Below the pieces are notes generated by a model, which was not told the DNA's origin, did not search any database, and saw only the letters and a list, made by a program, of their open reading frames with translations. A program made the translations under genes and the position numbers. A stretch of 64,000 nucleotides of DNA, taken from assembly GCF_024298765.1 (NCBI RefSeq), contig NZ_CP101210.1; one strand, given 5' to 3'. The stretch is from Escherichia coli (GTDB lineage: Bacteria > Pseudomonadota > Gammaproteobacteria > Enterobacterales > Enterobacteriaceae). Positions 1 to 64,000 of the stretch are shown here, one piece after another; positions within the stretch are counted from its first letter, which is position 1; every line of letters begins with the position of its first letter.

Positions 1-1
1 A

Positions 2-205
2 TTGATTGATGCCGCACGTAACGAAGCCGACGAAAAACTGTCTGCCGAGCTGTCTCGTCTGGAAGCGCTGCGTGCAGTTAACCCGAACATTCGTGACGAC
101 GAACTGACCGCCATTGAGAGCAACCGTCAGCAGGTAATGGAAAGCCTGGATCAGGCAGGCTGGCGTCTGGATGCCCTGCGTTTGATCGTTGTGACGCATC
201 AGTAA
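2..205 (+). CDS. rapA: RNA polymerase-associated ATPase RapA (HepA), C-terminal fragment; 5' end lies outside the window
   Basis: ORF runs in from the window edge to TAA at 203-205; sits immediately upstream of rluA as in E. coli synteny. Confidence 0.65.
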
Positions 206-216
206 CGGAGCCGAAG

Positions 217-876
217 ATGGGGATGGAAAACTACAATCCGCCGCAGGAACCCTGGCTGGTTGTCCTGTATCAGGATGACCATATTATGGTGGTCAACAAG
301 CCGAGCGGTTTGTTGTCTGTGCCGGGTCGTCTGGAAGAGCACAAAGACAGCGTGATGACGCGCATTCAGCGTGATTATCCGCAGGCAGAATCGGTGCATC
401 GTCTGGATATGGCTACCAGCGGCGTGATTGTAGTGGCGCTGACCAAAGCCGCGGAGCGGGAGTTAAAACGCCAGTTCCGCGAGCGCGAGCCTAAAAAACA
501 GTATGTGGCCCGCGTCTGGGGGCATCCATCCCCTGCGGAAGGTCTGGTGGATCTGCCGCTGATTTGCGACTGGCCAAACCGCCCGAAACAGAAAGTCTGT
601 TACGAAACAGGTAAACCTGCGCAGACGGAGTATGAAGTGGTGGAATATGCGGCGGATAACACGGCAAGAGTGGTGTTAAAACCGATTACCGGGCGTTCGC
701 ATCAGCTGCGTGTGCATATGCTGGCGCTGGGTCATCCGATTCTCGGCGATCGTTTTTATGCATCACCAGAAGCGAGAGCAATGGCACCACGTTTGTTGCT
801 ACATGCAGAGATGCTGACGATTACCCATCCGGCGTATGGCAATAGTATGACGTTTAAAGCACCAGCGGATTTTTAA
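217..876 (+). CDS. rluA: 23S rRNA/tRNA pseudouridine synthase A
   Basis: 219-aa ORF starting MGMENYNPPQEPW, recognised as RluA; correct length. Confidence 0.93.
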   Translation: MGMENYNPPQEPWLVVLYQDDHIMVVNKPSGLLSVPGRLEEHKDSVMTRIQRDYPQAESVHRLDMATSGVIVVALTKAAERELKRQFREREPKKQYVARVWGHPSPAEGLVDLPLICDWPNRPKQKVCYETGKPAQTEYEVVEYAADNTARVVLKPITGRSHQLRVHMLALGHPILGDRFYASPEARAMAPRLLLHAEMLTITHPAYGNSMTFKAPADF

Positions 877-897
877 TAGTCACGCTGGCGAAGTTCG

Positions 898-984
898 GTA
901 GGCCGGAGAAGGCGTTCACGCCGCATCCGGCAATTTTGCGCCGATTGCCTGATGCGACGCGGGCCGCGTCTTATCAGGCCTACA
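898..984. repeat. Pair of REP (repetitive extragenic palindromic) elements between convergent rluA and djlA
   Basis: Motifs GCCGGATGCGGCGTGAACGCC and CCTGATGCGACGC...GTCTTATCAGGCCTAC typical of E. coli REP. Confidence 0.6.
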
Positions 985-993
985 CGTTGAAAC

Positions 994-1809
994 TTATTTA
1001 AACCCTTTCTGCTGCTTTATCAGCTCATAGGCCTGCTGAATTTCCTGCGCTTTCTGCTTCGCCATCTCCATCATCTCTGGCGGCAAACCTTTCGCCACCA
1101 ACTTATCGGGATGGTGTTCACTCATCAGCTTACGGTAGGCACGTTTGATGGTGGTCGCATCATCCGTCGGCTTCACGCCCAGCACATTACAGGCATCTTC
1201 CAGCGTCGGGCCACGCTGCGCTTGCTGCCAGTTACCACCGCCAGATTGCTGCTGATAACCGCCACCAAACTGTGCACCGCCCTGCATCATGCGCAAAAAC
1301 TGGTCAAACTGAGCGCGGGAGATCCCTAATTCTTCAGCAATGACATACAGCACCGCCCGTTCATTCGGGTGCAGTGAACCATCAGCAAACGCCGCCTGAA
1401 TCTGGATCTCCAGAAACATACGAATTAAGTCAAAACGACCAAAGCAGACACTGCGAAACTGGCGCATCTTTTCGCGCAGCGGGTAATTGTCTGATTTTCC
1501 CACCCGGAACGCATTTTGCGCCGCAGTACGGGAAGCGCCATGAAGGTTCATTCGGTCCATCAACTGGCTGGCGATATGAATATCAGCTTCCGTGACGCGA
1601 CCTTTGGATTTGGTTAAATGCCCCATCACTTCAAAAGTGGTGGCAAAAAACAGCGCCTGACGCTCACGCTGGTTGGCGAACCACGCCATTTTACGGCTAC
1701 GGGCTTTATCAAACATATGGCCAATTAACAGGCCCAATACTACGCCCCAAAAGCCGACGCCCATTATTAAGGCCACGGCCACGCCAATGATTTTTCCCCA
1801 ATACTGCAT
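994..1809 (-). CDS. djlA: DnaJ-like membrane co-chaperone DjlA
   Basis: ORF 994-1902; start placed at internal ATG ([14 protein letters not shown]) to give 271 aa; C-terminal J-domain (HPDK). Confidence 0.9.
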
Positions 1810-2063
1810 ATATTCCCCAAATCGACACACGGATATCAGGGCTATCTCCCACAATATAAAGGCGCTTTTACCCATTTCTGGCTGCGGTCTATTGTGAGAC
1901 ATCGCCTATAATTTGCATTATCATACCTGTCATTCAATGCCGTGCCTAACACCACAGACGCTATTCGGACAGGATTAACACTAGCGTAGAGATGACGAGT
2001 ACGTTAGTCTCTGACCGTTTGTCACGCGCAACGTTACCGATGATGGAACAATAAAATCAACGT

Positions 2064-4418
2064 ATGAAAAAACGTATCCCCACTCTCCTGGCCACCATGA
2101 TTGCCACCGCCCTTTATAGTCAACAGGGACTGGCAGCCGACCTCGCCTCACAGTGCATGTTGGGCGTGCCAAGCTATGACCGTCCTCTGGTACAGGGCGA
2201 TACCAATGACTTACCCGTGACTATCAATGCTGACCACGCGAAAGGGGACTACCCGGATGACGCCGTGTTTACTGGCAGCGTGGATATCATGCAGGGTAAC
2301 AGCCGTCTGCAGGCCGACGAAGTGCAGCTCCATCAAAAAGAGGCACCAGGACAACCGGAGCCGGTGCGTACCGTTGATGCGCTCGGTAATGTCCATTACG
2401 ACGATAACCAGGTGATCCTCAAAGGGCCGAAAGGCTGGGCGAATCTGAACACCAAAGATACCAACGTCTGGGAGGGTGATTACCAGATGGTGGGTCGCCA
2501 GGGCCGCGGTAAAGCGGACCTGATGAAACAACGTGGCGAAAACCGCTATACCATTCTGGATAACGGTAGCTTTACCTCCTGTCTGCCGGGTTCTGATACC
2601 TGGAGCGTGGTAGGTAGCGAAATTATTCATGACCGCGAAGAACAAGTTGCGGAGATCTGGAACGCCCGCTTTAAGGTGGGTCCGGTACCGATCTTTTATA
2701 GCCCCTATTTGCAGTTGCCGGTGGGTGACAAACGTCGCTCTGGTTTCTTGATCCCGAACGCCAAGTACACCACCACCAACTACTTTGAGTTCTACCTGCC
2801 ATATTACTGGAACATCGCGCCAAATATGGATGCCACCATCACGCCGCATTATATGCATCGTCGTGGCAATATCATGTGGGAGAACGAATTCCGCTACCTC
2901 TCCCAGGCGGGCGCTGGCTTGATGGAACTGGACTATCTGCCTTCAGATAAAGTCTATGAAGATGAACACCCGAACGATGACAGTTCACGTCGTTGGTTGT
3001 TCTACTGGAAACACTCCGGGGTCATGGATCAGGTGTGGCGTTTCAACGTCGACTACACCAAAGTCAGCGATCCTAGCTACTTCAATGATTTCGATAACAA
3101 ATACGGTTCCAGTACCGACGGCTACGCAACGCAAAAATTCAGCATTGGCTATGCGGTGCAGAACTTCAATGCCACCGTTTCAACCAAGCAGTTCCAGGTC
3201 TTCAGCGAGCAGAACACCAGTAGCTACTCGGCAGAGCCGCAGTTAGACGTTAACTACTACCAGAATGATGTTGGTCCGTTTGATACGCGTATTTACGGCC
3301 AGGCAGTGCACTTTGTTAACACCAGAGATGACATGCCAGAGGCGACTCGTGTTCACCTGGAACCGACCATCAATCTGCCGCTCTCTAATAACTGGGGCAG
3401 CATCAATACTGAAGCGAAGTTGCTGGCAACCCATTATCAGCAAACCAATCTTGACTGGTATAACTCCAGAAACACGACCAGGCTGGCAGAGTCCGCTAAC
3501 CGTGTAATGCCGCAGTTCAAGGTAGACGGTAGAATGGTCTTCGAGCGTGATATGGAAATGCTGGCGCCGGGCTATACCCAGACACTGGAACCACGCGCGC
3601 AGTATCTGTATGTGCCATATCGCGATCAGAGCAAAATCTATAACTACGACTCTTCGCTGCTGCAATCTGACTACTCCGGCCTGTTCCGGGACCGGACTTA
3701 CGGCGGTCTTGACCGTATTGCCTCCGCTAACCAGGTGACGACCGGTGTCACATCTCGCATATATGATGATGCTGCCGTTGAACGTTTTAATATTTCCGTT
3801 GGTCAAATCTACTATTTCACGGAGTCTCGCACTGGCGATGACAACATAACATGGGAGAATGACGACAAAACGGGCTCACTGGTATGGGCAGGCGATACTT
3901 ACTGGCGCATCTCTGATCGTTGGGGATTGCGTGGCGGGATTCAGTACGATACACGTCTGGATAACGTAGCGACCAGTAACTCCAGCATTGAATACCGTCG
4001 GGATGAAGACCGTCTGGTACAGCTGAATTACCGTTACGCCAGCCCGGAATATATTCAGGCAACGCTGCCTAAGTACTATTCCACTGCTGAGCAATATAAG
4101 AATGGTATTTCGCAGGTAGGAGCCGTCGCCAGCTGGCCAATTGCCGATCGTTGGTCCATTGTTGGGGCCTACTACTACGACACCAATGCGAACAAGCAAG
4201 CCGACTCTATGTTAGGTGTGCAATACAGCTCCTGCTGCTATGCGATTCGCGTCGGTTACGAGCGGAAGCTGAACGGTTGGGATAACGATAAACAACATGC
4301 GGTATATGACAACGCAATCGGCTTTAACATCGAACTTCGCGGCCTGAGCTCCAACTACGGTCTGGGTACGCAAGAGATGCTGCGTTCGAACATTCTGCCG
4401 TATCAAAACACTTTGTGA
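2064..4418 (+). CDS. lptD: LPS assembly outer membrane protein LptD
   Basis: 784-aa ORF, signal peptide, recognised LptD sequence; upstream of surA. Confidence 0.95.
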
Positions 4419-4470
4419 TTTGTTGATTTACCACGTAATCCGCAGTGCGGTTAATTGAAATGGAAAAAGT

Positions 4471-7564
<3,094 letters not shown>

Positions 7565-7566
7565 CG

Positions 7567-7944
7567 ATGATCAATTCGCCCCGAGTGTGTATTCAGGTTC
7601 AAAGCGTCTACATTGAGGCACAATCTTCACCTGATAATGAACGTTACGTTTTTGCTTATACCGTAACCATACGCAATCTGGGGCGAGCGCCAGTGCAGTT
7701 GTTGGGGCGTTACTGGCTGATCACCAATGGCAATGGCCGTGAAACCGAAGTCCAGGGCGAAGGAGTGGTTGGCGTCCAGCCACTTATCGCACCTGGCGAA
7801 GAGTACCAGTACACCAGCGGTGCAATCATTGAAACCCCGCTGGGCACCATGCAGGGTCACTACGAAATGATCGATGAAAATGGCGTCCCTTTCAGCATCG
7901 ACATTCCCGTATTCCGACTCGCCGTTCCCACACTCATTCATTAA
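7567..7944 (+). CDS. apaG: ApaG (DUF525) protein
   Basis: ATG at 7567 gives 125 aa starting [10 protein letters not shown]; the longer ORF from 7513 overlaps rsmA and is rejected. Confidence 0.9.
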
Positions 7945-7950
7945 AAGAAT

Positions 7951-8799
7951 ATGGCGACATACCTTATTGGCGACGTTCATGGTTGTTACGATGAACTGAT
8001 CGCATTGCTGCATAAAGTAGAATTTACCCCTGGGAAAGATACCCTCTGGCTGACGGGCGATCTGGTCGCGCGCGGCCCGGGTTCGCTGGATGTTCTGCGC
8101 TATGTGAAATCCTTAGGCGACAGCGTACGTCTGGTGCTGGGCAATCACGATCTGCATCTGCTGGCGGTATTTGCCGGGATCAGCCGCAATAAACCGAAAG
8201 ATCGCCTGACACCGCTGCTGGAAGCGCCGGATGCCGACGAGCTGCTTAACTGGCTGCGTCGCCAGCCTCTGCTGCAAATCGACGAAGAGAAAAAGCTGGT
8301 GATGGCCCACGCCGGGATCACGCCACAGTGGGATCTACAGACCGCCAAAGAGTGCGCGCGCGATGTAGAAGCGGTGCTGTCGAGCGACTCCTACCCCTTC
8401 TTCCTTGATGCCATGTACGGCGATATGCCAAATAACTGGTCACCGGAATTGCGGGGGCTGGGAAGACTGCGGTTTATCACCAACGCCTTTACCCGTATGC
8501 GTTTTTGCTTCCCGAACGGTCAACTGGATATGTACAGCAAAGAATCGCCGGAAGAGGCCCCTGCCCCACTGAAACCGTGGTTTGCGATTCCTGGCCCTGT
8601 CGCTGAAGAGTACAGCATCGCCTTTGGTCACTGGGCATCGCTGGAAGGCAAAGGTACGCCGGAAGGTATTTACGCGCTGGATACTGGCTGCTGCTGGGGT
8701 GGTACATTAACCTGCCTGCGCTGGGAAGATAAACAGTATTTTGTCCAGCCGTCGAACCGGCATAAAGATATGGGTGAGGGAGAGGCGGCTGCGTCTTAA
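7951..8799 (+). CDS. apaH: Diadenosine tetraphosphatase (symmetrical)
   Basis: 282-aa ORF, metallophosphatase motifs (GDVHG, GNHD). Confidence 0.95.
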
Positions 8800-9097
8800 A
8801 TCCCGTCGAGCATAAAATCTAATGCTCCTTTAATCAACGTTCGGTGCGCGCTGGCATCGCAAAATTTCGTTCCCAGCGCGTTAACTGGAACAGTTGCAGT
8901 CTCATGCGTCATGAGCCGTCTACCAGTAAAAGGATTGTGTTAAGCCGTTCTGGAGGGCGAATACGGATAAATCGTTCAATAGGTGTTAATGGAATAACAA
9001 TACGGCGATTAATCTCACCAATAATGTCGCTGGTAACATCGATAACAAAGGGAAACGCGGCGTTCCTGCCGCGACTGCGGTATACCGTAAATTGCAT
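8796..9097 (-). pseudogene. ccdB: ccdB-like gyrase-poison toxin gene, frameshifted: N-terminal 62 codons 9097-8912 then TGA; C-terminal part continues in another frame 8912-8796
   Basis: N-terminal ORF MQFTVYRSRGRNAAFPFVIDVTSDIIGEINRRIVIPL aligns with F-plasmid CcdB; conserved C-terminus [38 protein letters not shown] is read in a different frame immediately downstream. Confidence 0.7.
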
Positions 9098-9099
9098 CG

Positions 9100-9333
9100 C
9101 TAGAAGCTCCGGTACTCATCAGAGAAACATCCGGTTTCATCAGCCAATTGATTTAACGCAGCGATAGCTTCTGCGTTCTCTTCACGCCAACGTATTGCTG
9201 CATGTTTTTTAAGTTCAGCATTGAGCGCAACCGTAAGGGTGGCGCTCATATTTAAGCCTGCATCACGAGCGCGATTGACTAACTCACGGTCGACGGTGAC
9301 GGTCACACTTTGTGTGGTACGTTTTGCAGTCAT
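9100..9333 (-). CDS. ccdA: CcdA-like antitoxin
   Basis: 77-aa ORF with VTVTVD...W.EEN motif pattern similar to F-plasmid CcdA; stop is 2 nt before the ccdB-like ATG. Confidence 0.8.
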   Translation of the reverse strand: MTAKRTTQSVTVTVDRELVNRARDAGLNMSATLTVALNAELKKHAAIRWREENAEAIAALNQLADETGCFSDEYRSF

Positions 9334-9418
9334 GATATCGTGCTCCTGTACAATTTATACGTCTAGTAAACACGGATATCTGCACGTATCAGTGATGCCG
9401 GAATTCTAATATACAAAA

Positions 9419-11944
<2,526 letters not shown>

Positions 11945-11952
<8 letters not shown>

Positions 11953-12475
11953 GATGTGCCTCCTGCCATTCCAGCAGACGTTGCTTATAGTGCCGCGCCT
12001 GCCCTTCGAGGGTTTCGTCGTCACAAATAAAGGTGCAGTGCATGGCAAACGGTGGCAGCCAGTTCAGCCCGCAGTAGATTGCCGTCGCCTGTAGCGGCTG
12101 TGACAGCACATCAAAGCCCGGATGCGCACCAATCTCAAAATGGCTTTCCCCACCGCCGGTCGTCACCGCCCACAGTAAATGTTTGCCATGCAGCGCCGTG
12201 CCGCCGTGACCGTAAGCCCAGCCGTGCGAGAAGACTTTATCGATCCAAAGTTTAAGAAGCGGAGGAATGCTGTACCACTGCATCGGGTGCTGCCAGACGA
12301 TCAGATCGGCGCGAGACAGCGCCTCCTGCTCGGCGGCAATATCGATATTGAAGTCAGGATAGAGTTGATAAAGAGAGCGAATTTCGACGCCTTCCAGCGT
12401 CCTTGCCTGTTCAAGCATCCGTTTATTCGCATGGGAATGATGCGGATACGGATGCGCATAAATTATAAGAATCAT
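11945..12475 (-). CDS. kefF: KefC ancillary protein / quinone oxidoreductase KefF
   Basis: 176-aa ORF, flavodoxin-like; overlaps kefC start. Confidence 0.95.
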
Positions 12476-12582
12476 AGGTAGCCCGCGTGATTACGCCTTT
12501 GTTTTCCCACAAAGTGTAGTCATATATTCACGCGGCTTATAGTCAATAATATTGATTCAGAAAAGAGAGAAATCTGAACAAA

Positions 12583-13914
12583 TTACCCCATTCTCTGCCC
12601 GCGGATCGTCATATTGCTGGTCTGCGCCAGTGACATCCCTCGAGTCTCCGGGGCAAACGCTACGGAAATCAACAAGCCAAACAGCGAGATACCCGCCCCC
12701 ATTAGCATCGTGTTACTGATACCGTAATTATTGATAAAGATCGGCAGTGCCCAGGTCGAAACAATAGTGCCAATACGGCTTAAGGACATAATCACGCCCA
12801 CGGCAGAGGCGCGGATATCCGTCGGGAAGAGTTCATTAGGATAGAGCCACTGCAAATTACCCGGCCCGCCAGAGAAAAAGGCATACACCGCAAATGCCAT
12901 CACTACCAGCCAGATCCCCATATCCGGGATCAGCCCCAAAACCGCCAGCGCCAGCGTCATCATGGCAAAGCTGCCAATCAACAATGGACGCCGTCCGGCA
13001 GTGTTTAGCCACAGCATCGGTGGAATACAGCCGAGCATAAAGAACAGGCTAATCACCACGTTCCCCAGTGCCGCGTTTTTGCCAACACCCAATCCCAACA
13101 AACCAACGATTTGCGGGCCAAAGGTGTAGATGGCGAACATCGGGATCACCTGGCAGGTCCAGATGGCGGCAACAAACAGAACAAAAGGAAAATGGCGGCG
13201 ATTAAACAGATCGCGAAAACGGGTTTGCTGCGGCTGCTCTTCATCGAAAGCCACCGGTTCGCCAAACAGTTTGATCATCATCTCTTCGCACTCTTTTACT
13301 CGCCCTTTGCGTAACAACCAGCGGGGAGATTCAGGCAGTTCGAATCGACCAATCAAAATCAACAAACAGGGGATCGCTGCGCTACCCAGCATCCAGCGCC
13401 AACCACCTTCCACATCATAAAGCCAGTAACCGACCAGATCGGCGCAGGTCGCGCCGACATACCACATCGCGGCAATAAAGCTGATGGAAAACGCCCGCTG
13501 ACGGGTACTGGAGAACTCAGTGATCATCGAAGTGGCGATGGGATAATCTGCACCGATGACAATGCCGATGAGTACCCGCATCACTAACAGTTCGACGGGG
13601 GATGAGACAAACATCGTCGCCACCGATATCACGCCGATGGCGATGATATCGATGAGGAACATTTTGCGCCGTCCGACTTTATCGGAGATATAGCCAAACA
13701 GCGATGTGCCAACGAACAGCCCGGCGAGCGTTCCCGCGCCCAGCAAGCCAATCCAGTCAGCGTCCAGTTTCAGCGCCGGAGTCAGTTGCTCCAGCGCCAC
13801 GCCAATCATTACCAGTACATAACCATCCAGAAACGGACCACCGCTTCCCCACAGCAAAATGCGGCGGTGAATAGAAGAGAATTTAAGATCGTCAAAGTTT
13901 CTGGACGGTTGCAT
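12583..13914 (-). CDS. yaaU: MFS-family transporter
   Basis: 443-aa ORF with multiple hydrophobic segments; position between kefF and fixX. Confidence 0.88.
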   Translation of the reverse strand: MQPSRNFDDLKFSSIHRRILLWGSGGPFLDGYVLVMIGVALEQLTPALKLDADWIGLLGAGTLAGLFVGTSLFGYISDKVGRRKMFLIDIIAIGVISVATMFVSSPVELLVMRVLIGIVIGADYPIATSMITEFSSTRQRAFSISFIAAMWYVGATCADLVGYWLYDVEGGWRWMLGSAAIPCLLILIGRFELPESPRWLLRKGRVKECEEMMIKLFGEPVAFDEEQPQQTRFRDLFNRRHFPFVLFVAAIWTCQVIPMFAIYTFGPQIVGLLGLGVGKNAALGNVVISLFFMLGCIPPMLWLNTAGRRPLLIGSFAMMTLALAVLGLIPDMGIWLVVMAFAVYAFFSGGPGNLQWLYPNELFPTDIRASAVGVIMSLSRIGTIVSTWALPIFINNYGISNTMLMGAGISLFGLLISVAFAPETRGMSLAQTSNMTIRGQRMG

Positions 13915-13972
13915 GGGTTATTCCTGTTTTTTTGCAATGAGAGTCAGTACGGCGTTACGTATCAAACCAACA

Positions 13973-14260
13973 TCAGCCGTAACGGAACTCCACACCAAAG
14001 GTGCCGCGCGGGTATTCCCACTGTTCCAGCGCCGACCCCAGCCCCAGAATGCGACAGGTGCCGCACTCCAGACATCCGGCGTAATCGAAGCGCACACTGC
14101 CGTCATCCTGCTTCTTGTACAGACCTGCGGGGCACGCTTTCACCAGCAGCTCCAGGGCCTGTTTATCTGCATCGGCCTTCACAACGATGTGCGGATGCTC
14201 TTCATCGACATTGAATTTATTGACGCCCAGTTTGACGTCCACATTGACGGGAGAAGTCAT
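13973..14260 (-). CDS. fixX: Ferredoxin-like protein FixX
   Basis: 95-aa ORF with Cys motifs; overlaps fixC stop. Confidence 0.9.
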   Translation of the reverse strand: MTSPVNVDVKLGVNKFNVDEEHPHIVVKADADKQALELLVKACPAGLYKKQDDGSVRFDYAGCLECGTCRILGLGSALEQWEYPRGTFGVEFRYG

Positions 14261-15543
14261 AAAACGGTCACTCCTTTCATGCCATCCTTGATCAGATTGA
14301 TTAAGCCCACTTTCTTGCCGTGGCGGAGGATTTTCTTGCGCATCAGTTCCGGCGCACTGCCGTCAATGGTGAACAGGTCACGCGCCACGCCCACCGCCAG
14401 TTCCGGGTAGCCGCTAAACATGCGTGGGTTATCAAGGAACGCCGGTAGTTTCTGGTACATGCGCATATCGCGCAGCGGGCCACTCTCAAGATGCTGACGA
14501 TATTCCGCGAGTTTTTGCTTACTGAAATCGTCGCTTTTCATCGCTGAAAGCACAGTTTTTGCTGCTGCTTCCCCGGCGGCAATCGCCAGATCCATACCGC
14601 GAATGGTAAAACCGAGGTTCATACACATTCCGGCAGCATCACCGGCAATCAATACGCCGTCACCAACCAACTCCGGCAGCATGTTGATACCTGCTTCCGG
14701 CACTACGTGAGCGGAATATTCCACCAGCTTGCCGCCCGCGATCAGCGGTGCAACGGCCGGATGTTGTTTGAAATCTTCCAGCATTTGCGGCACCGATTTT
14801 TTTGCGTCATGCAGATGATGCAAACCACAAACCAGCCCCAGCGACAGGGTATTTTCATTGGTATAAAGGAAGCCACCGCCCATCAGGCCATCGGTGGGTG
14901 ATCCCGCAAACAGGCAAGCCGCGCCCTGATTACCCTGCAACTGAAAACGGTCTTCGATAACCGACTTCGGTAACTCGATCAGTTCCTTTACGCCAACCGC
15001 CACATCCGTCGGTTTAACGCGTTTTGCCATCCCCAGCTTTTCGGCAAGGATGGAATTCACCCCATCAGCAAGGATCACCGTTTTCGCTTCAATCACATCG
15101 CCATCGGCTTCTACACCGACGACTTTGCCATCGCGCTGTACGAGGTTATCGACGCGGATCCCGGTAATTAACTGCGCGCCCGCTTCTTCAGCCTGCTCCA
15201 TCAGCCAGGCATCAAATTTACTGCGCAAAACGGAGTAAGAACGCTGGGATGGCGAGGTTTCGTCGCCATTGCAGTAGTCCATAGTCATCGCTGACTTTTC
15301 CGTCATAAACGCGAGTTTTTCATGGGTGATCAGGCGTTCTACGGGGGCGGAGTCAGCGAAACCAGGAATAATGTGTTCCAGACTGTGGGCATAGAGACGC
15401 CCGCCGGTGACGTTCTTGGCACCTGCGGAATTGCCTCGCTCGATAACTAACACTTGCGCACCTTCGCGGGCGAGCACTAGTGCGGCAACCGAACCGGCAA
15501 GCCCTGCACCGACGATGATGGCGTCAAAGATATCTTCGGACAT
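14257..15543 (-). CDS. fixC: Flavoprotein oxidoreductase FixC
   Basis: 428-aa ORF with N-terminal FAD-binding GAGLAG motif. Confidence 0.93.
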   Translation of the reverse strand: MSEDIFDAIIVGAGLAGSVAALVLAREGAQVLVIERGNSAGAKNVTGGRLYAHSLEHIIPGFADSAPVERLITHEKLAFMTEKSAMTMDYCNGDETSPSQRSYSVLRSKFDAWLMEQAEEAGAQLITGIRVDNLVQRDGKVVGVEADGDVIEAKTVILADGVNSILAEKLGMAKRVKPTDVAVGVKELIELPKSVIEDRFQLQGNQGAACLFAGSPTDGLMGGGFLYTNENTLSLGLVCGLHHLHDAKKSVPQMLEDFKQHPAVAPLIAGGKLVEYSAHVVPEAGINMLPELVGDGVLIAGDAAGMCMNLGFTIRGMDLAIAAGEAAAKTVLSAMKSDDFSKQKLAEYRQHLESGPLRDMRMYQKLPAFLDNPRMFSGYPELAVGVARDLFTIDGSAPELMRKKILRHGKKVGLINLIKDGMKGVTVL

Positions 15544-15593
15544 AAGAGCTCCCTGTCAGCGGCAGGGCCAAAATGCAGCCCTGCCAGAGTGGA

Positions 15594-16535
15594 TCAACGC
15601 GCTAAAGCTGCGGTCAGTGCCGGAAGGATCTTCACGGCGTCGCCAACAATGCCGTAATCCGCGTACTGGAAGATCGGCGCATTTTTATCTTTGTTGATGG
15701 CGAAAATGGTTTGCGACGCATTAGCGCCAACCATGTGCTGGATCTGCCCGGAGATCCCCACCGCCAGGTACAGTTCAGGTTTCAGCATCAGGTTGGAGAT
15801 ACCGACATAGCGTTCGTGCTCCATCCATTTTTCGTTTTCCGCCACCGGACGAGAACAGGCCAACTCCGCACCTATCGCCTTGCAAAGCTGTTCTGCCAGC
15901 GCAATGTTCTCTTTGCTGCCAATACCGCGACCAACGCTGACCACCAGGCGGGCTTTGTCGAGATCGACGCTGTTGCTCTGACGCGCCTGGGTTGCCGTGC
16001 GGGTAATCGCCACAGCCGGAGCCTGCCACTCCACGGTGTGCGTTTCGCCAGTGCGTGACGCGTCTGGCTGAGCCACATCGAACGTGCCGCTGCTGATGGT
16101 CAGAACCGCATACGGCGTGGCAATGCGTTCTTCGCCAATCGCCAGACCGCCGTAAACCATGTGTTTCACTGTCGCTTTACCGTCCTGCACGCTAACAGCG
16201 CTGGCATCGTTAGACACCGCCGCGTTAAGGCGGTAACCCAGTTTCGCCGCCAGTAATTTGCCGCGACGGGTGTTTGGCAACAGCACCAGACCGTCTGCGC
16301 CGTGCTGGCGAATAGTGTCAGCCATGACACCGGCGTAATCTTCGATCATCCGCTCGTCCGGTTTGCCGCTTAATTTCCAGACATGATTAGCACCGAGCTG
16401 GATTGCCTGTGCGCCGTCGGCATCATTGAGGACGAACGTGTTGATTTGATTAGCTAAAGCCTGCGCACCGTTCATCAGTTCCGGCAGACGAGAAGGGGTA
16501 TCGCTGAATACCCAGACTTGAGAAAACGTGTTCAT
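15594..16535 (-). CDS. fixB: Electron transfer flavoprotein alpha-subunit homologue FixB
   Basis: 313-aa ORF; synteny in fixABCX. Confidence 0.93.
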
Positions 16536-16549
16536 AGCATCCCCTGTAA

Positions 16550-17320
16550 TTAAATGACTTTGCGAAGATTTTCAGCAAATGCGGCGATCTGTTCTTCGCC
16601 GTCGCCTTCAATCACGATGCGCTGACGCTCGCGCTGTTTCGGCGCGGCAACCTGTTGTTCTGACCAGGCTGCCTCTGCGTTAAAACCGATATCCGCCGCC
16701 GACCATACCTGGACTGGCTTTTTCGCCGCGCCGAGAATGGCTTTCATCGAAGGAATTTGTGGGGAGTTGATATCAGTGGAAACAGCAACAACCGCAGGCA
16801 GCGGAATGCTTAAGGTTTCTGTTTCATCTTCCAGTTCGCGCTCAACGGTGAGGGTATCTGCAGTCAGGGAGATAATTTTGCTGACGCCGTTAACTGCCGG
16901 AATATTAAGGATTTCGCCTACCAGCAAACCAACCTGCTGGGCATAAAGGTCGGAAGAACCATCGCCACAGAGGATCAAATCAAAGCCTGCTTTCTGAGCG
17001 GCTGCAGCCAGTACGCTCGCCGTTTGTTGCGGCAGTGCCTGCTCGAACTGGTCATCAATCACCACAATCAGTTCATCCGGACCGCGCGATAGCACATCTT
17101 TACGCCCTTTGGCGTTGGTCAGGGCTTTACCGCCCACACTTAAGGCCGTCACCTGCGCCTCTGCTGCCTGTTGCTTTAGCTGGCAAGCCGCTTCAATAGC
17201 GTTGAGATCGTATTGGCTTATTTTGGCATCGGCTTTGCTGAAGTCTAACGAACCATCAGCATTATTGACCGCAATATCCTGTTCATCAGGCACGCACTTA
17301 TAGCAAGTAATAATCTTCAT
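16550..17320 (-). CDS. fixA: Electron transfer flavoprotein beta-subunit homologue FixA
   Basis: 256 aa from ATG at 17320 ([15 protein letters not shown]). Confidence 0.93.
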
Positions 17321-17450
17321 TGCATCTCCAGAAATCATGAAGGAAACGTCGTTCATATCGGTGGTGTTAATTACAGATATCACGCCCTTTAATTTGGAAA
17401 TAAAACTTTAATCACCAATATTGAAAATGTCACACGCAGATAAATCCAAC

Positions 17451-17485
17451 TTTCAATATTGTTAAGCTCCTCACCAATATTGAAA
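17451..17485. promoter_or_regulatory. Putative CaiF activator site: 11-bp inverted repeats TTTCAATATTG / CAATATTGAAA separated by 13 bp
   Basis: Perfect inverted-repeat half-sites with 13-bp spacer in the divergent fix/cai control region; matches the published architecture of CaiF sites as I recall it. Confidence 0.6.
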
Positions 17486-17507
17486 ACATGGCGTAGAAAA
17501 AAGAAAT

Positions 17508-17542
17508 TTTCAATATTGTTTTATGGATCACCAATATTGAAA
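17508..17542. promoter_or_regulatory. Second putative CaiF site, same half-sites with 13-bp spacer
   Basis: Second copy of TTTCAATATTG-N13-CAATATTGAAA. Confidence 0.6.
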
Positions 17543-17636
17543 GTCAGATGCTATTTTTTACTCACAACAGAACATAACAAACTGATTAATAATCAAAATT
17601 AACGAAAAAATGCCCTCTATTCACCCGAAACAAAAA

Positions 17637-17652
17637 TGTGATAACAATCACA
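17637..17652. promoter_or_regulatory. CRP binding site (TGTGA-N6-TCACA) in cai/fix intergenic region
   Basis: Perfect match to the CRP consensus core TGTGATAACAATCACA. Confidence 0.7.
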
Positions 17653-17788
17653 GAATGCAGCTTATTGAATACCCATTATGAGTTAGCCATTAACGCGTCC
17701 ACGAGGTTAATAATAATTATATTAAATGTTAACAAAAATAAAACAAACGGGAACGCAAAATAAATGTTCGTTTTCACAGTGGAATTAA

Positions 17789-19306
<1,518 letters not shown>

Positions 19307-19336
19307 TTAACCCCCAAAATATCAAGAGGTTGAAAG

Positions 19337-20479
19337 ATGGATTTTAATTTAAATGATGAGCAGGAACTGTTTGTCGCCGGTATCCGCGAACTGATGGCCA
19401 GCGAAAACTGGGAGGCCTATTTTGCCGAGTGCGACCGTGACAGCGTCTACCCGGAACGTTTTGTCAAAGCACTGGCGGATATGGGTATCGACAGTCTGCT
19501 GATTCCTGAAGAGCACGGTGGTCTTGACGCGGGTTTTGTTACTCTCGCCGCCGTGTGGATGGAGCTGGGACGTCTGGGGGCACCAACCTATGTGCTGTAC
19601 CAGTTGCCGGGCGGGTTCAATACCTTCCTGCGCGAAGGCACACAAGAGCAGATCGACAAGATTATGGCTTTCCGCGGCACCGGTAAGCAGATGTGGAACT
19701 CAGCGATTACCGAACCGGGCGCGGGCTCCGACGTGGGTAGCCTGAAAACGACTTATACCCGTAGAAATGGTAAGATTTATCTTAATGGTAGTAAGTGTTT
19801 TATTACCAGCAGCGCCTACACCCCGTACATCGTGGTGATGGCGCGCGACGGGGCTTCTCCGGACAAACCTGTCTACACCGAATGGTTTGTTGATATGAGC
19901 AAACCGGGCATCAAAGTGACCAAACTTGAGAAGCTCGGTCTGCGTATGGATAGCTGCTGTGAAATCACTTTTGACGACGTGGAACTGGACGAGAAAGACA
20001 TGTTCGGTCGGGAAGGTAACGGATTTAACCGCGTCAAAGAAGAGTTCGACCATGAACGTTTCCTGGTAGCCCTGACCAACTACGGTACGGCGATGTGCGC
20101 CTTTGAAGATGCGGCGCGCTACGCCAACCAGCGCGTGCAGTTTGGCGAGGCTATTGGTCGTTTCCAGTTGATTCAGGAAAAATTCGCCCACATGGCGATC
20201 AAATTAAACTCCATGAAAAACATGCTGTATGAAGCAGCGTGGAAAGCAGACAACGGCACCATCACCTCTGGCGATGCAGCGATGTGCAAATACTTCTGCG
20301 CCAATGCGGCATTTGAAGTTGTGGATAGCGCAATGCAGGTGCTGGGCGGTGTCGGGATTGCGGGCAACCACCGCATCAGCCGCTTCTGGCGTGACCTGCG
20401 TGTAGACCGCGTCTCCGGAGGATCTGACGAAATGCAGATCCTGACGCTGGGTCGCGCGGTGCTGAAGCAATACCGCTAA
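19337..20479 (+). CDS. caiA: Crotonobetainyl-CoA reductase
   Basis: 380-aa acyl-CoA dehydrogenase-like ORF. Confidence 0.95.
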
Positions 20480-20489
20480 GTCCGTGCGC

Positions 20490-20562
<73 letters not shown>

Positions 20563-20578
20563 GTCATGCGCTACATAA

Positions 20579-21814
<1,236 letters not shown>

Positions 21815-21871
21815 ACGCGTGGCGTCAGTCAGCTTGCCTGACTAGCGCCCGCTCAATAACAAACGAACAAA

Positions 21872-23440
21872 ATGGATAGAGGTGCAATGGATATCATTGG
21901 CGGACAACATCTACGTCAAATGTGGGACGATCTGGCGGACGTTTACGGTCATAAAACGGCGCTGATTTGTGAATCCAGCAGCGGAGTCGTTAACCGGTAT
22001 AGTTATCTTGAGTTAAATCAGGAGATTAACCGCACGGCAAACCTGTTTTATACGCTGGGGATTCGCAAAGGCGACAAGGTTGCTCTACATCTCGACAACT
22101 GCCCGGAATTTATCTTTTGCTGGTTCGGGTTGGCAAAAATTGGTGCGATTATGGTGCCGATTAACGCCCGCCTGTTGCGCGAAGAAAGCACGTGGATCCT
22201 GCAAAATAGCCAGGCGTGCCTGCTGGTGACCAGTGCGCAATTTTATCCTATGTATCAACAGATTCAGCAGGAAGATGCCTCTCAGTTGCGGCACATTTGC
22301 CTGACAGATATGGCACTTCCCGCTGATGATGGCGTGAGTTCGTTTACTCAACTGAAAAATCAACAACCTGCCACCTTGTGCTATGCACCGCCGCTATCGA
22401 CTGACGATACGGCGGAAATTCTCTTCACCTCCGGCACCACCTCCCGACCGAAAGGGGTGGTGATTACCCATTACAACCTGCGCTTCGCTGGATATTACTC
22501 CGCCTGGCAATGTGCACTGCGTGACGATGACGTCTACCTGACGGTAATGCCTGCGTTTCATATTGACTGCCAGTGTACTGCGGCGATGGCGGCGTTTTCT
22601 GCCGGGGCCACCTTTGTGCTTGTCGAGAAATACAGCGCCCGCGCCTTCTGGGGACAGGTGCAGAACTACCGCGCCACCATTACCGAATGTATTCCGATGA
22701 TGATTCGTACGTTGATGGTGCAGCCGCTTTCAGCGAACGATCGGCAACACTGCCTGCGGGAAGTGATGTTTTATCTCAACCTGTCGGAGCAGGAAAAAGA
22801 CGCGTTTTGTGAACGCTTCAGCGTTCGCTTGCTGACGTCTTATGGGATGACGGAAACCATTGTGGGCATTATCGGCGATCGCCCTGGCGATAAACGGCGC
22901 TGGCCGTCGATTGGTCGGGCGGGCTTTTGCTACGAAGCGGAGATCCGCGACGATCACAATCGTCCCCTCCCGGCTGGTGAGCTCGGTGAAATCTGTATTA
23001 AAGGCGTACCAGGGAAAACCATCTTCAAAGAGTATTTTCTCAACCCGAAAGCCACTGCGAAAGTGCTGGAAGCCGATGGCTGGCTACATACCGGCGATAC
23101 CGGATACCGCGACGAAGAGGGCTTTTTTTATTTCGTCGATCGCCGCTGCAATATGATCAAACGCGGTGGCGAGAATGTCTCCTGCGTGGAGCTCGAAAAT
23201 ATCATCGCCACCCATCCAAAAATTCAGGATATCGTGGTTGTGGGTATTAAAGATTCGATTCGCGATGAAGCCATCAAAGCATTTGTGGTACTGAATGAAG
23301 GTGAAACATTGAGCGAAGAGGAATTCTTCTGCTTCTGTGAACAGAATATGGCGAAATTTAAAGTGCCCTCTTATCTGGAGATCAGAAAAGATCTGCCACG
23401 TAATTGCTCGGGGAAAATAATTAGAAAGAATCTGAAATAA
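21872..23440 (+). CDS. caiC: Carnitine/crotonobetaine-CoA ligase
   Basis: 522-aa ORF, AMP-binding motif ([11 protein letters not shown]); an alternative start at 21887 (MDIIGG) would give 517 aa. Confidence 0.92.
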
Positions 23441-23548
23441 ATGAAACGGCAGGGAACTACCCTGTCAGCTAATAATCACGCTCTAAAACAATATGCATTT
23501 TTTGCAGGGATGTTGTCGTCCCTGAAAAAGCAAAAATGGAGAAAAGGA

Positions 23549-24334
23549 ATGAGTGAATCATTACATCTGACCCGCAATGGATCAATTCTGGAAATTACCC
23601 TTGATCGTCCAAAAGCGAATGCTATTGATGCAAAAACCAGCTTTGAAATGGGCGAAGTATTTCTAAATTTCCGTGACGATCCGCAATTACGTGTCGCCAT
23701 TATTACCGGTGCCGGAGAGAAATTCTTTTCCGCGGGCTGGGATTTAAAAGCGGCAGCAGAAGGCGAAGCACCGGATGCTGACTTTGGCCCGGGAGGTTTT
23801 GCGGGATTAACCGAAATTTTCAATCTCGACAAACCGGTCATCGCCGCTGTGAACGGCTATGCCTTTGGCGGCGGCTTTGAACTGGCGCTGGCGGCAGATT
23901 TTATTGTTTGTGCCGATAACGCCAGCTTCGCCCTACCGGAAGCCAAACTGGGCATCGTTCCTGACAGCGGCGGCGTGCTGCGTCTGCCGAAGATCCTGCC
24001 GCCTGCCATCGTCAATGAAATGGTGATGACCGGCAGACGAATGGGCGCAGAAGAGGCGCTGCGTTGGGGGGTAGTCAACCGCGTGGTTAGCCAGGCGGAA
24101 CTGATGGATAACGCCCGCGAACTGGCGCAGCAGCTGGTTAACAGCGCTCCGCTGGCGATTGCGGCGCTGAAAGAGATCTACCGCACCACCAGTGAAATGC
24201 CGGTAGAAGAAGCGTATCGCTATATTCGCAGCGGCGTGTTGAAACACTATCCATCGGTTCTGCATTCGGAGGATGCCATTGAAGGGCCGCTGGCGTTTGC
24301 CGAGAAGCGCGATCCAGTGTGGAAAGGACGTTAA
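23549..24334 (+). CDS. caiD: Carnitinyl-CoA dehydratase (crotonase family)
   Basis: Start placed at ATG 23549 ([11 protein letters not shown]) for a 261-aa product; the ORF track extends to 23441 immediately after the caiC stop. Confidence 0.88.
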
Positions 24335-24339
24335 CAACC

Positions 24340-24930
24340 GTGAGCTATTACGCCTTTGAGGGGTTAATTCCGGTGGTTCACCCGACGGCGTTTGTCCATC
24401 CCAGCGCAGTCTTGATTGGCGATGTGATTGTGGGAGCCGGTGTCTACATCGGCCCACTCGCCTCACTGCGTGGTGACTACGGGCGGTTGATCGTGCAAGC
24501 GGGAGCCAATATTCAGGATGGCTGCATTATGCATGGCTACTGCGACACTGACACCATCGTTGGGGAAAACGGTCATATCGGGCACGGAGCGATCCTGCAT
24601 GGTTGTGTGATTGGTCGCGATGCACTGGTCGGGATGAACAGCGTGATTATGGATGGCGCGGTCATTGGCGAAGAGAGCATTGTTGCCGCTATGAGCTTTG
24701 TCAAAGCGGGCTTTCGCGGCGAGAAACGCCAGTTGTTGATGGGTACGCCAGCCCGCGCTGTACGCAGCGTGAGTGACGACGAGTTACACTGGAAACGGTT
24801 GAATACCAAAGAGTATCAGGATCTTGTCGGGCGCTGTCATGCATCATTACATGAAACGCAGCCACTGAGGCAAATGGAGGAAAATCGCCCCCGTTTGCAG
24901 GGGACGACGGATGTGACGCCGAAACGGTGA
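24340..24930 (+). CDS. caiE: Carnitine operon protein CaiE (hexapeptide-repeat transferase family)
   Basis: GTG at 24340 gives 196 aa (M)[14 protein letters not shown]; start choice is from recalled annotation. Confidence 0.85.
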
Positions 24931-24934
24931 TCTT

Positions 24935-25029
24935 TCCGGATGCGGCGTAAACGCCTTATCCGACCTGGCTGGAAAGCAACCGTAGGCCGGATAAGATGCG
25001 CCATGAACTGCATCCGGCAACCAGGCTGC
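24935..25029. repeat. REP elements between convergent caiE and caiF
   Basis: GGATGCGGCGTAAACGCCTTATCCG and GTAGGCCGGATAAGATGCGCC motifs. Confidence 0.6.
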
Positions 25030-25049
25030 GTGGTATCAACGAAATGACA

Positions 25050-25445
25050 TTAACGACGCATACTCTTTGACAACATCATCTGCCACTTCTGCTCGCGGTT
25101 AAGTTCCGTGAGCGGAACGGCAGGAATACGCGGCGTCTTTCTTACGCCGACTAATTTATCCCGGCTGTTATTGCGCAGACGCGCGTAAATTTGCTCATCG
25201 ATATCAACCACTTTTACCAGTCGCTGGCACTGGCATCCCCGCCCTTCCAGCTTATTAGGGATCATCTTAACTTCGCAGCTTATTTCTGTGACTTCCGACA
25301 GAATATAAGTCAGGGTATTAACCGCCTTGCTGTGTTCAATATCGAAATGAATAGAGATCTCTCTTGCTATCACCCACCGGTTTTCAGCCATCATCCATTC
25401 GGCGATTAACAAATAGAGTGGTTTTTCAACACATCCTTCACACAT
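25050..25445 (-). CDS. caiF: Transcriptional activator of cai/fix operons
   Basis: 131 aa from ATG at 25445 (MCEGCVEKPLYLLIAEW). Confidence 0.9.
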   Translation of the reverse strand: MCEGCVEKPLYLLIAEWMMAENRWVIAREISIHFDIEHSKAVNTLTYILSEVTEISCEVKMIPNKLEGRGCQCQRLVKVVDIDEQIYARLRNNSRDKLVGVRKTPRIPAVPLTELNREQKWQMMLSKSMRR

Positions 25446-25705
25446 ACGAACTCCAGTTTCACAAATTAAAAGACTGGCTATGACTCGTTTTGCAGCAATT
25501 AAACAAGGCCATATTAAAATTGTGGATATATCGATAGTATGCAACTTCACCGTCGATAAGTGTGAGCTAAATCCTGCTTATGTCATCAAAAATATCGATT
25601 CCCCAAAAGATTTACTTAATGGGCAAAAAAAACGGTCCTCATCAGAGAACCGTATTAGTTATTCGATCAAATTAGCGGATGAAAAATATCCGCCATGACA
25701 CGCTA

Positions 25706-28927
<3,222 letters not shown>

Positions 28928-28944
28928 GGCTCTTTTACTCCTGA

Positions 28945-30093
28945 TTACTTAGCGGTTTTACGGTACTGCTCAATTAACTCGATAAAGTGGTCAAACAACG
29001 GCGCGGCGTCGTGTGGACCAGGGCTGGCTTCCGGGTGTCCCTGGAAGCTGAACGCCGGTTTATCGGTACGATGAATGCCCTGTAACGTACCGTCGAACAG
29101 GGATTTATGTGTGACACGCAGGTTTGCAGGTAATGTTGCTTCATCCACCGCAAAACCGTGGTTCTGGGCGGTAATCATCACCACATTTTTCTCAACATCT
29201 TTAACCGGATGGTTGCCGCCGTGGTGACCAAATTTCATTTTTACAGTCTTCGCACCGCTCGCCAGCGCCAGCAGCTGATGACCGAGGCAGATGCCGAATA
29301 CCGGAATATCGGTTTCGAGGAATTTCTGGATGGCGGTAATGGCGTAATCGCACGGGGCCGGGTCGCCAGGACCGTTGGAGAGGAAGATGCCGTCCGGATT
29401 CATTTTCAGCACATCTTCCGCAGAAGTTTGTGCCGGAACGATGGTCAGGCGACAACCTCTATCCACCAGCATCCGCAGGATGTTGCGCTTGGCACCAAAA
29501 TCATAAGCCACGACGTGGAACGGCAGCTCGTCTTCTTTTTTCGCTTCTGGCAGGCCGCCGGTCAGCGTCCAGCTCCCTTGTGTCCAGCTATAGGGTTCTG
29601 CGGTAGTCACTTCTTTTGCCAGATCCATGCCATTCAGGCCAGGGAACGCGCGGGCTTTTTCTAACGCCAGCGCCGCATCCGGGTTGTCACCCGCAATAAT
29701 GCAGCCATTCTGTGCGCCTTTCTCGCGCAGTAAACGCGTCAGCTTACGGGTATCGATATCGGCAATCGCCACGATGTTATGGCGCTTCAGGTAAGAAGAG
29801 AGGTCTTCGGTATTACGGAAGTTGCTGGCAATCAGCGGCAGGTCGCGAATCACCAGACCTTGGGCATGTACCTGAGAAGATTCTTCATCGGCGTCATTAG
29901 TGCCGACATTGCCAATATGGGGATAAGTAAGAGTAACGATTTGACGAGAATAGGAAGGATCAGTGAGGATTTCTTGATAACCGGTCATTGAAGTATTGAA
30001 AACGACTTCCCCAACCGCCGAACCTGTTGCCCCTATGGCCCGACCGTGAAACTGGGTTCCGTCTTCCAGAACCAATAGCGCTGACTTAATCAA
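28945..30093 (-). CDS. carA: Carbamoyl-phosphate synthase small (glutaminase) subunit
   Basis: 382 aa from a TTG start at 30093 ([12 protein letters not shown]) preceded by GGAGG; the ORF track extends further upstream. Confidence 0.9.
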
Positions 30094-30105
30094 AACACCC
30101 TCCAG

Positions 30106-30143
30106 AGAATATTCACTCACTTTATTTGCATATTAATTCACAA
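30106..30143 (-). promoter_or_regulatory. carAB P2 operator: tandem ARG boxes (ArgR binding)
   Basis: Minus-strand sequence TGAATTAATATGCAAATAAAGTGAGTGAATATTC matches the ARG-box pattern just upstream of carA. Confidence 0.65.
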
Positions 30144-30472
30144 TGATGACGTAAATCAATGCAAATCTGCTTACCGACGAATTTCTGGCAAACGGCGGCA
30201 TTCTGGAGATATGGGAGCTAAAAGTCAACTTAATGGCGGGATTTTTTATATTATTTTGTGGCTCATGCATGTTTTACAGGCATTAAGCGGCAAAAAGATC
30301 ATATAACATGTTCTGGAAAACGCTTGCGCAGCAAGAAGATTGCATGAAATCAAAATGAGCAGAAAAAAGTGGACCAAATGGTCAAAATTTACATTAAAAC
30401 AACAAAAACAGAATACAAAACATGTAATTTTCAGCACTTGCATTAAATTTAAAAGAATAACACCAAAAATAA

Positions 30473-30500
30473 AAGGGCTAAAAATTAAAGCCCTTTATAA
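30473..30500 (-). terminator. Rho-independent terminator downstream of dapB
   Basis: Hairpin AAGGGCTTTAATTTTTAGCCCTT followed by a T-run on the minus strand. Confidence 0.55.
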
Positions 30501-30548
30501 TCAAAAAATTAAATGTGTTATTTTTGCATCATCACAAACATTTTGTGG

Positions 30549-31385
<837 letters not shown>

Positions 31386-31536
31386 TTAATTTGCATAGAC
31401 CGTTTTCAGAGTAACCAGCGCATCGCTACGCCGCCAGCCAAAAACGCTGATAATTAGAAATTAATGATAAACAGGGAGGGATATCAGTGAAAGGCATGAG
31501 TCGATGAATGACTGCATGCCGATAACATGTGACAGG

Positions 31537-32451
31537 TTACGGCACCAGAGCCAGCACCTCAGCTACCCACTGCTGGAAGCCTTTTACATTCAGATCCAAT
31601 GCCACCTGTACATTGGCTGGTTTGCCCAGGCAACCGTCGATATCAACCACCGTCGTGCCAGAGGTAAATTCGCCCTGCGTTTCCACTGCCACAAAACACG
31701 GCTTGAGGGTGAATAAGTCCGGGCGCACCAGCCAGGCGATGGCGCAGAGATCGTGCATTCGCAGTCCACTTTGCATACTGCCGCTACGGTAGTGACTAAA
31801 CAGGGCGTGGAGCATTTTTCCGGTGCGATTCAACTCCGGCAAAGTAGCGAGATAGTCAGGGGTTAATATTGCCTGATTGGTGACATCCAGACCGCACATG
31901 ACAATTTCGATTCCGCTACGGAAGACACAGGCAGCCGCTTCTGGATCGGCGGCGATATTAAACTCGGCATTTGGTGTACAGTTGCCGCGACCAGCAGAAC
32001 CGCCCATGATCACCAGACGACGAATATACTGTTTACATTCCGGGCATTGTGAAAGTAACAGCGCAATATTGGTTAACGGGCCAATGGCTACCAGCGTAAC
32101 AGGCTCTGGTGCACGCAGCAGGGCATCACGAATCGCCAGAAACGCTGGTATCTCGAGTGGCTTTCGGTTGTGCTCAACAAAGTCGTAGCCAGCCATTCCC
32201 GATTCACCGTGCACAGATGCCGCATCACGCGGTGCGCGTACCAGCGGTACGGCTGCGCCCTGGGCAAGCGGAATCTCCGCATTCCAGAAATGCAGCAGTT
32301 GCAGGGCGTTGCGGGTCGTTTTCTCAACCGAGACATTACCCGCGACGGTGGTCATCAGTTGCAGGTCGAGTTCGGGGGCAAAAATCGCGGCGGCAATGGC
32401 GACGGCATCGTCAATGCCGGGGTCAGTATCGAGGAAGATAGGTAAACGCAT
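31537..32451 (-). CDS. rihC: Non-specific ribonucleoside hydrolase
   Basis: 304 aa from ATG at 32451 ([15 protein letters not shown]). Confidence 0.92.
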
Positions 32452-32462
32452 GTTTTCTCCAT

Positions 32463-32532
32463 AAAAAATGCCGGTAACAAGACCGGCATTTTTTATGGAG
32501 AAAACATGCCGGTAACAAGACCGGCATTTTCG
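32463..32532 (-). terminator. Two tandem copies of a hairpin (GCCGGTCTTGTTACCGGC plus T-run) between ispH and rihC; likely terminators
   Basis: 38-bp periodic repeat; each copy is a GC-rich stem followed by T-run on the minus strand. Confidence 0.5.
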
Positions 32533-32554
32533 CATAACTTAGGCTGCTAATGAC

Positions 32555-33505
32555 TTAATCGACTTCACGAATATCGACACGCAACTCTTTCGGCACTTCG
32601 AAAACAATGTTTTCTTCACGACCTTCCAGCGGAATGGCTTCGCCACCGCCAAGCTGCTGTAAACGTGCGACTACGTTCTGTACCAGAATATCCGGAGCCG
32701 ATGCGCCCGCAGTCACGCCGACGCATTTAACCTCTTTCACCCACTCTTCCTGGATATCTTTCGCATCGTCAATCAAAAACGCGCGTTTGCCCATGCGCTG
32801 GGCCAGTTCCGCCAGACGGTTGGAGTTGGAGGAGTTTTTCGAACCGACCACCAGCACCACTTCCGCCTGTTCTGCCAGAGCGCGTACCGCTTCCTGACGG
32901 TTAGTAGTGGCGTAGCAGATGTCATCTTTGCGCGGACCGACAATTTTCGGGAAGCGTTTACGCAGCGCGTCGATCACATCAGACGTGTCATCCACCGACA
33001 GCGTGGTTTGGGTCATAAAGGAGAGCTTCTCTTCGTTTTTGACCGTCAGTTTCCACACATCGTCTGGCGATTCGACCAGATACATTCCCCCTTCCGGGTT
33101 GCTGTACTGACCCATTGTCCCTTCCACTTCCGGGTGACCGGCGTGGCCGATGAGAATAGATTCTTCGCCACGGCGACTGGCGCGGGCGACTTCCATATGC
33201 ACTTTGGTCACCAGCGGACAGGTGGCGTCGAATACCGTCAAATCACGGCTTTTCGCTTCGTTACGTACCGCCTGAGAAACACCGTGTGCGGAGAAAATCA
33301 GGATCGCGCCGTCCGGTACTTCGCTAATCTGCTCAATAAAGATAGCCCCACGCTCGCGCAGGCTATCGACCACATAGCGGTTATGCACCACTTCATGACG
33401 GACATATATCGGTGCGCCGTAAATGGCCAGCGCGTTTTCAACAATGCTGATAGCGCGGTCTACCCCGGCACAAAAACCACGCGGGTTGGCCAACAGGATC
33501 TGCAT
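32555..33505 (-). CDS. ispH: 4-hydroxy-3-methylbut-2-enyl diphosphate reductase
   Basis: 316 aa from ATG at 33505 ([19 protein letters not shown]). Confidence 0.95.
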
Positions 33506-33506
33506 G

Positions 33507-33956
33507 TTACGCCTCCAGTGCCGGATCGATTTCCAGCACTTCAATATCAAAATGAACGGTCTGCCCGGCCAGCGGATGGTTGAAATCAACGGTAATAGAG
33601 TCGCCGTTAATTTCGCGGATCACGCCAGGCATCTCACTGCCATCCATTGCGGTAAAAAGCATGATTGCGCCAATTTCTGGCTCGCCTGCATCCATAAATT
33701 CACGGCGGGAGAAGTACTGAATCAGGTCCGGTGACGGCACGCCAAACGCCGCATCTGGCTCCAGCGAGAAGGTGGTTTTATCGCCCACTTTCAGCCCCAG
33801 CAGGTGTTGCTCCAGCCCTTCAGAAAGAGAAGCATCACCCAGGCGGAACAGCGCCGGTTTACCGTTGTTGCGGGTAGACTCGGCGGTGGTGCCATCGTCG
33901 AGTTTTAGCGTGAAATGCACCAGGACGGCGCTATTGCTCTGTACAGATTCAGACAT
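33507..33956 (-). CDS. fkpB: FKBP-type peptidyl-prolyl cis-trans isomerase
   Basis: 149-aa ORF. Confidence 0.93.
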
Positions 33957-34043
33957 GCAGGTTTGCTCTTATATTTTGAGGATTTTTGCCGGATGCGGCC
34001 TACGATTTCGCAGCAATCAGTAGGCTGCATCCGGCAGGGTTTA

Positions 34044-34538
34044 TTATTGTTTTTTCGCTTTAGAAGGTAAAAAACCTTCCAGCACAATCAGTGCCGCACC
34101 GACACAAATGGCAGTATCGGCAAGGTTGAAGGTGGCGAAGTGCCAGTCGCCGACGTAGAAGTCGATCATATCGACAACGAAGCCGTGCCACAGGCGGTCG
34201 AACAGGTTGCCCAGTGCGCCGCCAATAATCAGCGCGTAAGCGATATTGTTTAGCTTCTGCGTGGCCTTCGAGCGATACATCATCACTGCCAGGATCACGC
34301 TAATACCAATCGCAATACCGGCAAAGAACCAACGCTGCCAGCCGCCGCTATCGGCAAGGAAACTAAACGCCGCGCCATAGTTACGCGCATAATGCAGATT
34401 AAGCGACGGGAACAGCGGGACCGTATCCCCCAGAGCAAAGTTCTGGAGGATCAGGTATTTGCTGCCCAGATCGATAATCAGCACGACTACCACCAGCCAC
34501 AGCCAGCGTAGCCCTGTTGAACAGATCGATTGACTCAT
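34044..34538 (-). CDS. lspA: Lipoprotein signal peptidase (signal peptidase II)
   Basis: 164-aa membrane ORF; start overlaps ileS stop. Confidence 0.95.
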
Positions 34539-37354
34539 CAGGCAAACTTACGTTTTTCACCGTCACCGGCGACGTTGCTGACACAGCGGCCGCAGATTTC
34601 TGCGTGTTCCGCCACCTTGCCGACATCCTGGGTGTAGTGCCAGCAGCGTGGGCACTTCTCACCTTCGGCTTTACTCAACGCGACTTTCAGCCCTTTGAGT
34701 ACTTCGCTCTGCTGAGCATCAGCAGGTGCATCGTTATAGTCTGCAACGGTAGCGCCGGAGGTCAACAGGACAAATCGTAATTCATCGCCCAGCGCGGTCA
34801 GTTTCGCCGCCAGTTCCGGTTCTGCATACAAGGTTACTGCCGCTTCCAGCGAGCCACCCACTTTCTTATCGGCACGCGCTTGCTCAATGACTTTGTTCAC
34901 TTCGCCACGCACTTTCAACAGCTCGTCCCAGAACGCATCGTTCATCGCTTCACTGTCTGCCAGACCAAACAGGCCTTCGTACCACTCACCGGTAAAGACG
35001 TATTTTTCACGTTCGCCCGGCAGATAGCCCCACACTTCATCAGCGGTGAAGGAGAGGATTGGTGCCATCCAGCGCACCAGCGCTTCAGCGATGTGATACA
35101 GCGCAGTCTGGCAGCTACGACGCGCCACGCTGTCCGCTTTGGCGGTATACTGACGGTCTTTGATGATGTCGAGGTAGAAGGAACCCATCTCAACGGAGCA
35201 GAAGCGCATCAGACGCTGTACCACTTCGTGGAAATCGTATGCTTCGTACGCCTTGAGGATGTCTTCCTGTGCCGCTTTCGCACAACCTACGGCCCAGCGA
35301 TCCAGTACCACCATCTCTTCCGGTTTCACCATATCTTTTGCCGGATCAAAACCGTTCAGGTTTGCCAGCAGGAAGCGCGCGGTGTTACGGATACGACGAT
35401 AGCTGTCGGCAGCACGTTTCAGGATCTCGTCAGAAACGGCCATTTCGCCAGTGTAGTCGGTTGATGCCACCCACAGACGCAGAATATCCGCACCCAGTTT
35501 GTTCATCACATCCTGCGGCGAAACGGTGTTACCGATGGATTTAGACATCTTGCGACCCTGACCATCCACGGTAAAGCCGTGAGTCAGTACCTGACGATAT
35601 GGCGCTTTGCCCTTCATCGCGGTAGAGATCATCAGGGAAGACATGAACCAGCCACGGTGTTGGTCAGAACCTTCCAGATACATGTCCGCTGCGTGACCGG
35701 CAAATTCCGGACGCACATCAACAACGGAAGAGTGGGTAGATCCGGAGTCAAACCATACATCCAGCGTATCCGGTACTTTCACATACTGGTCAGCTTCGTC
35801 GCCGAGGATCTCTTTCGCATCGAGATCCCACCACGCCTGAATGCCGTCAACTTCAACGCGTTTTGCCACTTCTTCCATCAGTTCGAGAGTACGCGGATGC
35901 AGTTCTTCTGTGTCTTTGTGCACGAACAGTGACATCGGCACGCCCCAGGTACGCTGACGAGAGATACACCAGTCAGGACGGTTAGCAACCATCGACTCGA
36001 TACGCGCCTGGCCCCAGTCAGGGATCCACTGCACACCTTTGATCTCTTTCAGTGACTGCGCACGCAGACCTTTCTGATCCATGCTGACGAACCACTGCGG
36101 CGTCGCGCGGAAGATGATCGGCGTTTTGTGACGCCAGCAGCACGGATAGCTGTGCTGCATTTTCTCAACGTGCAGCAGCGCGCCTTTTTCCTGCAGCAGC
36201 GCAACGACGATGTCGTTCGCTTTGAAGACGTTCACGCCATCCAGCGTCGGGTAAGTGCCCGGCAGATAAGTGCCGTCCGGGCCAACCGGGTTAGCGGTTT
36301 CCAGACCATATTTTTGACCGATCACATAGTCGTCCGGACCGTGGCCTGGCGCGGTATGAACGGCACCGGTACCGGCATCCAGCGTAACGTGGTCGCCGAG
36401 AATTGCCGGAACATCGAAGTCCATAAACGGATGGGTAAAGCGCAACAGTTCCAGCTCGGCACCTTTCACCGTGCCAAGAATGGTGTAATCGCTAACGCCG
36501 ATACGCTGCATTACGCTTTCAACCAGATCTTTCGCGAGGATCACGGCCTGACCGTCGATTTGCACCAGCGCATAATCAAAATCAGGTGCAATGGAGATTG
36601 CGCGGTTAGCAGGCAGCGTCCACGGCGTGGTGGTCCAGATAACCAGCGAAATTGGGCCGTTAACATTGCTTACGCCAAATTTCGTTTTCAGCGCATCCTG
36701 ATCGACCGCCTGGAAAGCGACGTCGATGGACGGAGAAGTTTTGTCGTAATACTCAACTTCCGCTTCTGCCAGTGCAGAACGGCAGTCAACGCACCAGTGC
36801 ACCGGCTTCGCGCCTTTGTGCAGGTGACCGTTGCCGATGATTTTGCCCAGCGCGCGGATGATGTTGGCTTCAGTTTTGAAGTCCATGGTCAGGTACGGGT
36901 GCGACCAGTCGCCCAGCACGCCCAGACGGATAAAGTCTTTGCGCTGACCGTCAACCTGGGTCGCAGCGTATTCGCGGCACTTGGCGCGGAACTCAGCGGC
37001 GGTGAATTTCTCCCCCGGCTTACCGTATTCTTGCTCTACTTTCAGTTCGATTGGCAGACCATGACAGTCCCAGCCAGGCACATACGGCGAGTCATATCCA
37101 GAAAGCCCTTTGGACTTAATGATAATGTCTTTCAGAATCTTGTTAACCGAGTGACCAATATGAATGCTGCCATTCGCATAAGGAGGGCCATCATGCAGAA
37201 TGAAGGTTTTTTTGCCTTTTTTAGCTGCACGAATGATGCCGTACAGATCATCATCAGTCCAACGCGCCAGCATTCCCGGTTCGCGCTTGGCGAGATCGCC
37301 ACGCATCGGGAACCCTGTTTCCGGCAAATTCAGGGTTGATTTATAGTCACTCAT
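34538..37354 (-). CDS. ileS: Isoleucyl-tRNA synthetase
   Basis: 938-aa ORF with HIGH (HIGH at N-term) and KMSKS motifs. Confidence 0.97.
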
Positions 37355-37396
37355 CAGATTCTCGGTTCCGTATTTCGGTTTGATTACATAACAGGC

Positions 37397-38338
37397 TTAA
37401 GCCGGTTTTGTTAGCCCAAAAAATTCGCGGGCGGTTAATTCATCACGCGCAATCTGCGCTTTCAGTTCGTCCAGCGATGCAAATCGCTGCTCATTGCGTA
37501 TTTTTTTACGCAGCACTACTTGTATATGGCGACCATAAAGGTCCATTGCAACATCTAACAAATGCACTTCCAGTTGCTGGCGAATACCGGCAACCGTTGG
37601 GCGTGTTCCGATGTTTGCAACGCCGGGTAACGGCTTTTCGCCAAGGCCCAACACTTCTACCGCATAAACCCCTTTCACCGGGGAAACCTGACGGCGTAGC
37701 GGTACATTCGCCGTCGGGAAACCTATAGTGCGCCCTAATTCATCACCGTGGACTACACGCCCGGAGATAGCAAACGGGTGCCCCAGTAAACTTTCTGCCA
37801 GAGCCAGATTGTCATCCGCAAGCGCCTGACGCACGGCGGTGCTGCTGATACGCACGCCACCTTCGCAAAAAGTTTGCGTGCTGGTGATATCGAAGCCGTA
37901 TTCCATGCCCGCTTTCTGTAATAACAAGAAATCGCCTTCACGACCAGCGCCAAAGCGGAAATCGTCACCTACGGCAAGAAATTTTACCCGCAAGTGCTTC
38001 ACCAGAAGATCACTGATGAAGTTTTGCGCGGTTAACGCCGCAAAACGCCTGTCAAAACGCACGCACAGCACGTAATCAACACCACACTCTGCAAGATAAC
38101 GCAGTTTTTCCCGCAGCCGGGTGAGCCGTGCCGGGGCTTTATCAGTAGCAAACAGTTCCAGTGGTTGAGGTTCAAAAAGCATCACCATCACCGGTAAGTT
38201 GCGCTTGCGCCCTTCTTCCTGCAAGCCCTGTAACAGCGCGCGATGACCGCGATGCACGCCGTCGAAATTACCAATAGTCAGCACACACCCTTCTTGCGGG
38301 GCCTGGCTGAGATTATGTATGCCGCGTATCAGCTTCAT
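37397..38338 (-). CDS. ribF: Bifunctional riboflavin kinase / FMN adenylyltransferase
   Basis: 313-aa ORF. Confidence 0.95.
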   Translation of the reverse strand: MKLIRGIHNLSQAPQEGCVLTIGNFDGVHRGHRALLQGLQEEGRKRNLPVMVMLFEPQPLELFATDKAPARLTRLREKLRYLAECGVDYVLCVRFDRRFAALTAQNFISDLLVKHLRVKFLAVGDDFRFGAGREGDFLLLQKAGMEYGFDITSTQTFCEGGVRISSTAVRQALADDNLALAESLLGHPFAISGRVVHGDELGRTIGFPTANVPLRRQVSPVKGVYAVEVLGLGEKPLPGVANIGTRPTVAGIRQQLEVHLLDVAMDLYGRHIQVVLRKKIRNEQRFASLDELKAQIARDELTAREFFGLTKPA

Positions 38339-38345
38339 GTCTGGC

Positions 38346-38564
38346 TCAAAACAGTGAAAATCGTCCGAGTATACCTTGTACAGCGGTCAAGGTTAACCGG
38401 CGATTGAGTGCCGAAATCAGAAAGAAGTGGCTTTTCATTGCTATGGCGCAAATCATGGGAAGAAACTGACCGCCTGCTGCAATTTTTCTCGCGGAAAAGC
38501 TGTATTCACACCCCGCAAGCTGGTAGAATCCTGCGCCATCACTACGTAACGAGTGCCGGCACAT
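38346..38564 (-). CDS. yaaY: Small hypothetical protein (72 aa); weak call
   Basis: ORF at the position of annotated yaaY in the ribF-rpsT divergent region; no functional evidence. Confidence 0.3.
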   Translation of the reverse strand: MCRHSLRSDGAGFYQLAGCEYSFSARKIAAGGQFLPMICAIAMKSHFFLISALNRRLTLTAVQGILGRFSLF

Positions 38565-38645
38565 TAACGGCGCTTATTTGCACAAATCCATTGACAAAAG
38601 AAGGCTAAAAGGGCATATTCCTCGGCCTTTGAATTGTCCATATAG

Positions 38646-38930
<285 letters not shown>

Positions 38931-38953
38931 TTGCCTGTTGTTGTCAGCTTTGT

Positions 38954-38981
38954 AAAAAAACCCGCTCTGGCGGGTTTTTTT
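38954..38981. terminator. Bidirectional rho-independent terminator between convergent rpsT and nhaR
   Basis: AAAAAAACCCGCTCTGGCGGGTTTTTTT: stem flanked by A-run and T-run. Confidence 0.8.
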
Positions 38982-39025
38982 ATATCCATCTGCAGGCCAA
39001 AATTCGGCCTGCAAAGTACAAATGT

Positions 39026-39931
39026 TTATTTTGAAGCTGGAGTAAACAGCGCAGAATAGTCTGTATTGCAGATACGCTGTACTGCAGGGTGCTGAATCAT
39101 CCTTTCGGCAAAAATCGCGTGGTACTCTTCCATCACGTTCTCAACACGGCCTATCTCCACAACCGAGTCATCGTTATAGAAATCATTAGCGTAAAGCGAA
39201 GGTGCAACGAAAATAGCGTTATGCGTCGCCCCAAAGGCTTTCATCAACGCAGCATCATCAAACTCACCCAAAATTTCGACGTTCAAGCCCTGGGAGTTAA
39301 ACCAGTTTAATAGCTTACGCCCCAACATTGAGCGACGCCCCGGAATAAGTAAACGACGCTCTTCAAGACAGGCAGGAAACGGCTTTTCTGGTAGTGGGTT
39401 AGTGCACCAGAAACTGACACCACATTCGCCAATTTTCATGGAAAACAGCCCTTCCTGCTGAGTGGAATCGATCGGACAGTCAGAGATGATCATATCCAGT
39501 TTATGCTGACTCAACTGCTCTAAAAGCATCTCGTGCGTCGATTCGAAACAGCGTAGATGGATCTGCTCGTCTTCCACAACTGCGGCATCCAGAACACTGC
39601 TGACCAGACGTTTGGAAAGTGCATCTGCCACACCAACATCAAACAATAAGTTGGATTCTTTGCGATAGTTCACGATATCCAGCATTTCCTGGCTTAAGGT
39701 GAACATTTTATCGGCATAGCGATAGACCAGCTCTCCCAGCTCGCTGGGCTCGAGGCCACGTCCCTTGCGCTTAAATAATTTGCCTTGCAGGCGCTCTTCC
39801 AGCGCCCGAATCTGTCCGGTAATGGTTTGTGGTGTTAAATAAAGCGCCTCCGCTGCGCCAACCACGGAACCTTCTTTATAGACATGCCAGAAGTAATACA
39901 AGTGGTTGTAATTGATATGAGACATGCTCAT
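39026..39931 (-). CDS. nhaR: LysR-family transcriptional activator of nhaA
   Basis: 301 aa from ATG at 39931 ([15 protein letters not shown]). Confidence 0.93.
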
Positions 39932-39990
39932 TTCTCTCCCTGATAACAATGAAAAGGGAGCCGTTTATGGCTCCCCGGTAAACCGTCCTG

Positions 39991-41157
39991 TCAAACTGAT
40001 GGACGCAAACGAACGCGTAACCAGCTGTATCCAATTACCGCCGAAGAGATAGAACCGACCAGGATACCGAGTTTCGCCCAGTTAATCAGTTCTGGATCTA
40101 CGCTACCAAAGGCCAGGCTGGCAATAAAGATAGACATAGTAAAACCGATACCGCACAGGATCCCCACCGCCATAATTTGCTGATAAGTCGTTCCCTCAGG
40201 CAGATGCGCCAGTTTCAAACGCAGCGCCAACCAGCAGAACAGACTAATCCCCAGCGGTTTGCCAATCAGCAAGCCAGCGATGATCCCCAATGGCAGAATG
40301 GAGGTCAAGCCATCCAGCGTGACGCCTTGCAGTGAAACGCCAGCATTAGCAAATGCAAACAGCGGTAAAATCAGATACGCCACCCACGGGTGCAACACAT
40401 GCTCCAGTCGCTTCGCTGGAGAACGCCCATGCTTCTCTTTCAAAGGAATAAAGAAGCCGACAATTACCCCCGCCAGGGTTGCGTGAACCCCCGATTTCAA
40501 CACCGCAGTCCACAACACCACGCCAACCAGAATATAGACGCCCGTGCGGCGTACACCACACAGATTCAATACCGCGAGTACCGCAATTGCTACAGCCGCG
40601 ACGCCAAGAGAGGCCATCGATAAGTCATTAGTGTAGAACAATGCGATGATAATGATGGCCCCAAGATCGTCGATAATAGCCAGAGCCATCAAAAAGATCT
40701 TCAGGGCTAACGGAACACGACTTCCCAACAGCGCCAGCACACCAAGTGCAAAAGCAATGTCAGTAGCCGCCGGGATCGCCCACCCTTCGCGGGTAATCGG
40801 ATCGGCATGGTTAAAGGCCAGATAGAGTAATGCCGGCACAATCATCCCACCAATAGCGGCGATAACTGGAAATGCAGCCTGGCGTAAGCTGGCTAGCGAT
40901 CCTTGCATCAGTTCACGTTTAACTTCCAGACCGACTAACAGGAAAAATACCGCCATCAGCGCGTCATTTATCCATAACAGCATGTTTTTGTTGATTTCGA
41001 GTGAACCAACCCGGAGCTGAACCGGCGTCTCCAGAAAGTCGTGATACCATCCACTGGTTGCGCCGCTGTTGGCCATAATCATCGCCAGGATAGCGGCAAT
41101 GATAAGAATAATGCCTCCCGAGGCATCACTGCTAAAGAATCGATGCAGATGTTTCAC
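39991..41157 (-). CDS. nhaA: Na+/H+ antiporter NhaA
   Basis: 388-aa polytopic membrane ORF. Confidence 0.95.
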
Positions 41158-41639
41158 TTTTTATTTCTCTTTCAGGTGAATAGATCGTTTTTACTATCTT
41201 ACCCCGCACGAATCATCGTTAAAATCAGATTATAGTGTAGGAATAATTCGCTTTTTACGAGGCATTGAAAGATTTGCGTCATCAGTGATGATATGAGTTT
41301 TTGACGGCTGTAAGCGCTGACGTGTGACCCTAAGCCCTGATAATCATAGCTTAAGGTAAGGATTTCTGAGGGATTAATTGGGAAAAGTAATAATTAATTT
41401 GTTGTCAGTCGGCGATGTTTGTTAGGCCAATACTTCAAAAATAATCCAGTTTGTCGTCAATAATTGCGATGAAGAGATAAATTAAAGTTAAATAATTAAA
41501 TCATTAAAAAATTACGCCATAAAAATGCGAGGCGTCTTCAGGATTAGAATCGATAAAACAGAATGGGTTAAAGAGAGCGATATAATAGCGGCGGGTGCTT
41601 GAGGCTGTCTGTCTCAGGCATTAGCTGAACGGCAGATAG

Positions 41640-41694
41640 AGAAAAGCCCCGAGTGATATTTTACTATCAACCCGAGGCCCCCTATATGCAGAAC
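41640..41694 (-). ncRNA. sokC: sokC antisense RNA (position inferred from K-12 annotation relative to mokC)
   Basis: Placed by synteny opposite the mokC 5' end; boundaries not verifiable from sequence alone. Confidence 0.35.
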
Positions 41695-41895
41695 ACATGT
41701 AGAGTGCCTCTTACTGACCGTAAGGTCAAGGAGAAGAGAGCAATGAAGCAGCATAAGGCGATGATTGTCGCCCTGATCGTCATCTGTATCACCGCCGTAG
41801 TAGCGGCGCTGGTAACGAGAAAAGACCTCTGTGAGGTTCACATCCGAACTGGCCAGACGGAGGTTGCTGTTTTCACGGCTTACGAATCCGAGTAA
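41686..41895 (+). CDS. mokC: MokC, overlapping reading frame that couples hokC translation
   Basis: ATG at 41686 (MQNTCRVPLTDRKVKEKRA) reading through into the hokC frame. Confidence 0.7.
   Translation: MQNTCRVPLTDRKVKEKRAMKQHKAMIVALIVICITAVVAALVTRKDLCEVHIRTGQTEVAVFTAYESE
41743..41895 (+). CDS. hokC: Hok-family type I toxin HokC (Gef)
   Basis: 50-aa ORF MKQHKAMIVALIVICITAVVAALVTRKDLCEVHIRTGQTEVAVFTAYESE. Confidence 0.88.
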   Translation: MKQHKAMIVALIVICITAVVAALVTRKDLCEVHIRTGQTEVAVFTAYESE

Positions 41896-41967
41896 GAGCA
41901 ACGGCGGGGAGTGATTCCCGCCACTTTTCAGGTGCTCGCATATCTTCAACGCACCCTGGTTTTACCC

Positions 41968-41995
41968 AGGCCTGCCCACGGGCAGGCTTTTGGGG
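41968..41995 (+). terminator. Terminator hairpin downstream of hokC
   Basis: GCCTGCCCACGGGCAGGC followed by TTTTGGGG. Confidence 0.55.
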
Positions 41996-41998
41996 AGG

Positions 41999-43129
41999 TT
42001 AGCGGGTCAGGTCGTCAAAAAACTTCTTCACACCATCAAAGAAGCTCTTTGAGCGCGGGCTGTTGTGCTCGCCGGTTGGGCCACCGAAGCTTTCTTGCAG
42101 CTCTTGCAGCAGCTGTTTCTGCTTCTCGTTCAGGCCTACCGGTGTTTCGACGACAACGCGGCACAGCAAATCACCCTGTGCGCCACCGCGGACAGACTTG
42201 ACGCCTTTACCGCGCATACGGAACAGCTTACCGGTCTGGGTTTCGCCAGGCACTTTCAGTTTGACGCGACCATCAAGGGTCGGTACTTCGATTTCGCCAC
42301 CCAGCGCCGCCATAGCGAAGTTGATCGGGACTTCGCAATACAGGTTGTTACCTTCACGCTCGAAAATCGGGTGCTGTTTAACCTGAACCTGAACGTACAG
42401 ATCGCCTGCCGGTGCGCCATGCTCGCCCGCTTCACCTTCGCCCGCAAGACGGATGCGGTCTCCAGTGTCCACCCCTGCCGGGATTTTAACGGACAGCGTT
42501 TTGCTGCGCTCAACACGACCATGACCATGACATTTGTTGCACGGATCTTTGATCAGCGTACCGCGGCCCTGACAGTGTGGACAGGTCTGCTGCACGGCAA
42601 AGAAACCCTGGCGCATCTGCACCTGACCAGAACCATGACAGGTCGGACAGGTCTGCGGCTGTGTACCTGGTTTTGCACCGCTACCGTGGCAAACGTCACA
42701 CTCTTCCAGAGTCGGAATGCGGATCTCTTTGGTCACGCCACGTACAGCTTCTTCGAGGGTGAGCTCCATGTTATAGCGTAAATCAGCACCGCGCGCCGCA
42801 CGTTGACGACCACGTCCGCCGCCAAAAATATCGCCGAAAACGTCACCAAAAATATCGCTGAAGTCTGCGCCGCCGCCAAAACCGCCGCCGCCCATGCCGC
42901 CTTGATCAAACGCAGCATGACCATACTGATCGTATGCCGCACGTTTTTGCGAGTCGGTCAGAACTTCATAAGCTTCCTTGATCTCTTTAAATTTCGCCTC
43001 GGCCTCTTTGTCACCCTGGTTACGGTCCGGGTGGTATTTCATGGCCAGGCGTTTGTAGGCCTTTTTGATTTCACGCTCTTCCGCTGTTTTGGAAACGCCT
43101 AAAATCTCGTAATAATCTTGCTTAGCCAT
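41999..43129 (-). CDS. dnaJ: Chaperone DnaJ (Hsp40)
   Basis: 376 aa from ATG at 43129 ([12 protein letters not shown]), G/F-rich region and four CxxCxGxG zinc motifs. Confidence 0.97.
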
Positions 43130-43217
43130 CTTTTTTAAATTGCCCCTAGATGAATGCACGGGCGGAGAGGAAATACCCCTTCGCCCGTGTCAGTATAATT
43201 ACCCGTTTATAGGGCGA

Positions 43218-45134
43218 TTATTTTTTGTCTTTGACTTCTTCAAATTCAGCGTCGACAACATCGTCATCTTTCGCGTTGTTTGCAGAAGCATCAGCACCGG
43301 CAGTCTGCTGCTGGGCATGTTGCTGCTGGGCGATTTCCATCAGTTTCTGGGAAACCTGTGCCAGTTCCTGCATTTTCGCTTCGATAGCGGCTTTGTCTTC
43401 ACCTTTCAGAGCAGTTTCCAGTGCAGTCAGTGCAGACTCGATAGCAGTTTTGTCGTCAGCCGGCAGTTTGTCGCCCGCTTCTTCAACCTGCTTACGGGTG
43501 CTGTGCAGCAGATGGTCGCCCTGGTTGCGAGTCTGTACCAGCTCTTCAAACTTACGGTCAGCTTCGGCGTTAGCTTCTGCGTCGCGTACCATTTTCTGGA
43601 TTTCATCTTCGTTCAGACCAGAAGAAGCCTTGATGGTGATCTTCTGCTCTTTACCGCTGTTTTTATCTTTCGCGGAAACGTGCAGGATACCGTCAGCATC
43701 GATATCGAAGGTAACTTCGATCTGCGGCATGCCGCGCGGTGCCGGGTTGATACCATCCAGGTTGAACTGACCCAGAGATTTGTTATCAGCTGCACGTTTA
43801 CGTTCACCCTGCAGCACGTGGATGGTTACCGCAGACTGGTTGTCTTCAGCGGTAGAGAACACCTGGCTGTGCTTGGTCGGGATAGTGGTGTTTTTCGCGA
43901 TCAGCGTCGTCATCACACCGCCCATGGTTTCGATACCCAGAGACAGCGGGGTAACGTCCAGCAGCAGTACGTCTTTTACGTCACCAGTCAGAACACCACC
44001 CTGAACAGCAGCACCGATTGCTACAGCTTCGTCCGGGTTAACGTCTTTACGCGGCTCTTTACCAAAGAACTCAGCAACTTTCTTCTGAACCATTGGCATA
44101 CGAGTCTGACCACCAACGAGGATAACGTCGTCGATATCAGATACGGACAGGCCAGCGTCCTGCAGTGCAACTTTCAGCGGCTCAATGGAACGGTTTACCA
44201 GATCTTCAACCAGGCTTTCCAGTTTCGCACGAGTCACTTTGATGTTCATGTGTTTCGGACCGGTCGCGTCTGCAGTGATGTACGGCAGGTTAACGTCGGT
44301 CTGCTGAGCGGAAGACAGCTCGATTTTCGCTTTTTCTGCCGCTTCTTTCAGGCGCTGCATTGCCAGCGGATCGTTGCGCAGGTCAATGCCCTGATCTTTC
44401 TTGAATTCTTCAACCAGGTAGTTGATCAGACGGCTGTCGAAGTCTTCACCACCCAGGTGGGTATCACCGTTGGTTGCCAGAACTTCGAAGGTTTTTTCGC
44501 CGTCAACTTCGTCGATTTCGATAATAGAAATATCGAAAGTACCACCACCCAGGTCATAAACCGCGATAGTACGGTTGCCAGTACCTTTGTCCAGACCGTA
44601 AGCCAGCGCAGCTGCGGTCGGTTCGTTGATGATACGTTTTACTTCCAGACCAGCGATACGGCCTGCGTCTTTGGTTGCCTGACGCTGAGCATCGTTAAAG
44701 TATGCCGGTACGGTGATAACAGCTTCAGTTACCGGTTCACCCAGGTAATCTTCAGCGGTTTTCTTCATTTTTTTCAGCACTTCAGCAGAGATCTGCGGCG
44801 GTGCCATTTTCTGGCCTTTAACTTCGACCCATGCGTCGCCGTTATCAGCAGCAATAATTTTGAACGGCATGATGGAAACATCACGCTGTACTTCTTCGTC
44901 CTGGAAGCGGCGGCCAATCAGGCGTTTAATCGCAAACAGGGTGTTTTGCGGGTTCGTCACTGCCTGACGTTTAGCCGGCTGACCAACCAGAGTTTCACCA
45001 TCCTGGGTATAGGCAATGATAGAAGGCGTGGTGCGATCGCCTTCGGCGTTCTCCAGTACACGAGGAGTGGTGCCATCCATAATCGCTACACAAGAGTTGG
45101 TAGTACCCAGGTCGATACCAATTATTTTACCCAT
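43218..45134 (-). CDS. dnaK: Chaperone DnaK (Hsp70)
   Basis: 638-aa [20 protein letters not shown]. Confidence 0.98.
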
Positions 45135-45254
45135 CTAAACGTCTCCACTATATATTCGGTCATCATGTGGTTGTGAGTCTGTAATAGGGGCGAAACGTCT
45201 GGTTTCAACTGCCCAATTTCATTTTTTTGCAGACTCACTCACTGCGGTTGACTA

Positions 45255-45290
45255 CTAAATGGGGTCGTAACCCACGTCATCAAGGGGGAG
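45255..45290 (-). promoter_or_regulatory. Sigma-32 heat-shock promoter (dnaK P1)
   Basis: Minus strand CCCCCTTGATGA-N-CCCCATTTA matches the sigma-32 -35/-10 consensus. Confidence 0.7.
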
Positions 45291-45509
45291 ATGCAAAAAT
45301 TTTTTGTGCTTTTGCGCAGAAATTTCGCGATATGCCAGAACAAGACATGAAACTGACAGCAATTTTATTCATATAGAGAATGAATAGCAGACAAGACATT
45401 CATAGAAAAATTGTAATAAAAAGAAAATATTACGTACCTGAATCTTCTCTTTATCAGCAGTAAACTAGTGGGTATTCATCCCCTACCTCTCCCCACTAAG
45501 AGAATCCTT

Positions 45510-45914
45510 ATGAAATCCGTTTTTACGCTTTCCGCCAGCCTGGCGATTAGCCTGCTGCTGTGCTGCACGGCGCAGGCAAACGACCATAAAATCCTCGGCG
45601 TCATTGCAATGCCACGTAACGAAACCAACGATCTGGCGCTGAAACTTCCTGTTTGCCGAATTGTTAAACGCATACAACTCTCAGCCGACCATGGCGATTT
45701 ACAGTTAAGCGGTGCATCGGTTTATTTCAAAGCCGCCCGTAGCGCCAGTCAGACCCTGAATATTCCTTCAGAAATAAAAGAAGGGCAAACCACTGACTGG
45801 ATCAACATTAACAGCGATAACGACAATAAACGCTGCGTCTCAAAAATCACCTTTTCTGGTCATACGGTGAACTCATCGGATATGGCCACGCTGAAAATTA
45901 TCGGCGACGACTAA
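45510..45914 (+). CDS. yaaI: Secreted hypothetical protein (DUF2541 family)
   Basis: 134 aa from ATG at 45510 with signal peptide ([23 protein letters not shown]). Confidence 0.85.
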
Positions 45915-45939
45915 CGCCAGAATATAGAAGCCACAAAAA

Positions 45940-46653
45940 ATGAATGTTAATTACCTGAATGATTCAGATCTGGATTTTCTCCAGCATTGTAGTGAGGAAC
46001 AATTGGCAAATTTCGCCCGATTGCTCACCCATAATGAAAAAGGCAAAACTCGCCTCTCCAGCGTACTGATGCGCAACGAACTGTTTAAATCGATGGAGGG
46101 ACATCCCGAGCAACATCGCCGCAACTGGCAGCTGATTGCCGGAGAATTACAGCATTTTGGTGGCGATAGTATCGCCAACAAACTGCGTGGACACGGTAAA
46201 TTGTATCGGGCCATTTTGCTCGATGTTTCAAAGCGATTGAAGCTGAAAGCCGACAAAGAGATGTCTACGTTTGAGATTGAGCAACAGTTACTGGAACAAT
46301 TTCTGCGTAACACCTGGAAGAAAATGGACGAGGAACATAAGCAGGAGTTTCTGCACGCGGTCGATGCCAGGGTGAATGAGCTGGAAGAGCTGCTGCCGCT
46401 GCTGATGAAAGACAAATTATTGGCAAAAGGCGTGTCGCATTTGCTTTCCAGCCAATTGACCCGCATTTTACGCACCCACGCAGCAATGAGCGTACTTGGG
46501 CATGGTTTGCTGCGCGGCGCGGGTCTGGGAGGCCCTGTAGGCGCGGCACTAAATGGGGTTAAAGCGGTCAGCGGCATTGCCTATCGCGTGACAATTCCAG
46601 CCGTACTGCAAATCGCCTGCCTGCGCCGGATGGTTAGTGCCACTCAGGTCTGA
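45940..46653 (+). CDS. yaaW: Hypothetical protein YaaW
   Basis: 237-aa ORF. Confidence 0.85.
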   Translation: MNVNYLNDSDLDFLQHCSEEQLANFARLLTHNEKGKTRLSSVLMRNELFKSMEGHPEQHRRNWQLIAGELQHFGGDSIANKLRGHGKLYRAILLDVSKRLKLKADKEMSTFEIEQQLLEQFLRNTWKKMDEEHKQEFLHAVDARVNELEELLPLLMKDKLLAKGVSHLLSSQLTRILRTHAAMSVLGHGLLRGAGLGGPVGAALNGVKAVSGIAYRVTIPAVLQIACLRRMVSATQV

Positions 46654-46801
46654 TACCGGAAACCGGGGAAAATTTTCATTTTCCCCTCAAAAGATCGTAG
46701 ACACTGCCCCACTGGCTGATTATTATGCCGCGCCCTGAAAACACTACAGTTATTCAGGGAAATTATTTCACCATTCATTCGATGATGATTTTTGAGGAAT
46801 T

Positions 46802-47368
46802 ATGGGCAACACTAAGTTGGCTAATCCGGCACCGCTGGGCCTGATGGGCTTCGGCATGACCACCATTCTGCTTAACCTGCACAACGTGGGTTATTTTGCT
46901 CTGGACGGTATTATTCTTGCCATGGGCATTTTCTACGGCGGCATCGCGCAAATTTTTGCTGGTCTGCTGGAGTACAAAAAAGGCAACACTTTCGGTTTAA
47001 CCGCATTCACCTCTTACGGTTCTTTCTGGCTGACGCTGGTTGCGATTCTGCTGATGCCGAAACTGGGTCTGACCGATGCGCCAAATGCACAGTTCCTTGG
47101 TGTCTACCTAGGTCTGTGGGGCGTATTTACGCTGTTTATGTTCTTCGGCACGCTGAAAGGCGCACGCGTTCTGCAATTCGTTTTCTTTAGCCTGACCGTG
47201 CTGTTTGCCCTGCTGGCGATCGGTAACATTGCCGGTAACGCCGCAATCATCCACTTTGCCGGCTGGATTGGTCTGATCTGCGGTGCCAGCGCAATCTATC
47301 TGGCGATGGGTGAAGTACTGAACGAGCAGTTTGGTCGCACCGTTCTGCCGATTGGTGAATCCCACTAA
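46802..47368 (+). CDS. satP: Succinate-acetate/proton symporter (GPR1/FUN34/YaaH family)
   Basis: 188-aa 6-TM ORF MGNTKLANPAPLGLMGFGMTT. Confidence 0.93.
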   Translation: MGNTKLANPAPLGLMGFGMTTILLNLHNVGYFALDGIILAMGIFYGGIAQIFAGLLEYKKGNTFGLTAFTSYGSFWLTLVAILLMPKLGLTDAPNAQFLGVYLGLWGVFTLFMFFGTLKGARVLQFVFFSLTVLFALLAIGNIAGNAAIIHFAGWIGLICGASAIYLAMGEVLNEQFGRTVLPIGESH

Positions 47369-47378
47369 TTGTTTTGAG

Positions 47379-47405
47379 ATCCCCCCGCTCGGGGGGATTT
47401 TTTTA
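47379..47405 (+). terminator. Rho-independent terminator after satP; its T-tract contains the mog stop codon
   Basis: ATCCCCCCGCTCGGGGGGAT followed by TTTTTTT. Confidence 0.8.
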
Positions 47406-47990
47406 TTCGCTAACGTCGCGTCTTGCACTCTTCGGTCTGAATGCTGCAACCACTTCCGGTGCCGTTTCAATGTATGGCCCTTCCAGCAACTGAATGCAGT
47501 ACGGTACGCTGGCAAAAATACCATGCACCACAACGTTACCCGCAGCGTCCTTCACGCCTTCCAGCGTCTCTTTAATCGACTTCGGCTGACCGGGTAAGTT
47601 AAGGATCAGCGCCTGTTTGCGAATCACGCCCACCTGACGCGAAAGGATCGCAGTTGGTACAAAATGCAGGCTGATCTGGCGCATCTGTTCACCAAAGCCA
47701 GGCATCTCGCGGTCCGCTACTGCCAGCGTCGCATCGGGCGTTACGTCACGACGCGCCGGGCCAGTTCCGCCCGTGGTGAGCACCAGATGGCAACTCATTT
47801 CATCCACCAGCTCACACAACGTTTGCTCGATGATCGCCTGCTCATCGGGGATTAAGCGGGTTTCCAGTTCAAACGGCGTGGTTAGCGCCGATGTCAGCCA
47901 TTCTTCCAGCGCAGGGATGCCTTTATCCTGATAAACGCCGCTGGATGCGCGATCAGAGATGGAAACTAAGCCAATACGTAAAGTATTCAT
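47403..47990 (-). CDS. mog: Molybdopterin adenylyltransferase
   Basis: 195 aa from ATG at 47990 (MNTLRIGLVSISDRAS). Confidence 0.93.
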   Translation of the reverse strand: MNTLRIGLVSISDRASSGVYQDKGIPALEEWLTSALTTPFELETRLIPDEQAIIEQTLCELVDEMSCHLVLTTGGTGPARRDVTPDATLAVADREMPGFGEQMRQISLHFVPTAILSRQVGVIRKQALILNLPGQPKSIKETLEGVKDAAGNVVVHGIFASVPYCIQLLEGPYIETAPEVVAAFRPKSARRDVSE

Positions 47991-48104
47991 CAAGATTTTT
48001 CCGTTTAAACAGTCTCGTTAAACAGAATGATACACTGCGAAGGGAGTGACAGACAGGCTTCAGAAGAGGTAGCGTGACCGACTTCCCGGTCACGCTAAGA
48101 ATGA

Positions 48105-49058
48105 TTACAGCAGATCGCCGATCATTTTTTCCAGTTTTTCCTGGTCAACAGCAAACTTACGGATACCTTCCGCCAGTTTATCTACTGCCATTGGATCCTG
48201 GTTATGCTGCCACAGGAACTCGGACTCAGTGATACGCGCCGGACGCGCTTTCACTTCGCCGGTGTAAGACAGTTTACGTTCGATAGCCCCTTCGCTCTCA
48301 GCCAGCTCTTTCAGCAGTGCCGGTGCGATGGTCAGACGGTCGCAGCCTGCCAGTTCCAGAATTTCGCCGATGTTACGGAAGCTTGCGCCCATAACCACGG
48401 TTTCATAACCGTGCTCTTTGTAGTACTGGTAGATTTCAGATACAGAAACCACGCCTGGATCTTCTGCCGGAGCGTACTCTTTCTTATCGGTATTCGCTTT
48501 GTACCAGTCAAGAATACGGCCAACAAACGGCGAGATCAGGAACACGCCCGCTTCCGCACAAGCACGAGCCTGAGCGAAGGAGAACAGCAGGGTCAGGTTA
48601 CAGTTGATGCCTTCTTTTTCCAGCTGTTCTGCAGCACGGATACCCTGCCAGGTAGAAGCCAGTTTGATCAGAATACGATCGTTGCTAATCCCTGCATCGT
48701 TGTAGAGTTTGATCAGGCGTTTTGCTTTCGCAATTGACGCTTCGGTGTCATAGGAAAGACGCGCATCAACTTCAGTTGAGATACGGCCCGGAACCAGTTT
48801 CAGGATTTCCAGACCAATATTTACTGCCAGTTTGTCGGTCGCGTCCACGATCTGCTGCGCGCGATCGTTGCTCTGCTGTTTCGCCCAGGCGACAGCATCA
48901 TCAATCAACTTACGGTATTCCGGAATCTGCGCTGCGTTAAGAATGAGAGAAGGGTTGGTTGTGGCATCCTGCGGTTGATACAGCTTCATTGCCGCGATGT
49001 CCCCAGTGTCGGCCACTACGGTGGTGTACTGACGAAGGGAGGTCAATTTGTCCGTCAT
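48105..49058 (-). CDS. talB: Transaldolase B
   Basis: 317 aa from ATG at 49058 ([21 protein letters not shown]). Confidence 0.95.
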
Positions 49059-49336
49059 GATAGTATTTCTCTTTAAACAGCTTGTTAGGGGGATGTAACC
49101 GGTCTGCCCTGATGATATCACGACGCAACGTCAGCGCAACCGCCGACAAGACGGTTATCGCCAGGCGAGACTGTTTCGGATTTCTGACACTGCGTTGATA
49201 TCGCCCGCCATTTTTATACAAAACCTCATGTATGCTACGCAGAAGTTATCAAGTACCTCGTAGCGTATATACTTCTTAAACAATTGGTAACGTTTACACA
49301 GGAAAGTCATCGCGACCGGCAATAAGAGGGATATGC

Positions 49337-50767
49337 ATGCCAGATTTTTTCTCCTTTATTAACAGCGTCCTTTGGGGATCGGTAATGATTTACCTGCTCT
49401 TCGGCGCAGGTTGTTGGTTCACTTTTCGTACCGGATTTGTGCAGTTTCGCTACATCCGCCAGTTTGGCAAAAGTCTTAAAAATAGCATTCATCCACAGCC
49501 AGGCGGTTTAACCTCATTTCAGTCATTGTGTACCAGTCTTGCGGCGCGCGTGGGTAGCGGCAACCTGGCTGGCGTTGCGCTGGCTATTACCGCCGGTGGA
49601 CCAGGTGCCGTCTTCTGGATGTGGGTTGCCGCGTTTATCGGCATGGCGACCTCGTTTGCCGAATGTTCCCTTGCACAACTTTATAAAGAACGTGACGTTA
49701 ATGGGCAGTTTCGTGGCGGACCGGCATGGTATATGGCGCGCGGGCTGGGGATGCGCTGGATGGGCGTTCTGTTCGCCCTCTTTTTGCTCATCGCCTACGG
49801 CATAATTTTCAGCGGAGTTCAGGCGAACGCCGTTGCCCGAGCCCTGAGTTTTTCTTTTGATTTTCCCCCGCTGGTGACAGGCATTATTCTTGCTGTCTTT
49901 GCTCTGCTGGCAATCACTCGCGGTCTTTATGGCGTCGCCCGGCTCATGCAGGGGTTTGTCCCGTTGATGGCGATAATCTGGGTACTGACCAGCCTGGTAA
50001 TTTGCGTAATGAATATCGGGCAACTTCCCCACGTCATTTGGTCTATTTTTGAGAGTGCTTTTGGCTGGCAGGAAGCGGCAGGCGGCGCGGCGGGATATAC
50101 CTTAAGCCAGGCGATTACTAACGGTTTTCAGCGCAGTATGTTTTCCAATGAGGCGGGAATGGGGTCGACGCCAAACGCGGCAGCGGCAGCTGCGTCCTGG
50201 CCTCCGCATCCCGCAGCGCAAGGGATTGTCCAGATGATTGGCATTTTTATCGACACCCTGGTCATCTGTACGGCAAGCGCCATGCTGATATTACTGGCGG
50301 GTAACGGCACAACCTACATGCCGCTGGAAGGTATTCAGCTTATCCAGAAGGCGATGCGGGTGCTAATGGGCTCCTGGGGTGCGGAGTTTGTTACCCTCGT
50401 GGTTATTCTGTTTGCCTTCAGCTCCATCGTTGCCAACTACATTTATGCCGAAAACAATCTCTTCTTCTTACGCCTGAACAACCCTAAAGCGATCTGGTGT
50501 CTGCGAATCTGCACCTTCGCAACGGTCATCGGCGGCACCTTGCTAAGTCTTCCGCTGATGTGGCAACTGGCAGATATCATAATGGCCTGCATGGCTATTA
50601 CCAATTTGACCGCCATTTTACTGCTCTCGCCTGTGGTTCATACCATTGCCAGTGATTATCTACGCCAGCGTAAACTCGGCGTGCGCCCGGTGTTTGATCC
50701 GTTGCGTTATCCGGATATCAGTCGCCAGCTTTCTCCGGACGCGTGGGATGATGTTTCGCAGGAGTAA
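49337..50767 (+). CDS. yaaJ: Sodium:alanine/amino-acid symporter family transporter
   Basis: 476-aa polytopic membrane ORF. Confidence 0.9.
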   Translation: MPDFFSFINSVLWGSVMIYLLFGAGCWFTFRTGFVQFRYIRQFGKSLKNSIHPQPGGLTSFQSLCTSLAARVGSGNLAGVALAITAGGPGAVFWMWVAAFIGMATSFAECSLAQLYKERDVNGQFRGGPAWYMARGLGMRWMGVLFALFLLIAYGIIFSGVQANAVARALSFSFDFPPLVTGIILAVFALLAITRGLYGVARLMQGFVPLMAIIWVLTSLVICVMNIGQLPHVIWSIFESAFGWQEAAGGAAGYTLSQAITNGFQRSMFSNEAGMGSTPNAAAAAASWPPHPAAQGIVQMIGIFIDTLVICTASAMLILLAGNGTTYMPLEGIQLIQKAMRVLMGSWGAEFVTLVVILFAFSSIVANYIYAENNLFFLRLNNPKAIWCLRICTFATVIGGTLLSLPLMWQLADIIMACMAITNLTAILLLSPVVHTIASDYLRQRKLGVRPVFDPLRYPDISRQLSPDAWDDVSQE

Positions 50768-50836
50768 TCACAACTATCGATCAACTCATTCTCTTTTTTT
50801 GCTAAAGTCGGCATAAATTTCCTGCAAGGACTGGAT

Positions 50837-51613
50837 ATGCTGATTCTTATTTCACCTGCGAAAACGCTCGATTACCAAAGCCCGTTGCCCACCACGCGCT
50901 ATACGCTGCCGGAGCTGTTAGACAATTCCCAGCAGTTGATCCATGAAGCGCGGAAACTGACGCCTCCGCAGATTAGCACGCTGATGCGCATCAGCGACAA
51001 ACTGGCGGGTATCAACGCCGCTCGCTTTCATGACTGGCAGCCAGATTTCACGCCAGAGAATGCCCGACAAGCGATTCTGGCATTTAAAGGTGATGTCTAT
51101 ACTGGCTTGCAGGCCGAAACCTTCAGCGAAGACGATTTCGATTTTGCCCAACAGCATTTGCGAATGCTTTCCGGCTTGTATGGCGTACTGCGCCCGCTCG
51201 ATTTAATGCAGCCTTATCGTCTGGAAATGGGGATCCGTCTTGAGAATGCCCGAGGGAAAGATCTGTATCAATTCTGGGGAGATATCATCACCAACAAGCT
51301 GAACGAGGCGCTCGCAGCACAAGGCGATAATGTGGTGATTAATCTGGCGTCAGATGAGTATTTTAAATCGGTGAAGCCGAAGAAATTGAATGCCGAGATT
51401 ATCAAGCCGGTGTTCCTCGATGAGAAGAACGGCAAATTTAAGATCATCAGCTTCTACGCTAAGAAAGCACGCGGTCTGATGAGTCGTTTCATTATTGAAA
51501 ATCGGCTGACCAAACCAGAGCAACTGACTGGTTTTAATAGCGAAGGTTACTTCTTTGATGAAGCTTCCTCCAGCAACGGCGAACTGGTGTTTAAACGCTA
51601 CGAGCAGCGTTAA
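50837..51613 (+). CDS. yaaA: Peroxide stress protein YaaA (UPF0246)
   Basis: 258-aa [20 protein letters not shown]. Confidence 0.92.
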
Positions 51614-51619
51614 GTTTGT

Positions 51620-51760
51620 AGCCAATGCCGGATGCGGCGTGAACGCCTTATCCGGCCTACAAAAGCATGCAGATTCAATATATTGCAGAATTAACGTAGG
51701 CCTGATAAGACGCGCCAGCGTCGCATCAGGCGCTGAATGCCGGATTGTTACCCGGCATTT
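51620..51760. repeat. REP element cluster between convergent yaaA and yaaX
   Basis: GCCGGATGCGGCGTGAACGCCTTATCCGGCCTAC and GTAGGCCTGATAAGACGCGCCAGCGTCGCATCAGGC. Confidence 0.65.
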
Positions 51761-51765
51761 GTCAT

Positions 51766-52062
51766 TTAGCGGTGATGTTTGCCTGGACCATGACCGCCGT
51801 GATGATCATGAGGAGCTTTCTTATGGTGGCGCGGCGGTGGCGGCGGTCCGTGTGGGTGCCAGCGATTGCCTCGCCATTCATAATGTTGTTTCCACCAGCC
51901 GTGGTCGCGCCAGTGACCGCCATCCCAGTAATAGCCACGATTATCACGATCGCCTATCTGTAATTTTACTGACGGGACTAGCGTAATTTCCGCAGCCTGC
52001 GCTGCCATGGGAGCGACCAGAACCAGGGAAAGTGCGAGTACGATAGATTGCATCTTTTTCAC
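51766..52062 (-). CDS. yaaX: Small secreted His/Trp/Pro-rich protein (DUF2502)
   Basis: 98-aa ORF with signal peptide and C-terminal His-rich low-complexity tail. Confidence 0.85.
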
Positions 52063-52219
52063 AGGTTACTCCTTTTATCATTGCCCGTTATGGGTCGATA
52101 TCCGGAGATTACGCGATGAGAACGGCAGTTGTTATTCTCCGCAATCCTAATCTCTAAGTTACCGCATTTATTGAGAATTTCTCCTTTTTCCCTGTCGTTT
52201 TTCTCCATATTTTCTTCAT

Positions 52220-52260
52220 AAAAAAGCCGGGCTGCATAAAAGCAAACCCGGCCTGATTGA
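52220..52260 (-). terminator. thr operon terminator downstream of thrC
   Basis: Minus strand CAGGCCGGGTTTGCTTTTATGCAGCCCGGC followed by TTTTTT. Confidence 0.7.
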
Positions 52261-52275
52261 GATAATGAATAGACG

Positions 52276-53562
52276 TTACTGATGATTCATCATCAATTTA
52301 CGCAACGCAGCAAAATCGGCGGGCAGGTTATGCGAAAGCAAGGGTAAATCAGCACGTTCTGCCAGCTCTTTTGGCAGATCCAACGTTTCACCGAGAATCG
52401 CTTCCACGCTCTCTTTAAATTTCGCCGGATGCGCGGTGCCGAGGAACAAGCCATATTCGCCTGGATTCAACTGGTCACGCAGCGCACGATAAGCTACGGC
52501 AGCGTGCGGCTCCGAGGTATAGCCCAGTTCTTTTAACTCACGCATTGTCTGTTGCGTGGTTTCATCATCCACGGCTGCATACCCCAGCTCTTTCAGTTGC
52601 CAGATTTTGCGGCGGAACAACTCTTCCACACGCGGCCAGTTGTTTGGCTGGCTAACATCCATCGCATTGGATAACGTCGCCTGAGTCGCTTTGGGTGACC
52701 ACTGACCGTCGTGCAGGAAACGTGGCACGGTATCGTTCACGTTGGTCGCAGCAATAAAACGTTTCACCGGCAGACCGAGTGACTTCGCCAGCAGACCCGC
52801 CGTCAAATCGCCGAAGTTTCCGCTTGGCACCGAGACAACCAGCTGGTTGCGCGCTTCCTGCGGCAGCTGCGCAACAGCTTCAAAGTAGTAGCAAATCTGC
52901 GCCAGCAAACGGCTGATGTTAATCGAGTTAGCTGAGTTTAGCCCCAGCGCCACTTTCAGTTCTTCATCATCAAACGCCTGCTTCACCAGCGCCTGACAGG
53001 CATCGAAATCGCCGTCGATGGCAACAGTTTCAATATTGCCGCCCAATGTACAGAACAGTTTTTCTTGCAGTGGACTGATTTTGCCTCGTGGATAGAGGAT
53101 AACCACTTTCACATTCGGCAAACCGTAGAAAGCATGAGCCACTGCCGCTCCGGTATCACCGGAGGTCGCGGTCAGAATGGTCACTGGCTTATCGCCCGCA
53201 ATATGGGTCAGCATTTGTGCCATAAAGCGACCGCCGAAATCTTTAAATGCCAGCGTTGGCCCGTGAAACAACTCCAGACAACCGACATCGCTTTCAACAT
53301 TGGCGACCGGAGCCGGGAAGGCAAACGCCGCGCGTACGCGCTCTTCCAGGATTTCCTGCGGGATTTCATCACCAATAAACGCCGAGAGGATCTTCGCACT
53401 GCGGGTGACAAAATCCAGCTTCAGCATCTCATCAATTTCAGTCAGGCTGAATTCCGGCAGGTCGTGCGGGAAAAACAGCCCCTGATTTTTGCCCAACCCC
53501 TGGGTTACGGCTTGCGCAAAGCTGACCTGCTCATTGTGATCTTTCAGATTGTAGAGTTTCAT
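52276..53562 (-). CDS. thrC: Threonine synthase
   Basis: 428-aa ORF. Confidence 0.97.
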   Translation of the reverse strand: MKLYNLKDHNEQVSFAQAVTQGLGKNQGLFFPHDLPEFSLTEIDEMLKLDFVTRSAKILSAFIGDEIPQEILEERVRAAFAFPAPVANVESDVGCLELFHGPTLAFKDFGGRFMAQMLTHIAGDKPVTILTATSGDTGAAVAHAFYGLPNVKVVILYPRGKISPLQEKLFCTLGGNIETVAIDGDFDACQALVKQAFDDEELKVALGLNSANSINISRLLAQICYYFEAVAQLPQEARNQLVVSVPSGNFGDLTAGLLAKSLGLPVKRFIAATNVNDTVPRFLHDGQWSPKATQATLSNAMDVSQPNNWPRVEELFRRKIWQLKELGYAAVDDETTQQTMRELKELGYTSEPHAAVAYRALRDQLNPGEYGLFLGTAHPAKFKESVEAILGETLDLPKELAERADLPLLSHNLPADFAALRKLMMNHQ

Positions 53563-54495
53563 TTAGTTTTCCAGTACTCGTGCGCCCGCCGTATCCAGCC
53601 GGCAAATATGAACAAAACCTTCCTGATTTTGCAGGTAGTTCTTACCCAACCAGTCGGCAACGCGCTGGGCGGTATCCGGCTTGTCACACAGAGCGAACAA
53701 AGTCGGGCCGGAGCCGGAGATACCGCTCGCTACCGCGCCGATTTCCGCGACCGCCTGCCGCGCCTGCCGGAAGCCTGGCAGTAACCGTTCACGGTAGGGT
53801 TCAGCGATAACATCTTTCATCAGCTTCGCGGCAAGCTCAGGCTGACGGGAATAGCAGGCGTGAATAAAGCCTGCCAGATGTCGCCCGTGCGCAATGCAAT
53901 CCTGGCGGCGATACTGCGCTGGTAAAATAGCCCGGGCTTCTGCCGTCGAGACTTTAATCCCCGGATACGCCAGCACCCACAGCCACTCATCAAACCCTGG
54001 CACTTGCTGGCTGATGATGTCGTTTTCTTCGATCATCAACTGCATACCACCGAGAAAACACGGTGCCACGTTGTCGTAATGAATGCTGCCGGAGATACGG
54101 CCTTCCAGCTCGCCCATCAAAGCCAGCAAACGAGTGTCATTAAGCGGCTTGCCGCAGTGTTCATTCATCGCCATCAGCGCCGCGACCACCGAACAGGCAC
54201 TGGAGCCTAAGCCCGAACCGATCGGCATATTCTTTTCCAGGGTCATCGCCACTGGAATTTGCTTACCCAGTTCCTGGCAAAAACGCTCCCAGCACTGATA
54301 AACGATATTTTCCCGAGGTTCTGACGGCAGCTTATCGGCAAAGCGTCCGAGGTTATTGAGACTGAATGTCTCTGCCGCCTCAACCGTGACTACATCTCCG
54401 AGCAATGCACCATCAACGGGTGTCACCGCCGCCCCGAGCACATCAAACCCGACGCTCATATTGGCACTGGAAGCCGGGGCATAAACTTTAACCAT
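53563..54495 (-). CDS. thrB: Homoserine kinase
   Basis: 310-aa [21 protein letters not shown]. Confidence 0.97.
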
Positions 54496-54496
54496 G

Positions 54497-56959
54497 TCAG
54501 ACTCCTAACTTCCATGAGAGGGTACGTAGCAGATCGGCAAAGACACCAGCAGCTGTAACGTCATTGCCCGCACCATATCCGCGCAGCACCAACGGCAGCG
54601 GCTGATAATAGTGGCTATAGAAGGCCAGAGCGTTTTCGCCATTTTTCACTTTGAACAGCGGATCATTACCATCCACTTCGGCAATCTTCACGCGGCAGAC
54701 GCCATCTTCATCAATATTGCCAACATAGCGCAAAACTTTTCCTTCATCACGGGCCTTCGCCACGCGCGCGGCAAAGAGATCGTCGAGCTGTGACAGATTC
54801 GCCATAAAAGCGGCAACATCACCCTCGGCGTTAAACTCAGTGGGCAGCACAGGTTCAATTTCAATATCCGCCAGCTCCAGTTCACGTCCCGTTTCACGAG
54901 CGAGAATCAATAGTTTACGCGCCACATCCATACCAGAAAGATCATCTCGCGGGTCCGGTTCGGTATAACCCATTTCCCGCGCCAGCGTGGTCGCCTCGGA
55001 GAAACTCATGCCTTCGTCTAACTTGCCGAAGATATAAGAAAGCGAACCTGAAAGAATGCCGGAGAACTTCATCAATTCATCACCTGCATTGAGCAGATTT
55101 TGCAGGTTCTCAATAACCGGTAATCCAGCCCCAACGTTAGTGTCATAGAGGAATTTACGCCGCGATTTTTCCGCCGCATGACGCAACAAATGGTAGTAAT
55201 CCATCGACGAGGTGTTGGCCTTTTTGTTCGGCGTAACAACGTGGAAACCTTCGCGCAGGAAGTCGGCATATTGATCCGCCACTGCCTGGCTGGAGGTGCA
55301 GTCAACAATGACCGGGTTCAGCAGATGATATTCTTTCACGAGGCGAATTAAGCGCCCGAGATTAAACGGCTCTTTGGCTTGCGCCAGTTCTTCCTGCCAG
55401 TTTTCCAGATTAAGGCCATGTACATTGGTGAGCAGAGCCTTCGAGTTGGCAACACCGCAGACACGTAAGTCGATATGTTTATTCTTCAGCCAGCTTTGCT
55501 GACGCTTCAGTTGCTCCAGCAGCGCACCGCCAACGCCACCGACGCCAATCACAAACACTTCGATAACCTGATCGGTATTGAACAGCATCTGATGAGTAAC
55601 GCGCACGCCAGTGGTCGCATCATCGTTATTTACCACGACAGAGATTGAGCGTTCAGAAGATCCCTGAGCAATGGCGACAATGTTGATATTGGCGCGGGCC
55701 AGCGCGGCAAAGAATTTCGCCGAGATCCCACGCAAGGTGCGCATACCATCACCTACCACCGAGATAATGGCCAGCCGTTCCGTCACCGCCAGCGGCTCCA
55801 GTAAGCCTTCTTTCAGTTCCAGGTAGAACTCTTCCTGCATTGCCCGTTCAGCTCGCACACAGTCGCTTTGTGGAACGCAGAAACTGATGCTGTATTCGGA
55901 AGATGATTGCGTAATCAGCACCACGGAAATACGGGCGCGTGACATCGCTGCAAAGACGCGCGCCGCCATGCCGACCATTCCTTTCATCCCCGGGCCGGAA
56001 ACACTGAACATTGCCATATTATTCAGATTGGAAATGCCCTTGACCGGTAATTCGTCTTCATCACGGCTGGCACCAATGAGCGTACCTGGTGCTTGAGGAT
56101 TTCCGGTATTTTTAATCAGGCAAGGGATCTGGAACTGGGCGATGGGGGTAATGGTGCGGGGGTGAAGAACTTTAGCGCCGAAGTAGGAAAGCTCCATCGC
56201 TTCCTGGTAGGACATCGACTTCAACAACCTCGCATCGGGCACCTGACGCGGGTCGCAGGTATAGACCCCGTCAACGTCCGTCCAAATCTCGCAACAATCG
56301 GCGCGTAAACAGGCAGCCAGCACCGCAGCAGAGTAGTCGGAACCGTTGCGTCCAAGCACCACCAGTTCGCCTTTTTCATTACCGGCGGTGAAACCTGCCA
56401 TCAGCACCATGTGATCAGCCGGAATACGACTTGCCGCAATACGGCGGGTGGACTCAGCAATATCGACGGTAGATTCGAGGTAATGCCCCACTGCCAGCAG
56501 TTTTTCGACCGGATCGATAACGGTAACGTTGTGACCGCGCGCTTCTAATACGCCGGCCATAATGGCGATCGACATTTTCTCGCCACGGCAAATCAGCGCA
56601 GCGTTGATGCTATCCGGGCACTGCCCCAACAAACTAATGCCATGCAGGACATGTTTTATTTGGGCAAATTCCTGATCGACGAAAGTTTTCAATTGCGCCA
56701 GCGGGAACCCCGGCTGGGCGGCGGCGAGTCCCGTCAAAAGTTCGGCAAAAATACGTTCGGCATCGCTGATATTGGGTAAAGCATCCTGGCCGCTAATGGT
56801 TTTTTCAATCATCGCCACCAGGTGGTTGGTGATTTTGGCGGGGGCAGAGAGGACGGTGGCCACCTGCCCCTGCCTGGCATTGCTTGCCAGAATATCGGCA
56901 ACCCGCAGAAAACGTTCTGCATTTGCCACTGATGTACCGCCGAACTTCAACACTCGCAT
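54497..56959 (-). CDS. thrA: Bifunctional aspartokinase I / homoserine dehydrogenase I
   Basis: 820 aa from ATG at 56959 ([17 protein letters not shown]); ORF track extension to 57001 rejected. Confidence 0.97.
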
Positions 56960-56983
56960 GGTTGTTACCTCGTTACCTTTGGT

Positions 56984-57021
56984 CGAAAAAAAAGCCCGCA
57001 CTGTCAGGTGCGGGCTTTTTT
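56984..57021 (-). terminator. thr attenuator (leader terminator hairpin)
   Basis: Minus strand AAAAAAGCCCGCACCTGACAGTGCGGGCTTTTTTTT between thrL and thrA. Confidence 0.85.
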
Positions 57022-57039
57022 CTGTGTTTCCTGTACGCG

Positions 57040-57108
<69 letters not shown>

Positions 57109-57149
57109 TGTTGTGTACTCTGTAATTTTTATCTGTCTGTGCGCTATGC

Positions 57150-57190
57150 CTATATTGGTTAAAGTATTTAGTGACCTAAGTCAATAAAAT
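57150..57190 (-). promoter_or_regulatory. thr operon promoter (approximate)
   Basis: Minus strand TTGACT -35-like hexamer with 17-bp spacer to TAACCA upstream of thrL; boundaries approximate. Confidence 0.45.
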
Positions 57191-57318
57191 TTTAATTTAC
57201 TCACGGCAGGTAACCAGTTCAGAAGCTGCTATCAGACACTCTTTTTTTAATCCACACAGAGACATATTGCCCGTTGCAGTCAGAATGAAAAGCTGAAAAA
57301 TACTTACTAAGGCGTTTT

Positions 57319-58005
57319 TTATTTGGTGATATTTTTTTCAATATCATGCAGCAAACGGTGCAACATTGCCGTGTCTCGTTGCTCTAAAAGCCCCAGGCGT
57401 TGTTGTAACCAGTCGACCAGTTTTATGTCATCTGCCACTGCCAGAGTCGTCAGCAATACCATGGCTCGTTTGCGTAAAGCTTGCAGTTGATGTTGGTCTG
57501 CCGTTGTGTCACTTTTCGCCGGTTGTTGTATTAATGTTGCTAATTGATAGCAATAGACCATCACCGCCTGCCCCAGATTGAGCGAAGGATAATCCGCCAC
57601 CATCGGCACACCAGTAAGAACGTCAGCCAACGCTAACTCTTCGTTAGTCAGCCCGGAATCTTCGCGACCAAACACCAGAGCGGCATGGCTCATCCATGAA
57701 GATTTTTCCTCTAACAGCGGCACCAGTTCTACTGGCGTAGCGTAGTAATGATATTTCGCCCGACTGCGCGCAGTGGTGGCAACAGTGAAATCGACATCGT
57801 GTAACGATTCAGCTAGTGTCTTGAAAACTTTAATATTATCAATAATATCACCAGATCCATGTGCGACCCAACGGGCGGCTGGCTCCAGGTGTGCCTGACT
57901 ATCAACAATCCGCAGTTCGCTAAAACCCATCGTTTTCATTGCCCGCGCCGCTGCCCCAATATTTTCTGCTCTGGCGGGTGCGACCAGAATAATCGTTATA
58001 CGCAT
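57319..58005 (-). CDS. lasT: Putative tRNA/rRNA methyltransferase (SpoU family)
   Basis: 228 aa from ATG at 58005 (MRITIILVAPARAENIGAAARAMKTMGF). Confidence 0.88.
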   Translation of the reverse strand: MRITIILVAPARAENIGAAARAMKTMGFSELRIVDSQAHLEPAARWVAHGSGDIIDNIKVFKTLAESLHDVDFTVATTARSRAKYHYYATPVELVPLLEEKSSWMSHAALVFGREDSGLTNEELALADVLTGVPMVADYPSLNLGQAVMVYCYQLATLIQQPAKSDTTADQHQLQALRKRAMVLLTTLAVADDIKLVDWLQQRLGLLEQRDTAMLHRLLHDIEKNITK

Positions 58006-58404
58006 ATTGCCACTCTTCTTGATCAAATAACCGCGAACCGGGTGATCACTGTCAACTTATTACGCGGTGCAAATTTACAAACTCTTAACGTAAGTCGCAG
58101 AAAAAGCCCTTTACTTAGCTTAAAAAAGGCTAAACTATTTCCTGACTGTACTAACGGTTGAATTGTTAAAAAATGCTATATATCCTTCTGTTTACTTAGG
58201 ATAATTTTATAAAAAATAAATCTCGACAATTGGATTCACCACGTTTATTAGTTGTATGATGCAACTAGTTGGATTATTAAAATAATGTGACGAAAGCTAG
58301 CATTTAGATACGATGATTTCATCAAACTGTTAACGTGCTACAATTGAACTTGATATATGTCAACGAAGCGTAGTTTTATTGGGTGTCCGGCCCCTCTTAG
58401 CCTG

Positions 58405-58545
58405 TTATGTTGCTGTTAAAATGGTTAGGATGACAGCCGTTTTTGACACTGTCGGGTCCTGAGGGAAAGTACCCACGACCAAGCTAATGATGTTGTTGAC
58501 GTTGATGGAAAGTGCATCAAGAACGCAATTACGTACTTTAGTCAT
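58405..58545 (-). CDS. yjjY: Small hypothetical ORF (46 aa); weak call
   Basis: ATG at 58545 (MTKVR...) at the position of annotated yjjY upstream of arcA; no independent support. Confidence 0.3.
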   Translation of the reverse strand: MTKVRNCVLDALSINVNNIISLVVGTFPQDPTVSKTAVILTILTAT

Positions 58546-58640
58546 GTTACGCCGATCATGTTAATTTGCAGCATGCATCAGGCAGGTCAGGGACTTTTGT
58601 ACTTCCTGTTTCGATTTAGTTGGCAATTTAGGTAGCAAAC

Positions 58641-59357
58641 ATGCAGACCCCGCACATTCTTATCGTTGAAGACGAGTTGGTAACACGCAACACGTTGAAA
58701 AGTATTTTCGAAGCGGAAGGCTATGATGTTTTCGAAGCGACAGATGGCGCGGAAATGCATCAGATCCTCTCTGAATATGACATCAACCTGGTGATCATGG
58801 ATATCAATCTGCCGGGTAAGAACGGTCTTCTGTTAGCGCGTGAACTGCGCGAGCAGGCGAATGTTGCGTTGATGTTCCTGACTGGCCGTGACAACGAAGT
58901 CGATAAAATTCTCGGCCTCGAAATCGGTGCAGATGACTACATCACCAAACCGTTCAACCCGCGTGAACTGACGATTCGTGCACGCAACCTGCTGTCCCGT
59001 ACCATGAATCTAGGTACTGTCAGCGAAGAACGTCGTAGCGTTGAAAGCTACAAGTTCAATGGTTGGGAACTGGACATCAACAGCCGTTCGTTGATCGGCC
59101 CTGATGGCGAGCAGTACAAGCTGCCGCGCAGCGAGTTCCGCGCCATGCTTCACTTCTGTGAAAACCCAGGCAAAATTCAGTCCCGTGCTGAACTGCTGAA
59201 GAAAATGACCGGCCGTGAGCTGAAACCGCACGACCGTACTGTAGACGTGACGATCCGCCGTATTCGTAAACATTTCGAATCTACGCCGGATACGCCGGAA
59301 ATCATCGCCACCATTCACGGTGAAGGTTATCGCTTCTGCGGTGATCTGGAAGATTAA
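58641..59357 (+). CDS. arcA: Aerobic respiration control response regulator ArcA
   Basis: 238-aa OmpR-family [36 protein letters not shown]. Confidence 0.97.
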
Positions 59358-59374
59358 TCGGCTTTACCACCGTC

Positions 59375-59405
59375 AAAAAAACGGCGCTTTTTAGCGCCGT
59401 TTTTA
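59375..59405. terminator. Bidirectional terminator between convergent arcA and creD
   Basis: AAAAAAACGGCGCTTTTTAGCGCCGTTTTT. Confidence 0.8.
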
Positions 59406-59415
59406 TTTTTCAACC

Positions 59416-60768
59416 TTATTTCCAGATACGTAATTCATCGTCCATTGTAACGTCTTTACTGGCTTTCATTTTCGGCAGTGAAAACGCATACCAGTCGATA
59501 TTACGGGTCACAAACATCATGCCAGCCAGCGCCACCACCAGCACACTGGTTCCCAACAACAGCGCGCTATCGGCAGAGTTGAGCAGTCCCCACATCACAC
59601 CATCCAGCAACAACAGCGCGAGGGTAAACAACATGCTGTTGCACCAACCTTTCAATACCGCCTGCAAATAAATACCGTTCATTATCGCCCCAATCAGACT
59701 GGCGATTATCCATGCCACGGTAAAACCGGTATGTTCAGAAAGCGCCAGCAAGAGCAAATAAAACATCACCAATGAAAGCCCCACCAGCAAATATTGCATT
59801 GGGTGTAAACGTTGCGCGGTGAGCGTTTCAAAAACAAAGAACGCCATAAAAGTCAGTGCAATCAGCAGAATGGCGTACTTAGTCGCCCGGTCAGTTAATT
59901 GGTATTGATCGGCTGGCGTCGTTACTGCGACGCTAAACGCCGGGAAGTTTTCCCAGCCGGTATCATTGCCTGAAGCAAAACGCTCACCGAGATTATTAGC
60001 AAACCAGCTGCTTTGCCATTGCGCCTGAAAACCTGACTCACTAACTTCCCGTTTGGCTGGTAGAAAATCACCTAAAAAACTGGGATGCGGCCAGTTGCTG
60101 GTTAAGGTCATTTCGCTATTACGCCCGCCAGGCACCACAGAAAGATCGCCGGTACCGCTTAAATTCAGTGCCATATTCAGCTTCAGGTTCTGCTTCCGCC
60201 AGTCCCCTTCGGGTAAAGGGATATGCACGCCCTGCCCGCCTTGCTCTAACCCGGTGCCGGGTTCAATGGTCAGCGCCGTTCCGTTAACTTCAGGCGCTTT
60301 CACCACACCAATACCACGCGCATCCCCGACGCTAATCACAATAAATGGCTTGCCTAAGGTGATATTTGGCGCGTTGAGTTCGCTAAGACGCGAAACATCG
60401 AAATCGGCTTTTAGCGTTAAATCACTGTGCCAGACCTGACCGGTATAAATCCCTATCTTGCGTTCTTCCACGTTCTGATTGCCATCAACCATCAATGACT
60501 CAGGTAACCAAAAATGGATAAAACTTCGTTTCCGCTCCACGGTTTTATCCTCTTCCTGCACCGTATAAAGCTCGGTCACAGGAATAGCGATGAGCGGCCC
60601 AACGAGTTTTTGCGGCCCGCTGGTACTTTGGCGAATCGCATCTTCCACATCGCTACGGTAATCAGCACGTTCGACAATCACCTGCCGAATCAGCATTATC
60701 GGAATCAACAACAGCAATACTGCACCAAACAGGCTAGTCATTTTCCAGAACAGGGGGGATTTCAACAT
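59416..60768 (-). CDS. creD: Inner membrane protein CreD
   Basis: 450-aa membrane ORF. Confidence 0.93.
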   Translation of the reverse strand: MLKSPLFWKMTSLFGAVLLLLIPIMLIRQVIVERADYRSDVEDAIRQSTSGPQKLVGPLIAIPVTELYTVQEEDKTVERKRSFIHFWLPESLMVDGNQNVEERKIGIYTGQVWHSDLTLKADFDVSRLSELNAPNITLGKPFIVISVGDARGIGVVKAPEVNGTALTIEPGTGLEQGGQGVHIPLPEGDWRKQNLKLNMALNLSGTGDLSVVPGGRNSEMTLTSNWPHPSFLGDFLPAKREVSESGFQAQWQSSWFANNLGERFASGNDTGWENFPAFSVAVTTPADQYQLTDRATKYAILLIALTFMAFFVFETLTAQRLHPMQYLLVGLSLVMFYLLLLALSEHTGFTVAWIIASLIGAIMNGIYLQAVLKGWCNSMLFTLALLLLDGVMWGLLNSADSALLLGTSVLVVALAGMMFVTRNIDWYAFSLPKMKASKDVTMDDELRIWK

Positions 60769-60825
60769 AGTCTTCTCCTTTGCAATGGCAGCAGGATACG
60801 AAGACTATGTGGGAAGAATTTGAAG

Positions 60826-62250
60826 CTATGTGAAGTGACGGTGAAGTCGAAGCGAGGCCAGCACGCCACCTTCCTGCACGTTGCGCAGCGTGACTTCGCC
60901 GTTAAACAAACGGGCGACCTCACTGACAAACGCCAACCCCAGACCGCTGCTTTTTTGCCCATTTGCACGCGGCAAAGAGTAAAAGCGTTCAAAAATACGT
61001 GACAGCGCGTAGTCAGGAATACCACTACCGGTATCCAGCACCTTAAGGGTGACGTATTCCTGATCCACTTCGGCGCTTAGCGTTATGCGACCGCTCTCGG
61101 GAGTAAAATCGATGGCGTTATCCAGTAAATTTCCCAGCGCCTGCTCCAGTAACGCCGGTTCAGCAGCAACGTTAACCTCGGTGGGCGTAACATGCAGAGT
61201 GATTTTTTTTTCTGCCAACTGCACGGTGCGCGCTTCGCTGACGCGGCGGAATAATGCCGCCACATCAACAGCAGTCAGAACGACTTCCTGACGATTCTCC
61301 AGTCTTGCCTGGCGTAGTAACGTTTCTACCAATGCCTGCATACGCGCATTTTGCGTCAGAATGTTGTCAGTAAAACGAGCCACCACTTCCGGCGGCGGAC
61401 CTTCGCGTAAAATTTCCGCCGCGCCACGAATCGCCGCCAGTGGGCTTTTTAGCTCATGAGTTAACGCATAAATATATTGCTCAATATAGTTTTTCCCCTC
61501 CAGCTTCACGCGCATACTTTCCAGCGCCTGCGCAAGCTTACGCAGCTCGCTACTGCCGAGTTCAGGAAGAGGAACGGGCTTATTGTCAGTGACGGAATCA
61601 GCATAGCGAGTGAGCCGGGCAATGGAGCGGTTGATCCACCAAACCATGCCTGCGCCAATCACCAGTGCAATCCCCAACAAAATGGCGCTGGCCCATAAAA
61701 TTCGCCGCTCGCTGCGCTTAATGACCGGAGCCATCGCCGCGTTCGGTTTGCCTACGCTCAAAACGCCAATAAGCCGCGAGCCGTCCATAATCGGCGCGGC
61801 AACATACATCACAGAACTTTCGGGATCGGCAGGATTTTGCAACGTGCTGCGCGCACCATACTGACCACGCAACGTTAGCCAGACGTCATTCCAGCGCGAA
61901 TAATCCTGTCCAACGGCTTTATTTGCCGAATCGAACAATACTTTGCCCTGCGCATCGGTCATATAGACATGATATTCATTGCGCACTTTGTTAATGCCAC
62001 CGATATTGGCGCGAAACGGGCGATGTTGTAGCTGATTAAACGCCTGCGCCAGTTGCCCATGCGTTGGGTCCCCAGAGAGCAAATCGGGACGCGCCAGCTC
62101 CGCCAGCAACGTTGCGGTGTCGATCAACGTCCCCTCCGTTGCTCTTCGCACGCCCGGTTTAACTTCTTTGACAAAAATGGCCAGTACGAACCAGGCTGCC
62201 ACCACCACCAGTAAAAAATAGCCCAGCAACAACCGCATGCCGATACGCAT
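60826..62250 (-). CDS. creC: Sensor histidine kinase CreC
   Basis: 474-aa ORF with H-box (LTHELKSPLAAIRGAAE) and ATPase motifs. Confidence 0.95.
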   Translation of the reverse strand: MRIGMRLLLGYFLLVVVAAWFVLAIFVKEVKPGVRRATEGTLIDTATLLAELARPDLLSGDPTHGQLAQAFNQLQHRPFRANIGGINKVRNEYHVYMTDAQGKVLFDSANKAVGQDYSRWNDVWLTLRGQYGARSTLQNPADPESSVMYVAAPIMDGSRLIGVLSVGKPNAAMAPVIKRSERRILWASAILLGIALVIGAGMVWWINRSIARLTRYADSVTDNKPVPLPELGSSELRKLAQALESMRVKLEGKNYIEQYIYALTHELKSPLAAIRGAAEILREGPPPEVVARFTDNILTQNARMQALVETLLRQARLENRQEVVLTAVDVAALFRRVSEARTVQLAEKKITLHVTPTEVNVAAEPALLEQALGNLLDNAIDFTPESGRITLSAEVDQEYVTLKVLDTGSGIPDYALSRIFERFYSLPRANGQKSSGLGLAFVSEVARLFNGEVTLRNVQEGGVLASLRLHRHFT

Positions 62251-62939
62251 TACAGGCCCCTCAGGCTATATCCCATGCCGCGATGAGTATTAATCGGTGA
62301 AAGATCGGGGTTGATGGCGCGCAGCTTGGCACGCAGCGTTTTAATGTGGGTATCGACGGTGCGATCGTAGGTGTCCTGCGCATCTTCCCATACGCTATCC
62401 ATCAGTTGCTGGCGGGACCAGACGCGGCCCGGTGACTTGAGTAACGTCTTCAACAATAAAAACTCATACCGCGTCAGCGCTAATGGCGTGTCAAACCAGC
62501 TGATCTGCGCCGCGGGTTCATTCAATTCAAAATGTCCAATACGGATGACGGGAGACGGCGTCGAGAACTTCTTCACCCGACGCAGTAAGGTGCGCACCCT
62601 GGCGCACACTTCGCGGGGTGAAAACGGTTTAGCCACATAGTCGTCAGCGCCAATTTCCAGCCCAAGCAGGCGATCGACCTCTTCACTTCGGGCCGTCAGG
62701 AACAGTACAGGTAACGCCGGATGGAGCGCCAGTAACTGGCGGCACAATTCAAAGCCACTGATATCAGGCAAACCAACGTCGAGAATCATGACATCGGGAA
62801 CCTGCTGACGAGCTTTATCCAGCACCGGCAAGCCTCGCTCAAAGACCTCGACGGCAAAACCTTCCTGCTGCAACATGTAGACCAGCGTGTCGGCTATCCC
62901 TTGCTCATCTTCCACTAACCAGACCGTTTCCCGTTGCAT
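62250..62939 (-). CDS. creB: Response regulator CreB
   Basis: 229-aa OmpR-family ORF; overlaps creC start. Confidence 0.95.
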   Translation of the reverse strand: MQRETVWLVEDEQGIADTLVYMLQQEGFAVEVFERGLPVLDKARQQVPDVMILDVGLPDISGFELCRQLLALHPALPVLFLTARSEEVDRLLGLEIGADDYVAKPFSPREVCARVRTLLRRVKKFSTPSPVIRIGHFELNEPAAQISWFDTPLALTRYEFLLLKTLLKSPGRVWSRQQLMDSVWEDAQDTYDRTVDTHIKTLRAKLRAINPDLSPINTHRGMGYSLRGL

Positions 62940-62951
62940 AAATCGCCTCTG

Positions 62952-63425
62952 TTATTGCCGCCACGGCATGACAGGAACCGCGCTAATCGCGTTTTTCGGC
63001 GAACCTTCTACAACTTTGTCGGAGTAAGCCAGATAAGCGAGCGCGTTGCGTTTGGCGTCATAAAAGCGCACGACCTGTAACGACTTAAAGACCAGGGACG
63101 TGCGTTTTTTGAATACTACCTCGCCCTGAGCTTTGCCGTTTTTAATACGATCCGACAGTTCAATCGGCCCGACTTGCTGACAAGAAATGGCCGCATCGGA
63201 GGTATCTTCCGCCAGACCCAATCCCCCTTTAATACCACCGGTTTTCGCCCGGCTCACATAACAGGTGACATTTTTCACATCGGGATCATCAAAGGCTTCC
63301 ACAACAATTTTGTGATCCGGGCCGATCATTTTAAATACGGTGTCGACCGAACCAATCTCTTCTGCATGAGCCAATGGCCCCAGCATTATCAGGCTTAAAG
63401 ACAGGATCAAATGCTTGTATTTCAT
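62952..63425 (-). CDS. creA: Periplasmic protein CreA
   Basis: 157-aa ORF with signal peptide. Confidence 0.9.
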
Positions 63426-63635
63426 ATTGTTACCATTTTTATCTATTACACGAGCAATTAGTTCGTCACGGTAAATAACATATTGATTAAGAACAAAATC
63501 TCAATACTTTTATTTCCGTCAAGTCCTAAAACATACTCTACTAAGAAAAAAACACTGAATGCTAAAACAGCAAAAAATGCTATTATCCAATTACCTGATG
63601 TCAGGTGCTCGTTGTTGAAAGGATGAGGATATTTT

Positions 63636-64000
63636 ATGGATCAGGCCGGCATTATTCGCGACCTTTTAATCTGGCTGGAAGGTCATCTGGATCAGCCCCT
63701 GTCGCTCGACAATGTAGCGGCGAAAGCAGGTTATTCCAAGTGGCACTTACAGAGAATGTTTAAAGATGTCACTGGCCATGCTATTGGCGCGTATATTCGT
63801 GCTCGTCGTTTGTCGAAATCGGCGGTCGCACTACGCCTGACTGCGCGTCCGATTCTGGACATCGCGCTGCAATACCGCTTCGACTCTCAACAGACATTTA
63901 CCCGCGCATTCAAGAAGCAGTTTGCCCAGACTCCTGCACTTTACCGCCGTTCTCCTGAATGGAGCGCCTTTGGTATTCGCCCGCCGCTACGTCTGGGTGA
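63636..64000 (+). CDS. rob: AraC-family regulator Rob (right origin-binding protein), N-terminal part; 3' end outside the window
   Basis: ATG at 63636, MDQAGIIRDLLIWLEGHLDQPLSLDNVAAKAGYSKWHLQRMFKDVTGH; HTH domain. Confidence 0.9.
   Translation, partial: MDQAGIIRDLLIWLEGHLDQPLSLDNVAAKAGYSKWHLQRMFKDVTGHAIGAYIRARRLSKSAVALRLTARPILDIALQYRFDSQQTFTRAFKKQFAQTPALYRRSPEWSAFGIRPPLRLG

Follow-up and report, generated by a model that had tools for sequence, protein, structure and literature searches.

CcdA is a ribbon-helix-helix antitoxin, labile to Lon in the F-plasmid system, and the intact CcdB of 104 amino acids is a gyrase poison. The core of the F operator is reported to consist of GTATAC palindromes. 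Isolated CcdA2 is described as binding operator DNA too weakly for repression, which is said to need alternating chains of CcdA2 and CcdB2. Residue W99, in the C-terminal third of F CcdB, is reported to be crucial for toxicity.

A chromosomal ccd islet has been described between folA and apaH in Escherichia coli O157:H7 (Wilbaux et al. 2007, PMC1855815; Mine et al. 2009, PMC2666520), and reviews citing Mine et al. 2009 (PMC2666520) mention a 77-bp spacer in K-12, REP sequences at the site and a plastic locus. Chromosomal CcdB is reported to be about 35% identical to F CcdB. The literature on the intact O157 system reports gyrase poisoning by the toxin and its neutralisation by the cognate antitoxin; the F-type CcdA of pO157 is also described as able to neutralise the chromosomal toxin, and F-plasmid CcdB as evading the chromosomal antitoxin. 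Chromosomal CcdB is reported to evolve neutrally, and about 30% of the ccdO157 homologues are said to have a defective toxin. In 19 of 52 sequence types of extraintestinal E. coli, CcdB was predicted by Kim et al. (bioRxiv 10.1101/2021.09.24.461737) to have 40-95 aa, not 105. The truncations had arisen at least nine times, in phylogroups F, D and B2, and the authors proposed that CcdB is selected against in quinolone-resistant (GyrA S83X) backgrounds.

We analysed a window of 64,000 nucleotides from E. coli contig NZ_CP101210.1 (assembly GCF_024298765.1), following up a reading made from the letters alone. Between apaH and folA the window has a module in the same locus, gene order and orientation as the ccdO157 islet of O157:H7. 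We are highly confident that it is a chromosomal type II toxin-antitoxin islet of the ccdO157 type in which ccdB is broken by an inherited 13-nt deletion and ccdA is an intact open reading frame. The sequence-only reading had recognised a ccdA/ccdB module here, and every one of its coordinates was reproduced from the sequence and the list of open reading frames. The features, in window coordinates, are as follows.

7951-8799, plus strand: apaH, the core gene on one side of the islet.
8796-9097, minus strand: ccdB pseudogene, 302 nt long (315 nt when intact); chromosomal ccdO157 type.
8796-8912, minus strand: ccdB C-fragment ORF, 38 aa, in the other frame; ATG at 8912-8910, TAA at 8798-8796; Pfam CcdB positions 65-101 of 101.
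8909-9097, minus strand: ccdB N-fragment ORF, 62 aa; TGA at 8911-8909; Pfam CcdB positions 1-56 of 101.
8915-8917, minus strand: junction of the 13-nt deletion; GCAAAGAATATGT is absent relative to intact alleles.
9100-9333, minus strand: ccdA, 77 aa, intact; full-length match to Pfam CcdA.
9334-9418, minus strand: spacer of 85 nt between the folA stop and the ccdA start, the putative ccd promoter/operator.
9369, minus strand: SNP; T on the minus strand in the window, A in O157-type alleles.
9419-9898, minus strand: folA, the core gene on the other side of the islet.

The spacer from folA to apaH measures 619 nt in the window and 77 nt in a K-12-like genome (L004), in agreement with the earlier estimate of about 620 bp here and under 100 bp in K-12. 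The shorter spacer includes a REP-type palindrome, and the chromosomal ccdO157 islet occupies the place of this REP-containing sequence. The longer spacer holds three minus-strand ORFs, of 77, 62 and 38 aa. On one side, the TAA stop of apaH (8797-8799) overlaps the opposite-strand stop of ccdB (8796-8798), and the apaH product has 282 aa; in K-12-like genomes the gene is 6 nt shorter near its 3' end and the product has 280 aa. On the other side, the folA ORF is open upstream to 10033 in the ORF listing, and the limits 9419-9898 are those of the RefSeq annotation of the near-identical strain 104. A scan of 8500-9700 against Rfam (E≤1) returned no known RNA family. Elsewhere in the window, a 38-nt length difference near 32.49 kb had no Tandem Repeats Finder match; the duplication there is inverted, not tandem.

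The antitoxin gene is preceded by an AGGAG Shine-Dalgarno sequence 9 nt ahead of its ATG, and its TAG stop (9100-9102) is followed on the same strand, after a gap of 2 nt, by the ATG of ccdB at 9097, giving an antitoxin-first bicistronic layout. Residues 8-77 of its product match Pfam PF07362 over model positions 2-71 of 71 (E=7.9e-26), and among solved structures it matches the CcdA entry 2ADL of the PDB (E=1.7e-5). The 77-aa CcdA-like ORF proposed from the sequence thus stands, coordinates included, and the claim that the antitoxin had been kept is borne out in the sense of an intact ORF. The allele is WP_000125563.1, which carries the derived change T47I relative to the common O157 allele. 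Scores against the NCBIfam equivalogs of the F type were 37.4 bits for CcdA (NF010264, cutoff 100) and 61.2 bits for a repaired CcdB (NF010262, cutoff 147). These are well under the cutoffs, indicating that the module is a member of the CcdA/CcdB family and not an equivalog of F-plasmid ccdAB; with matches below threshold only, that identity was rejected.

The toxin gene matches its family in two pieces. The N-fragment aligns to the CcdB family PF01845 over model positions 1-56 of 101 (E=4.4e-14) and the C-fragment (MTHETATVPV...MLDGI) over positions 65-101 of 101 (E=3.8e-8). No single ORF in the window covers the full profile, whereas intact alleles elsewhere match it end to end. Because the match is divided between two frames, the window's ccdB is a pseudogene and does not encode a CcdB toxin. 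Both halves of the original description therefore hold: a CcdB-like ORF that starts at 9097 and reaches TGA at 8909-8911 after 62 codons, and a CcdB C-terminus continuing in a different frame from 8912 to TAA at 8796-8798. Its alignment of 62 codons to F CcdB is refined, in that the significant stretch of the N-fragment to F CcdB is just ~40 residues long.

Alignment to the intact alleles of strain RM9872 and of an O157 strain shows that exactly 13 nt, GCAAAGAATATGT, are missing. The nucleotide alignment that the sequence-only reading had proposed as a check thus places the indel at 8915-8917, and its estimate of a roughly 13-nt deletion, five codons missing with 2 nt left over, was exact in length and in arithmetic. 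The bases lost are those of K62-V65 plus one base of L66, so that the ...V D G K E Y V L M T H E... of intact alleles becomes ...V D G S stop in the window. A 2-nt GC microhomology leaves three equivalent placements of the junction within 8915-8917. The ATG of the C-fragment is the internal Met67 codon of intact ccdB. The stop of the N-fragment and the start of the C-fragment overlap as ATGA, an incidental overlap that comes from the shift of frame across the native CTC ATG ACG. RefSeq labels the gene "CcdB family protein, frameshifted" in the near-identical strain 104, with ccdA intact. Three terminator-like hairpins were found inside ccdB, not significantly more than the 1.1±1.3 expected.

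The deletion, between 2-nt GC repeats, shifted the ccdB frame after codon 61, and the main product of the gene is now a 62-aa N-terminal fragment that lacks the entire C-terminal third and also part of a core strand. The missing part aligns to residues 64-101 of F CcdB. Judging from the loss of this W99-bearing third, the toxin is almost certainly dead, and with a dead toxin the module would no longer be an addiction or post-segregational killing element. By analogy with the F system, where CcdA2 alone is too weak without bridging CcdB2, autoregulation of the ccd operon has probably been lost as well. Nothing was found against the anatomy given above. That the toxin is no longer toxic, that the operon no longer regulates itself and that no function remains is what we infer.

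To place the allele in the population, we aligned positions 8700-9500 as an 801-nt query against 5,426 complete E. coli genomes with megablast. The full islet turned up in 2,021 of them (~37%), and most matches are 814 nt long. A 40-nt probe centred on the junction, for which every 28-mer seed spans the junction, matched 258 of the 5,426 genomes at 100% identity, and an equivalent probe for the undeleted site matched 1,758; together these make 2,016, near the 2,021 islet carriers. In each of the 13 deletion carriers for which the RefSeq annotation was read, ccdB is marked "frameshifted" and CcdA is intact. One of these is strain 104 (chicken, China), the nearest genome, which is collinear with the whole window at ~99.97% identity; the other 12 come from humans, poultry, cat, dog, pig, wild bird and sediment on several continents.

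The deletion does not travel alone. Our first comparison set consisted of the deletion allele in the window and in 12 public genomes, 13 sequences in all, and of 8 undeleted islets; a thirteenth public carrier and two genomes with the C84* lesion described below were added later and fit the pattern at 8938 and 8954. In all, SNPs at these two positions are present in 14 of 14 deletion-allele sequences, the window included, and in none of the 10 undeleted islets compared. Deletion-allele islets differ from one another at 0-5 of 608 positions. Their left flanks differ at up to 20 of 1,096 positions and their right flanks at up to 22 of 832, which makes at least three flank backgrounds. The linked SNPs common to the sampled carriers suggest that the deletion allele had one origin, and we infer from these sequences that it was followed by long persistence, by transfer between lineages through homologous recombination, or by both.

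The 85-nt spacer upstream of ccdA, taken here as the putative promoter/operator, contains three sites within one mismatch of GTATAC, a motif borrowed from F (P about 0.013 against shuffles; as many are reached in 0.5% of tiles across the window), and several 6-bp palindromes. In O157-type alleles it has a promoter-like arrangement, CTGATA-16-TATACT, with a perfect GTATAC overlapping the -10. The window's SNP at 9369 changes this -10-like hexamer from TATACT to TTTACT and the palindrome, the sole perfect GTATAC upstream of ccdA, to GTTTAC. A promoter scan found no sigma-70-like site in the window's ccd region; in the O157 allele it found one, which is about the chance expectation per kilobase.

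The SNP at 9369 was present in all 13 deletion-allele sequences first compared and in none of the 8 undeleted ones, and was later found in the C84* genomes also. The window's version of the site occurs in 398 genomes and the O157-type version in 1,466. With 398 carriers of the SNP against 258 of the deletion, and with its occurrence beside C84*, the idea that it is exclusive to the deletion was rejected. If every carrier of either lesion has the SNP, the deletion (258) and C84* (118) would account for up to 376 of the 398. The SNP might mark an ordered decay, in which loss of the toxin ends autorepression by (CcdA2:CcdB2)n, the derepressed orphan-antitoxin operon is silenced by promoter/operator mutation, through selection or drift, and ccdA decays last, but we regard this sequence of events as doubtful; alternatively, the SNP predates two separate deaths of the toxin within one clade. 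A mutated -10-like hexamer and operator palindrome fit continuing neutral decay.

The 13-nt deletion is one of several ways in which ccdB has been lost. In a small sample of genomes lacking it we found four further independent lesions, namely G95* (with a 94-aa product), a +1 frameshift, L37* and C84*, each accompanied by an intact ccdA. SNP-centred probes detected G95* in 413 genomes and C84* in 118. Together with the deletion (258), these three truncating alleles occur in at least 789 of the ~2,021 islets, or at least 39%; these counts are lower bounds, drawn from RefSeq, which over-represents clinically important clones.

The persistence of ccdA beside so many broken toxins raises the possibility that it is retained by selection as an orphan antitoxin, either as a regulator or in an anti-addiction role against incoming toxins of the ccdO157 type from plasmids or recombined intact islets. 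All 24 public genomes that were examined have the gene intact, although ccdB has been damaged in five independent ways. Across 21 sequences its variable sites are about six times scarcer than those of ccdB (3 in 234 nt, against 25 in 316 nt, of which 16 are nonsynonymous and 9 synonymous; Fisher p=0.0003). This marked conservation could mean that ccdA is still under selection instead of merely decaying more slowly. However, it could also date back to a time of active toxin, and CcdA has nonsynonymous changes in both of the toxin-null clades examined (T47I in the window's sub-lineage and T34M in the C84* clade). Enterobacterales plasmids carry relatives of the ccdO157 subtype at 60-74% identity, but close relatives are very rare on E. 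coli plasmids; the single "plasmid" hit at 98% is an 834-kb record that also contains apaH. The F-plasmid toxin itself is reported to evade the chromosomal CcdA of O157, and the SNP in the -10-like hexamer and operator argues against maintained expression. On balance we consider a selected orphan antitoxin improbable.

Still less probable, and in our view very unlikely, is that the broken ccdB continues to provide some toxin-related activity, whether by reinitiation at ATGA, with the fragments complementing each other or the C-terminal peptide acting alone, or by a -1 ribosomal frameshift that fuses them. The ATGA overlap is compatible with translational coupling, some synthesis of the 38-aa peptide could result, and the C-fragment spans the part of the fold that bears the toxicity determinant of F CcdB. 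Nevertheless, the overlap comes from reading native codons out of frame, no Shine-Dalgarno sequence lies ahead of the C-fragment ATG, and neither a slippery heptamer nor a well-placed downstream structure was found. In any product a core strand would also be four to five residues short, and both remnant fragments are gathering substitutions among carriers. Strain SC418 has a new stop beyond the TGA in the frame of the N-fragment, which is not the frame of the C-fragment and says little by itself. A search of a gyrase-inhibitor review gave nothing usable on the activity of CcdB-derived peptides or on C-terminal determinants.

Finally, although single small indels are a common assembly error, the notion that the isolate's ccdB is really intact, with a frameshift introduced by sequencing or assembly, can be virtually dismissed: the deletion is 13 nt long and outside any homopolymer, it is linked to two further SNPs specific to the deletion allele, and the identical junction in 258 independent complete genomes, from many hosts and countries, rules out the error at 8905-8915 that the sequence-only reading had wished to exclude.

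We return, then, to an inherited loss of ccdB beside an intact ccdA, which is an ordinary, known case of toxin-antitoxin decay. That a ccd module at this locus and its decay had already been described was also stated at the outset, and the 2009 decay paper and the 2021 truncation study confirm it. With an active antitoxin and inactive toxin published for ~30% of variants, the window's allele fits the known picture. Mine et al. are reported to have found both components active in 69%, an active antitoxin with an inactive toxin in 29%, and both inactive in 2%. The locus cleanly illustrates the toxin-first decay that has been published for chromosomal toxin-antitoxin modules, and it carries little weight beyond correct annotation. 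In practice, ccdB in the window should carry a pseudogene label and ccdA should be annotated as an orphan antitoxin of the chromosomal ccdO157 type. The SNP at 9369, which breaks the putative promoter/operator, is the sole mildly new detail; it and the population counts, which widen the published picture of decay from ~400 isolates to 5,426 complete genomes, are modest additions. If the link between CcdB truncation and quinolone resistance that others have hypothesised is true, the state of ccdB could be used as a lineage marker.

The closest described system is the chromosomal islet of O157. Over 608 aligned bases, that of O157 strain AR-0429 has 8 mismatches to the window's in addition to the 13-nt gap, and the two CcdA proteins differ by one residue. 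What sets the window apart from the ccdO157 islet is the deletion and frameshift in ccdB and the mutated -10-like hexamer and GTATAC palindrome upstream of ccdA. The ccdAB (letAB) operon of the F plasmid shares the Pfam families and the antitoxin-then-toxin bicistronic layout, and its mechanism is presumably shared by intact chromosomal alleles; the GTATAC palindromes of its conditional-cooperativity operator may have a counterpart in the GTATAC-like motifs enriched upstream of the window's ccdA. However, the repaired toxin of the window is distant from F CcdB (E=2.8e-11), and whereas the F operon is plasmid-borne, with a CcdB that chromosomal CcdA does not neutralise, the window's module is chromosomal and its toxin broken. 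Among solved structures, the best match to the N-fragment is the chromosomal CcdB of Vibrio fischeri (PDB 2KMT, 3JSC and related entries; E=3.2e-9), which is also the best structure match to the repaired toxin, end to end (E=1.2e-16); it is an intact toxin from another genus and another genomic context. In the scheme of Kim et al. (10.1101/2021.09.24.461737), the 62-aa product of the window falls in the "40-84 aa" class, and G95* corresponds to the "95 aa" class.

The ccdB gene has been damaged repeatedly at this chromosomal site. Beyond the 13-nt deletion in the window, other E. coli carry at least four further independent lesions at this locus that inactivate or truncate ccdB, and ccdA is intact beside each of them. 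The folA-apaH loci that carry them are as follows.

Loci L018 and L020: ccdB lesion G95*
Locus L019: ccdB lesion, +1 frameshift
Locus L021: ccdB lesion L37*
Loci L024 and L026: ccdB lesion C84*

The G95* allele alone accounts for 413 complete genomes, and RefSeq labels its product as a 94-aa protein, not as a pseudogene.

Two substitutions in the antitoxin were found in lineages with a broken toxin gene. T47I (window position 9194, ccdA codon 47) is derived and nonsynonymous, lies in the C-terminal half of CcdA, which binds the toxin, and is carried by the sub-lineage of the window, together with strains 104, MDR_56 and APEC E956. The second, T34M, occurs in the CcdA of the independent C84* clade. 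Both changes may mean that constraint on the antitoxin has begun to relax following loss of the toxin.

The 3' end of apaH differs as well: the gene encodes 282 aa in islet-carrying genomes versus 280 aa (ending KDLGEAAAS) in one K-12-like genome, because of a 6-nt difference adjoining the islet boundary (window 8780-8799). Here the stop codons of apaH and ccdB overlap on opposite strands (TTAA, 8796-8799), and the convergent genes have no terminator between them. The plasmid collection also contains a ccd islet with 98% protein identity, in the E. coli record CP054241.1 (834 kb; hits H95 and H120), which is classed as a plasmid. This copy, too, adjoins apaH, and the record resembles a piece of chromosome or a chromid-like assembly rather than a true plasmid copy of ccd.

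Elsewhere in the window, two intergenic regions deserve mention.

32451-32449, minus strand: rihC ATG
L023 9706-9858 (the annotated locus of strain 104, the nearest genome): mokC

The ispH-rihC spacer (32453-32530) is 38 nt longer than in strain 104 (TTATGGAGAAAACATGCCGGTAACAAGACCGGCATTTT). Compared with that near-identical strain, the extra sequence consists of the rihC leader repeated in inverted orientation and a duplicate of the ispH terminator hairpin, thereby creating a perfect palindrome with arms of approximately 25 nt immediately upstream of rihC; a probe for the junction matched only 4 of the 5,426 complete genomes. Between nhaA and dnaJ, at approximately 41.7-41.9 kb, the annotation transferred from strain 104 places the type I toxin gene mokC (hokC locus). 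That annotation contains no insertion sequences across the stretch collinear with the window, from rapA to robA.

Within the islet itself, two of the differences between the window and O157-type alleles concern possible regulatory sites.

9056-9073, minus strand: terminator-like hairpin, ccdB codons 9-14
9369, minus strand: SNP inside the 9334-9418 spacer

The hairpin, within the 5' end of ccdB, reads CGCGGC-AGGAAC-GCCGCG, followed by TTTCCCTTTG; O157-type alleles have a G-to-A change that weakens it. Terminator-like sites are no more numerous in the ccd region than expected by chance. At 9369, upstream of ccdA, 398 genomes have the window allele, versus 1,466 with the O157-type allele. The window allele co-occurs with the 13-nt deletion, known from 258 genomes, and with C84*, known from 118, two toxin-null alleles that arose independently; if every carrier of either has it, approximately 22 of the 398 genomes fall outside these counts. 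The SNP converts a promoter-like -10 hexamer from TATACT to TTTACT, and it also alters the sole perfect GTATAC palindrome, the operator motif of F-type CcdA.

Follow-up and report, generated by a model that had tools for sequence, protein, structure and literature searches.

The apaH/ccdB stop-codon overlap at the edge of a decaying ccdO157 islet in Escherichia coli

According to three papers that cite Mine et al. 2009 (PMC3184786, PMC7167474, PMC7232551), the folA-apaH region of Escherichia coli is plastic, carrying REP sequences, ccdO157, a defective ccdO157 or none of these, and the apaH-folA spacer of K-12 is 77 bp long. [quoted passage not shown] Chromosomal ccdB has been truncated frequently and independently in ExPEC (bioRxiv 10.1101/2021.09.24.461737). 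Convergent overlaps of four nucleotides, formed via TTAA, CTAA, TTAG or CTAG, make up a recognised common class (Lillo & Krakauer 2007, PMC2174442). For E. coli, 58 convergent overlaps are given, together with rho-independent terminators for only ~20% of genes (PMC2174442), and a further source counts 75 convergent overlapping pairs in an E. coli reference genome (PMC4161906).

Here we describe the point at which apaH meets a ccd module in a window of 64,000 nucleotides of E. coli DNA (contig NZ_CP101210.1 of assembly GCF_024298765.1). Genes follow one another in the order pdxA, rsmA(ksgA), apaG and apaH on the plus strand, then ccdB, ccdA, folA and kefC on the minus strand. The order folA, ccdA, ccdB, apaH is that of the known ccdO157 locus, from which nothing essential differs; what sets the window apart is a 13-nt deletion allele, one T-to-I change in CcdA and one synonymous SNP in apaH. 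The geometry of the junction, with stops on opposite strands within one tetramer, is that of the class of Lillo and Krakauer. However, this junction marks the edge of an islet gained by horizontal transfer and is not a product of stop-codon drift between resident genes, and one of the two overlap partners is a pseudogene in this strain. We conclude that the overlap is real, that it is already present in public annotation, and that it is a low-interest edge of a known, decaying toxin-antitoxin islet.

The apaH/ccdB junction and its neighbours

The module next to apaH is a chromosomal ccdO157 type II toxin-antitoxin islet. It lies between folA and apaH, with 96.3% identity to the locus of E. coli O55:H7 RM12579, and nucleotide identity to loci of the O55:H7/O157 type ranges from 96 to 99%. 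Coordinates of the features are collected in Table 1.

Table 1. Features of the apaH-ccd-folA region, in positions of the window
Feature	Position	Strand	Basis
apaH, bis(5'-nucleosyl)-tetraphosphatase, 282 aa	7951..8799	+	ORF list, Pfam Metallophos and RefSeq coordinates, in agreement in L001 and L002
C-rich, G-poor untranslated RNA directly downstream of the ccdB stop, candidate Rho loading region	8718..8795	-	Base composition
TTAA tetramer common to both convergent frames	8796..8799	.	Sequence, RefSeq annotation, 12-locus alignment
ccdB pseudogene (ccdBO157 type)	8796..9097	-	N-terminal frame 8909-9097 (62 aa + TGA), C-terminal frame 8796-8912 (38 aa + TAA)
13-nt deletion site, CACATATTCTTTG missing (plus strand), placement ambiguous by 1 nt	8915..8916	.	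Alignment with intact O55:H7 allele
ccdA antitoxin gene, intact, 77 aa	9100..9333	-	Pfam PF07362, E = 6.9e-26; RefSeq CcdA
ccdA upstream region, islet-specific, presumed ccd promoter/operator	9334..9396	-	Comparison with K-12; promoter assumed from operon organisation
Core spacer, ~22 nt beside the folA stop, GCCGGAATTCTAATATACAAAA resembling the K-12 spacer end GCCGTAAATTCTATACAAAA	9397..9418	.	Aligned by eye
folA, dihydrofolate reductase, 159 aa	9419..9898	-	Pfam DHFR_1, E = 3e-60; RefSeq

The last gene of the pdxA-rsmA-apaG-apaH cluster, apaH, ends in a TAA at 8797-8799 on the plus strand. From the opposite direction, the C-terminal CcdB frame (8796..8912, minus strand, 38 aa, ...ALDFMLDGI*) ends in a TAA that is the reverse complement of 8796-8798. 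Direct reading of the sequence gives TGCGTCTTAA for bases 8790-8799. Bases 8797-8798 belong to both stop codons, bases 8796-8799 (TTAA) belong to both ORFs, and the third base of the last ccdB codon, for Ile, is 8799. The preliminary description of this DNA had reported such an overlap, at 8796-8799, between apaH and the C-terminal frame of a ccdB-like remnant. The overlap is confirmed by the sequence, the ORF list and RefSeq, and the word remnant is apt: both fragments match Pfam CcdB (PF01845), and PGAP applies the label 'frameshifted'.

RefSeq/PGAP annotates the 4-nt overlap likewise in near-identical genomes (in the comparison loci L001 and L002, the apaH annotation runs up to locus position 750 and that of ccdB begins at 747), and the TTAA is unchanged in 12 of 12 aligned ccd-bearing sequences. 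The tetramer fits the class of 4-nt convergent stop-stop overlaps (TTAA/CTAA/TTAG/CTAG). With respect to translation of both frames, apaH qualifies; the C-terminal frame of ccdB is cut off by a frameshift in this strain and is intact in L002 and L010-L014. In the window, the overlap pairs a real gene, apaH, with a relic ccdB frame, because a 13-nt deletion separates the C-terminal frame from the ccdB start.

The ccdB stop lies at the native position of the family and is not borrowed. Intact CcdB spans the PF01845 profile to its last position (101 of 101), and over its full length the intact allele can be aligned with the CcdB structures 2KMT (V. fischeri) and 1VUB (F-plasmid), the terminal G-I included. 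Plasmid-encoded CcdB proteins of Hafnia alvei, Klebsiella aerogenes and Serratia symbiotica all have 104 aa and end in LDG[I/V]; their genes stop at TGA, TGA and TAA, respectively. These plasmid ccdAB systems, like those of the F plasmid and Vibrio fischeri, belong to the same families (PF01845 and PF07362) as the chromosomal ccd. Plasmid ccdAB copies, however, have downstream non-coding DNA of their own, whereas chromosomal ccdB runs straight into apaH. The bases of the ccdB stop (8796-8798), together with base 8799, are also found in chromosomes that have no ccd: the apaH end TCTTAA of ccd-free K-12 already contains the reverse-strand TAA, and TCTTAA is present in the DUF4291-type locus (described below) as well.

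On the other side of ccdB, directly upstream and likewise on the minus strand, lies ccdA, whose stop is separated by 2 nt from the ccdB ATG. The ccdA product differs from the O55:H7 protein by one residue (T to I), the result of a SNP at 9194 that only L001 has likewise. Upstream of ccdA, a scan for the ccd promoter gave no consensus sigma-70 site at the threshold used. Position 9369 is A in the window and in 3 of 11 other loci and T in the rest, which turns a GTATAC palindrome upstream of ccdA into GTTTAC; we take GTATAC to be the CcdA operator motif of the F plasmid. The folA gene is convergent with apaH and co-directional with ccdAB. The ORF list extends folA to 204 aa (9419-10033, minus strand) through an upstream in-frame ATG, and annotation and Pfam back the 159-aa form. 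An Rfam scan of 7000-11000 (E <= 1) returned nothing but a spurious miRNA match at 9943-9990.

Islet borders and the three locus architectures

We searched 5426 complete E. coli genomes for the apaH-folA region. The 831-bp apaH-ccd-folA segment is present at a coverage of at least 80% in 2021 of them, and a 50-mer spanning the apaH/ccdB junction in 2016 (~37%), which leaves ~63% of E. coli genomes without this junction. The apaH/REP junction of the K-12 type occurs in 2856 of the 5426 and the corresponding 50-mer of a third, DUF4291-type junction in 458. The junction reflects one inherited historical event, not recurrent coincidence. At 100% identity the junction 50-mer of the window is found in none of the 5426 genomes, the window having a synonymous apaH SNP at 8790 (GCT versus GCC/GTC). 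The closest match over the 831 bp is strain 104 (chicken, China), at 99.9%.

The third architecture is exemplified by L004 (NZ_CP029692.1, 2651-4075), in which a DUF4291 gene, a hypothetical gene and a 45-aa C-terminal remnant of CcdA lie between apaH and folA. The abstract of Mine et al. 2009 reportedly includes a class with a large DNA piece and a ccdA remnant, to which the DUF4291-type architecture presumably corresponds. L003 (K-12 BW25113) has a REP palindrome, GCCGGATAAGACGCG...CGTCGCATCCGGC, between the stops of apaH and folA, and the window has none. The 77-bp REP spacer of K-12 occupies the same site between the same two stops and folds as a stable stem-loop; in the window the ccd islet replaces it.

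When the junctions are compared side by side, all three architectures are identical through ...GCGTCTTAA and then part at once. The first bases after the apaH TAA are ACACAG in K-12, ATCCCG in the ccd type and CGAATT in the DUF4291 type. On the right side, the ccd and K-12 types both keep ~22 nt beside the folA stop. Islet-specific DNA runs from 8800/8801 to ~9396, a length of 596 nt in the window; intact alleles have 609 nt. The borders were taken from this direct comparison of junctions, as MAFFT misaligned the right flank of K-12. Comparison with strains that have no insertion, which the preliminary description had called for, places the islet borders at 8800/8801 on the left and ~9396/9397 on the right. 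That description also held that the module adjoins apaH with no spacer and no obvious terminator. Both points stand: the K-12/REP, ccd and DUF4291 architectures all diverge immediately past the apaH stop, and at the junction neither strand has a predicted canonical intrinsic terminator, a hairpin followed by a T-run.

Variation between locus types is also seen just inside apaH. The last ~25 nt of the gene (8766-8795; 715-744 in L003) differ by a 6-nt indel and SNPs. ApaH has 282 aa in the ccd and DUF4291 types, with the C-termini ...GEGEAAAS and ...DLGEGEAVAS, and 280 aa, ending ...DLGEAAAS, in the K-12/REP type; the exact K-12 apaH end is found in 2544 or more genomes of the REP type. Such differences point to an exchanged segment, or a variable patch linked to it, that extends into the coding end of apaH. 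A scan of species-representative genomes for the ccdB 3' motif hit one E. coli contig only, with the same junction, and found no donor.

Decay of ccdB

The intact reference allele is that of E. coli O55:H7 RM12579 (L002), which encodes a CcdB of 104 aa. In the window there is no intact full-length toxin frame of about 101-105 aa; it is split into pieces of 62 aa and 38 aa. Both pieces score above the gathering threshold of PF01845, the N-terminal fragment at profile positions 1-56 (E = 4e-14) and the C-terminal fragment at positions 65-101 of 101 (E = 4e-8). Since ccdB is frameshifted, translation from its ATG (9097) ends at a TGA, the reverse complement of 8909-8911, and not at the junction with apaH. 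PGAP labels ccdB 'frameshifted' in L001 and L009. We counted the deletion allele with a query of 25+25 nt spanning the deletion junction and found exact matches (100% identity) in 258 of the 5426 genomes; the carriers include isolates from birds, dogs, pigs and humans.

With its antitoxin gene intact and its toxin gene a pseudogene, the locus is a decayed member of the family, in the typical 'decay' state of the ccdO157 system. The abstract of Mine et al. 2009 is said to name a variant class with 'active antitoxin, inactive toxin', and we take the ccd locus of this window to match it. Activity of a ccdAB toxin consists in the poisoning of gyrase, which the antitoxin neutralises; given the frameshift, toxin activity would not be expected here. 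The deletion also creates an ATGA stop/start overlap at 8909-8912 on the minus strand, in which the TGA of the 62-aa fragment overlaps the ATG that opens the 38-aa frame. The 38-aa frame is reachable only through ribosome reinitiation at this ATGA. Such termination-reinitiation could release a free C-terminal peptide of CcdB (...MLDGI). Reconstitution of the toxin from the two CcdB fragments, both of which are without the KEYVL strand, seems unlikely.

A different decay allele was seen in L015 (227-511), where a C-to-A change at the equivalent of window position 8828 creates a TGA and yields a CcdB of 94 aa. This protein ends 27 nt short of apaH, and the stop overlap is lost. The L015 allele is probably the '95 aa' truncation cluster of an earlier report (bioRxiv 10.1101/2021.09.24.461737).

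Transcription across the junction

Consensus scans of 8400-9700 and 5500-12500 found no intrinsic terminators at the junction on either strand. The only matches in 8400-9700 were three weak minus-strand sites inside ccdB, at 9003-9073. Likewise, no terminator is predicted on the minus strand in 9334-9418, the interval that separates the stop of folA (9419) from the start of ccdA (9333), and read-through from folA could therefore feed ccdA-ccdB and continue toward apaH. Read-through across the junction itself is predicted to be possible.

Rho is the other means by which transcripts could end here. In the 78 nt that follow the ccdB stop, C = 28 and G = 15, a C/G ratio of 1.87, which lies between the window-wide 95th (1.73) and 99th (2.23) percentiles. 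Judged by base composition, Rho-dependent termination would be favoured by such C-rich, G-poor untranslated RNA. Rho polarity should increase at this locus, because the frameshift ends translation ~115 nt earlier, at 8909-8911. Rho generally suppresses antisense read-through, and polarity from the premature stop should, if anything, reduce antisense read-through in this strain. In F-plasmid ccd, CcdB co-represses the ccd promoter. By analogy, loss of CcdB as co-repressor might raise ccd promoter activity here.

On the whole, we consider it probable that the TTAA overlap is the left boundary of a ccdO157 islet that stands in place of the REP spacer, and that the junction is a passive one. A stretch of ~600 bp, made up of ccdA, ccdB and the upstream region, fills nearly all of the space that separates apaH from folA, two convergent core genes, and the islet is joined in such a way that the native ccdB stop coincides with the reverse-strand TAA already contained in the apaH end (TCT-TAA). 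Joining at the short microhomology TTAAA, or later loss of a spacer, appears to be the simplest reading of how this came about. Since then, about 37% of E. coli have inherited the junction, by vertical descent or through homologous recombination. The toxin gene of the present strain has decayed through the 13-nt frameshifting deletion, and its ccdA is intact. The junction would have no dedicated function. The ccd transcript would be ended mainly by Rho, which would act on the C-rich RNA that lies antisense to the 3' end of apaH and is not translated. The apaH transcript would continue for some distance antisense to ccdB until Rho terminates it or its 3' end is processed.

Three other readings were weighed against this one. 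Convergent transcription could couple the two units functionally, with interference or RNase III-sensitive duplexes tying apaH, which encodes an Ap4A hydrolase, to ccd autoregulation. In such a model ccd transcripts would run antisense into apaH and transcripts of the apaH operon antisense into ccdBA, and in ccdB-null alleles such as that of this strain, with no CcdB to act as co-repressor, ccd transcription would rise and the effect would be stronger. The zero spacer and the lack of a canonical intrinsic terminator on either strand are consistent with this model, as is the co-repression by CcdB that is established for F-plasmid ccd. So is a comparison with the Serratia symbiotica plasmid, where a GC-rich stretch and then a T-run, CTTTTTGTTT, can be read from the sequence a few bases after the ccdB stop. 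This stretch reads like an intrinsic terminator, and chromosomal ccdB has no comparable stretch; folding puts the main hairpin of the plasmid slightly downstream of CTTTTTGTTT. Against coupling, the RNA beyond the ccdB stop is C-rich and not translated, as is usual for a Rho substrate, and with the frameshift another ~115 nt ahead of the junction go untranslated. Furthermore, the junction is missing from ~63% of E. coli and the overlap is lost in the L015 allele, so there is no sign of selective maintenance, and a literature search on apaH, antisense and ccdB returned nothing relevant and no transcript data. We regard coupling as unlikely. A more specific proposal, that read-through ccd RNA regulates the 3' end of apaH in antisense and hence Ap4A hydrolysis, the strength of this regulation being set by a ccdB allele that is either intact (autorepressed) or decayed (derepressed but Rho-polar), strikes us as very unlikely. 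If it were true, a core gene of stress signalling would, in ~37% of E. coli, be regulated as a by-product of a decaying toxin-antitoxin islet.

The other two readings concern the 3' hairpins of ccdB and the stop assignments themselves. Folding of the plus strand places a small hairpin at 8808-8827 and a long, GC-rich one at 8835-8896 (core GCGCGCTGG / CCAGCGCG), both inside the 3' coding region of ccdB, and these could have been co-opted as a stabiliser or terminator of the 3' end of apaH mRNA in place of the K-12 REP. The interval 8800-8900 folds at -32.7 kcal/mol, with a z score of about -3.8 against dinucleotide shuffles (-3.75, -3.9); the equivalent region of the plasmid ccdB homologues has no such structure (z about 0); and across 12 loci only 2 of 62 positions vary in the hairpin, versus about 15 of 200 elsewhere in ccdB. 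However, when 1000 synonymous recodings that follow local codon usage serve as the reference, the same fold has a z of only -1.1 and 143 of the recodings fold as well, 16% of the 101-nt windows across the 64 kb are as stable as 8800-8900, no U-tract or T-run follows either hairpin, and the gap in variability is small and involves few sites. Ordinary against both the recodings and the window background, and without a U-tract, hairpin 8835-8896 was rejected as a selected 3' structure of apaH, and we give co-option of the hairpins scarcely any credence. It is extremely unlikely that either stop, that of apaH or that of the ccdB frame, has been placed wrongly and that no true overlap exists. Ribosomes that start at the ccdB ATG never reach the C-terminal frame here, owing to the frameshift, which is the one point in favour of an annotation artefact. 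Against it, the apaH frame is unambiguous (the RefSeq proteins have 282 aa), the junction bases are unambiguous as well, and intact CcdB of 104 aa ends exactly at the junction, matching the Pfam profile and the solved structures end to end. For intact alleles a mis-assigned stop is refuted by the L002 annotation, the Pfam profile and the solved structures.

On the favoured reading, that of a passive islet boundary, the junction matters little beyond correct annotation, and it would be biologically interesting only if antisense read-through measurably altered apaH expression. What the analysis provides are precise borders for the islet and a census, over 5426 genomes, of three architectures and of the 13-nt deletion allele. 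The junction is the exact left border of a textbook decaying chromosomal toxin-antitoxin islet, and it illustrates that a horizontally acquired module can join so tightly that the stop codon of the incoming gene sits in bases of the host gene.

Follow-up and report, generated by a model that had tools for sequence, protein, structure and literature searches.

In gut Enterobacterales, CaiF governs the anaerobic pathway of carnitine, which is the first step on the route to gamma-butyrobetaine and TMA. The cai and fix transcripts reportedly begin 289 bp apart, with a perfect CRP site at -41.5 of cai and weaker CRP sites at -69.5 and -126.5 of fix. For cai transcription, a 50-bp segment in cis that overlaps the start of the fix mRNA is also said to be required, and it was seen as the likely carrier of the CaiF signal. 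Two CaiF sites of the cai-fix region, F1 and F2, are described as 5'-TTTCAATATTG-N13-CAATATTGAAA-3' (Buchet et al. 1999, as cited in PMC12083890 and PMC3680233). The secondary literature consulted gives only the two sites and does not list the further box that is the subject of the present analysis. Several CRP molecules act on cai-fix, and the fix and cai promoters are served by different ones (Shimada et al. 2011). CaiF is the sensor protein of current carnitine biosensors, and the fix promoter is their CaiF-responsive output. In our literature search, no ChIP-exo, DAP-seq, SELEX or RegPrecise data on CaiF and no mention of a third site were found. The virulence regulator GrlA is a homologue of CaiF (PMC9979310). 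It is reported to bind the 18-bp spacer between -10 and -35 of the LEE1 promoter P1 (Islam et al. 2011, as cited in PMC10877973), and it is present as a single chain in the GrlR2-GrlA complex.

Here, we analysed a 64,000-nucleotide stretch of DNA from Escherichia coli (NZ_CP101210.1), called the window below. The fixA/caiT intergenic region occupies 17321-17791, between fixA (16550-17320, minus strand, 256 aa, ATG at 17320) and caiT (17792-19306, plus strand, 504 aa, ATG at 17792). From it, the two carnitine operons of E. coli are controlled divergently, fixABCX being read leftward and caiTABCDE rightward. The activator gene caiF is located at 25050-25445 on the minus strand, and its 131-aa product is assigned to the CaiF_GrlA family by a score of 26.6 bits against PF07180 (cut-off 25). 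The window is 100% identical to E. coli strain SCU-171. This segment of it was found in 5,394 of 5,426 complete genomes, and all five half-sites described below, as well as the three TCAC extensions, are identical in K-12 MG1655. In E. coli SFE8 (NZ_CP051219.1), homology to the window begins at about 17545; caiT is retained, fixA and all five CaiF boxes are gone, and an IS26 transposase gene (740-1748 of the SFE8 locus) adjoins the control region.

A pattern search with the 11-mer CAATATTGAAA returned five exact copies within 127 bp (17416-17542), and a sixth exact copy in the 64-kb window at 53028-53038, within a coding ORF. When one mismatch to the 11-mer was allowed, 10 matches were found versus 1.40 +/- 1.45 in shuffled sequences, with none of the 100 shuffles reaching 10. 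Similarly, the 15-mer TCACCAATATTGAAA occurs exactly three times, at 17412, 17471, and 17528, and six times with up to two mismatches, where 0.14 matches are expected. The clustering of half-site copies is far above chance. The original prediction, made from the letters of the window, had placed three copies of TCACCAATATTGAAA and two complete sites in this region, and its coordinates were exact. Three further copies were set aside as chance occurrences: one at 25337, with one mismatch, inside the caiF coding sequence, and those at 53028 (exact) and 53292, both inside a 428-aa ORF and without TCAC. The core of all five half-sites (for example, 17416-17423) is a perfect 8-bp palindrome, CAATATTG. 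Despite this palindromic core, the flanks TCAC and AAA make the half-site an asymmetric unit.

Four of the five half-sites make up two complete sites. The fix-proximal one spans 17451-17485 (TTTCAATATTG at 17451-17461, N13, CAATATTGAAA at 17475-17485) and the cai-proximal one 17508-17542 (TTTCAATATTG at 17508-17518, N13, CAATATTGAAA at 17532-17542). Both are perfect inverted repeats of two 11-bp half-sites around N13. Because F1 and F2 are given in this same form in PMC12083890 and PMC3680233, both repeats are published CaiF sites, each being F1 or F2, and are already known; the CaiF architecture proposed for them at the outset matches. Their arms are invariant in Escherichia, and the spacer of the fix-proximal site is variable at 3 of its 13 positions.

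A weak CRP site is nested in the spacer of each complete CaiF repeat. The CRP-like sequence TGTTAAGCTCCTCACC (17460-17475, centre 17467.5) lies within the fix-proximal site and reads TGTTA-N6-TCACC, which matches TGTGA-N6-TCACA at 8/10 positions. Its counterpart within the cai-proximal site, TGTTTTATGGATCACC (17517-17532, centre 17524.5), reads TGTTT-N6-TCACC and matches at 7/10. The TCACC ahead of the right arm of each complete site doubles as the CRP-type right arm. We take 17460-17475 to be CRP site 2, at -69.5 of fix, and 17517-17532 is presumably CRP site 3, at -126.5 of fix. A perfect CRP site (10/10), TGTGATAACAATCACA, was mapped to 17637-17652, and the -10 element of cai, CATTAT, to 17674-17679. 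In Escherichia, the arms of the perfect site are largely conserved and its spacer is variable. If this site is at the reported distance of 41.5 bp upstream of the cai start, that start would be at about 17686, and subtracting the reported 289 bp would place the fix start at about 17398. With this fix start, the two CRP-like centres fall at exactly -69.5 and -126.5. On the same inferred starts, the centre of the fix-proximal CaiF site (17468) is at about -70 of fix, and that of the cai-proximal site (17525) at about -127 of fix and -161 of cai.

The fifth half-site stands by itself. This lone CaiF-type box, TCACCAATATTGAAA at 17412-17426 (plus strand; TTTCAATATTGGTGA in the fix sense), lies at -14 to -28 of the inferred fix start, in the cai-fix control region of a genome that encodes caiF. 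It is the same 15-mer, letter for letter and including TCAC, as the right arms of both published sites, and it is not part of an inverted repeat of the F1/F2 type. At the N13 partner position (17392-17402, ATTTGGAAATA), 4/11 letters agree with TTTCAATATTG, and 6/11 is the most that is reached when the spacing is varied between N9 and N17, for a background of 3.25 +/- 1.59 among intergenic 11-mers. Across 20 genera, the N13 partner position averages 4.55/11. These values rule out a hidden partner half-site and confirm that the copy is an orphan, as had been proposed.

It had further been suggested that the recognised unit is longer than 11 bp, as TCAC precedes all three right-type copies. In a script count, TCAC is found ahead of the lone box in 18/20 genus representatives, and one exception was a mis-picked site whose true box has TCAC. 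Right half-sites are preceded by TCAC in 18/23 cases and by TCAA in 4. Left half-sites are never preceded by TCAC; TTAA, AAAA, and others are found instead. Since TCAC accompanies the lone box and the right arms and never the left arms, the conserved unit is asymmetric and exceeds 11 bp, and the real unit of the lone box appears to be the asymmetric 14-15-mer TCACCAATATTGAA(A). This part of the suggestion stands; at the full sites it is weakened, in that TCACC there is also a CRP-like arm and CRP may share the credit for TCAC. A CRP half-site was also considered for the TCAC of the lone box and was ruled out: the lone box has no TGTGA-N6-TCACA dyad (TAAAA-N6-TCACC in E. coli), and its CRP-type left arm, TAAAA or TAATA, scores 2/5 in 20/20 genera, so CRP is not the reason for its TCAC.

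The position of the lone box coincides with that of the predicted fix promoter. In a consensus scan of 17300-17800, the sole sigma-70-like match on the fix strand consists of the -35-like hexamer GTGACA (17428-17433, minus strand) and the -10-like hexamer TAAAGT (17405-17410, minus strand), separated by 17 bp and matching at 9/12 positions. TAAAGT predicts a start at about 17398, in agreement with the fix start obtained from the reported CRP positions and the reported 289-bp distance. The lone box fills the 17-bp spacer between the predicted hexamers exactly. The GTGACA hexamer is conserved in the Escherichia/Citrobacter/Salmonella group and in Limnobaculum only, and the GTGACA/TAAAGT pair is not conserved beyond Escherichia, Citrobacter, and Salmonella; what is conserved there is TWTTAT, 5 bp further downstream. 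In E. coli, this corresponds to the block AAATAAAAC (17398-17406, minus strand), located 5 bp downstream of the predicted -10 and reading GTTTTATTT in the fix sense, or GTATTATTT in distant genera. Elsewhere, the -10-like block reads GGTTTTATTT or GGTATTATTT in the fix sense. The AAATAAAAC block may represent the start region or serve as another -10 (TTTTAT/TATTAT). With TWTTAT as the -10, the lone box would be at about -19 to -33, over the -35 position, and under either choice it lies inside the predicted core promoter of fix. As it lies between the two inferred divergent starts, the lone box would not be transcribed, and no Rfam match better than E = 0.5 was obtained for the region. A second block conserved across 20 genera (17370-17384, consensus aatA.A..TA.CA) is found in the inferred fix leader, at a fixed 15 bp from the AAATAAAAC block. 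Next to it in E. coli is TGTTAATTAC, which we take to resemble an ArcA half-box.

The conservation of the boxes was followed in 80 CaiT-anchored loci, one genome per species, from which the fixA-caiT intergenic regions were extracted. The Escherichia set comprised 11 lineages. Among them were E. albertii, E. whittamii, and a cryptic clade, as well as E. coli strains with identities as low as 93%. Among these 11 lineages, neither the lone box nor the other four half-sites have a single variable position, and 17409-17445 is invariant throughout. Variation per bp in Escherichia is 0.23 in the spacer of the first repeat, 0.41 in 17486-17507, and 0.66 in 17543-17636. This last stretch, from the cai-proximal CaiF site to the perfect CRP site, is hypervariable (62 of 94 columns in the 11 Escherichia sequences); the half on the fix side (17321-17545) hardly varies in Escherichia.

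Beyond Escherichia, the lone box was found in 20/21 Enterobacterales genera. The exception is Entomohabitans, where the centre of the box is replaced (TCACCCGACGTCGCTGAAC) and fixA is kept. Each position of TCACCAATATTGAA is at least 90% conserved in the 20 genus representatives, unlike most columns on either side. Where the leader is short (14 genera), the lone box is 93-98 bp from the fixA ATG. The number of full repeats varies from 0 to 3 per genus: Proteus has three; Escherichia, Citrobacter, and Salmonella have two; Yokenella, Pluralibacter, Atlantibacter, Trabulsiella, and RIT691 have one; and Edwardsiella, Hafnia, Leminorella, Limnobaculum, and Serratia sp. H1w have none and carry the lone box only. 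In Providencia, the left arms have decayed and the TCAC-bearing right arms are still there. On this comparative evidence, the lone box is strongly selected and is the most deeply conserved CaiF-type box, above the published sites.

Several other features of these control regions were observed. In Budvicia aquatica, two direct copies of TCACCAATATTGAAA without an inverted partner lie 27 bp apart (298-340 of the intergenic region), each preceded by a similar stretch containing AATAC. In the five genera that have the lone box only, TTTGATTAAGATCAC replaces the cai-proximal CRP site. This sequence is FNR-like (TTGAT-N4-ATCAc) and is found at about 400-450 of the intergenic region, upstream of a conserved CATTATAA. 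Its presence in place of the CRP site suggests a switch of global regulator.

The spacing of the boxes is nearly constant: across genera, the lone box is 59-61 bp from the next right arm, and successive right arms are 56-59 bp apart. In Proteus mirabilis, a 59-bp tandem repeat (2492-2624 of the locus; 2.3 copies, 78% matches) is present, whose unit extends from one right arm through the inter-site DNA to the next left arm. Duplication of this unit seems to be how the CaiF-box array grows. The lone copy could then be a functionless relic of the tandem duplication behind the two full sites, for which the 57-59 bp period of the boxes and the repeat still detectable in Proteus would speak. This origin is hardly tenable, and the conservation data contradict it: no other box is as well conserved, and the lone box persists in genera that lack full sites. 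In addition, TRF detected no tandem repeat in the E. coli control region, and so the flanks have diverged there while the box has not.

The same spacings bear on a second alternative, in which the lone box would be an architectural part of a five-box CaiF array (> < > < >). With the left arm of the neighbouring full site (CAATATTGAAA-N24-TTTCAATATTG), it would help to form a wrapped or looped CaiF-CRP complex that acts mainly for cai and makes no contact with RNA polymerase at fix. The fixed distances across genera, the 59-bp tandem repeat of Proteus, and the reported need of the fix-start segment for cai transcription about 290 bp away all fit such an array. It leaves unexplained, however, why the box keeps a fixed distance to the conserved -10-like block, and in genera that have only the lone box there is nothing for it to pair with. 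We consider this role improbable.

The presence of the lone box goes together with that of caiF. Of the genera with only the lone box, Edwardsiella and Hafnia were checked, and both encode CaiF_GrlA proteins in the same cluster. These proteins are 52-54% identical to E. coli CaiF, and Y11, N43, Y47, and R75 are invariant in the three; in published alanine scanning, alanine substitution of these residues impaired the E. coli CaiF biosensor. In Shewanella indica, where cai and fix are present, no CaiF_GrlA gene was found within 10 kb, and the box was not found in the Shewanella loci. When the long intergenic regions of distant genera were searched for caiF, none was found in them.

The gene order around these clusters also differs. 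An MFS transporter gene follows fixX in Edwardsiella, Hafnia, and Shewanella. In Edwardsiella and Hafnia, an alpha/beta-hydrolase gene lies between the MFS gene and caiF, and caiF is on the fix side, unlike E. coli caiF, which sits after caiE. In Shewanella, the hydrolase gene is on the cai side. In Edwardsiella, TCACGAATATTGCA, a copy with two mismatches, was mapped to 3081-3094 (minus strand) of the cluster, between the divergent caiF and alpha/beta-hydrolase genes. It may be a further CaiF-type box; 0.04 copies with two mismatches are expected per locus, and such a copy is absent in Hafnia.

The association with caiF also weighs on whether the 15-mer is conserved for reasons other than CaiF, either as core promoter for RNA polymerase or as a target of some other factor, such as CRP reading its TCAC as a half-site. 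Its overlap with the core promoter, the use of TCACC as a CRP-type arm in both full sites, and the conservation alongside it of flanking blocks unlike the CaiF motif can all be read in this sense. Yet the box is letter for letter the right arm of the published CaiF sites, it tracks caiF, its CRP-type left arm remains at 2/5 in all 20 genera, and conservation of every base throughout an order is unusual for a promoter spacer. Conservation for such reasons is therefore quite improbable in our estimate.

For the lone box, we propose the role of a third CaiF-type box, a candidate single-protomer CaiF site that would activate fix from within the core promoter, being of low affinity and cooperatively occupied. 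We give this reading an even chance of being right; that CaiF binds the lone box, in which direction it acts, and that it does so cooperatively are parts of it that we infer. Two points lead us to propose single-protomer activation: the analogy with GrlA, and the several caiF-bearing genera in which no CaiF-type box other than the lone one is present. Counting against the proposal are the optimal 17-bp length of the predicted spacer, its dissimilarity to the LEE1 spacer, the restriction of GTGACA and TAAAGT to few genera, and the disrupted box of Entomohabitans. One CaiF protomer would bind the lone box weakly when alone, and occupancy would come from cooperation with CaiF at the full site 47-49 bp upstream, with RNA polymerase, or with both. 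CaiF bound there would touch and switch on the fix promoter from a position like that of GrlA in the spacer of LEE1 P1. The full sites further upstream would have been added later, in variable copy number, and would raise occupancy and serve the distant cai promoter.

A low-affinity or cooperative site had already been put forward in the original prediction, which had noted neither the location of the orphan in the fix core promoter nor its rank as the most conserved box. Such a site is plausible and consistent with the two CaiF sites given in the secondary literature, since low intrinsic affinity at the lone box would explain why only two footprints were reported. It counts against CaiF binding, however, that two sites were reported although the 289-bp fragment includes the lone box, so that purified CaiF alone probably leaves no footprint there.

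The position of the lone box can also be read in the opposite sense, since sites within promoter spacers are more often repressive, which counts against an activator. CaiF, or another protein that reads the 15-mer, could limit or shut off fix from between the -35 and -10, and such a negative element could balance fix against cai or hold the promoter closed without inducer. The interval from -14 to -28, within the spacer, is the typical place of operators that block RNA polymerase, and GTGACA/17 bp/TAAAGT is a fair promoter on its own (9/12), yet fix needs activators. Deletion of the region around the fix start is nevertheless said to have abolished cai expression rather than raised it. Moreover, the lone box is the sole CaiF-type box in five genera, for operons that CaiF activates in E. 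coli, and the homologue GrlA activates from a spacer (PMC10877973). A negative element is thus unlikely in our view.

We favour activation from the core promoter, and a wider form of this proposal can be sketched. The lone 14-15-mer would be the ancestral and sufficient CaiF operator, and a protomer at the spacer or the -35 would be the conserved mode of CaiF and GrlA. F1 and F2 would be lineage-specific amplifiers that arose from 57-59-bp duplications, and the lone box would itself be the 50-bp element needed for cai about 290 bp away. We hold this wider scheme to be possible, but it is tentative and on the whole doubtful. The lone box, by our assumption, is within the reported 50-bp segment at the fix start, and F1 and F2 are outside it. 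If the lone box is active, it would provide a sequence basis for the reported need of the fix-start segment for cai expression, and the reported deletion result would gain a concrete sequence.

Should CaiF act through the box embedded in the promoter, the accepted model with two sites would be incomplete. A mode of action common to CaiF and the virulence regulator GrlA would follow, and the 15-bp element would offer a defined place for tuning biosensor promoters. Should the box not be a site of CaiF, the finding shrinks to a re-description of known sites. What is new is the third CaiF-type box, which refines a small and well-studied regulon.

The comparison with F1 and F2 is the most direct. 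In sequence, the lone box equals their right arm together with TCAC; F1 and F2 are centred at about -70 and -127 with an inverted partner, whereas the lone box is in the fix core promoter without one. Among the CRP sites 1-3 of cai-fix, those nested in the CaiF spacers use the TCACC of the full sites as their right arm, but the lone box lacks the CRP left arm (2/5) and is therefore not a CRP site. MerR-type activators also bind between -35 and -10. They belong to a fold family unrelated to CaiF, bind as dimers to a palindrome in a 19-20-bp spacer, and act by untwisting; in contrast, the lone box is asymmetric and single, in a 17-bp spacer. The class II boxes of MarA, SoxS, and Rob are asymmetric and have a fixed orientation near or over the -35, which would fit the lone box if TWTTAT is the -10 (-19 to -33). 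These proteins are of another family, however, and their boxes are 20 bp long and centred near -40.

Finally, GrlA at LEE1 P1 shares several features with the proposed arrangement. Like CaiF, it belongs to the Pfam CaiF_GrlA family, and its single target is between the -35 (xTGACA) and the -10, as that of CaiF would be in the predicted fix promoter; a single protomer is probable in both systems. The LEE1 distal promoter sequence was seen in O157 genomes about 170 bp upstream of ler. The fix spacer and the LEE1 P1 spacer have no sequence similarity to each other, as equally good scores were obtained with 71% of shuffles. At LEE1 P1, the spacer measures 18 bp and is suboptimal, whereas the predicted fix spacer is 17 bp and optimal, and CaiF, unlike GrlA, has upstream dimer-type sites and CRP co-activation.

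Follow-up and report, generated by a model that had tools for sequence, protein, structure and literature searches.

The carAB locus and its control region

The window, a 64,000-nt (64-kb) stretch of Escherichia coli DNA, carries dapB, carA and carB in that order on its minus strand, as judged from open reading frames and annotation. The control region sits between dapB and carA-carB, on the same strand and 5′ of carA, in an intergenic spacer of 455 bp (30094..30548; the dapB stop codon is 30551..30549); a dapB-like ORF also lies upstream of carA in related loci. The CarA protein scores 508.6 bits against the TIGR01368 profile (cut-off 307.35), covering profile positions 1-360 of 361, and is 99.7% identical to PDB CarA chains. 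The features of the locus are collected in Table 1.

The control region is present in 5425 of 5426 complete E. coli genomes. The proximal 155 bp of the spacer match K-12 MG1655 exactly, while the distal 313 bp differ by about 20 substitutions (93.6% identity), which leave the RUT box, PUR box and GATC site untouched; a single-nucleotide difference from K-12, T for G at 30216, lies in the P1 spacer. Judged by its sequence, the locus is thus an allele of the K-12 carAB control region and not a separate system. The K-12 region was described by Piette et al. 1984 and Bouvier et al. 1984, as reviewed in PMC6245113. Protein binding, repression and transcript starts at the present locus are transferred from this K-12 literature and would be expected to correspond to it.

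The initial annotation had likened the spacer to the known dual-promoter carAB region, and alignment with K-12 bears this out, with every published site in place: P1, P2, the ARG boxes, GGAGG, TTG, GATC, the PUR and RUT boxes and the IHF zone all occur at the same distances. It had further described the roughly 400 bp towards dapB as strongly AT-rich control DNA. The composition holds (33% G+C), but the region is not control DNA throughout, as the distal approximately 85 bp are dapB 3′ UTR and terminator. More precisely, G+C is 0.327 in the spacer (distal 0.298, proximal 0.385), compared with 0.519 in the window and 0.53 in carA and dapB, and the lowest value among 100-nt windows is 0.24. The region almost certainly represents carAB control, with tandem promoters P1 and P2, an ArgR operator on P2 and a TTG start for carA. 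The description of carA as starting at a TTG, preceded by a strong ribosome-binding site and an operator with two arginine-repressor boxes, is correct, ordinary and already known.

Table 1. Features of the carA control region, in window coordinates
Feature	Position	Strand	Basis and remarks
carA CDS	28945..30093	−	Small subunit of glutamine-hydrolysing carbamoyl-phosphate synthase; 382 codons and a stop
TTG initiation codon of carA	30093..30091	−	Annotation, alignment, codon periodicity, literature
Shine-Dalgarno GGAGG	30103..30099	−	5 nt before TTG
In-frame GTG, rejected alternative start	30120..30118	−	No SD within 20 nt; inside ARG box 2, P2 +7
ARG box 2, AGTGAGTGAATATTCTCT	30121..30104	−	15/18 to consensus
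ARG box 1, TGTGAATTAATATGCAAA	30142..30125	−	17/18 to consensus
Promoter P2	30126..30159	−	Start A at 30126; hexamers inferred
Rfam RF02750, ES003 sRNA	30193..30141	−	87.4 bits (gathering threshold 37), full length
Promoter P1	30188..30228	−	Promoter scan; coordinates mapped; start G 30193
Dam site GATC	30300..30297	−	A at P1 −106, as published
PUR box, GCGCAAGCGTTTTCCA	30329..30314	−	Centre P1 −128.5, as published; invariant in 6 E. coli strains
RUT box, TTGACCATTTGGTCCA	30385..30370	−	P1 −192..−177; consensus and position published
Predicted PepA-wrapped zone (hexameric PepA)	30473..30253	−	P1 −280..−60, published coordinates transferred
Predicted IHF-binding zone	30517..30480	−	P1 −324..−287, published coordinates mapped
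dapB 3′ UTR and terminator hairpin	30548..30465	−	Sequence; positional counterpart of DapZ

Promoter P1, its upstream sites and its leader

Promoter P1 consists of a −35 hexamer TTGACT (30228..30223), a 17-nt gap and a −10 hexamer CAGAAT (30205..30200), followed by a GC-rich discriminator, GCCGCC (30199..30194). Its start G lies 100 nt upstream of the TTG codon, and the initially transcribed sequence is GTTTGC (30193..30188). The arrangement of −10 hexamer, discriminator and T3 tract is recognisable in 79 of the 80 loci that we compared (this locus and 79 other species of Enterobacterales and Vibrionales). The predicted IHF zone includes, on the plus strand, AATCAAAAAATTA, which we take to match the IHF consensus WATCAANNNNTTR. 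When the coordinates are anchored on the P1 start, all published carAB sites match the window sequence where they are predicted to lie. The RUT box is invariant in 5 of 6 aligned E. coli strains, the exception being FDAARGOS_1276, in which one of the two central bases, both degenerate in the consensus, is replaced, and it is found with at most 2 mismatches in 34 of the 80 loci. The T3 tract at P1 is needed for UTP-sensitive reiterative transcription (PMC6245113).

The first part of the P1 transcript is also catalogued as a small RNA, ES003, whose family matches here at full length. This element corresponds to P1 +1..+53, with its 3′ end 2 nt inside ARG box 1. Its source coordinates in K-12 are 29551-29603, and the RNA-seq-defined 5′ end, 29551, is the P1 start. 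We judge it unlikely that these 53 nt constitute an independent small-RNA gene rather than part of the leader made from carAB P1. Such a gene would be in keeping with the curated Rfam family and the 87-bit match, with the 7 non-Escherichia loci that also exceed the ES003 threshold, and with the observations of Rau et al., the source of ES003, that coverage falls sharply past the element and that it undergoes 133-fold growth-phase regulation. However, its 5′ end is exactly the P1 start, the ES003 promoter is carAB P1, a stringently controlled P1 would itself give growth-phase regulation, and carA is nowhere mentioned in the paper of Rau et al. The element lacks a terminator, and as a structured RNA we reject it: its fold is no better than those of shuffled sequences (z = −0.47), covariation for the Rfam structure across 24 species is 0.148 compared with 0.145 in shuffles, and no ES003 consensus structure survives among 34 Enterobacterales. 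The accessible text of the supplements to an E. coli 3′-end atlas (PMC7815308) holds nothing on carA, dapB or K-12 position 29603. What is catalogued as an sRNA is best regarded as the leader of the carAB P1 transcript.

The full E. coli P1 leader is predicted to form a long hairpin in which the P2 −35 region pairs with ARG box 1 (z = −2.98). We likewise rejected this hairpin as a selected RNA structure, as the consensus fold of 34 Enterobacterales reaches −0.88 kcal/mol and has no compensatory pairs, with the proviso that covariation is uninformative here because both arms are invariant DNA sites.

The carA initiation codon

The initial annotation placed the carA start at the TTG codon behind GGAGG, and RefSeq, PDB chains and two reviews agree with it. 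The SD-to-start spacing of 5 nt is inside the 4-9 nt expected for SD-led initiation, and the codons that follow the TTG are ATT AAG TCA GCG CTA TTG GTT CTG GAA GAC. RefSeq places the start at this TTG both in K-12 (b0032) and in the strain that matches the window best, and the resulting 382-aa CarA is found on at least 1000 contigs in the protein collection. The TIGR01368 profile starts 4 residues past the TTG. Alignments with PDB chains 1bxr_B, 1cs0_B and others begin at query residue 10 of the longer ORF product, which is the TTG codon, and these chains begin MIKSALL (the SEQRES records reflect the gene model chosen by the depositors and do not amount to independent sequencing of the protein). 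A paper by Weyens et al., dated 1985 and in Eur J Biochem, is said to deal with N-terminal sequencing of CarA. The carA initiation codon is given as TTG in the Charlier 2018 review (PMC6245113), and likewise in a second review.

The comparison of loci points the same way. TTG occupies the aligned position in 80 of 80 sequences, and SD positions −10..−6 are invariant in 79-80 of them. Split by codon position, identity downstream of the TTG is 0.94/0.96/0.77; upstream it is flat, and codon periodicity sets in at this codon. In a metagenome sample drawn blind to start codons, TTG was found in 20 of 20 lineages whose CarA is at least 70% identical (Shewanella/Parashewanella, Succinivibrionaceae), and a Methylomonas CarA with 69% identity also has a TTG start. 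Down to about 64% identity, TTG is replaced in metagenomic CarA by GUG only and never by AUG; AUG starts are confined in this sample to more distant CarA proteins, whose N-termini differ. The SD is mostly unpaired in the predicted folds of both the P1 and P2 transcripts, and we dropped the idea that its sequestration distinguishes the two mRNAs.

Two other codons could in principle serve as the start. Translation from the upstream in-frame GTG would yield a 391-residue CarA extended by MSEYSLEGV. The upstream frame is open for 13 codons before the TTG and includes this GTG, a mechanical ORF call accordingly gives 391 aa, and many Enterobacteriaceae carry a GTG at the equivalent position; however, the GTG sits in ARG box 2, and the operator thus accounts for its conservation. 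Against a start at this codon, the 20 nt preceding it contain no SD-like sequence, the codon is missing in Kluyvera, Shimwellia, Pluralibacter and others, and in at least 9 species stop codons shut the upstream frame 3-8 codons before the TTG, with indels shifting the frame as well. Furthermore, the stretch from −27 to −1 before the TTG shows no codon periodicity, the PDB chains and the family profile begin at the TTG or later, and a 391-aa CarA has zero records among 15 billion proteins. We thus regard the GTG start as highly improbable and close to refuted: it is contradicted on all counts examined, which leaves the start at TTG where the initial annotation had put it. The accompanying warning that the non-ATG start is easily mis-annotated does not apply to E. 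coli, in which the 391-aa form is absent, but does apply in other lineages, where N-extended variants share clusters.

It is also scarcely credible that the start is the codon after the TTG, ATT (30090..30088), which would produce a CarA beginning MKSALL. This codon lies at an acceptable spacing of 8 nt from GGAGG, AUU is a known rare start codon (infC), and the original 1984 carAB sequence paper reportedly left UUG or AUU open as the start. However, codon 2 varies among relatives (I, N, S, T or K) whereas the TTG is invariant, Ile is residue 2 in the RefSeq and PDB sequences, and the reviews name TTG rather than ATT.

The ArgR operator and promoter P2

The initial annotation had also noted an ARG-box-like tandem directly upstream of the start (a 34-nt string, TGAATTAATATGCAAATAAAGTGAGTGAATATTC, at 30140..30107 on the minus strand), and this proved correct. 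Scored against what we take to be the ARG-box consensus, the two boxes together reach 32/36; they are separated by a 3-bp spacer, TAA, in an 18+3+18 layout. This tandem pair occurs once in 64 kb, and its score was reached in 0 of 300 randomised 64-kb sequences of window composition and in 2 of 300 with the AT-rich composition of the spacer. In nearly all 80 loci, tandem ARG boxes lie at −47..−52 from the TTG, likewise with a 3-bp spacer. According to PMC6245113, carAB P2 has two 18-bp ARG boxes 3 bp apart that are bound by one ArgR hexamer; mutational and footprinting evidence exists for the K-12 operator, whose sequence is identical to that in the window, and arginine-dependent binding of hexameric ArgR is published for the same sequence. 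The reading of the boxes as a chance product of AT-rich DNA, compatible with the lack of enrichment for the single half-site TGAATNNNNATTCA when 2 mismatches are allowed (26 matches in the window, compared with 31.5 expected), has next to no chance of being right and is refuted for practical purposes by the uniqueness of the pair, the randomisations, the letter-for-letter identity with the K-12 operator and the fixed distance to the TTG across two orders.

Promoter P2 was not called by a consensus promoter scan at the carAB region. We placed it by the published P1-P2 start spacing of 67 nt, which puts the predicted start within ARG box 1 and suggests a −35 hexamer TTGATT (30159..30154), a 16-nt spacer and a −10 hexamer ATTAAT (30137..30132). 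The sequence GCATTGATT at P2 is kept across Enterobacterales. With the same spacing, the ARG boxes span about P2 −16..+23. There is a small inconsistency here, as PMC6245113 describes the ARG boxes as overlapping the P2 −35 element.

Proposed control of carAB and comparison with known systems

By analogy with K-12, carA-carB would be transcribed from two tandem sigma-70 promoters. P1 would be under pyrimidine control through the upstream RutR, PurR, PepA and IHF sites, and would also be tuned at its GTTTGC start by reiterative transcription sensitive to UTP, while its GC-rich discriminator is of the type seen under stringent control and may place it there. An arginine-loaded ArgR hexamer on the ARG boxes (30142..30104) would exclude RNA polymerase and switch P2 off. 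As the operator lies on the downstream promoter of the tandem pair, ArgR would block P2 while transcription from P1 reads through. The P1 and P2 mRNAs would share one ribosome-binding site, at which GGAGG would pair with 16S rRNA and bring the TTG at 30093 into the P site, the predicted product being the 382-residue CarA with the N-terminus (f)Met-Ile-Lys-Ser. Cumulative repression by arginine and pyrimidines is expected at this locus by virtue of its sequence identity with K-12.

The carAB region of Salmonella Typhimurium, which was left out of the 80-locus comparison, has tandem promoters and ArgR acting on P2 at two adjacent ARG boxes in common with the window, and shares PepA, IHF and purine effects with E. 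coli, as described in PMC6245113, where Kilstrup et al. 1988 and Lu et al. 1992 are cited for the Salmonella studies. More generally, ArgR operators of the arginine regulon consist of a pair of imperfect 18-bp palindromes with 3 bp (2 bp in some) between them, which overlap the promoter and bind one hexamer. UTP-sensitive reiterative transcription also operates at pyrBI, codBA and upp. P1 has the G followed by three U on which stuttering at carAB depends, and the size of the effect there is smaller, about threefold (PMC6245113). Most relatives outside the Enterobacteriaceae have AATTTG in the P1 start region instead of GTTTG.

A conserved element directly before the carA ribosome-binding site, with a proposed control function, has also been reported in Polynucleobacter as the ‘carA motif’, a riboswitch candidate (PMC8632094, Breaker laboratory). 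That motif is an RNA hairpin from beta-proteobacteria and is associated with a single promoter, whereas the E. coli-type leader has no detectable conserved RNA structure and would be controlled by DNA-binding proteins. We regard it as unrelated to the locus in the window.

Conservation of a weak start codon

As a finding in itself, the TTG start is of small import, since the control region is well mapped and the start codon is already annotated correctly. Its practical value is that of a positive control: working from the raw sequence, the initial annotation correctly picked out a tandem operator and a non-ATG start together with its SD. The deep conservation of the TTG, on the other hand, poses in a clean natural setting the question of why a weak start persists behind a strong SD. 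It is possible, although we lean somewhat against it, that the combination of a weak carA UUG with a strong GGAGG(T) SD at fixed spacing is a selected feature and not an accident of E. coli. If so, purifying selection would have acted against a ‘better’ AUG across hundreds of millions of years, and possible reasons would include capping CarA relative to CarB, or condition-dependent initiation. It would then constitute a layer of carAB control that is not discussed in the accessible, transcription-centred literature.

The AUU of infC and the TTG of carA are alike in being sub-optimal start codons kept over long evolutionary distances. The rare start codon of infC serves as the sensor in an autoregulatory loop, and we know of no such role for the carA UUG.

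The dapB 3′ UTR

The dapB terminator can be read directly from the sequence, with a stem formed by 30496..30490 and 30478..30472 and a T-run after it; it was not called by the terminator scan because its loop is 11 nt. The dapB 3′ UTR of Salmonella encodes the HilD-activated sRNA DapZ, which is not recognisably retained in the window: Rfam RF02551 (DapZ) scores 29.6 bits at 30545..30465, below its gathering score of 56. At the same place in 20 of 20 other Enterobacteriaceae, DapZ scores 68-92 bits. In E. coli, a recognisable DapZ has been lost from the dapB 3′ UTR. Separately, within this species the spacer varies unusually strongly in its distal half, with an intraspecific divergence of 5-10%. 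Together, this loss and the high polymorphism of the distal spacer suggest relaxed or shifting constraint on part of the control region.

The carA locus and its start codon

A 1-kb query spanning the site found matches in 5425 of 5426 complete E. coli genomes, with a top identity of 99.9%, and on this sequence evidence the window is Escherichia coli chromosome. The initial annotation had described a carA gene that begins with TTG behind an ArgR operator, in an AT-rich spacer that was taken to be the known carAB control region (gene-orientation sequence 5′ of carA: ...CATTGTGAATTAATATGCAAATAAAGTGAGTGAATATTCTCTGGAGGGTGTTTTGATTAAGTCAGCG...). All of its coordinates proved correct when the sequence was read again. 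The observation is confirmed, the interpretation is supported, and the control-region biology is already known. The spacer is indeed AT-rich, with a G+C content of 32.7% compared with 51.9% in the window and 53% in the flanking genes.

The assignment of the start to the TTG agrees with several sources. RefSeq gives a 382-codon carA from this codon in both the best-matching strain and K-12, two reviews (one of them PMC2952853) state the same start, every PDB chain of E. coli CarA starts with MIKSALL, as encoded from this codon onwards, and the TIGR01368 profile starts four residues after it. The exact 382-aa protein is found on at least 1000 contigs. We also compared 79 other species (64 Enterobacterales and 15 Vibrionales) independently of their annotation. 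All 79 have TTG at the codon aligned to the E. coli start, and the GGAGG at -10..-6 is unchanged in 79-80 of the 80 sequences. Mean identity per codon position is 0.94/0.96/0.77 after the TTG, as against 0.67/0.65/0.69 before it. Codon 2 is variable among these relatives (I, N, S, T or K), which excludes ATT as a conserved start.

Initiation at the in-frame upstream GTG at 30120, which the initial annotation had named as the finding that would overturn the TTG start, was rejected. There is no Shine-Dalgarno (SD)-like sequence within the 20 nt preceding this GTG, which corresponds to P2 +7 and lies inside ARG box 2. The codon is missing from several genera, at least nine species have stops that shut the frame 3-8 codons 5′ of the TTG, and indels also shift it. 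The 391-aa protein that would result was not found among ~15 billion proteins.

Features of the carAB control region and other Rfam matches in the window
Feature	Position	Strand	Remarks
rihC, dapB, carA, carB		minus	ORFs and RefSeq annotation
carA TTG	30093..30091	minus	
GGAGG (SD)	30103..30099	minus	5 nt ahead of TTG
In-frame upstream GTG	30120..30118	minus	
dapB stop	30551..30549	minus	
ARG box 1		minus	TGTGAATTAATATGCAAA; 17/18 to consensus
ARG box 2		minus	AGTGAGTGAATATTCTCT; 15/18 to consensus; TAA between boxes
P1 initial transcript	P1 +1..+6		GTTTGC
P1 hexamers		minus	TTGACT-17-CAGAAT; also called by promoter scan
P2 start	30126		A; 67 nt 3′ of P1 start
GATC	A at P1 -106		
PUR box	centre at P1 -128.5		
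RUT box	P1 -192..-177		TTGACCATTTGGTCCA
IHF zone	P1 -324..-287		A+T-rich
ES003 (RF02750)	30193..30141	minus	87 bits
naRNA4	901-980	plus	
sok antitoxin	41593-41745	plus	
tpke11	43130-43207	minus	
ES036	51661-51703	plus	38.7 vs threshold 37.6 (marginal)
Threonine operon leader	56985-57104	minus	

The ArgR operator and the tandem promoters

The ArgR operator directly upstream of carA likewise held up: box 1-TAA-box 2 is the sole such tandem within 64 kb. A tandem of equal quality arose in none of 300 randomisations with the composition of the window, and in 2 of 300 when the AT-rich composition of the spacer was used instead. Loose single ARG half-sites occur no more often than chance would give (26 matches in the window, 31.5 expected); the operator signal is the tandem arrangement, not the single half-sites. 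In nearly all of the comparison loci (80 including E. coli), the pair lies 47-52 nt ahead of the TTG.

In PMC2952853, positions -268..-296 relative to ‘the TTG initiation codon’ correspond to -168..-196 relative to the P1 start; this numbering puts P1 +1 100 nt 5′ of the TTG, at 30193. From this anchor, each published element coincides with matching sequence, and a transcript 5′ end from a separate RNA-seq study (K-12 29551) is the same nucleotide as P1 +1. A passage of the 2018 review by Charlier et al. (PMC6245113) has the ARG boxes overlap the -35 element of P2; however, the 67-nt spacing between P1 and P2 puts them at P2 -16..+23. We infer that the P2 -35 element is TTGATT (30159..30154) and the -10 element ATTAAT (30137..30132), which is supported by the conservation of GCATTGATT across Enterobacterales. 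In 79 of 80 loci one can recognise the P1 -10 element, a GC-rich discriminator and a T3 tract behind the start; as far as sequence can tell, the entire tandem-promoter design is conserved.

In the CHARACTERISED region, identity to K-12 MG1655 is complete over the final 155 bp before carA apart from one position, with ~20 differences in the rest of the spacer. The lone proximal difference, 30216 (minus strand, ~-23), lies between the P1 -35 and -10 elements and is T here and in strain 104, but G in K-12.

If the K-12 mechanism applies here, an arginine-loaded ArgR hexamer on both ARG boxes would keep RNA polymerase off P2, and P1-derived polymerase would pass through the occupied operator. P1 would sense pyrimidines and purines via RutR, PurR, PepA wrapping and IHF, and would also be tuned by UTP-dependent stuttering at the T3 tract and by ppGpp; the GC-rich discriminator, GCCGCC, fits a ppGpp response. 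The P1 and P2 mRNAs would share one GGAGG-N5-UUG ribosome site, and predicted folding leaves its SD mostly free in both leaders.

The leader RNA

The match to ES003 corresponds precisely to P1 +1..+53, with its 3′ end 2 nt inside ARG box 1. ES003 was defined by RNA-seq at K-12 29551-29603 in PMC4676190, which does not mention carA and lists its conservation as Escherichia and Shigella only; the threshold of its Rfam model is exceeded in seven other genera. We read ES003 as the 5′ piece of the carAB P1 leader, whose 3′ end may come from an ArgR roadblock or from processing. As a structured RNA it was rejected, with a fold unremarkable against shuffles (z = -0.47), covariation in the Rfam structure at shuffle level (0.148 vs 0.145) and no shared structure found among 34 Enterobacterales.

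At 30125-30165 (minus strand), ATTTGCAT, just 5′ of the P2 -35 element, is complementary to ATGCAAAT, the right half of ARG box 1. For the 140-nt P1 leader of E. coli, folding predicts a long hairpin between the two (z = -2.98). Neither arm varies among Enterobacterales, and covariation therefore says nothing on the importance of the RNA pairing.

The other above-threshold Rfam matches are consistent with a window that covers the beginning of the E. coli chromosome map, read in reverse. No tRNA genes were found across the 64-kb window.

The distal spacer

The ‘control region’ ends distally in ~85 bp of dapB 3′ UTR and terminator. The DapZ model (RF02551) scores 29.6 bits at 30545..30465 (minus strand), under its gathering score of 56, compared with 68-92 bits at the same position in 20 of 20 other Enterobacteriaceae species (at ~750-830 in loci L003-L023). 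In the DapZ alignment, E. coli retains only GTGATG and a re-shaped terminator hairpin, and the conserved TCGTGATGTGGTTATTGCA...TTGATTGCA module appears to have been lost from its dapB 3′ UTR.

Among E. coli genomes, 5229 of 5425 carry the proximal 175 bp (30061-30235) at 99% identity or more. For the distal 313 bp (30236-30548), just 74 of 5424 reach this level, and 3457 are at 90-95%. The substitutions seen among six strains are concentrated in the dapB 3′ UTR, the IHF zone and, with at least three haplotypes, a patch at 30432..30449. None of these strains varies in the PUR box or GATC, and one of the six differs in the RUT box, at a degenerate central position.

Depth of TTG conservation

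Metagenome contigs were scanned with a pattern downstream of the start codon, so that the scan was blind to the start itself, and yielded 96 distinct CarA loci. At 70% or more CarA identity to E. coli, the start is TTG in 20 of 20; at 60-69% it is TTG in three and GTG in four; below 60% it is ATG in 52, GTG in 16 and not callable in one. GTG appears at 65-69% identity, including in Pseudoxanthomonas, and ATG only under ~60%. By cluster name, TTG lineages include Shewanella/Parashewanella, Succinimonas and other Succinivibrionaceae, and Methylomonas (69%). Long-term selection on the UUG start itself is a tentative reading that we consider somewhat doubtful.

The 90%-identity clusters with TTG-start CarA (Shewanella, Succinimonas, Succinivibrionaceae) include versions that are 4-18 residues longer (384, 388, 396 and 399 aa), which come from gene calls of JGI/IMG, ENA and Logan. 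The TTG start has probably led these callers to place the N-terminus too far upstream. The caution that this start is easily mis-annotated is therefore valid beyond E. coli, where automated callers produce such variants, but is not borne out for E. coli, whose 391-aa form is absent from the ~15 billion proteins searched.

CarB large subunits (1073-1075 aa) also appear in the 90% cluster that holds the 382-aa E. coli CarA, and the representative of this cluster is 1074 aa long. As the two subunits share no sequence relationship, this looks like a clustering artefact, for example via a fused or mis-joined record.

Follow-up and report, generated by a model that had tools for sequence, protein, structure and literature searches.

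A 38-bp insertion at the ispH terminator hairpin of Escherichia coli: probable template-switch origin, occurrence on four backgrounds and predicted occlusion of the rihC ribosome-binding site

The ispH-rihC spacer and its palindrome

The 64,000-nt stretch of Escherichia coli DNA analysed here (from contig NZ_CP101210.1, hereafter the window) carries ispH and rihC next to each other on its minus strand. The ispH coding sequence (32555..33505; 951 nt including the stop codon TAA at 32557-32555) was delimited from its open reading frame and from annotated orthologues, which are also 951 nt long and which, in the annotated relatives compared, finish on an identical GTCGATTAA; ispH is the last gene in the ribF-ileS-lspA-fkpB-ispH cluster. 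It is followed by rihC (31537..32451, minus strand; 915 nt, intact), which codes for a non-specific ribonucleoside hydrolase (PMC10526354) and shows no substitutions relative to strain 104, the nearest relative of the window. In K-12 the locus lies at about 27 kb, with both genes oriented toward increasing coordinate.

The spacer between the two genes (32452..32554, minus strand) is 103 nt long in the window (the long form), as opposed to the 65 nt that alignment gives for the ancestral spacer (the short form). The 65-nt spacers of K-12 MG1655 and of strain 104 correspond exactly to the long form minus 38 nt; the lengths given in an earlier note on this DNA (103 bp, against about 65 bp in K-12) are therefore right, and alignment with K-12 and other strains confirms its proposal of a local gain, of 38 bp. 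Read in the direction of transcription, the long spacer is GTCATTAGCAGCCTAAGTTATGCG-AAAATGCCGGT-CTTGTT-ACCGGCAT-GTTTTCTCCATAAAAA-ATGCCGGT-CTTGTT-ACCGGCATTTTTTATGGAGAAAAC-ATG, the last triplet being the start codon of rihC.

The same note had described a hairpin occurring twice with a 38-bp period, which is indeed found as two exact minus-strand copies of a 22-nt hairpin, ATGCCGGTCTTGTTACCGGCAT, at 32468-32489 and 32506-32527, each formed by two arms and a loop (ATGCCGGT-CTTGTT-ACCGGCAT) and placed 38 bp apart. No third copy exists in the 64 kb with up to three mismatches, and 100 shuffles gave no matches. Both hairpins belong to a direct repeat of AAAATGCCGGTCTTGTTACCGGCAT. The ispH-proximal copy (32506..32530, minus strand) has an 8-bp stem, the CTTGTT loop and a weaker tail, GUUUUCUCC, with a folding energy of -14.2 kcal/mol for the hairpin as RNA; the rihC-proximal copy (32468..32492, minus strand) is followed by the original U-tract, UUUUUUAU. 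Between the two hairpins lies an inverted core, GTTTTCTCCATAAAAA (32490..32505, minus strand), which, when reverse-complemented, matches the rihC leader at 32452-32467 exactly and is the sole sequence in the long form that has no counterpart in the short one.

Positions 32448..32509 form a perfect 62-bp palindrome, with 28-nt arms (32448-32475 and 32482-32509) separated by a 6-nt loop (32476-32481). The near-perfect inverted repeat with 27-bp arms of the earlier note is thus present, its arms being in fact 28 nt long and perfect, and the palindrome does include, as claimed, the translation start of rihC: both the Shine-Dalgarno sequence GGAG (32457..32460, minus strand), situated in the 3' arm of the RNA hairpin, and the ATG (32451-32449) lie within it. 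No perfect hairpin in the window is longer, and the runner-up (in the thr leader region) has arms of 14 nt. The 62-mer has a folding energy of -32.3 kcal/mol as DNA (z = -12 to -15) and of -45.2 kcal/mol as RNA, and the 131-nt spacer region folded as RNA reaches -52.7 kcal/mol, compared with -24.2 +/- 3.4 kcal/mol for its shuffles (z = -8.4).

Three known kinds of element were considered for this structure and rejected. A dispersed palindrome (REP/BIME or MITE-like) does not fit a motif found, at up to three mismatches, at one locus in 64 kb; additionally, a 311-nt query across the spacer matches a median of one place per genome. An inverted triplication (DUP-TRP/INV-DUP-like) was discarded by inspection, given that no segment B yields the order B-B'-B. 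Concerning known RNA families, the best Rfam match reaches 45 bits against a threshold of 100 and belongs to a miRNA-precursor model of a kind that any long hairpin satisfies. All sub-threshold Rfam matches of the palindrome are to miRNA-precursor models, an observation which fits the parallel with template-switch miRNA hairpins drawn below.

The insertion has one further effect on the reading frames. An ATG upstream of rihC (32533..32535, minus strand), whose distance to the gene grows from 46 nt (short form) to 84 nt (long form), is brought by the 38 nt into the rihC frame, creating a mechanical ORF of 332 aa in which the canonical rihC start is an internal methionine. RefSeq annotates this same canonical start in the long-form strains. 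No ribosome-binding site is evident for the upstream ATG, which is an annotation trap and probably goes unused. When the N-terminal extension was searched against a collection of 15 billion proteins for further long-form genomes, the two matches both turned out to be short-form loci with homopolymer indel errors.

Polarity and origin of the insertion

The two-copy arrangement is far from universal in E. coli. Among 5,426 complete genomes it was found in four records (0.07%), corresponding to three strains (HNSQ2209, CH4799 and D97-1, the latter deposited twice), and the next-best matches after these four are two-piece alignments of the short form. The junction specific to the long form is GGAGAAAACATGCCGG, and a longer diagnostic sequence is CCGGCATTTTTTATGGAGAAAACATGCCGG; a search of metagenome contigs with the junction 30-mer returned no matches. 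The spacer is otherwise almost invariant, and a single copy is present in E. albertii, E. whittamii, Escherichia sp. MOD1-EC7003 and a divergent lineage labelled 'E. coli'. Because these four outgroup species or lineages have one copy, the short form is, on the evidence of its distribution, ancestral and the long form derived. The reverse polarity, with a long ancestor and thousands of losses, was rejected, since the four outgroups, more than 5,400 E. coli and the nearest relatives of the carriers are all short.

With respect to the short-form strain 104, the window has one substitution in 13 kb and, in the whole 64 kb, ten SNPs, one 1-nt indel and the 38-bp insertion. Furthermore, 71 genomes reach at least 99% identity to the window, and the best 25 of them all align over 9,963 bases of a 10,001-base query, that is, they are 38 bp shorter.

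A gain of 38 bp with a 38-nt period suggests at first sight a tandem duplication, which was the model of the earlier note; in its ordinary form, a 38-bp unit would be duplicated by slipped-strand replication, with later divergence of the copies. The two head-to-tail units (32448-32485 and 32486-32523) are indeed 84% identical. Nevertheless, when all 38-bp duplications of the short form were enumerated, none reproduced the long form, the nearest one needing five extra substitutions. The six differences between the units are all confined to the 16-nt core (GTTTTCTCCATAAAAA versus TTTTTATGGAGAAAAC), where the two sequences are exact reverse complements of each other, and these same six differences occur in four lineages that have otherwise barely diverged from their short-form relatives. 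An intermediate allele with two identical units is, moreover, absent from the 5,426 genomes. The local gain proposed in the earlier note consequently stands, while we assign next to no probability to a duplication as its cause.

Most probably, judging from the sequence relationships that follow, the long spacer is a derived allele produced in one step by a replication template switch, of the kind known as quasipalindrome mutation, at the hairpin of the intrinsic terminator that follows ispH. We enumerated the events of a four-point model, in which synthesis leaves its template, continues for some distance on the complementary or nascent strand and then returns (PMC5453318). A single such event converts the short form exactly into the long form, whichever strand is taken as the one being synthesised, and the full enumeration gives 60 exact solutions per strand. 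This number arises from 5 x 12 placements that are equivalent to one another, as each of the two switches coincides with a microhomology, one of 4 nt (GCAT/ATGC) and the other of 11 nt (AAAATGCCGGT/ACCGGCATTTT).

Several features of the locus are those expected of a quasipalindrome mutation. The ancestral sequence already contains an inverted repeat capable of forming a hairpin, with an 11-bp stem (AAAATGCCGGT/ACCGGCATTTT) and a 6-nt loop (dG of -11.1 kcal/mol as DNA, z about -6 to -7). All the inserted bases can be derived from local sequence, the novel ones being the reverse complement of the adjacent sequence, and one event with two switches accounts for them. The product is a longer palindrome, with arms that have grown from 11 to 28 nt and are 100% complementary. 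Both intramolecular and intermolecular template switching at quasipalindromes are established mutation mechanisms in E. coli, with natural hotspots (PMC7202029, PMC5941160); such mutations arise during replication, at a rate modulated by 3' exonucleases, by AZT and fluoroquinolones and by the strand concerned (PMC7202029). It has also been described that perfect RNA stems can arise from a single template-switching event (PMC8794818, PMC5453318).

Two mirror-image routes could lead to the insertion. In the intramolecular route, the 3' end of the nascent + strand would fold back through the 11-bp stem, copy 13-17 nt of its own strand (TTATGGAGAAAAC[ATGC]) and re-anneal, by means of the ATGC microhomology, 21-25 nt behind the point of departure, so that the hairpin would be copied again. 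In the cross-fork route, the other nascent strand would make the mirror-image switch, with an identical product. The geometry of the two would differ in the position of the copied template, behind the 3' end when the + strand is synthesised and ahead of it in synthesis of the other strand, which would thus have to switch across the fork. In either case, the net product would be a gain of 38 bp, made up of 16 nt copied in inverted orientation from the rihC leader plus a second copy of the hairpin. From the positions of oriC and the terminus, we take transcription of ispH-rihC to be codirectional with the replication fork, in which case fold-back would take place on the lagging strand and the cross-fork switch on the leading strand. 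The other classic product of template switching at a hairpin, an allele with an inverted loop, was found in none of the 5,426 genomes, the best match keeping five of the six loop mismatches.

A sequencing or assembly artefact was also considered, for example a fold-back of the polymerase in vitro during library preparation or a mis-assembly of the palindrome. Palindromes are error-prone on some platforms, polymerases can make the same template switch in vitro, and the comparison was made on assemblies. On the other hand, the window shares exactly the same 38 bp with three assemblies that were produced independently, in different laboratories and countries, and more than 5,400 others of the locus lack them. 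A wrong consensus would require the error to be present in the majority of the reads, and the error-prone assemblies that we did come across carry homopolymer indels, without the 38-bp insertion. We regard an artefact as extremely unlikely.

Recurrence and reversion

The long form occurs on different chromosomal backgrounds. The window differs from HNSQ2209, D97-1 and CH4799 by 402-425 substitutions in 13 kb, and these three strains differ among themselves by 89-187 substitutions over the same length. Each of the carriers in the database is a singleton, the nearest relatives of which (99.9-100% identical over 8 kb) align over 8,037 bases of an 8,075-base query, being once more 38 bp shorter. 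Including the window, the same allele is therefore found on four unrelated haplotypes, in each case with nearest relatives that lack it. The simplest reading, which rests on the flanking haplotypes, is that the identical product originated four times independently, and the microhomologies, which fix the junctions, would explain why it is identical each time. We read the ispH terminator hairpin as a recurrent mutational hotspot, apparently hit on four backgrounds.

A single origin, with the long allele subsequently spread between lineages by homologous recombination on very short tracts, would account for the identity of the 103-nt spacer in all carriers and for the common flanking haplotype of HNSQ2209 and CH4799, which extends from -226 to +248. 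Given that the spacer is invariant across E. coli, its identity is nonetheless uninformative about common descent. The strain-104 haplotype is retained in the window as near as 54 nt upstream and 116 nt downstream of the insertion, and private SNPs are found in D97-1 starting at -91, which limits the tracts transferred to under about 270 bp; the donors, in turn, would have to be long-form strains, present in roughly 1 in 1,000 genomes. Transfer on tracts shorter than about 270 bp is possible in principle and far less likely than four origins, and we consider a single origin very improbable.

The recurrence of a mutation can also reflect selection. If the mutational origin were the same and the allele recurred through a niche advantage of silencing rihC, or of a stronger ispH termination, the four occurrences would be parallel adaptation, instead of the neutral or slightly harmful product of a hotspot. 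The finding of an identical allele on four backgrounds agrees with a selected regulatory innovation of this type, as does the large effect predicted at the ribosome-binding site (see below). Yet all occurrences are singleton tips at a frequency of 0.07%, without clonal expansion, and the microhomologies suffice to explain the identity of the product. The coding sequence of rihC is intact in all carriers, which could be taken as a further sign of regulation; it is equally expected after a very recent neutral event. No common factor is apparent among the hosts and sources of the carriers, which are pig, dog, human and unknown. Overall, a selected innovation seems to us unlikely, and a recent, recurrent template switch remains the preferred reading.

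The structure of the long form also suggests how it may be lost. The perfect 25-nt direct repeat AAAATGCCGGTCTTGTTACCGGCAT, with a spacing of 38 nt, is such that a deletion between its copies restores exactly the ancestral short spacer. In E. coli, deletions are well known to arise by slippage between close direct repeats that flank a hairpin, and replication slippage between the 25-nt repeats should accordingly delete the insertion, with a traceless return to the short form. Such an expected reversion fits the occurrence of the long form only as recent singletons at the tips of the tree, without having to assume counter-selection. Taken together, insertion and deletion could even be imagined as a reversible two-state switch of rihC based on the ispH terminator hairpin, with the insertion as the OFF state and slippage restoring the ON state. 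If this were true, it would constitute a palindrome-based form of phase variation, unlike the switches based on homopolymer slippage or on invertases, and selection for transient silencing of rihC would keep it recurring; we hold this to be a very doubtful proposition.

Predicted effects and relation to known systems

In order to evaluate what the insertion may do to rihC, the way in which the gene is transcribed has to be considered. A consensus scan detected no sigma-70-like promoter between ispH and rihC, nor one created by the insertion; given this result, rihC is probably transcribed by read-through from ispH, on an mRNA that would include the whole spacer. In the literature, we found nothing dealing jointly with ispH, rihC and their transcription or termination, and a review on ribonucleoside hydrolases holds nothing on the regulation of rihC expression in E. 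coli.

If read through, the rihC mRNA of the long form would have its Shine-Dalgarno sequence and AUG locked in a 28-bp stem. The minimum free energy structure contains this stem complete, and the folding of the rihC 5' region, in line with the sequestration suggested in the earlier note, predicts a strong effect. The probability of being unpaired decreases from 0.04-0.30 (short form) to 0.00 (long form) for GGAG and from about 0.95 to about 0.29 for the AUG, while the cost of making the region single-stranded increases from 5.3 to 20.2 kcal/mol for positions -13..+3, and from 16.1 to 31.8 kcal/mol for positions -20..+13. Folding of transcripts of increasing length indicates that the ispH-proximal hairpin forms first, and that the second stem zips as the Shine-Dalgarno region emerges. 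In standard thermodynamic models of initiation, a penalty of 15 kcal/mol corresponds to a several hundred-fold or greater drop. According to these models, translation of rihC is probably strongly reduced or silenced in the long form, with its coding sequence intact. The helicase activity of the ribosome, co-transcriptional translation or an unrecognised promoter could lessen this effect.

The consequences predicted for ispH are more modest. The ancestral hairpin has the sequence features of an intrinsic terminator (a G+C-rich stem-loop with a U-tract behind it, where a transcription unit ends), with a U-tract that ends 4 nt ahead of the rihC Shine-Dalgarno sequence. The rihC-proximal copy of the long form keeps the ancestral stem and the UUUUUUAU tract, and the ispH-proximal copy, also flagged as terminator-like by the scan, has the poorer tail GUUUUCU. 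The insertion would thus add a second, weaker terminator-like copy upstream of the original one, with the original hairpin and its U-tract still in place; it should accordingly leave termination after ispH intact or double it. Each copy resembles known intrinsic (Rho-independent) and tandem terminators in its G+C-rich 8-bp stem and 6-nt loop; it differs from them in that the second copy would here be a by-product of the template switch, not selected as a terminator.

The occlusion of the ribosome-binding site recalls, in turn, RNA thermometers and engineered 5'-UTR hairpins, which repress translation by enclosing the Shine-Dalgarno sequence and AUG in an mRNA hairpin; the mode of action predicted here, with GGAG and AUG in a stem of high opening cost, is the same. 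Unlike an RNA thermometer, the 28-bp perfect stem is far too stable (-45 kcal/mol) for physiological melting, and no sign of a sensing function was found.

Regarding the mutation itself, the closest parallel is found in the quasipalindrome mutations of E. coli (the Ripley model, the thyA and rpsL hotspots and the lacZ QP5/QP6 reporters; PMC7202029, PMC5941160), with which the rihC-leader event shares a pre-existing imperfect inverted repeat, templating by the opposite arm, two switches at microhomologies, a longer perfect palindrome as product and a hotspot site. In the classical cases, a few mismatches are corrected inside 18-bp arms, within genes and in laboratory-scored systems (PMC7202029, PMC5941160). 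At the rihC leader, by contrast, the arms have gained 17 nt, and the return behind the point of departure would have left a net insertion of 38 bp and a 25-nt repeat, at an intergenic terminator site and in natural isolates. A second parallel exists with four-point template-switch mutations and the de novo RNA/miRNA hairpins ascribed to them (PMC5453318, PMC8794818, PMC10710096), where a long perfect stem is likewise formed in one event, ordinary alignments likewise show an indel with a cluster of mismatches and the four-point fit is likewise exact. Those cases are mostly eukaryotic or from rRNA, each inferred once on a phylogeny, whereas the rihC-leader event is found on at least four backgrounds in one bacterial species and covers a ribosome-binding site.

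Taken as a template-switch product, the rihC-leader allele adds a new example from nature to a class of mutations already known. It would be a clean natural case of a single replication error giving rise to a long and perfect hairpin, in RNA and DNA, right on top of a ribosome-binding site, and one in which polarity, junction microhomologies and both the ancestral and the derived state are resolved. The presence of the same complex 38-bp change on four backgrounds further suggests that intrinsic-terminator hairpins may be natural hotspots for template switching. The physiological stakes are small, given that rihC encodes a nucleoside hydrolase that is dispensable in E. coli, and the appeal of the allele lies mainly in its use as a model for research on mutation mechanisms. 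The event could be measured on an unmodified chromosome by a simple junction-specific PCR. There is also a practical side for genome comparison, where the in-frame upstream ATG could mislead annotation and standard aligners report six false SNPs plus an indel: BLAST of the window against strain 104 renders the event precisely as an indel with a cluster of six apparent mismatches.

Conservation of the ispH-rihC spacer and an alternative architecture

Comparison of the outgroup Escherichia loci (E. albertii, E. whittamii, Escherichia sp. MOD1-EC7003 and a divergent 'E. coli') shows that the ancestral 65-nt spacer is near-invariant among Escherichia species: E. albertii has two substitutions and the divergent 'E. 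coli' has one. The adjoining coding sequence carries several differences. This disparity suggests purifying selection on the arrangement of terminator and ribosome-binding site within the spacer. A contiguous match across the spacer is absent in about 11 of the 5,426 complete E. coli genomes searched.

A different rare architecture of this spacer is found in E. coli EC42405 (NZ_CP043414.1; locus L019, 3600-4910), where a 1.2-kb gene, annotated as 'XAC2610-related protein', lies between ispH and rihC. The terminator there is unrelated (AAAACCAGCA...TGCTGGTTTTTTTT), and the N-terminus of rihC is divergent (MTKLIPIFLDTD).

The upstream ATG and sequence artefacts around the hairpin

In the long form of the spacer, the 38-nt insertion puts an upstream ATG (window 32533-32535, minus strand) into the rihC frame, and the mechanical open reading frame running from this ATG through rihC is 332 aa long. 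RefSeq retains the canonical rihC start in the long-form strains and, in a search of a large protein collection, the N-terminal extension beginning at the upstream ATG was found to be used by no gene caller.

When the window is aligned by BLAST with strain 104, its nearest short-form relative, six apparent mismatches appear clustered at 32490-32505, beside the alignment break; these correspond to the inverted core, the exact reverse complement of the rihC leader. Since the core is displayed as a cluster of mismatches, a variant call can present a template-switch event as a group of neighbouring SNPs. Two public assemblies, those of the short-form loci L017 and L018, have the wrong length in the homopolymers of A and T that flank the hairpin (AAA for AAAA, TTTT for TTTTTT), and these errors give rise to spurious short open reading frames. 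In L018 almost all genes are fragmented, a pattern typical of long-read assemblies that have not been polished.

Other features of the window

The divergent fixA-caiT intergenic region (window 17400-17550) contains five copies, in alternating orientation, of the motif CACCAATATTGAAA / TTTCAATATTG, which the inverted-repeat scan returned as a 43-nt imperfect inverted repeat; these copies are probably the sites already known for the regulator of the cai/fix promoters. The window and strain 104 show 11 small differences, and two of them are located in this region (A/T at 17506 and a 1-nt indel at 17554). Another of these few differences, a SNP at 8790, adjoins the segment at about 8800-9330, placed by correspondence with strain 104 (L020, 9043-9580), whose annotation places two genes between apaH and folA: a chromosomal ccdA antitoxin and a toxin of the ccdB family, the latter frameshifted.

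At 56988-57021 the scan also found a perfect hairpin with 14-nt arms (AAAAAAGCCCGCAC...GTGCGGGCTTTTTT), second in length among the perfect inverted repeats of the 64-kb window. In the annotation of strain 104 its counterpart lies in the Thr leader region, and the hairpin is the thr attenuator.

Follow-up and report, generated by a model that had tools for sequence, protein, structure and literature searches.

An empty rpsT–nhaR slot with a linked, divergent nhaR 3′ block in an ST117-like Escherichia coli

Convergent genes, a 95-bp spacer and two predicted hairpins

The window analysed here is a stretch of 64,000 nucleotides of Escherichia coli DNA (contig NZ_CP101210.1, assembly GCF_024298765.1), in which rpsT, encoding the 87-aa ribosomal protein S20 (38667–38930, plus strand; Pfam Ribosomal_S20p, E = 2e-30), converges on nhaR, encoding the LysR-type activator of nhaA (39026–39931, minus strand). 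Their stop codons face each other, at 38928–38930 for rpsT and 39026–39028 for nhaR, leaving exactly 95 bp between them (38931–39025); stop codons and open reading frame coordinates thus agree with a preliminary description of this DNA, which had put the spacer at only 95 bp. The S20 protein (WP_001274021.1) is unchanged in every E. coli record inspected, and rpsT is 90–99% identical at the nucleotide level in nearly all enterobacterial genera sampled, with a minimum of 86.7%. NhaR, which measures 301 aa from an upstream ATG or 299 aa with the K-12 start, contains the Pfam domains HTH_1 (residues 9–67, 63 bits) and LysR_substrate (residues 98–287, 45.6 bits), both exceeding the cut-offs, and is assigned on these two domains together with the location of its gene directly downstream of nhaA (39991–41157, same strand). 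The same protein, WP_000062878.1, is annotated in CFT073, APEC O2-211 and strain 104, the DNA of the last being that of the window at the nhaR locus. Convergence of nhaR and rpsT across a short spacer, of 52–210 bp, is the norm in other genera of the Enterobacteriaceae, including Citrobacter, Salmonella arizonae and diarizonae, Enterobacter, Klebsiella and others.

RNA folding of both strands predicts two hairpins within the 95 bp, and the spacer folds far more stably than its shuffled versions (z = −5.45 and −6.04 for the two strands), none of 200 shuffles being equally stable. The first hairpin, at 38954–38981, is formed by the motif A7-CCCGC-TCTG-GCGGG-T7, from which a GC stem followed by a U-run is predicted on either strand, the arrangement of a bidirectional Rho-independent terminator common to rpsT and nhaR; it would therefore end transcription arriving from both directions. 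A strong Rho-independent terminator has been described after rpsT in K-12 (PMC12428005). Across eight aligned taxa from six genera, neither the stem nor the T-run varies, and the sequences part ways directly after ...TTTTTTTAT, at window position 38983. A simple terminator scan did not flag 38954–38981, probably because the A and T runs pair and lengthen the stem, and a search of 38300–39300 against Rfam gave no family at the gathering score, the weak matches being generic terminator hairpins.

The second hairpin, at ~38990–39014 on the minus strand, adjoins the nhaR stop codon, with arms CTGCAGGCC and GGCCTGCA that form 8 pairs on the plus strand and 12 pairs, G-U included, on the nhaR-sense strand. 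It is without a U-run of its own, is missing from the K-12 sequence, and has an equivalent at the same place in Escherichia marmotae. The spacer had been described as containing a single bidirectional terminator: the terminator stands as a prediction, and the second hairpin removes the word “single”.

The K-12 layout and the occupants of the slot

Comparison of the whole window with positions 1–66000 of K-12 MG1655 by blastn gave five collinear blocks of ~97–98.7% identity each. At the locus, 52 bp of the window (38984–39035) occupy the place of 1,151 bp in MG1655 (19610–20760), where the annotation shows a 138-bp fimbrial pseudogene alongside IS1A. Both genomes have the same flanking genes, with an identical rpsT and the same terminator architecture, whereas MG1655 lacks the contiguous spacer and has instead IS1A between two island remnants, followed by a different nhaR 3′ end (80% identical). 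The IS1 copy that the preliminary description placed in this neighbourhood in K-12 is therefore real: it is present in the MG1655 annotation and has been reported to lie between rpsT and nhaAR, immediately beyond the terminator of rpsT (PMC12428005). Its absence from the window was also correctly read, as blastn with MG1655 IS1A (768 bp, insA/insB) gave no match between rpsT and nhaR or anywhere else in the 64 kb. Likewise, IS186, the 6.9-kb island OI-1 of strain CB9615 and the MFS/GH31 genes described below had no blastn match in the window.

The K-12 element is not a simple insertion. It is bordered on one side by 249 bp and on the other by 185 bp, corresponding to opposite ends of CB9615 OI-1, and IS1A stands in for 6,505 bp of that island with no target-site duplication, which marks it as the scar of an IS1-mediated 6.5-kb deletion inside OI-1, as opposed to an insertion into a short spacer. 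The K-12 line thus descends from an ancestor with an OI-1-bearing haplotype, in which IS1A deleted 6.5 kb of the island.

Elsewhere in the window, the other K-12 markers tested also differ. MG1655 15390–16726, which holds IS186 (annotated as IS421) between dnaJ and mokC, is missing, and the block structure of the MG1655 alignment leaves an uninterrupted target with a single GGGGAGTGATTCCCGCC copy at 41907–41918. An extra segment relative to MG1655 lies between apaH and folA at 8801–9409 (minus strand), where open reading frames and the Pfam families CcdA and CcdB identify a chromosomal ccdA and a truncated ccdB; ccdA and ccdB are annotated at the same apaH/folA site in CFT073. Within the ccd module (8909–9333, minus strand) ccdA is intact (77 aa, 9100–9333) and ccdB, which has lost 13 bp (GCAAAGAATATGT) in comparison with CFT073, encodes only 62 aa, so that the toxin gene looks inactivated and the antitoxin gene kept. 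Between djlA and rluA, 119 bp (877–995) replace ~1.5 kb of K-12 sequence holding yabP, yabQ and a transposase fragment (MG1655 58177–59685); the corresponding gap in CFT073 is likewise short, at ~117 bp, with nothing annotated inside. All four markers (IS1A, IS186, the lack of ccd at folA/apaH, and yabP/yabQ) thus distinguish the window from K-12, and the missing IS186, the ccd insertion and the non-K-12 background proposed from the sequence at the outset all hold. Identity points the same way, at ~97–98.7% to MG1655 versus 99.96–99.99% to APEC O2-211.

The occupancy of the slot was counted in 5,426 complete E. coli genomes. The empty state of the window, contiguous and with at least 99% identity, is found in 556 of these; 640 carry genes for an MFS transporter and a GH31 hydrolase; and 4,227 carry OI-1 or its remnants, the island being largely intact in 1,193 and the group including the K-12 layout (574 genomes). 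Together the three states take in 5,423 of the 5,426. In the majority of E. coli genomes the match to the window stops at 38983, directly 3′ of the terminator, which is where homology among all slot haplotypes ends. The absence of IS1 excludes K-12 and is otherwise weakly diagnostic taken alone, because the K-12 layout is confined to 574 of the 5,426 genomes; more telling is which of the three states a genome has.

The best-known occupant is OI-1 of O157:H7 and O55:H7, which fills exactly the space between rpsT and nhaR, beginning immediately beyond the rpsT terminator (38983) and extending to the stop codon of nhaR. In O55:H7 CB9615 and in IAI39 it consists of espX1 and a four-gene chaperone-usher fimbrial operon, ~6.9 kb in all; espX1 corresponds to Z0025, within OI-1 (PMC4060028). 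These genes, espX1 and those for fimbrial subunit, chaperone, usher and adhesin-like proteins, are wholly absent from the window. Many genomes have a variant with 64% coverage of OI-1 and a truncated usher gene. The MFS transporter and GH31 glycoside hydrolase genes occupy the slot in JJ1886 (ST131) and strain R8, and in 74 genomes this module is only 80–90% identical to the ST131 version, a distance similar to that of E. whittamii and Escherichia sp. E1V33. The empty state is shared by CFT073, the spacer of which is the same 95 bp, and by UTI89, UM146, Nissle 1917, ATCC 25922, E2348/69, the type strain DSM 30083 and APEC O2-211. Two further genomes stand out: STLEFF_47 (NZ_CP058874.1) has an IS3-family element in an otherwise window-identical empty spacer, at the equivalent of ~38984–38987, directly after the rpsT terminator and at the divergence point of all island haplotypes, and the complete genome NZ_CP148133.1 matches a query of 38900–39700 at the rpsT end only.

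The 95-bp spacer is, then, the unoccupied state of a known variable rpsT/nhaR slot, the site of OI-1 in O157:H7, and the arrangement is an ordinary one, already present in hundreds of published genomes. Short-read assemblies do tend to fragment or collapse at IS elements, and nothing else speaks for the idea that assembly removed a repeat, for example IS1, from the window; the identical contiguous junction in 556 complete genomes, mostly long-read or finished, excludes such an artefact.

A divergent nhaR 3′ block on a B2-like tract

The difference from K-12 does not end at the spacer. Over nhaA and the first ~300 nt of nhaR the window is 99–100% identical to MG1655, and from ~39635 to the nhaR stop identity falls to 72–88% per 100 bp. 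Informative sites place the left edge of the divergent block at 38984 and its right edge between 39599 and 39608; the block (38984–~39600, ~617 bp) therefore comprises the last 42 bp of the spacer, including the second hairpin, and the 3′ ~575 nt of nhaR, which encode the effector-binding domain. It is 80% identical to its counterparts in MG1655, JJ1886, IAI39 and CB9615, which are 96–98% identical to one another; these are here called class II, and the allele of the window class I. Between the two classes synonymous sites in the block are saturated (pS 0.73), with a dN of 0.05 and a dN/dS of about 0.02, compared with a pS of 0.18–0.23 and a dN of 0 in the 5′ part of nhaR. For scale, the same 3′ block gives a pS of 0.51 between MG1655 and E. 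albertii, and of 0.76–0.78 between either class and Citrobacter. The effector domain departs from that of K-12 NhaR at 15 residues; the reading frame is intact and, by these measures, strongly constrained by purifying selection.

The split is strictly bimodal. Among the 5,426 genomes, 556 have the block at 99% identity or more, 4,868 at 80–90% and one at 90–95%, and the 5′, HTH-coding part of nhaR presents no such class split. What the window carries is not K-12 minus IS1: the slot as a whole is of another haplotype, which is free of OI-1 remnants and has a ~20% divergent nhaR 3′ block. Deletions in the slot are common, as the IS1-mediated 6.5-kb loss in K-12, the 64%-coverage variant of OI-1 and the remnants in E. 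albertii illustrate, and a former IS1 or island might be imagined to have been precisely excised to leave a clean spacer. Deletion cannot, however, yield ~20% divergence with saturated synonymous sites over 575 nt of nhaR; moreover, the window retains no remnant of OI-1, MFS/GH31 or IS1, and the 42 bp at 38984–39025 are unrelated to the K-12 and OI-1 junction sequences. Simple loss is for these reasons very improbable.

The same contrast is found within phylogroup B2. CFT073 and JJ1886, both B2, are identical in the 5′ 330 nt of nhaR and B2-type on the rpsT side, and are ~20% different inside the block. The junctions of the B2 ExPEC strains CFT073, UTI89, UM146, Nissle 1917, ATCC 25922, E2348/69 and DSM 30083 are like that of the window, the spacer and class I block being 100% identical in CFT073 and 99.3–100% in the others, and the NhaR protein of CFT073 is the same as that of the window. 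Unlike CFT073, the window has a K-12/IAI39-type nhaR 5′ end and nhaA, 5–7% different from the B2 references. It also differs from CFT073, JJ1886 and IAI39, references for B2 and F, in that the island of OmpK, sulfatase and hypothetical genes which these carry between mokC and nhaA is absent, as it is from K-12. Identity to MG1655 dips to 88–93% at 41236–41435, the place where the OmpK/sulfatase island would sit.

Against APEC O2-211, an ST117 strain (PMC6256689), the window is 99.956% identical over 27,315 bp and 99.992% over 13,031 bp, with 13 mismatches in a total of 40.3 kb, over which gene order is shared and no structural difference was found; identity to CFT073 is ~98.4% overall. This near-identity and collinearity with an ST117 reference mark the window as probably derived from a poultry-type, ST117-like (phylogroup G) E. 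coli. At 32001–33000, in the neighbourhood of rihC and dapB, identity to MG1655 and to CFT073 is ~92% in each case, the lowest of any 1-kb stretch of the common backbone; CFT073 and R8 have an additional DUF805 gene there, and MG1655 and APEC O2-211 do not.

Against this background, a tract of 3.4 kb at 36258–39655, which carries the class I block, is nearly identical to B2 strain CFT073, with 5 differences. Its flanks differ from CFT073 by ~2% on the left and 5–7% on the right, and the right-hand transition is sharp: B2-type sites at 39608–39650 give way from 39656 to a nhaR 5′ end and nhaA of the K-12/IAI39 type. The exact junction at 39650–39656 recurs in 74 genomes, many from birds; among them are APEC O2-211, other ST117-like avian E. 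coli and O78:H4 APEC. The simplest reading is that ~3.4 kb were imported from a B2 donor into the ST117-like lineage, although this direction is suggested by the structure of the tract only. The phylogroups of the 556 empty-slot genomes, for their part, were extrapolated from a handful of named strains.

Relatives in other species and a proposed exchange of the slot as a cassette

A wider search for the source of the class I block compared the C-terminal domain of NhaR with 100,044 species-representative genomes. Among the matches listed, the best protein identity was 95%, in Citrobacter sedlakii, and none had a nucleotide identity above 82%. The species representatives were complemented by protein database clusters built at 90% identity, the members of which led to an allele in E. 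marmotae (GCA_031194715.1, one isolate). This isolate has an empty slot, a 102-bp spacer, two hairpins and a class I nhaR, and its NhaR is 98% identical to that of the window over the whole protein; in this one isolate the block is 89.8% identical in nucleotides. With ~10% nucleotide divergence, E. marmotae was rejected as the immediate donor, and no E. coli genome has a closer copy. The E. marmotae and E. coli class I alleles differ by about the distance between the species.

Class II has relatives of its own, being 86–91% identical to alleles in E. albertii, E. whittamii, Escherichia sp. E1V33 and a species representative labelled “E. coli”, the slots of which hold OI-1 remnants or MFS+GH31 at ~88% identity. 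In E. whittamii and E1V33 the slot contains MFS+GH31 and the nhaR 3′ allele groups with the JJ1886 type, and in E. albertii only degraded remnants are left. A third mosaic nhaR was observed in Escherichia sp. MOD1-EC7003: over its 5′ 330 nt it is 91–94% identical to the E. coli sequences compared, and over its 3′ part identity is 78% to either E. coli class and 82% to Klebsiella pneumoniae. The slot of this genome corresponds to none of the three states counted in E. coli.

In nucleotide neighbour-joining trees, class I is sister to all class II alleles with 82–84% bootstrap support, and the protein tree is without resolution. Class I could be the older resident allele in the genus, because the short spacing of nhaR and rpsT is found family-wide, the class I protein is the nearer to Citrobacter (non-synonymous distance 0.035 versus 0.065 for class II) and the E. 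marmotae allele lies at species distance. The same three observations favour a purely vertical account, in which the tight junction and class I were ancestral in Escherichia and retained here, the islands and the class II 3′ end having been imported elsewhere. Such an account has to accommodate a class I that is present in only ~10% of E. coli, as a subset of B2 plus 74 ST117-like genomes, and a block diversity of only 0–0.5% among the 556 genomes that carry it. It also conflicts with the behaviour of class II, which tracks species distances in E. albertii, E. whittamii and E1V33 and is accompanied there by filled slots, and with the 3.4-kb tract, where 5 differences from CFT073 between flanks differing by 2–7% have the signature of import. 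We regard vertical retention as unlikely, if less so than simple loss.

The explanation we favour, and consider probable, is that the empty haplotype and its linked nhaR block move as a cassette by homologous recombination, and that they reached the ST117-like lineage on a B2-like tract; the mechanism, its direction and the function of the terminator are read from sequence comparison. In E. coli the empty state is physically linked to the block at 38984–~39600, itself diverged from the common allele to near genus level. Of the two crossovers, one would lie within the ultra-conserved stretch of rpsT and its terminator, or further left, and the second within the 5′, HTH-coding portion of nhaR, which is likewise conserved, so that a swap would exchange the nhaR 3′ end together with the occupant of the slot. 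Breakpoints are consistent with such anchors, the left one being at the same base, 38983, in every haplotype and the right one at the start of the effector-domain coding region. Joint exchange of this kind would explain why slot content is linked to the nhaR 3′ allele. Since CFT073 and JJ1886 differ only between the anchors, one replacement event would suffice to separate them within B2. Many lineages of B2, among them ST73 and ST95, appear to be fixed for the empty haplotype, which would have entered the ST117-like lineage secondarily, on the ~3.4-kb tract at 36258–39655.

A broader proposition is that the nhaR effector region and the slot form a single exchangeable cassette with three old states, namely empty with class I, MFS+GH31 with class IIb and OI-1 with class IIa, maintained as a long-lived polymorphism across Escherichia species rather than arising from sporadic recent imports. 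The three states do recur at species-level divergence: empty in E. marmotae, MFS+GH31 in E. whittamii and E1V33, and OI-1 remnants in E. albertii. A long-lived cassette polymorphism behind the nhaR mosaic is plausible but unproven, and we put it forward tentatively, as an idea with less in its favour than against it.

Taken as a whole, these findings will not surprise a specialist in E. coli population genomics. Their practical use is as a marker: the locus places the window outside K-12 and, together with its flanks, in an ST117-like, avian-associated lineage. They also put K-12 in perspective, as its IS1 scar in OI-1 makes it the derived, damaged state at this locus and not the reference from which other strains deviate. 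The divergent 3′ block of nhaR provides a clean example of conserved genes, here rpsT and the HTH-coding end of nhaR, that would serve as anchors for recombination. To our knowledge, all NhaR biochemistry has been performed on the K-12 gene, and for ~10% of E. coli, CFT073, UTI89 and Nissle among them, the sequence of nhaR cannot be equated with that gene. Should the long-lived cassette polymorphism prove true, the 15 amino-acid differences in the sensing domain of NhaR might give rise to different Na+ and pH responses, tied to the content of the slot.

Follow-up and report, generated by a model that had tools for sequence, protein, structure and literature searches.

The IS186-free hokC/mokC/sokC locus beside dnaJ in an Escherichia coli chromosome

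Gene content and layout of the locus

Between nhaA and dnaJ of this Escherichia coli chromosome lie hokC, which encodes a small Hok/Gef membrane toxin, the mokC frame that reads into it, and, on the opposite strand, the antisense RNA gene sokC (Table 1). The window, that is the whole 64,000-nucleotide stretch analysed, runs in reverse of the K-12 map, so that hokC is on the plus strand and dnaJ is convergent with it. The hokC stop codon is TAA (41893-41895) and that of dnaJ begins at 41999, leaving a gap of 103 bp (41896-41998); terminal repeats of IS186 are absent from the entire 64 kb. The first-pass annotation had described a spacing of about 100 bp free of insertion sequences, and the count agrees. 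A 901-bp stretch around hokC has 100% identity to many E. coli chromosomes in which mokC and dnaJ are annotated at this place, among them strain 104 and several avian isolates.

The same annotation placed the locus at 41640-41998. The upstream limit falls short: the -10 box of the hokC promoter and the 5' end of the mRNA (near 41593) both lie before it, and SokC, read on the minus strand from 41694 to 41636, also extends beyond 41640. Other Rfam matches in the window that reach their gathering scores are naRNA4 (901-980), ES003 (30141-30193), tpke11 (43130-43207, between dnaK and dnaJ), ES036 (51661-51703) and the thr operon leader (56985-57104), all of them expected in such an E. coli chromosome segment.

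Table 1. Features at and around hokC, in window coordinates
Feature	Position	Strand	Basis
nhaA	39991-41157	minus	ORF list
hokC promoter, candidate -10 box TATAAT	41581-41586	plus	read from sequence; perfect match
full-length hokC mRNA (putative)	41593-41965	plus	5' end at GGGUGCUUGAGG, Rfam match, fold
tac element (predicted)	41593-41604	plus	nt 1-12 pair with 41944-41956 in MFE and centroid folds
SokC, 59 nt	41636-41694	minus	K-12 sokC (b4413, 16952-17010) mapped through the alignment
SokC-target hairpin of processed mRNA (predicted)	41674-41710	plus	truncated-RNA fold and Rfam consensus structure
mokC, 69 aa, includes hokC in frame	41686-41895	plus	ORF list, K-12 annotation
sokC promoter (candidate)	41701-41729	minus	read from sequence: -35 TTGACC 41729-41724, 17-nt spacer, weak -10 CACTCT 41706-41701
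hokC, Hok/Gef membrane toxin, 50 aa	41743-41895	plus	Pfam PF01848, ORF list
G+C-rich 3' hairpin GGCGGGGAGUGAUUCCCGCC, then ACUUUUC	41903-41922	plus	folds, K-12 junctions
masking strand (predicted)	41923-41943	plus	pairs with mokC start and SokC-target region 41684-41706 in full-length fold
fbi (fold-back inhibition) element CUUCAACGCACCC (predicted)	41944-41956	plus	12 pairs with tac
terminator-type hairpin, core 41969-41988	41965-41994	plus	fold; U run 41988-41991
dnaJ, convergent with hokC	41999-43129	minus	ORF list and annotation of genomes identical here
dnaK	43218-45134	minus	ORF list

HokC has the length (about 50 residues) and the above-cut-off HOK_GEF match of the Hok/Gef family: it covers profile positions 1-42 of 42 of Pfam PF01848 with 85.5 bits (E = 1.8e-24, cut-off 22). 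Against the NCBIfam Hok subfamily profile it scores 46.8 bits, under the cut-off of 73. K-12 encodes the same protein, and the two genes differ by a single synonymous change at 41802. The mokC frame, which matches HOK_GEF with 84.2 bits, is open and is preceded by a Shine-Dalgarno sequence, GAGG (41674-41677), 8 nt before its AUG (41686-41688); its second codon is CAG (Gln) where K-12 has CTG (Leu). Both frames had been called intact on first reading, as the ORF list and the Pfam matches confirm. They had also been called overlapping, which needs rewording: both are open, but mokC is an in-frame N-terminal extension of hokC, with no out-of-frame overlap. An upstream mok frame of the expected kind is thus in place, through which hokC would be translated.

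Two details concern annotation and editing. In a genome identical over this stretch, the RefSeq pipeline PGAP gives the name mokC to the 50-residue hokC ORF, which could mislead automated annotation. Tyr47 of HokC is encoded by UAC followed by G (41881-41884), and UACG is the editing motif of TadA. Low-level A-to-I editing of the K-12 hokC mRNA, recoding Tyr to Cys, has been described (PMC12214031).

Promoters, antisense RNA and predicted mRNA folds

The perfect -10 box of hokC lies 7 nt 5' of the start of the Rfam match described below, and is paired with a poor -35 region (ACAGAA, 41558-41563) that contains one difference from K-12, at 41561. The sokC promoter region is the same as in K-12, where sokC is annotated as a non-coding RNA. 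A consensus scan of 41400-42100 for promoters and terminators detected none of the expected hokC and sokC elements, its thresholds being too strict for weak promoters and a short U run: the hokC promoter was missed because its -35 region is weak, and the 3' terminator because its T run is below the scan threshold. The promoter and terminator assignments in Table 1 therefore rely on identity to K-12 and on the folds.

SokC, as mapped from K-12, is a cis-antisense RNA overlapping the mokC start. In its predicted fold (-23.6 kcal/mol, z = -4.7), a 9-nt unpaired tail at the 5' end leads into a terminator stem-loop that closes with a U run, which is the shape expected of a Sok RNA. On the sense strand, the Rfam sok model (RF01794) matches 41593-41745 along its full length (118.8 bits, gathering score 59; model positions 1-157 of 157), so that the conserved 5' leader structure of hok mRNAs is present. 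Although this family is named 'sok antitoxin', it matches the leader of the hokC-sense mRNA rather than the 59-nt SokC of the other strand; the name is another potential source of error in automated annotation.

The full-length transcript would begin at 41593 and end either just past fbi or at the terminator-type hairpin near 41994. Both versions fold far more stably than expected (373 nt: -145.5 kcal/mol, z = -5.9; 406 nt: z = -6.4), and the pairing of tac with fbi is found in the MFE and centroid structures of both. The two ends of the mRNA are therefore joined by long-range pairing in the predicted folds. A fold-back prediction had been proposed as a check, and in the predicted full-length fold the 5' end does pair with the 3' region. 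Taken by itself, the tac-fbi duplex (-18.3 kcal/mol) is only modestly above chance: 92 of 2000 shuffled UTRs (p ~0.05) and 5 of 621 genomic tiles do as well or better. Next to fbi, the masking strand engages the mokC start and the region targeted by SokC.

When the RNA is cut back to the G+C-rich hairpin that follows the hokC stop codon, it refolds. The 5' end now pairs with 41644-41650, and a 5' tac stem and the SokC-target hairpin form; the latter includes the GAGG and AUG of mokC and presents the loop CAGAACA (41689-41695). The tac element would thus have two partners, fbi in the full-length mRNA and the 5' stem once the 3' end has been trimmed. The G+C-rich hairpin itself is the candidate stop point of trimming. 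Its distance from 41593 is ~330-336 nt, which fits the ~330 nt quoted for the hokC mRNA of ECOR24 (PMC3562002). The first-pass annotation had recognised a contiguous 'downstream hairpin region' at 41950-41995. Contiguous it is, but the sequence after the hokC stop codon contains two distinct hairpins (41903-41922 and ~41965-41994) with fbi between them.

These elements suggest a control circuit of the R1 hok/sok type. The weak promoter would supply a full-length mRNA that is inert, being held closed by tac against fbi and by 41684-41706 against the masking strand. Slow 3' trimming as far as the G+C-rich hairpin would free the 5' end, allowing the tac stem and the target hairpin to form and exposing the mokC ribosome site. 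Closure and opening are steps described by the predicted folds; those that follow are modelled on R1. The unstable 59-nt SokC would bind the target hairpin by its 5' tail and so block translation of mokC, and hence of hokC. Were SokC lost, HokC would be made and would damage the inner membrane. The transcript ends, the processing, the action of SokC and any killing are put forward here largely by analogy.

IS186 at hokC in K-12 and in other genomes

In K-12 (NC_000913.3), IS186A (15387-16731) sits between dnaJ, which ends at 15298, and mokC/hokC (16751-16960). The IS186 copy that the first-pass annotation placed here is thus borne out by the K-12 annotation. Alignment to K-12, carried out as had been suggested, together with the junctions, locates the target duplication GGAGTGATCC at window positions 41908-41917, 13-22 nt beyond the hokC stop codon. 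Apart from the insertion, eight positions of the locus differ: 41665, 41680, 41690 (MokC L2Q), 41802 (synonymous), 41916, 41928, 41958 and 41959.

The insertion lies inside the 3' hairpin and parts the hokC ORF from the masking strand (41923-41943), fbi and the terminator, all of which are uninterrupted in the window. That the 3' region severed in K-12 is contiguous here is confirmed, and it takes part in the predicted fold-back. The IS186-fused transcript of K-12 folds straight into the open form; since IS186 removes everything downstream, this transcript is predicted to be able to adopt only the open, SokC-accessible form. A passage in PMC3562002 gives the view that IS186 in K-12 disrupts fbi and normal processing, and inactivation by insertion elements has been suggested for hokA, hokC and hokE of K-12 (PMC12214031). 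In the published explanation, the K-12 copy is considered inactive because IS186 takes away the strands that close the mRNA.

Insertions of IS186 at precisely this position, bearing the same duplication, are found in either orientation: in genome L002 it lies as in K-12, and in L003 and L004 it is reversed. Read from evenly spaced rows, the split of orientations at hokC is roughly 40:60. Exact counts by 61-nt and 123-nt junction queries are confounded, because IS186 at other G-rich targets, especially at the paralogous hokE, matches as well; hokE carries IS186 at the equivalent place. IS186 prefers a G-run/C-run as its target. The conserved hairpin stem, GGCGGGG...CCCCGCC, fits this preference, and the hok 3' hairpin (GGGG-N6-CCCC) has the appearance of a built-in hot spot for IS186. 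In the window, the C-to-T change at 41916 turns CCCC into TCCC and leaves GGGG-N7-CCC in place of a perfect GGGG-N6-CCCC. The T is common to 253 IS-free genomes and, judging from the target motif, may make a poorer target for IS186.

The IS-free state is the usual one. Of 5425 complete E. coli genomes, 3815 match a 511-nt query from the hokC leader to dnaJ without interruption, and in the rest the match breaks at the IS186 site; two 40-mers across the site count 253 + 3520 = 3773 IS-free genomes. Some 70% of complete E. coli genomes are therefore IS-free, including O157:H7, O26:H11, ST131 and O16:H6 strains, and about 30% carry IS186. When one genome per species is searched with a degenerate pattern for the C-terminus of HokC, IS-free hokC adjoining dnaJ is found in E. 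albertii, in Escherichia sp. E1V33 and in a divergent E. coli; in Citrobacter youngae and Pseudocitrobacter, hokC-like loci are found elsewhere. Because E. albertii, Escherichia sp. E1V33 and the divergent E. coli lack an IS at the site, the IS-free arrangement is, on this comparison of genomes, ancestral and K-12 the derived exception. The noteworthy difference from K-12 that the first-pass annotation implied is accordingly not a peculiarity of this strain.

The reverse course, in which IS186 was precisely excised from a K-12-like ancestor, is hardly credible. Insertions of IS186 at exactly this site are frequent in E. coli, but nothing supports excision directly, the sister species are IS-free at the same site, the IS-free genomes span lineages as different as O157:H7, O26:H11, ST131 and O16:H6, and in the window the target is present only once, with IS186 ends absent.

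The surroundings of hokC vary between strains. In the ST131 isolate L006 and the O16:H6 genome L009, an ompK-like outer-membrane protein gene stands at the place of nhaA, and homology to the window is lost immediately 5' of the hokC -10 box (~41580), so that the -35 region differs. Replacement of nhaA by this gene in some strains is probably why the 901-nt query is contiguous in only 2546 genomes, against 3815 for the 511-nt query.

The locus itself has variant forms. In L006 (ST131 isolate 86), codon 3 of hokC (window 41749) is TAG instead of CAG, which interrupts mokC and abolishes the usual N-terminus of hokC; the PGAP annotation has a shorter 'Hok/Gef family protein' from a later Met. The allele that L005 (strain HS-01) carries at the hokC site, between nhaA and dnaJ (985-1140), is hokD-like and its leader is divergent; it too has IS186 in its 3' hairpin. 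In L004 (strain H106), an IS150 lies in the hokC leader/sokC region, at about window 41668, in addition to IS186 downstream. In the 3' UTR of E. albertii (L013), the strand masking the mokC start contains a 4-nt tandem duplication (GCTCGCTCGC versus GCTCGC).

Such variation bears on whether the locus, intact in sequence, is a decaying relic without selected function that is tolerated only through tight silencing. The presence of IS186, in one orientation or the other, in about 30% of genomes, the additional IS150 in the H106 leader, the nonsense codon at hokC codon 3 of an ST131 isolate and the lack of a reported killing phenotype for ECOR24 would all be explained in this way. Against it stands conservation: E. 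coli, E. albertii, Citrobacter and Pseudocitrobacter share the ORF, the 3' hairpin and the long-range helices. The hairpin stem is kept in all three groups (Escherichia, Citrobacter and Pseudocitrobacter), with a variable loop. When a structure taken from the window sequence is scored across 11 sequences, eight of them near-identical, 92.9% of cells are paired, versus 36-47% with the partners slid, and 26 pairs are changed on both sides, versus 5.4 in shuffles. Eight of these 26 belong to the 18 pairs of the masking helices (mokC start with 41923-41943), and the tac-fbi helix is paired in 92% of cells. The 26 pairs changed on both sides and the conserved helices argue for purifying selection on the RNA architecture, and the relic reading is on balance rather unlikely.

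The locus is, very probably, the uninterrupted ancestral chromosomal hokC/mokC/sokC type I toxin-antitoxin module of Escherichia, built like R1 hok/sok. Its gene content, the IS position in K-12, the population frequency, the predicted folds and the pair conservation are shown by the present analysis.

The SokC-target loop and comparison with known hok systems

One element deviates from the R1 model. Judged from sequence and predicted folds, every cis element of that model appears to be present apart from the U of the target-loop motif. Position 41690 is A in the window and U in K-12 and the Rfam consensus, where 'CU' aligns to 'CA' here, and the loop reads CAGA instead of CUGA. Fast binding of Sok in R1 depends decisively on a YUNR U-turn in the target loop (PMC6562991); the window loop, CAGAACA, contains no U at all and hence no such motif. 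Point mutations in the promoter, fold-back or sokC elements had been named as evidence against an active locus. One such deviation is found, but it is a common allele and not a private mutation: A occurs in 1902 complete E. coli genomes (35%), including CFT073, an ST131 isolate and H10407, and U in 3477, with CUGAACA in K-12 and O157. The A is also found in E. albertii and Escherichia sp. E1V33, and the loops of C. youngae and P. faecalis likewise lack U. A lineage-specific loss of YUNR was considered and rejected, given how common the A allele is and its presence in outgroup species.

Because the outgroup loops also lack U, the U-less loop may be the older state of chromosomal hokC. A stronger proposition, that CAGA is ancestral for chromosomal hokC and that SokC pairs with it measurably more slowly than with the CUGA of K-12 and O157, is distinctly improbable. 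If it were true, the tightness of control over an intact hokC would vary among natural E. coli lineages, and CAGA could contribute to the differences in behaviour between chromosomal and plasmid hok loci.

How far the locus is functional can be answered in part. The first-pass annotation proposed that it may be functional in this strain; intactness stands, as at most does a working RNA circuitry, whereas the claim of a killer finds no support, because the IS-free locus of ECOR24 is reported to have given neither killing nor rifampicin activation. The killer reading holds that the absence of IS186 makes this a functional module, unlike that of K-12, in which hokC kills or arrests the cell as SokC decays. 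It can draw on an intact HokC, on cis elements that are all present and fold as in R1, and on the toxicity of the toxin on overexpression (preprint control set, 10.1101/2025.08.07.668861). It is nevertheless unlikely: ECOR24 hokC, also IS-free, reportedly lacks post-segregational killing and rifampicin activation. Given that report, killing on loss of SokC may perhaps be absent from the native chromosomal locus.

The locus is an ordinary one and has already been described: an IS-free wild hokC, and the idea that IS186 disables the K-12 copy through removal of fbi, were published in 1999 and recur in recent papers. The census adds that ~70% of genomes are IS-free, that IS186 enters the same hairpin in both orientations, and that the SokC-target loop has a common two-allele polymorphism. 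The U-less target-loop allele and the two orientations of IS186 are new to the present authors. K-12 is atypical at hokC, and an IS-free strain should be chosen for work on the function of chromosomal hok.

Three known systems bear comparison with the window. The hokC (gef)/mokC/sokC (sof) locus of K-12 occupies the same site between nhaA and dnaJ and has an identical HokC and the same sokC promoter region; its 5' leader differs from that of the window at three positions (41665, 41680 and 41690).

ECOR24, known here from published descriptions, resembles the window in its IS-free state and in transcript length. Its IS-free hokC/sokC was described by Pedersen & Gerdes (1999, Mol Microbiol 32:1090), as referred to in PMC3562002, where it is treated as a regulated sense-antisense pair with an mRNA believed to be ~330 nt long. 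According to a 2026 preprint (10.1101/2025.08.07.668861) citing the same 1999 paper, ECOR24 hokC shows no post-segregational killing and no activation by rifampicin, and chromosomal hok loci are reported there to be unresponsive to rifampicin.

The closest model is hok/mok/sok (parB) of R1, which is plasmid-borne and for which post-segregational killing is proven. It differs in its target loop, with a YUNR motif (CUGA in the R1-type copy) in place of the CAGA of the window. Its elements follow the order seen in the window, tac and fbi are likewise predicted to join the two ends of its mRNA, a G+C-rich hairpin again comes after the stop codon, and its antisense RNA is also a single hairpin preceded by a 5' tail. 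The predicted fold of an R1-type plasmid hok is alike, with a C-G pair where the tac-fbi helix of hokC has U-A.

Follow-up and report, generated by a model that had tools for sequence, protein, structure and literature searches.

The analysed window is a 64,000-nt stretch of Escherichia coli contig NZ_CP101210.1, and it runs in the direction opposite to that of the K-12 origin region. The locus considered here is gene yaaW, flanked by satP on one side and yaaI on the other, with dnaK close by (Table 1). The strand opposite yaaW carries a long open reading frame (ORF). The initial annotation described a 208-aa minus-strand ORF lying entirely inside yaaW, and the ORF list of the window confirms both the length and the nested position. 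The coordinates place antisense codon position 3 opposite yaaW codon position 3 (the a3:s3 phase), which matches the ‘123/213’ phase given for htgA by Delaye et al. 2008 (PMC2268670). Upstream, the antisense frame is closed by an in-frame TAG; its retention as a stop in almost every ortholog reflects its dependence on YaaW Tyr215. The translation of the ORF is rich in Ser (20.7%), Arg (9.1%), Cys (8.2%) and Pro (8.2%), in agreement with the Ser/Cys/Pro/Arg-rich composition noted earlier.

Table 1. Features of the yaaW locus and neighbouring genes (window coordinates).
Feature	Position	Strand	Comment
yaaW, mother gene	45940..46653	+	237 aa; Pfam Ubiq_cyt_C_chap + DUF3944
Antisense ORF	45951..46577	-	208 aa; ATG start; wholly within yaaW
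Antisense ORF stop	45951-45953	-	TAA
ATG start, 208-aa form	46575..46577	-	Opposite YaaW codon 213, ATT (Ile)
In-frame TAG closing the antisense frame upstream	46581..46583	-	yaaW codons 214 and 215, GCC and TAT
Segment equivalent to the K-12 mbiA CDS	45981..46466	-	Coordinate mapping and alignment; same frame
Polymorphic stop site 1	45981..45983	-	TGG in the window; TGA (yaaW Leu14 CTT) in K-12
Polymorphic stop site 2	46029..46031	-	TGG in the window; TGA allele corresponds to yaaW Thr30 ACT, synonymous
Polymorphic stop site 3	46149..46151	-	TGT in the window; TGA allele corresponds to yaaW Leu70Phe
Inverted repeat	46660..46690		Directly past the yaaW stop, before satP
dnaK	43218..45134	-	Local gene
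yaaI		+	Local gene adjoining yaaW
satP	46802..47368	+	Local gene adjoining yaaW
mog		-	Local gene

A sequence 100% identical to the yaaW DNA of the window is annotated in RefSeq. In the E. coli records inspected, RefSeq/PGAP labels YaaW ‘msyB: acidic protein MsyB’. The true MsyB is a different protein of about 124 aa. The source of the label is NCBIfam equivalog NF007593 (PRK10236), with a full-length match to YaaW of 517 bits; the curated K-12 record names the protein ‘putative enzyme-specific chaperone YaaW’. The label looks like a mislabelled family model that has spread to thousands of genomes. The near-perfect inverted repeat that follows yaaW, GGGGAAAAT-TTTC-ATTTTCCCC, could serve as a bidirectional terminator; on the minus strand it lies upstream of the antisense ORF. 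This repeat was absent from the output of a simple terminator scan.

The antisense ORF is the long-debated candidate overlapping gene htgA/mbiA and is already known. The K-12 reference record contains mbiA (b0012, ‘uncharacterized protein MbiA’, 161 aa, 10830..11315) inside yaaW (b0011). Locus (satP–yaaI), strand, reading frame and phase are the same as those of the ORF in the window. The two frames differ by three residues across the 161-aa span, and the 208-aa ORF of strain EDL933 has 98.1% identity to MbiA. The mention of an annotated and debated antisense gene in the initial annotation is borne out by the K-12 gene in the same frame at 98% identity, and the debate about it is documented in PMC2268670 and PMC4182739. 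According to PMC4182739, selection acting on the sense frame passively shields this one, and its conservation is therefore possibly a pure artefact.

The ORF of the window differs from K-12 mbiA in its length (208 vs 161 aa), its start and its stop. The yaaW genes of the window and K-12 differ at 15 of 714 positions, and the length of 208 aa arises because two of these differences, in codon 213 and in Leu14, set the ends of the ORF. Codon 213 is ATT (Ile) in the window vs AGC (Ser) in K-12, giving antisense ATG vs CTG. Leu14 is encoded by CTC vs CTT in K-12, a synonymous change that gives antisense TGG vs the K-12 stop TGA; the loss of this stop adds ten codons. The first ATG (46577) precedes the K-12 ATG (46466) by 37 codons; the latter is also present in frame in the window. 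Two further versions of the gene have been annotated: one of 174 aa with a GTG start (P0001), and one of 196 codons (591 nt, 1993), the start of which maps to CTG in this analysis. PGAP has annotated an antisense CDS in none of the 13 RefSeq E. coli records inspected, and a whole-word literature search for ‘mbiA’ and ‘b0012’ returned unrelated acronyms only.

In the a3:s3 phase, an antisense stop can be produced only by a Tyr codon that follows a pyrimidine-ending codon, or by a His or Gln codon that follows a T-ending codon. E. coli YaaW contains only three Tyr residues, and 11 of its 23 His/Gln codons are preceded by codons for Glu, Gln, Lys or Trp, which cannot end in T; therefore, only about ten internal positions are at risk of an antisense stop. 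The stop density in this phase across 35 neighbouring genes is 0.033 per codon, equivalent to about eight stops for an average gene of the length of yaaW; about four are expected in YaaW under codon-usage resampling. Runs of 209 or more codons free of stops appeared in 5.0% of YaaW recodings obtained by codon-usage resampling and in 8.4% of those obtained by within-gene synonymous shuffling, the mean longest open run being 127–138 codons. The length of the antisense ORF, in the ~5% tail, is only marginally unusual for yaaW and unremarkable genome-wide, since such a tail is commonplace among thousands of genes. When 36 annotated neighbouring genes were considered in all three antisense phases, an open run took up at least 88% of the gene in 4 of the 108 gene–phase combinations.

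The frame opposite dnaK, one of these four, is fully open over 639 codons. As with the yaaW ORF, its lack of stops is explained by the amino-acid and codon content of the sense gene, and its translation is rich in Ser, Arg, Pro and Cys and belongs to no family. The two differ in phase. The dnaK frame is codon-opposed (a1:s3), and stops in it need the rare codons TTA, CTA or TCA, whereas in the a3:s3 phase of the yaaW ORF open runs tend to be shorter, with a mean spacing of 30 codons between stops; it is because of this difference that the yaaW ORF drew attention. Open frames of the dnaK type provide an internal control for the ease with which long shadow ORFs originate. A 678-aa TTG-initiated ORF (43140..45176, plus strand) spans the whole of dnaK in antisense and exceeds dnaK itself (638 aa). 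Long open antisense runs in the codon-opposed phase are also found for carB (405), ileS (427), ispH (281) and dnaJ (242).

A scan of one-genome-per-species contigs yielded a set of 17 yaaW loci. The window and Escherichia sp. E1V33 share an antisense frame that is open over 209 codons; the open length is 199 codons in K-12 and a cryptic-clade ‘E. coli’, and 183 in E. albertii. Each of the 11 non-Escherichia orthologs, including those of Citrobacter, Salmonella, Kluyvera and Pseudescherichia, contains 5–9 stops, and the longest antisense runs among them comprise 59–102 codons. The stops sit at codons predicted to be at risk, namely 15, 31, 55, 71, 73, 85, 167, 172, 180 and 188. Among 5.8 billion predicted proteins, only three clusters match the antisense protein, two of them derived from frameshift-ridden E. 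coli assemblies. Proteins P0002 (201 aa, 49% identity) and P0003 (116 aa) were considered as distant homologues and rejected as artefacts; dnaK and satP are fragmented in those assemblies.

The presence of an open frame of 183–209 codons in E. coli, cryptic-clade Escherichia and E. albertii, and its absence elsewhere, would suit a genuine young overlapping protein-coding gene, overprinted in the Escherichia lineage, with a translated antisense transcript and an effect on biofilm or metabolism. The retention of mbiA in the curated K-12 annotation points the same way; the ORF length, at the ~5% tail for yaaW, speaks against a mere by-product of the sense gene. Taken with all the evidence discussed below, a gene of this kind is unlikely.

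The ends of the frame vary within E. coli. Alleles were counted in 5426 complete E. coli genomes using 41-nt megablast queries centred on the SNP, and the counts are lower bounds, as nearby SNPs can break the 28-base seed, which must span the SNP. The ATG start allele (YaaW Ile213) was found in 74 genomes and the K-12 CTG haplotype at the same site in 3062. At the first stop site, 3878 genomes have TGG (open) and 1501 (27.7%) have TGA. The TGA allele at the second site, which shortens the frame by 26 codons, was counted in 248 E. coli genomes (4.6%) and also exists in E. albertii; that at the third site, with a loss of 66 codons, occurs in 154 genomes (2.8%), those of Nissle 1917 and its relatives. 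In total, E. coli is polymorphic for at least four stop positions; four transitions could create an antisense stop without changing YaaW, and two of them are found segregating. In 15 strains taken across the identity range, the open length is 209 codons in eight, 199 in four, 183 in one and 143 in two; YaaW is intact in all 15. It follows from the allele counts that the frame is shortened in no fewer than one third of E. coli genomes and that the 208-aa form with ATG is rare. Neither the start nor the stop is conserved across the Escherichia carriers of the frame. Natural truncations of 10–66 codons are fairly frequent and also occur in successful lineages, Nissle 1917 among them, which speaks against a functional young gene. 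Were there such a gene, its functional core would be the part common to all alleles, roughly from the K-12 ATG (46466) to ~46152, and both termini would be extended to a variable degree, as in the 208-aa form of the window.

A change that leaves the YaaW protein unaltered escapes selection on that protein and hence probes the antisense frame directly. Such yaaW-synonymous changes were divided into those that are also synonymous in the antisense frame (SS) and those that alter it (SN). For transitions in 17 Escherichia sequences, the proportions were 88/194 for the antisense-synonymous class vs 19/38 for the antisense-altering class (0.45 vs 0.50; Fisher p = 0.72); for transversions they were 18/102 vs 17/95 (0.176 vs 0.179; Fisher p = 1.0). 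The pooled observed/expected ratio (dSN/dSS) for these 17 sequences, in a test that scores sampled alleles rather than phylogenetic events, was 1.06 (95% CI 0.74–1.48), with no purifying selection on the antisense protein seen. The ratio was 0.94 within E. coli proper and 1.15 in the non-Escherichia control, where the ORF does not exist. A ratio of about 1 argues against a protein-coding gene; a weak constraint on the antisense frame (omega 0.74–1) is compatible with these values. In addition, the dS of yaaW is the highest of five local genes: in comparison with E. albertii it is 1.11, vs 0.67 for yaaI, 0.38 for mog, 0.29 for satP and 0.08 for dnaK. The comparison of the SS and SN classes is preferred over dS because most yaaW-synonymous changes are also antisense-synonymous in the a3:s3 phase. 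The initial annotation had named conservation at the synonymous sites of yaaW as a check and had called the coding status of the ORF doubtful; the check revealed no constraint, as SN changes are not depleted and dS is locally the highest, and the doubt is supported by the same two results.

The main point in favour of a young gene comes from YaaW itself. Its dN/dS is 0.015–0.022 in Escherichia, indicating strong purifying selection, vs 0.03–0.067 in Citrobacter/Kluyvera; 9–12 replacements were counted in Escherichia at dS of about 1.1 vs 28 in Citrobacter/Kluyvera at a similar dS. The protein thus evolves 2–3 times more slowly in Escherichia, which reproduces the result of Delaye et al. 2008 (PMC2268670) and is what an added constraint from the antisense frame would give. 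The satP gene shows the same trend, with small counts, and given this trend the slower evolution may be a lineage effect. As there is no depletion in the cleaner SN class, the slowdown is attributed here to constraint on the YaaW protein. The dNN/dNS ratio, 0.40 in Escherichia vs 0.83 in the control, also leans towards a young gene; it is based on only four events and is not significant (p = 0.11).

In codon usage, the antisense frame has a log-ratio of −0.67 per codon, within the range of antisense frames (mean −0.82, sd 0.16), vs +0.57 for yaaW, a value equal to the gene mean (+0.57). With an L1 of 0.335 from pooled antisense frames and of 0.703 from real proteins, its amino-acid composition lies much nearer to the former, which agrees with the earlier description of the composition as typical of antisense frames; the pooled antisense translations of neighbouring genes contain 17.1% Ser, 3.4% Cys, 9.3% Arg and 8.1% Pro. 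Codon usage and composition indistinguishable from those of generic antisense frames are a further argument against a young gene. The antisense protein matched no family in Pfam or NCBIfam. A Pfam TonB_N match on the Pro-rich N-terminus (E = 0.011, 16.7 bits vs a cut-off of 33) was rejected as compositional. The AlphaFold 2 model, made from a single sequence, yielded no confident fold and almost no secondary structure (mean pLDDT 30.6, pTM 0.17), a result that also counts against a gene, with the reservation that orphan proteins often model poorly. Shine–Dalgarno pairing at ATG 46577 is −1.8 kcal/mol, the mean for random positions; neither this pairing nor any promoter motif (see below) supports this start. 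At the K-12 ATG (46466) it is −3.9 kcal/mol, the median of 36 real genes being −4.6; this moderate value favours a gene that starts where mbiA does.

Published experiments favour a young gene as well. The 1993 work on htgA, as summarised in PMC2268670, comprised cloning and promoter mapping as well as Northern blots and protein labelling; PMC2731890 mentions a promoter within htgA/yaaW with activity in vitro; and strand-specific mutants with a phenotype are attributed by other papers to Fellner et al. 2014 (PMID 24111745). On the other side, in EDL933 screens of the same research group (10.1101/2020.11.18.388249) the ORF is missing from the antisense ORFs found to be transcribed (Table S4, 864 ORFs) or footprinted (Table S6, 216 ORFs; Table S10); of the tables searched, only the BLAST table S12 of that study contains the 208-aa ORF of EDL933 and Sakai (10736..11362). 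Moreover, the induction of htgA by sigma-32 was not confirmed, according to the discussion in PMC2268670.

The antisense genes studied in EHEC (nog1/citC, laoB, ano, asa, pop/ompA) resemble the yaaW ORF in being embedded antisense ORFs in enterobacterial genes with a restricted taxonomic distribution, and an overprinting origin has been proposed for them. Those genes were found through RNA-seq and Ribo-seq signals, whereas the yaaW ORF is absent from the EDL933 expression tables searched (S4, S6 and S10) and has no signature of selection in the present tests.

Some of the same observations would fit a non-coding antisense RNA to yaaW, transcribed from the intragenic promoter and modulating yaaW or satP. 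The ORF would then be incidental, and the phenotypes would result from altered expression of yaaW. Such an RNA could account for the promoter activity in vitro (PMC2731890) and for the Northern signal of 1993 (via PMC2268670); antisense transcription is described as widespread in E. coli (PMC7457138), and the weakness of the protein-level evidence (selection, codon usage, composition, fold) is in its favour. Nevertheless, it is very unlikely: scans of the minus strand upstream of the ORF for sigma-70 and sigma-32 motifs gave none above shuffles, no Rfam family was matched, the ORF is not among the 864 transcribed antisense ORFs of EDL933, and the synonymous sites of yaaW are not conserved, contrary to what would be expected of an RNA with a specific structure or sequence.

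The most probable reading, with a probability of roughly three in four, is that the htgA/mbiA frame is a ‘shadow’ ORF, a stop-free by-product of the yaaW coding sequence that is not kept by selection on a protein. The sense gene offers few stop contexts, the composition and codon usage are those of generic antisense frames, and the frame is freely broken both in relatives and within the species. The scarcity of stop-generating contexts in YaaW, with about ten internal positions at risk, explains the open antisense frame, and in Escherichia no at-risk internal position currently has a T-ending synonym. In the lineage of the window, the YaaW Ser213Ile replacement happened to create an ATG, and the synonymous Leu14 codon erased the K-12 stop, giving 208 codons. 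Any transcription or translation of the frame would be at a pervasive level, with no fitness consequence detectable in the sequence. The anatomy of the frame, its chance level, its taxonomic restriction, the polymorphism of its start and stop, the lack of constraint and the antisense-type composition are shown by the data, whereas the lack of a function is inferred.

A more specific version of the coding hypothesis holds that mbiA is a real, very young de novo gene with a length that is still polymorphic, and that the lineage of the window (74/5426 genomes) has gained a canonical ATG via Ser213Ile. The weak constraint that the selection test allows (omega 0.74–1), together with the slower evolution of YaaW in Escherichia, is compatible with this version, which is distinctly improbable overall. 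If it were true, the new ATG, which adds a 37-residue Pro/Ala-rich N-terminus, would represent a natural snapshot of the extension of an overlapping gene.

The shadow-ORF reading bears on how the locus is used, as htgA/mbiA is among the few textbook-cited long antisense overlapping genes in E. coli and still forms part of the K-12 reference annotation. Should it be no more than a shadow ORF, it would be unfit as a positive control for the detection of overlapping genes. The new elements of this analysis are the population-scale counts of start and stop alleles and the test limited to yaaW-synonymous changes, both of which speak against coding status; no new biological system is revealed.

The yaaW haplotype of the window is an outlier within the species. 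Only 74 genomes are at least 99% identical to it over 45700..46900, and the remaining ~5350 E. coli genomes have 97.2–98.5% identity over the yaaW region, with a gap between the two groups. The dS of yaaW between strains, 0.06–0.12, is above that of the flanking genes. The haplotype may be an imported or recombinant segment. The synonymous Thr30 change ACC>ACT, which produces the antisense TGA at 46029, is common to E. albertii and to 248 E. coli genomes, e.g., CUVET19-1704; it could have arisen repeatedly by mutation, descend from a shared ancestral polymorphism or have passed between the species by recombination. In one complete genome (NZ_CP180600.1, 1757714..1758923), an IS1-family insertion cuts yaaW into two annotated fragments; therefore, yaaW and its antisense frame are dispensable in at least one isolate.
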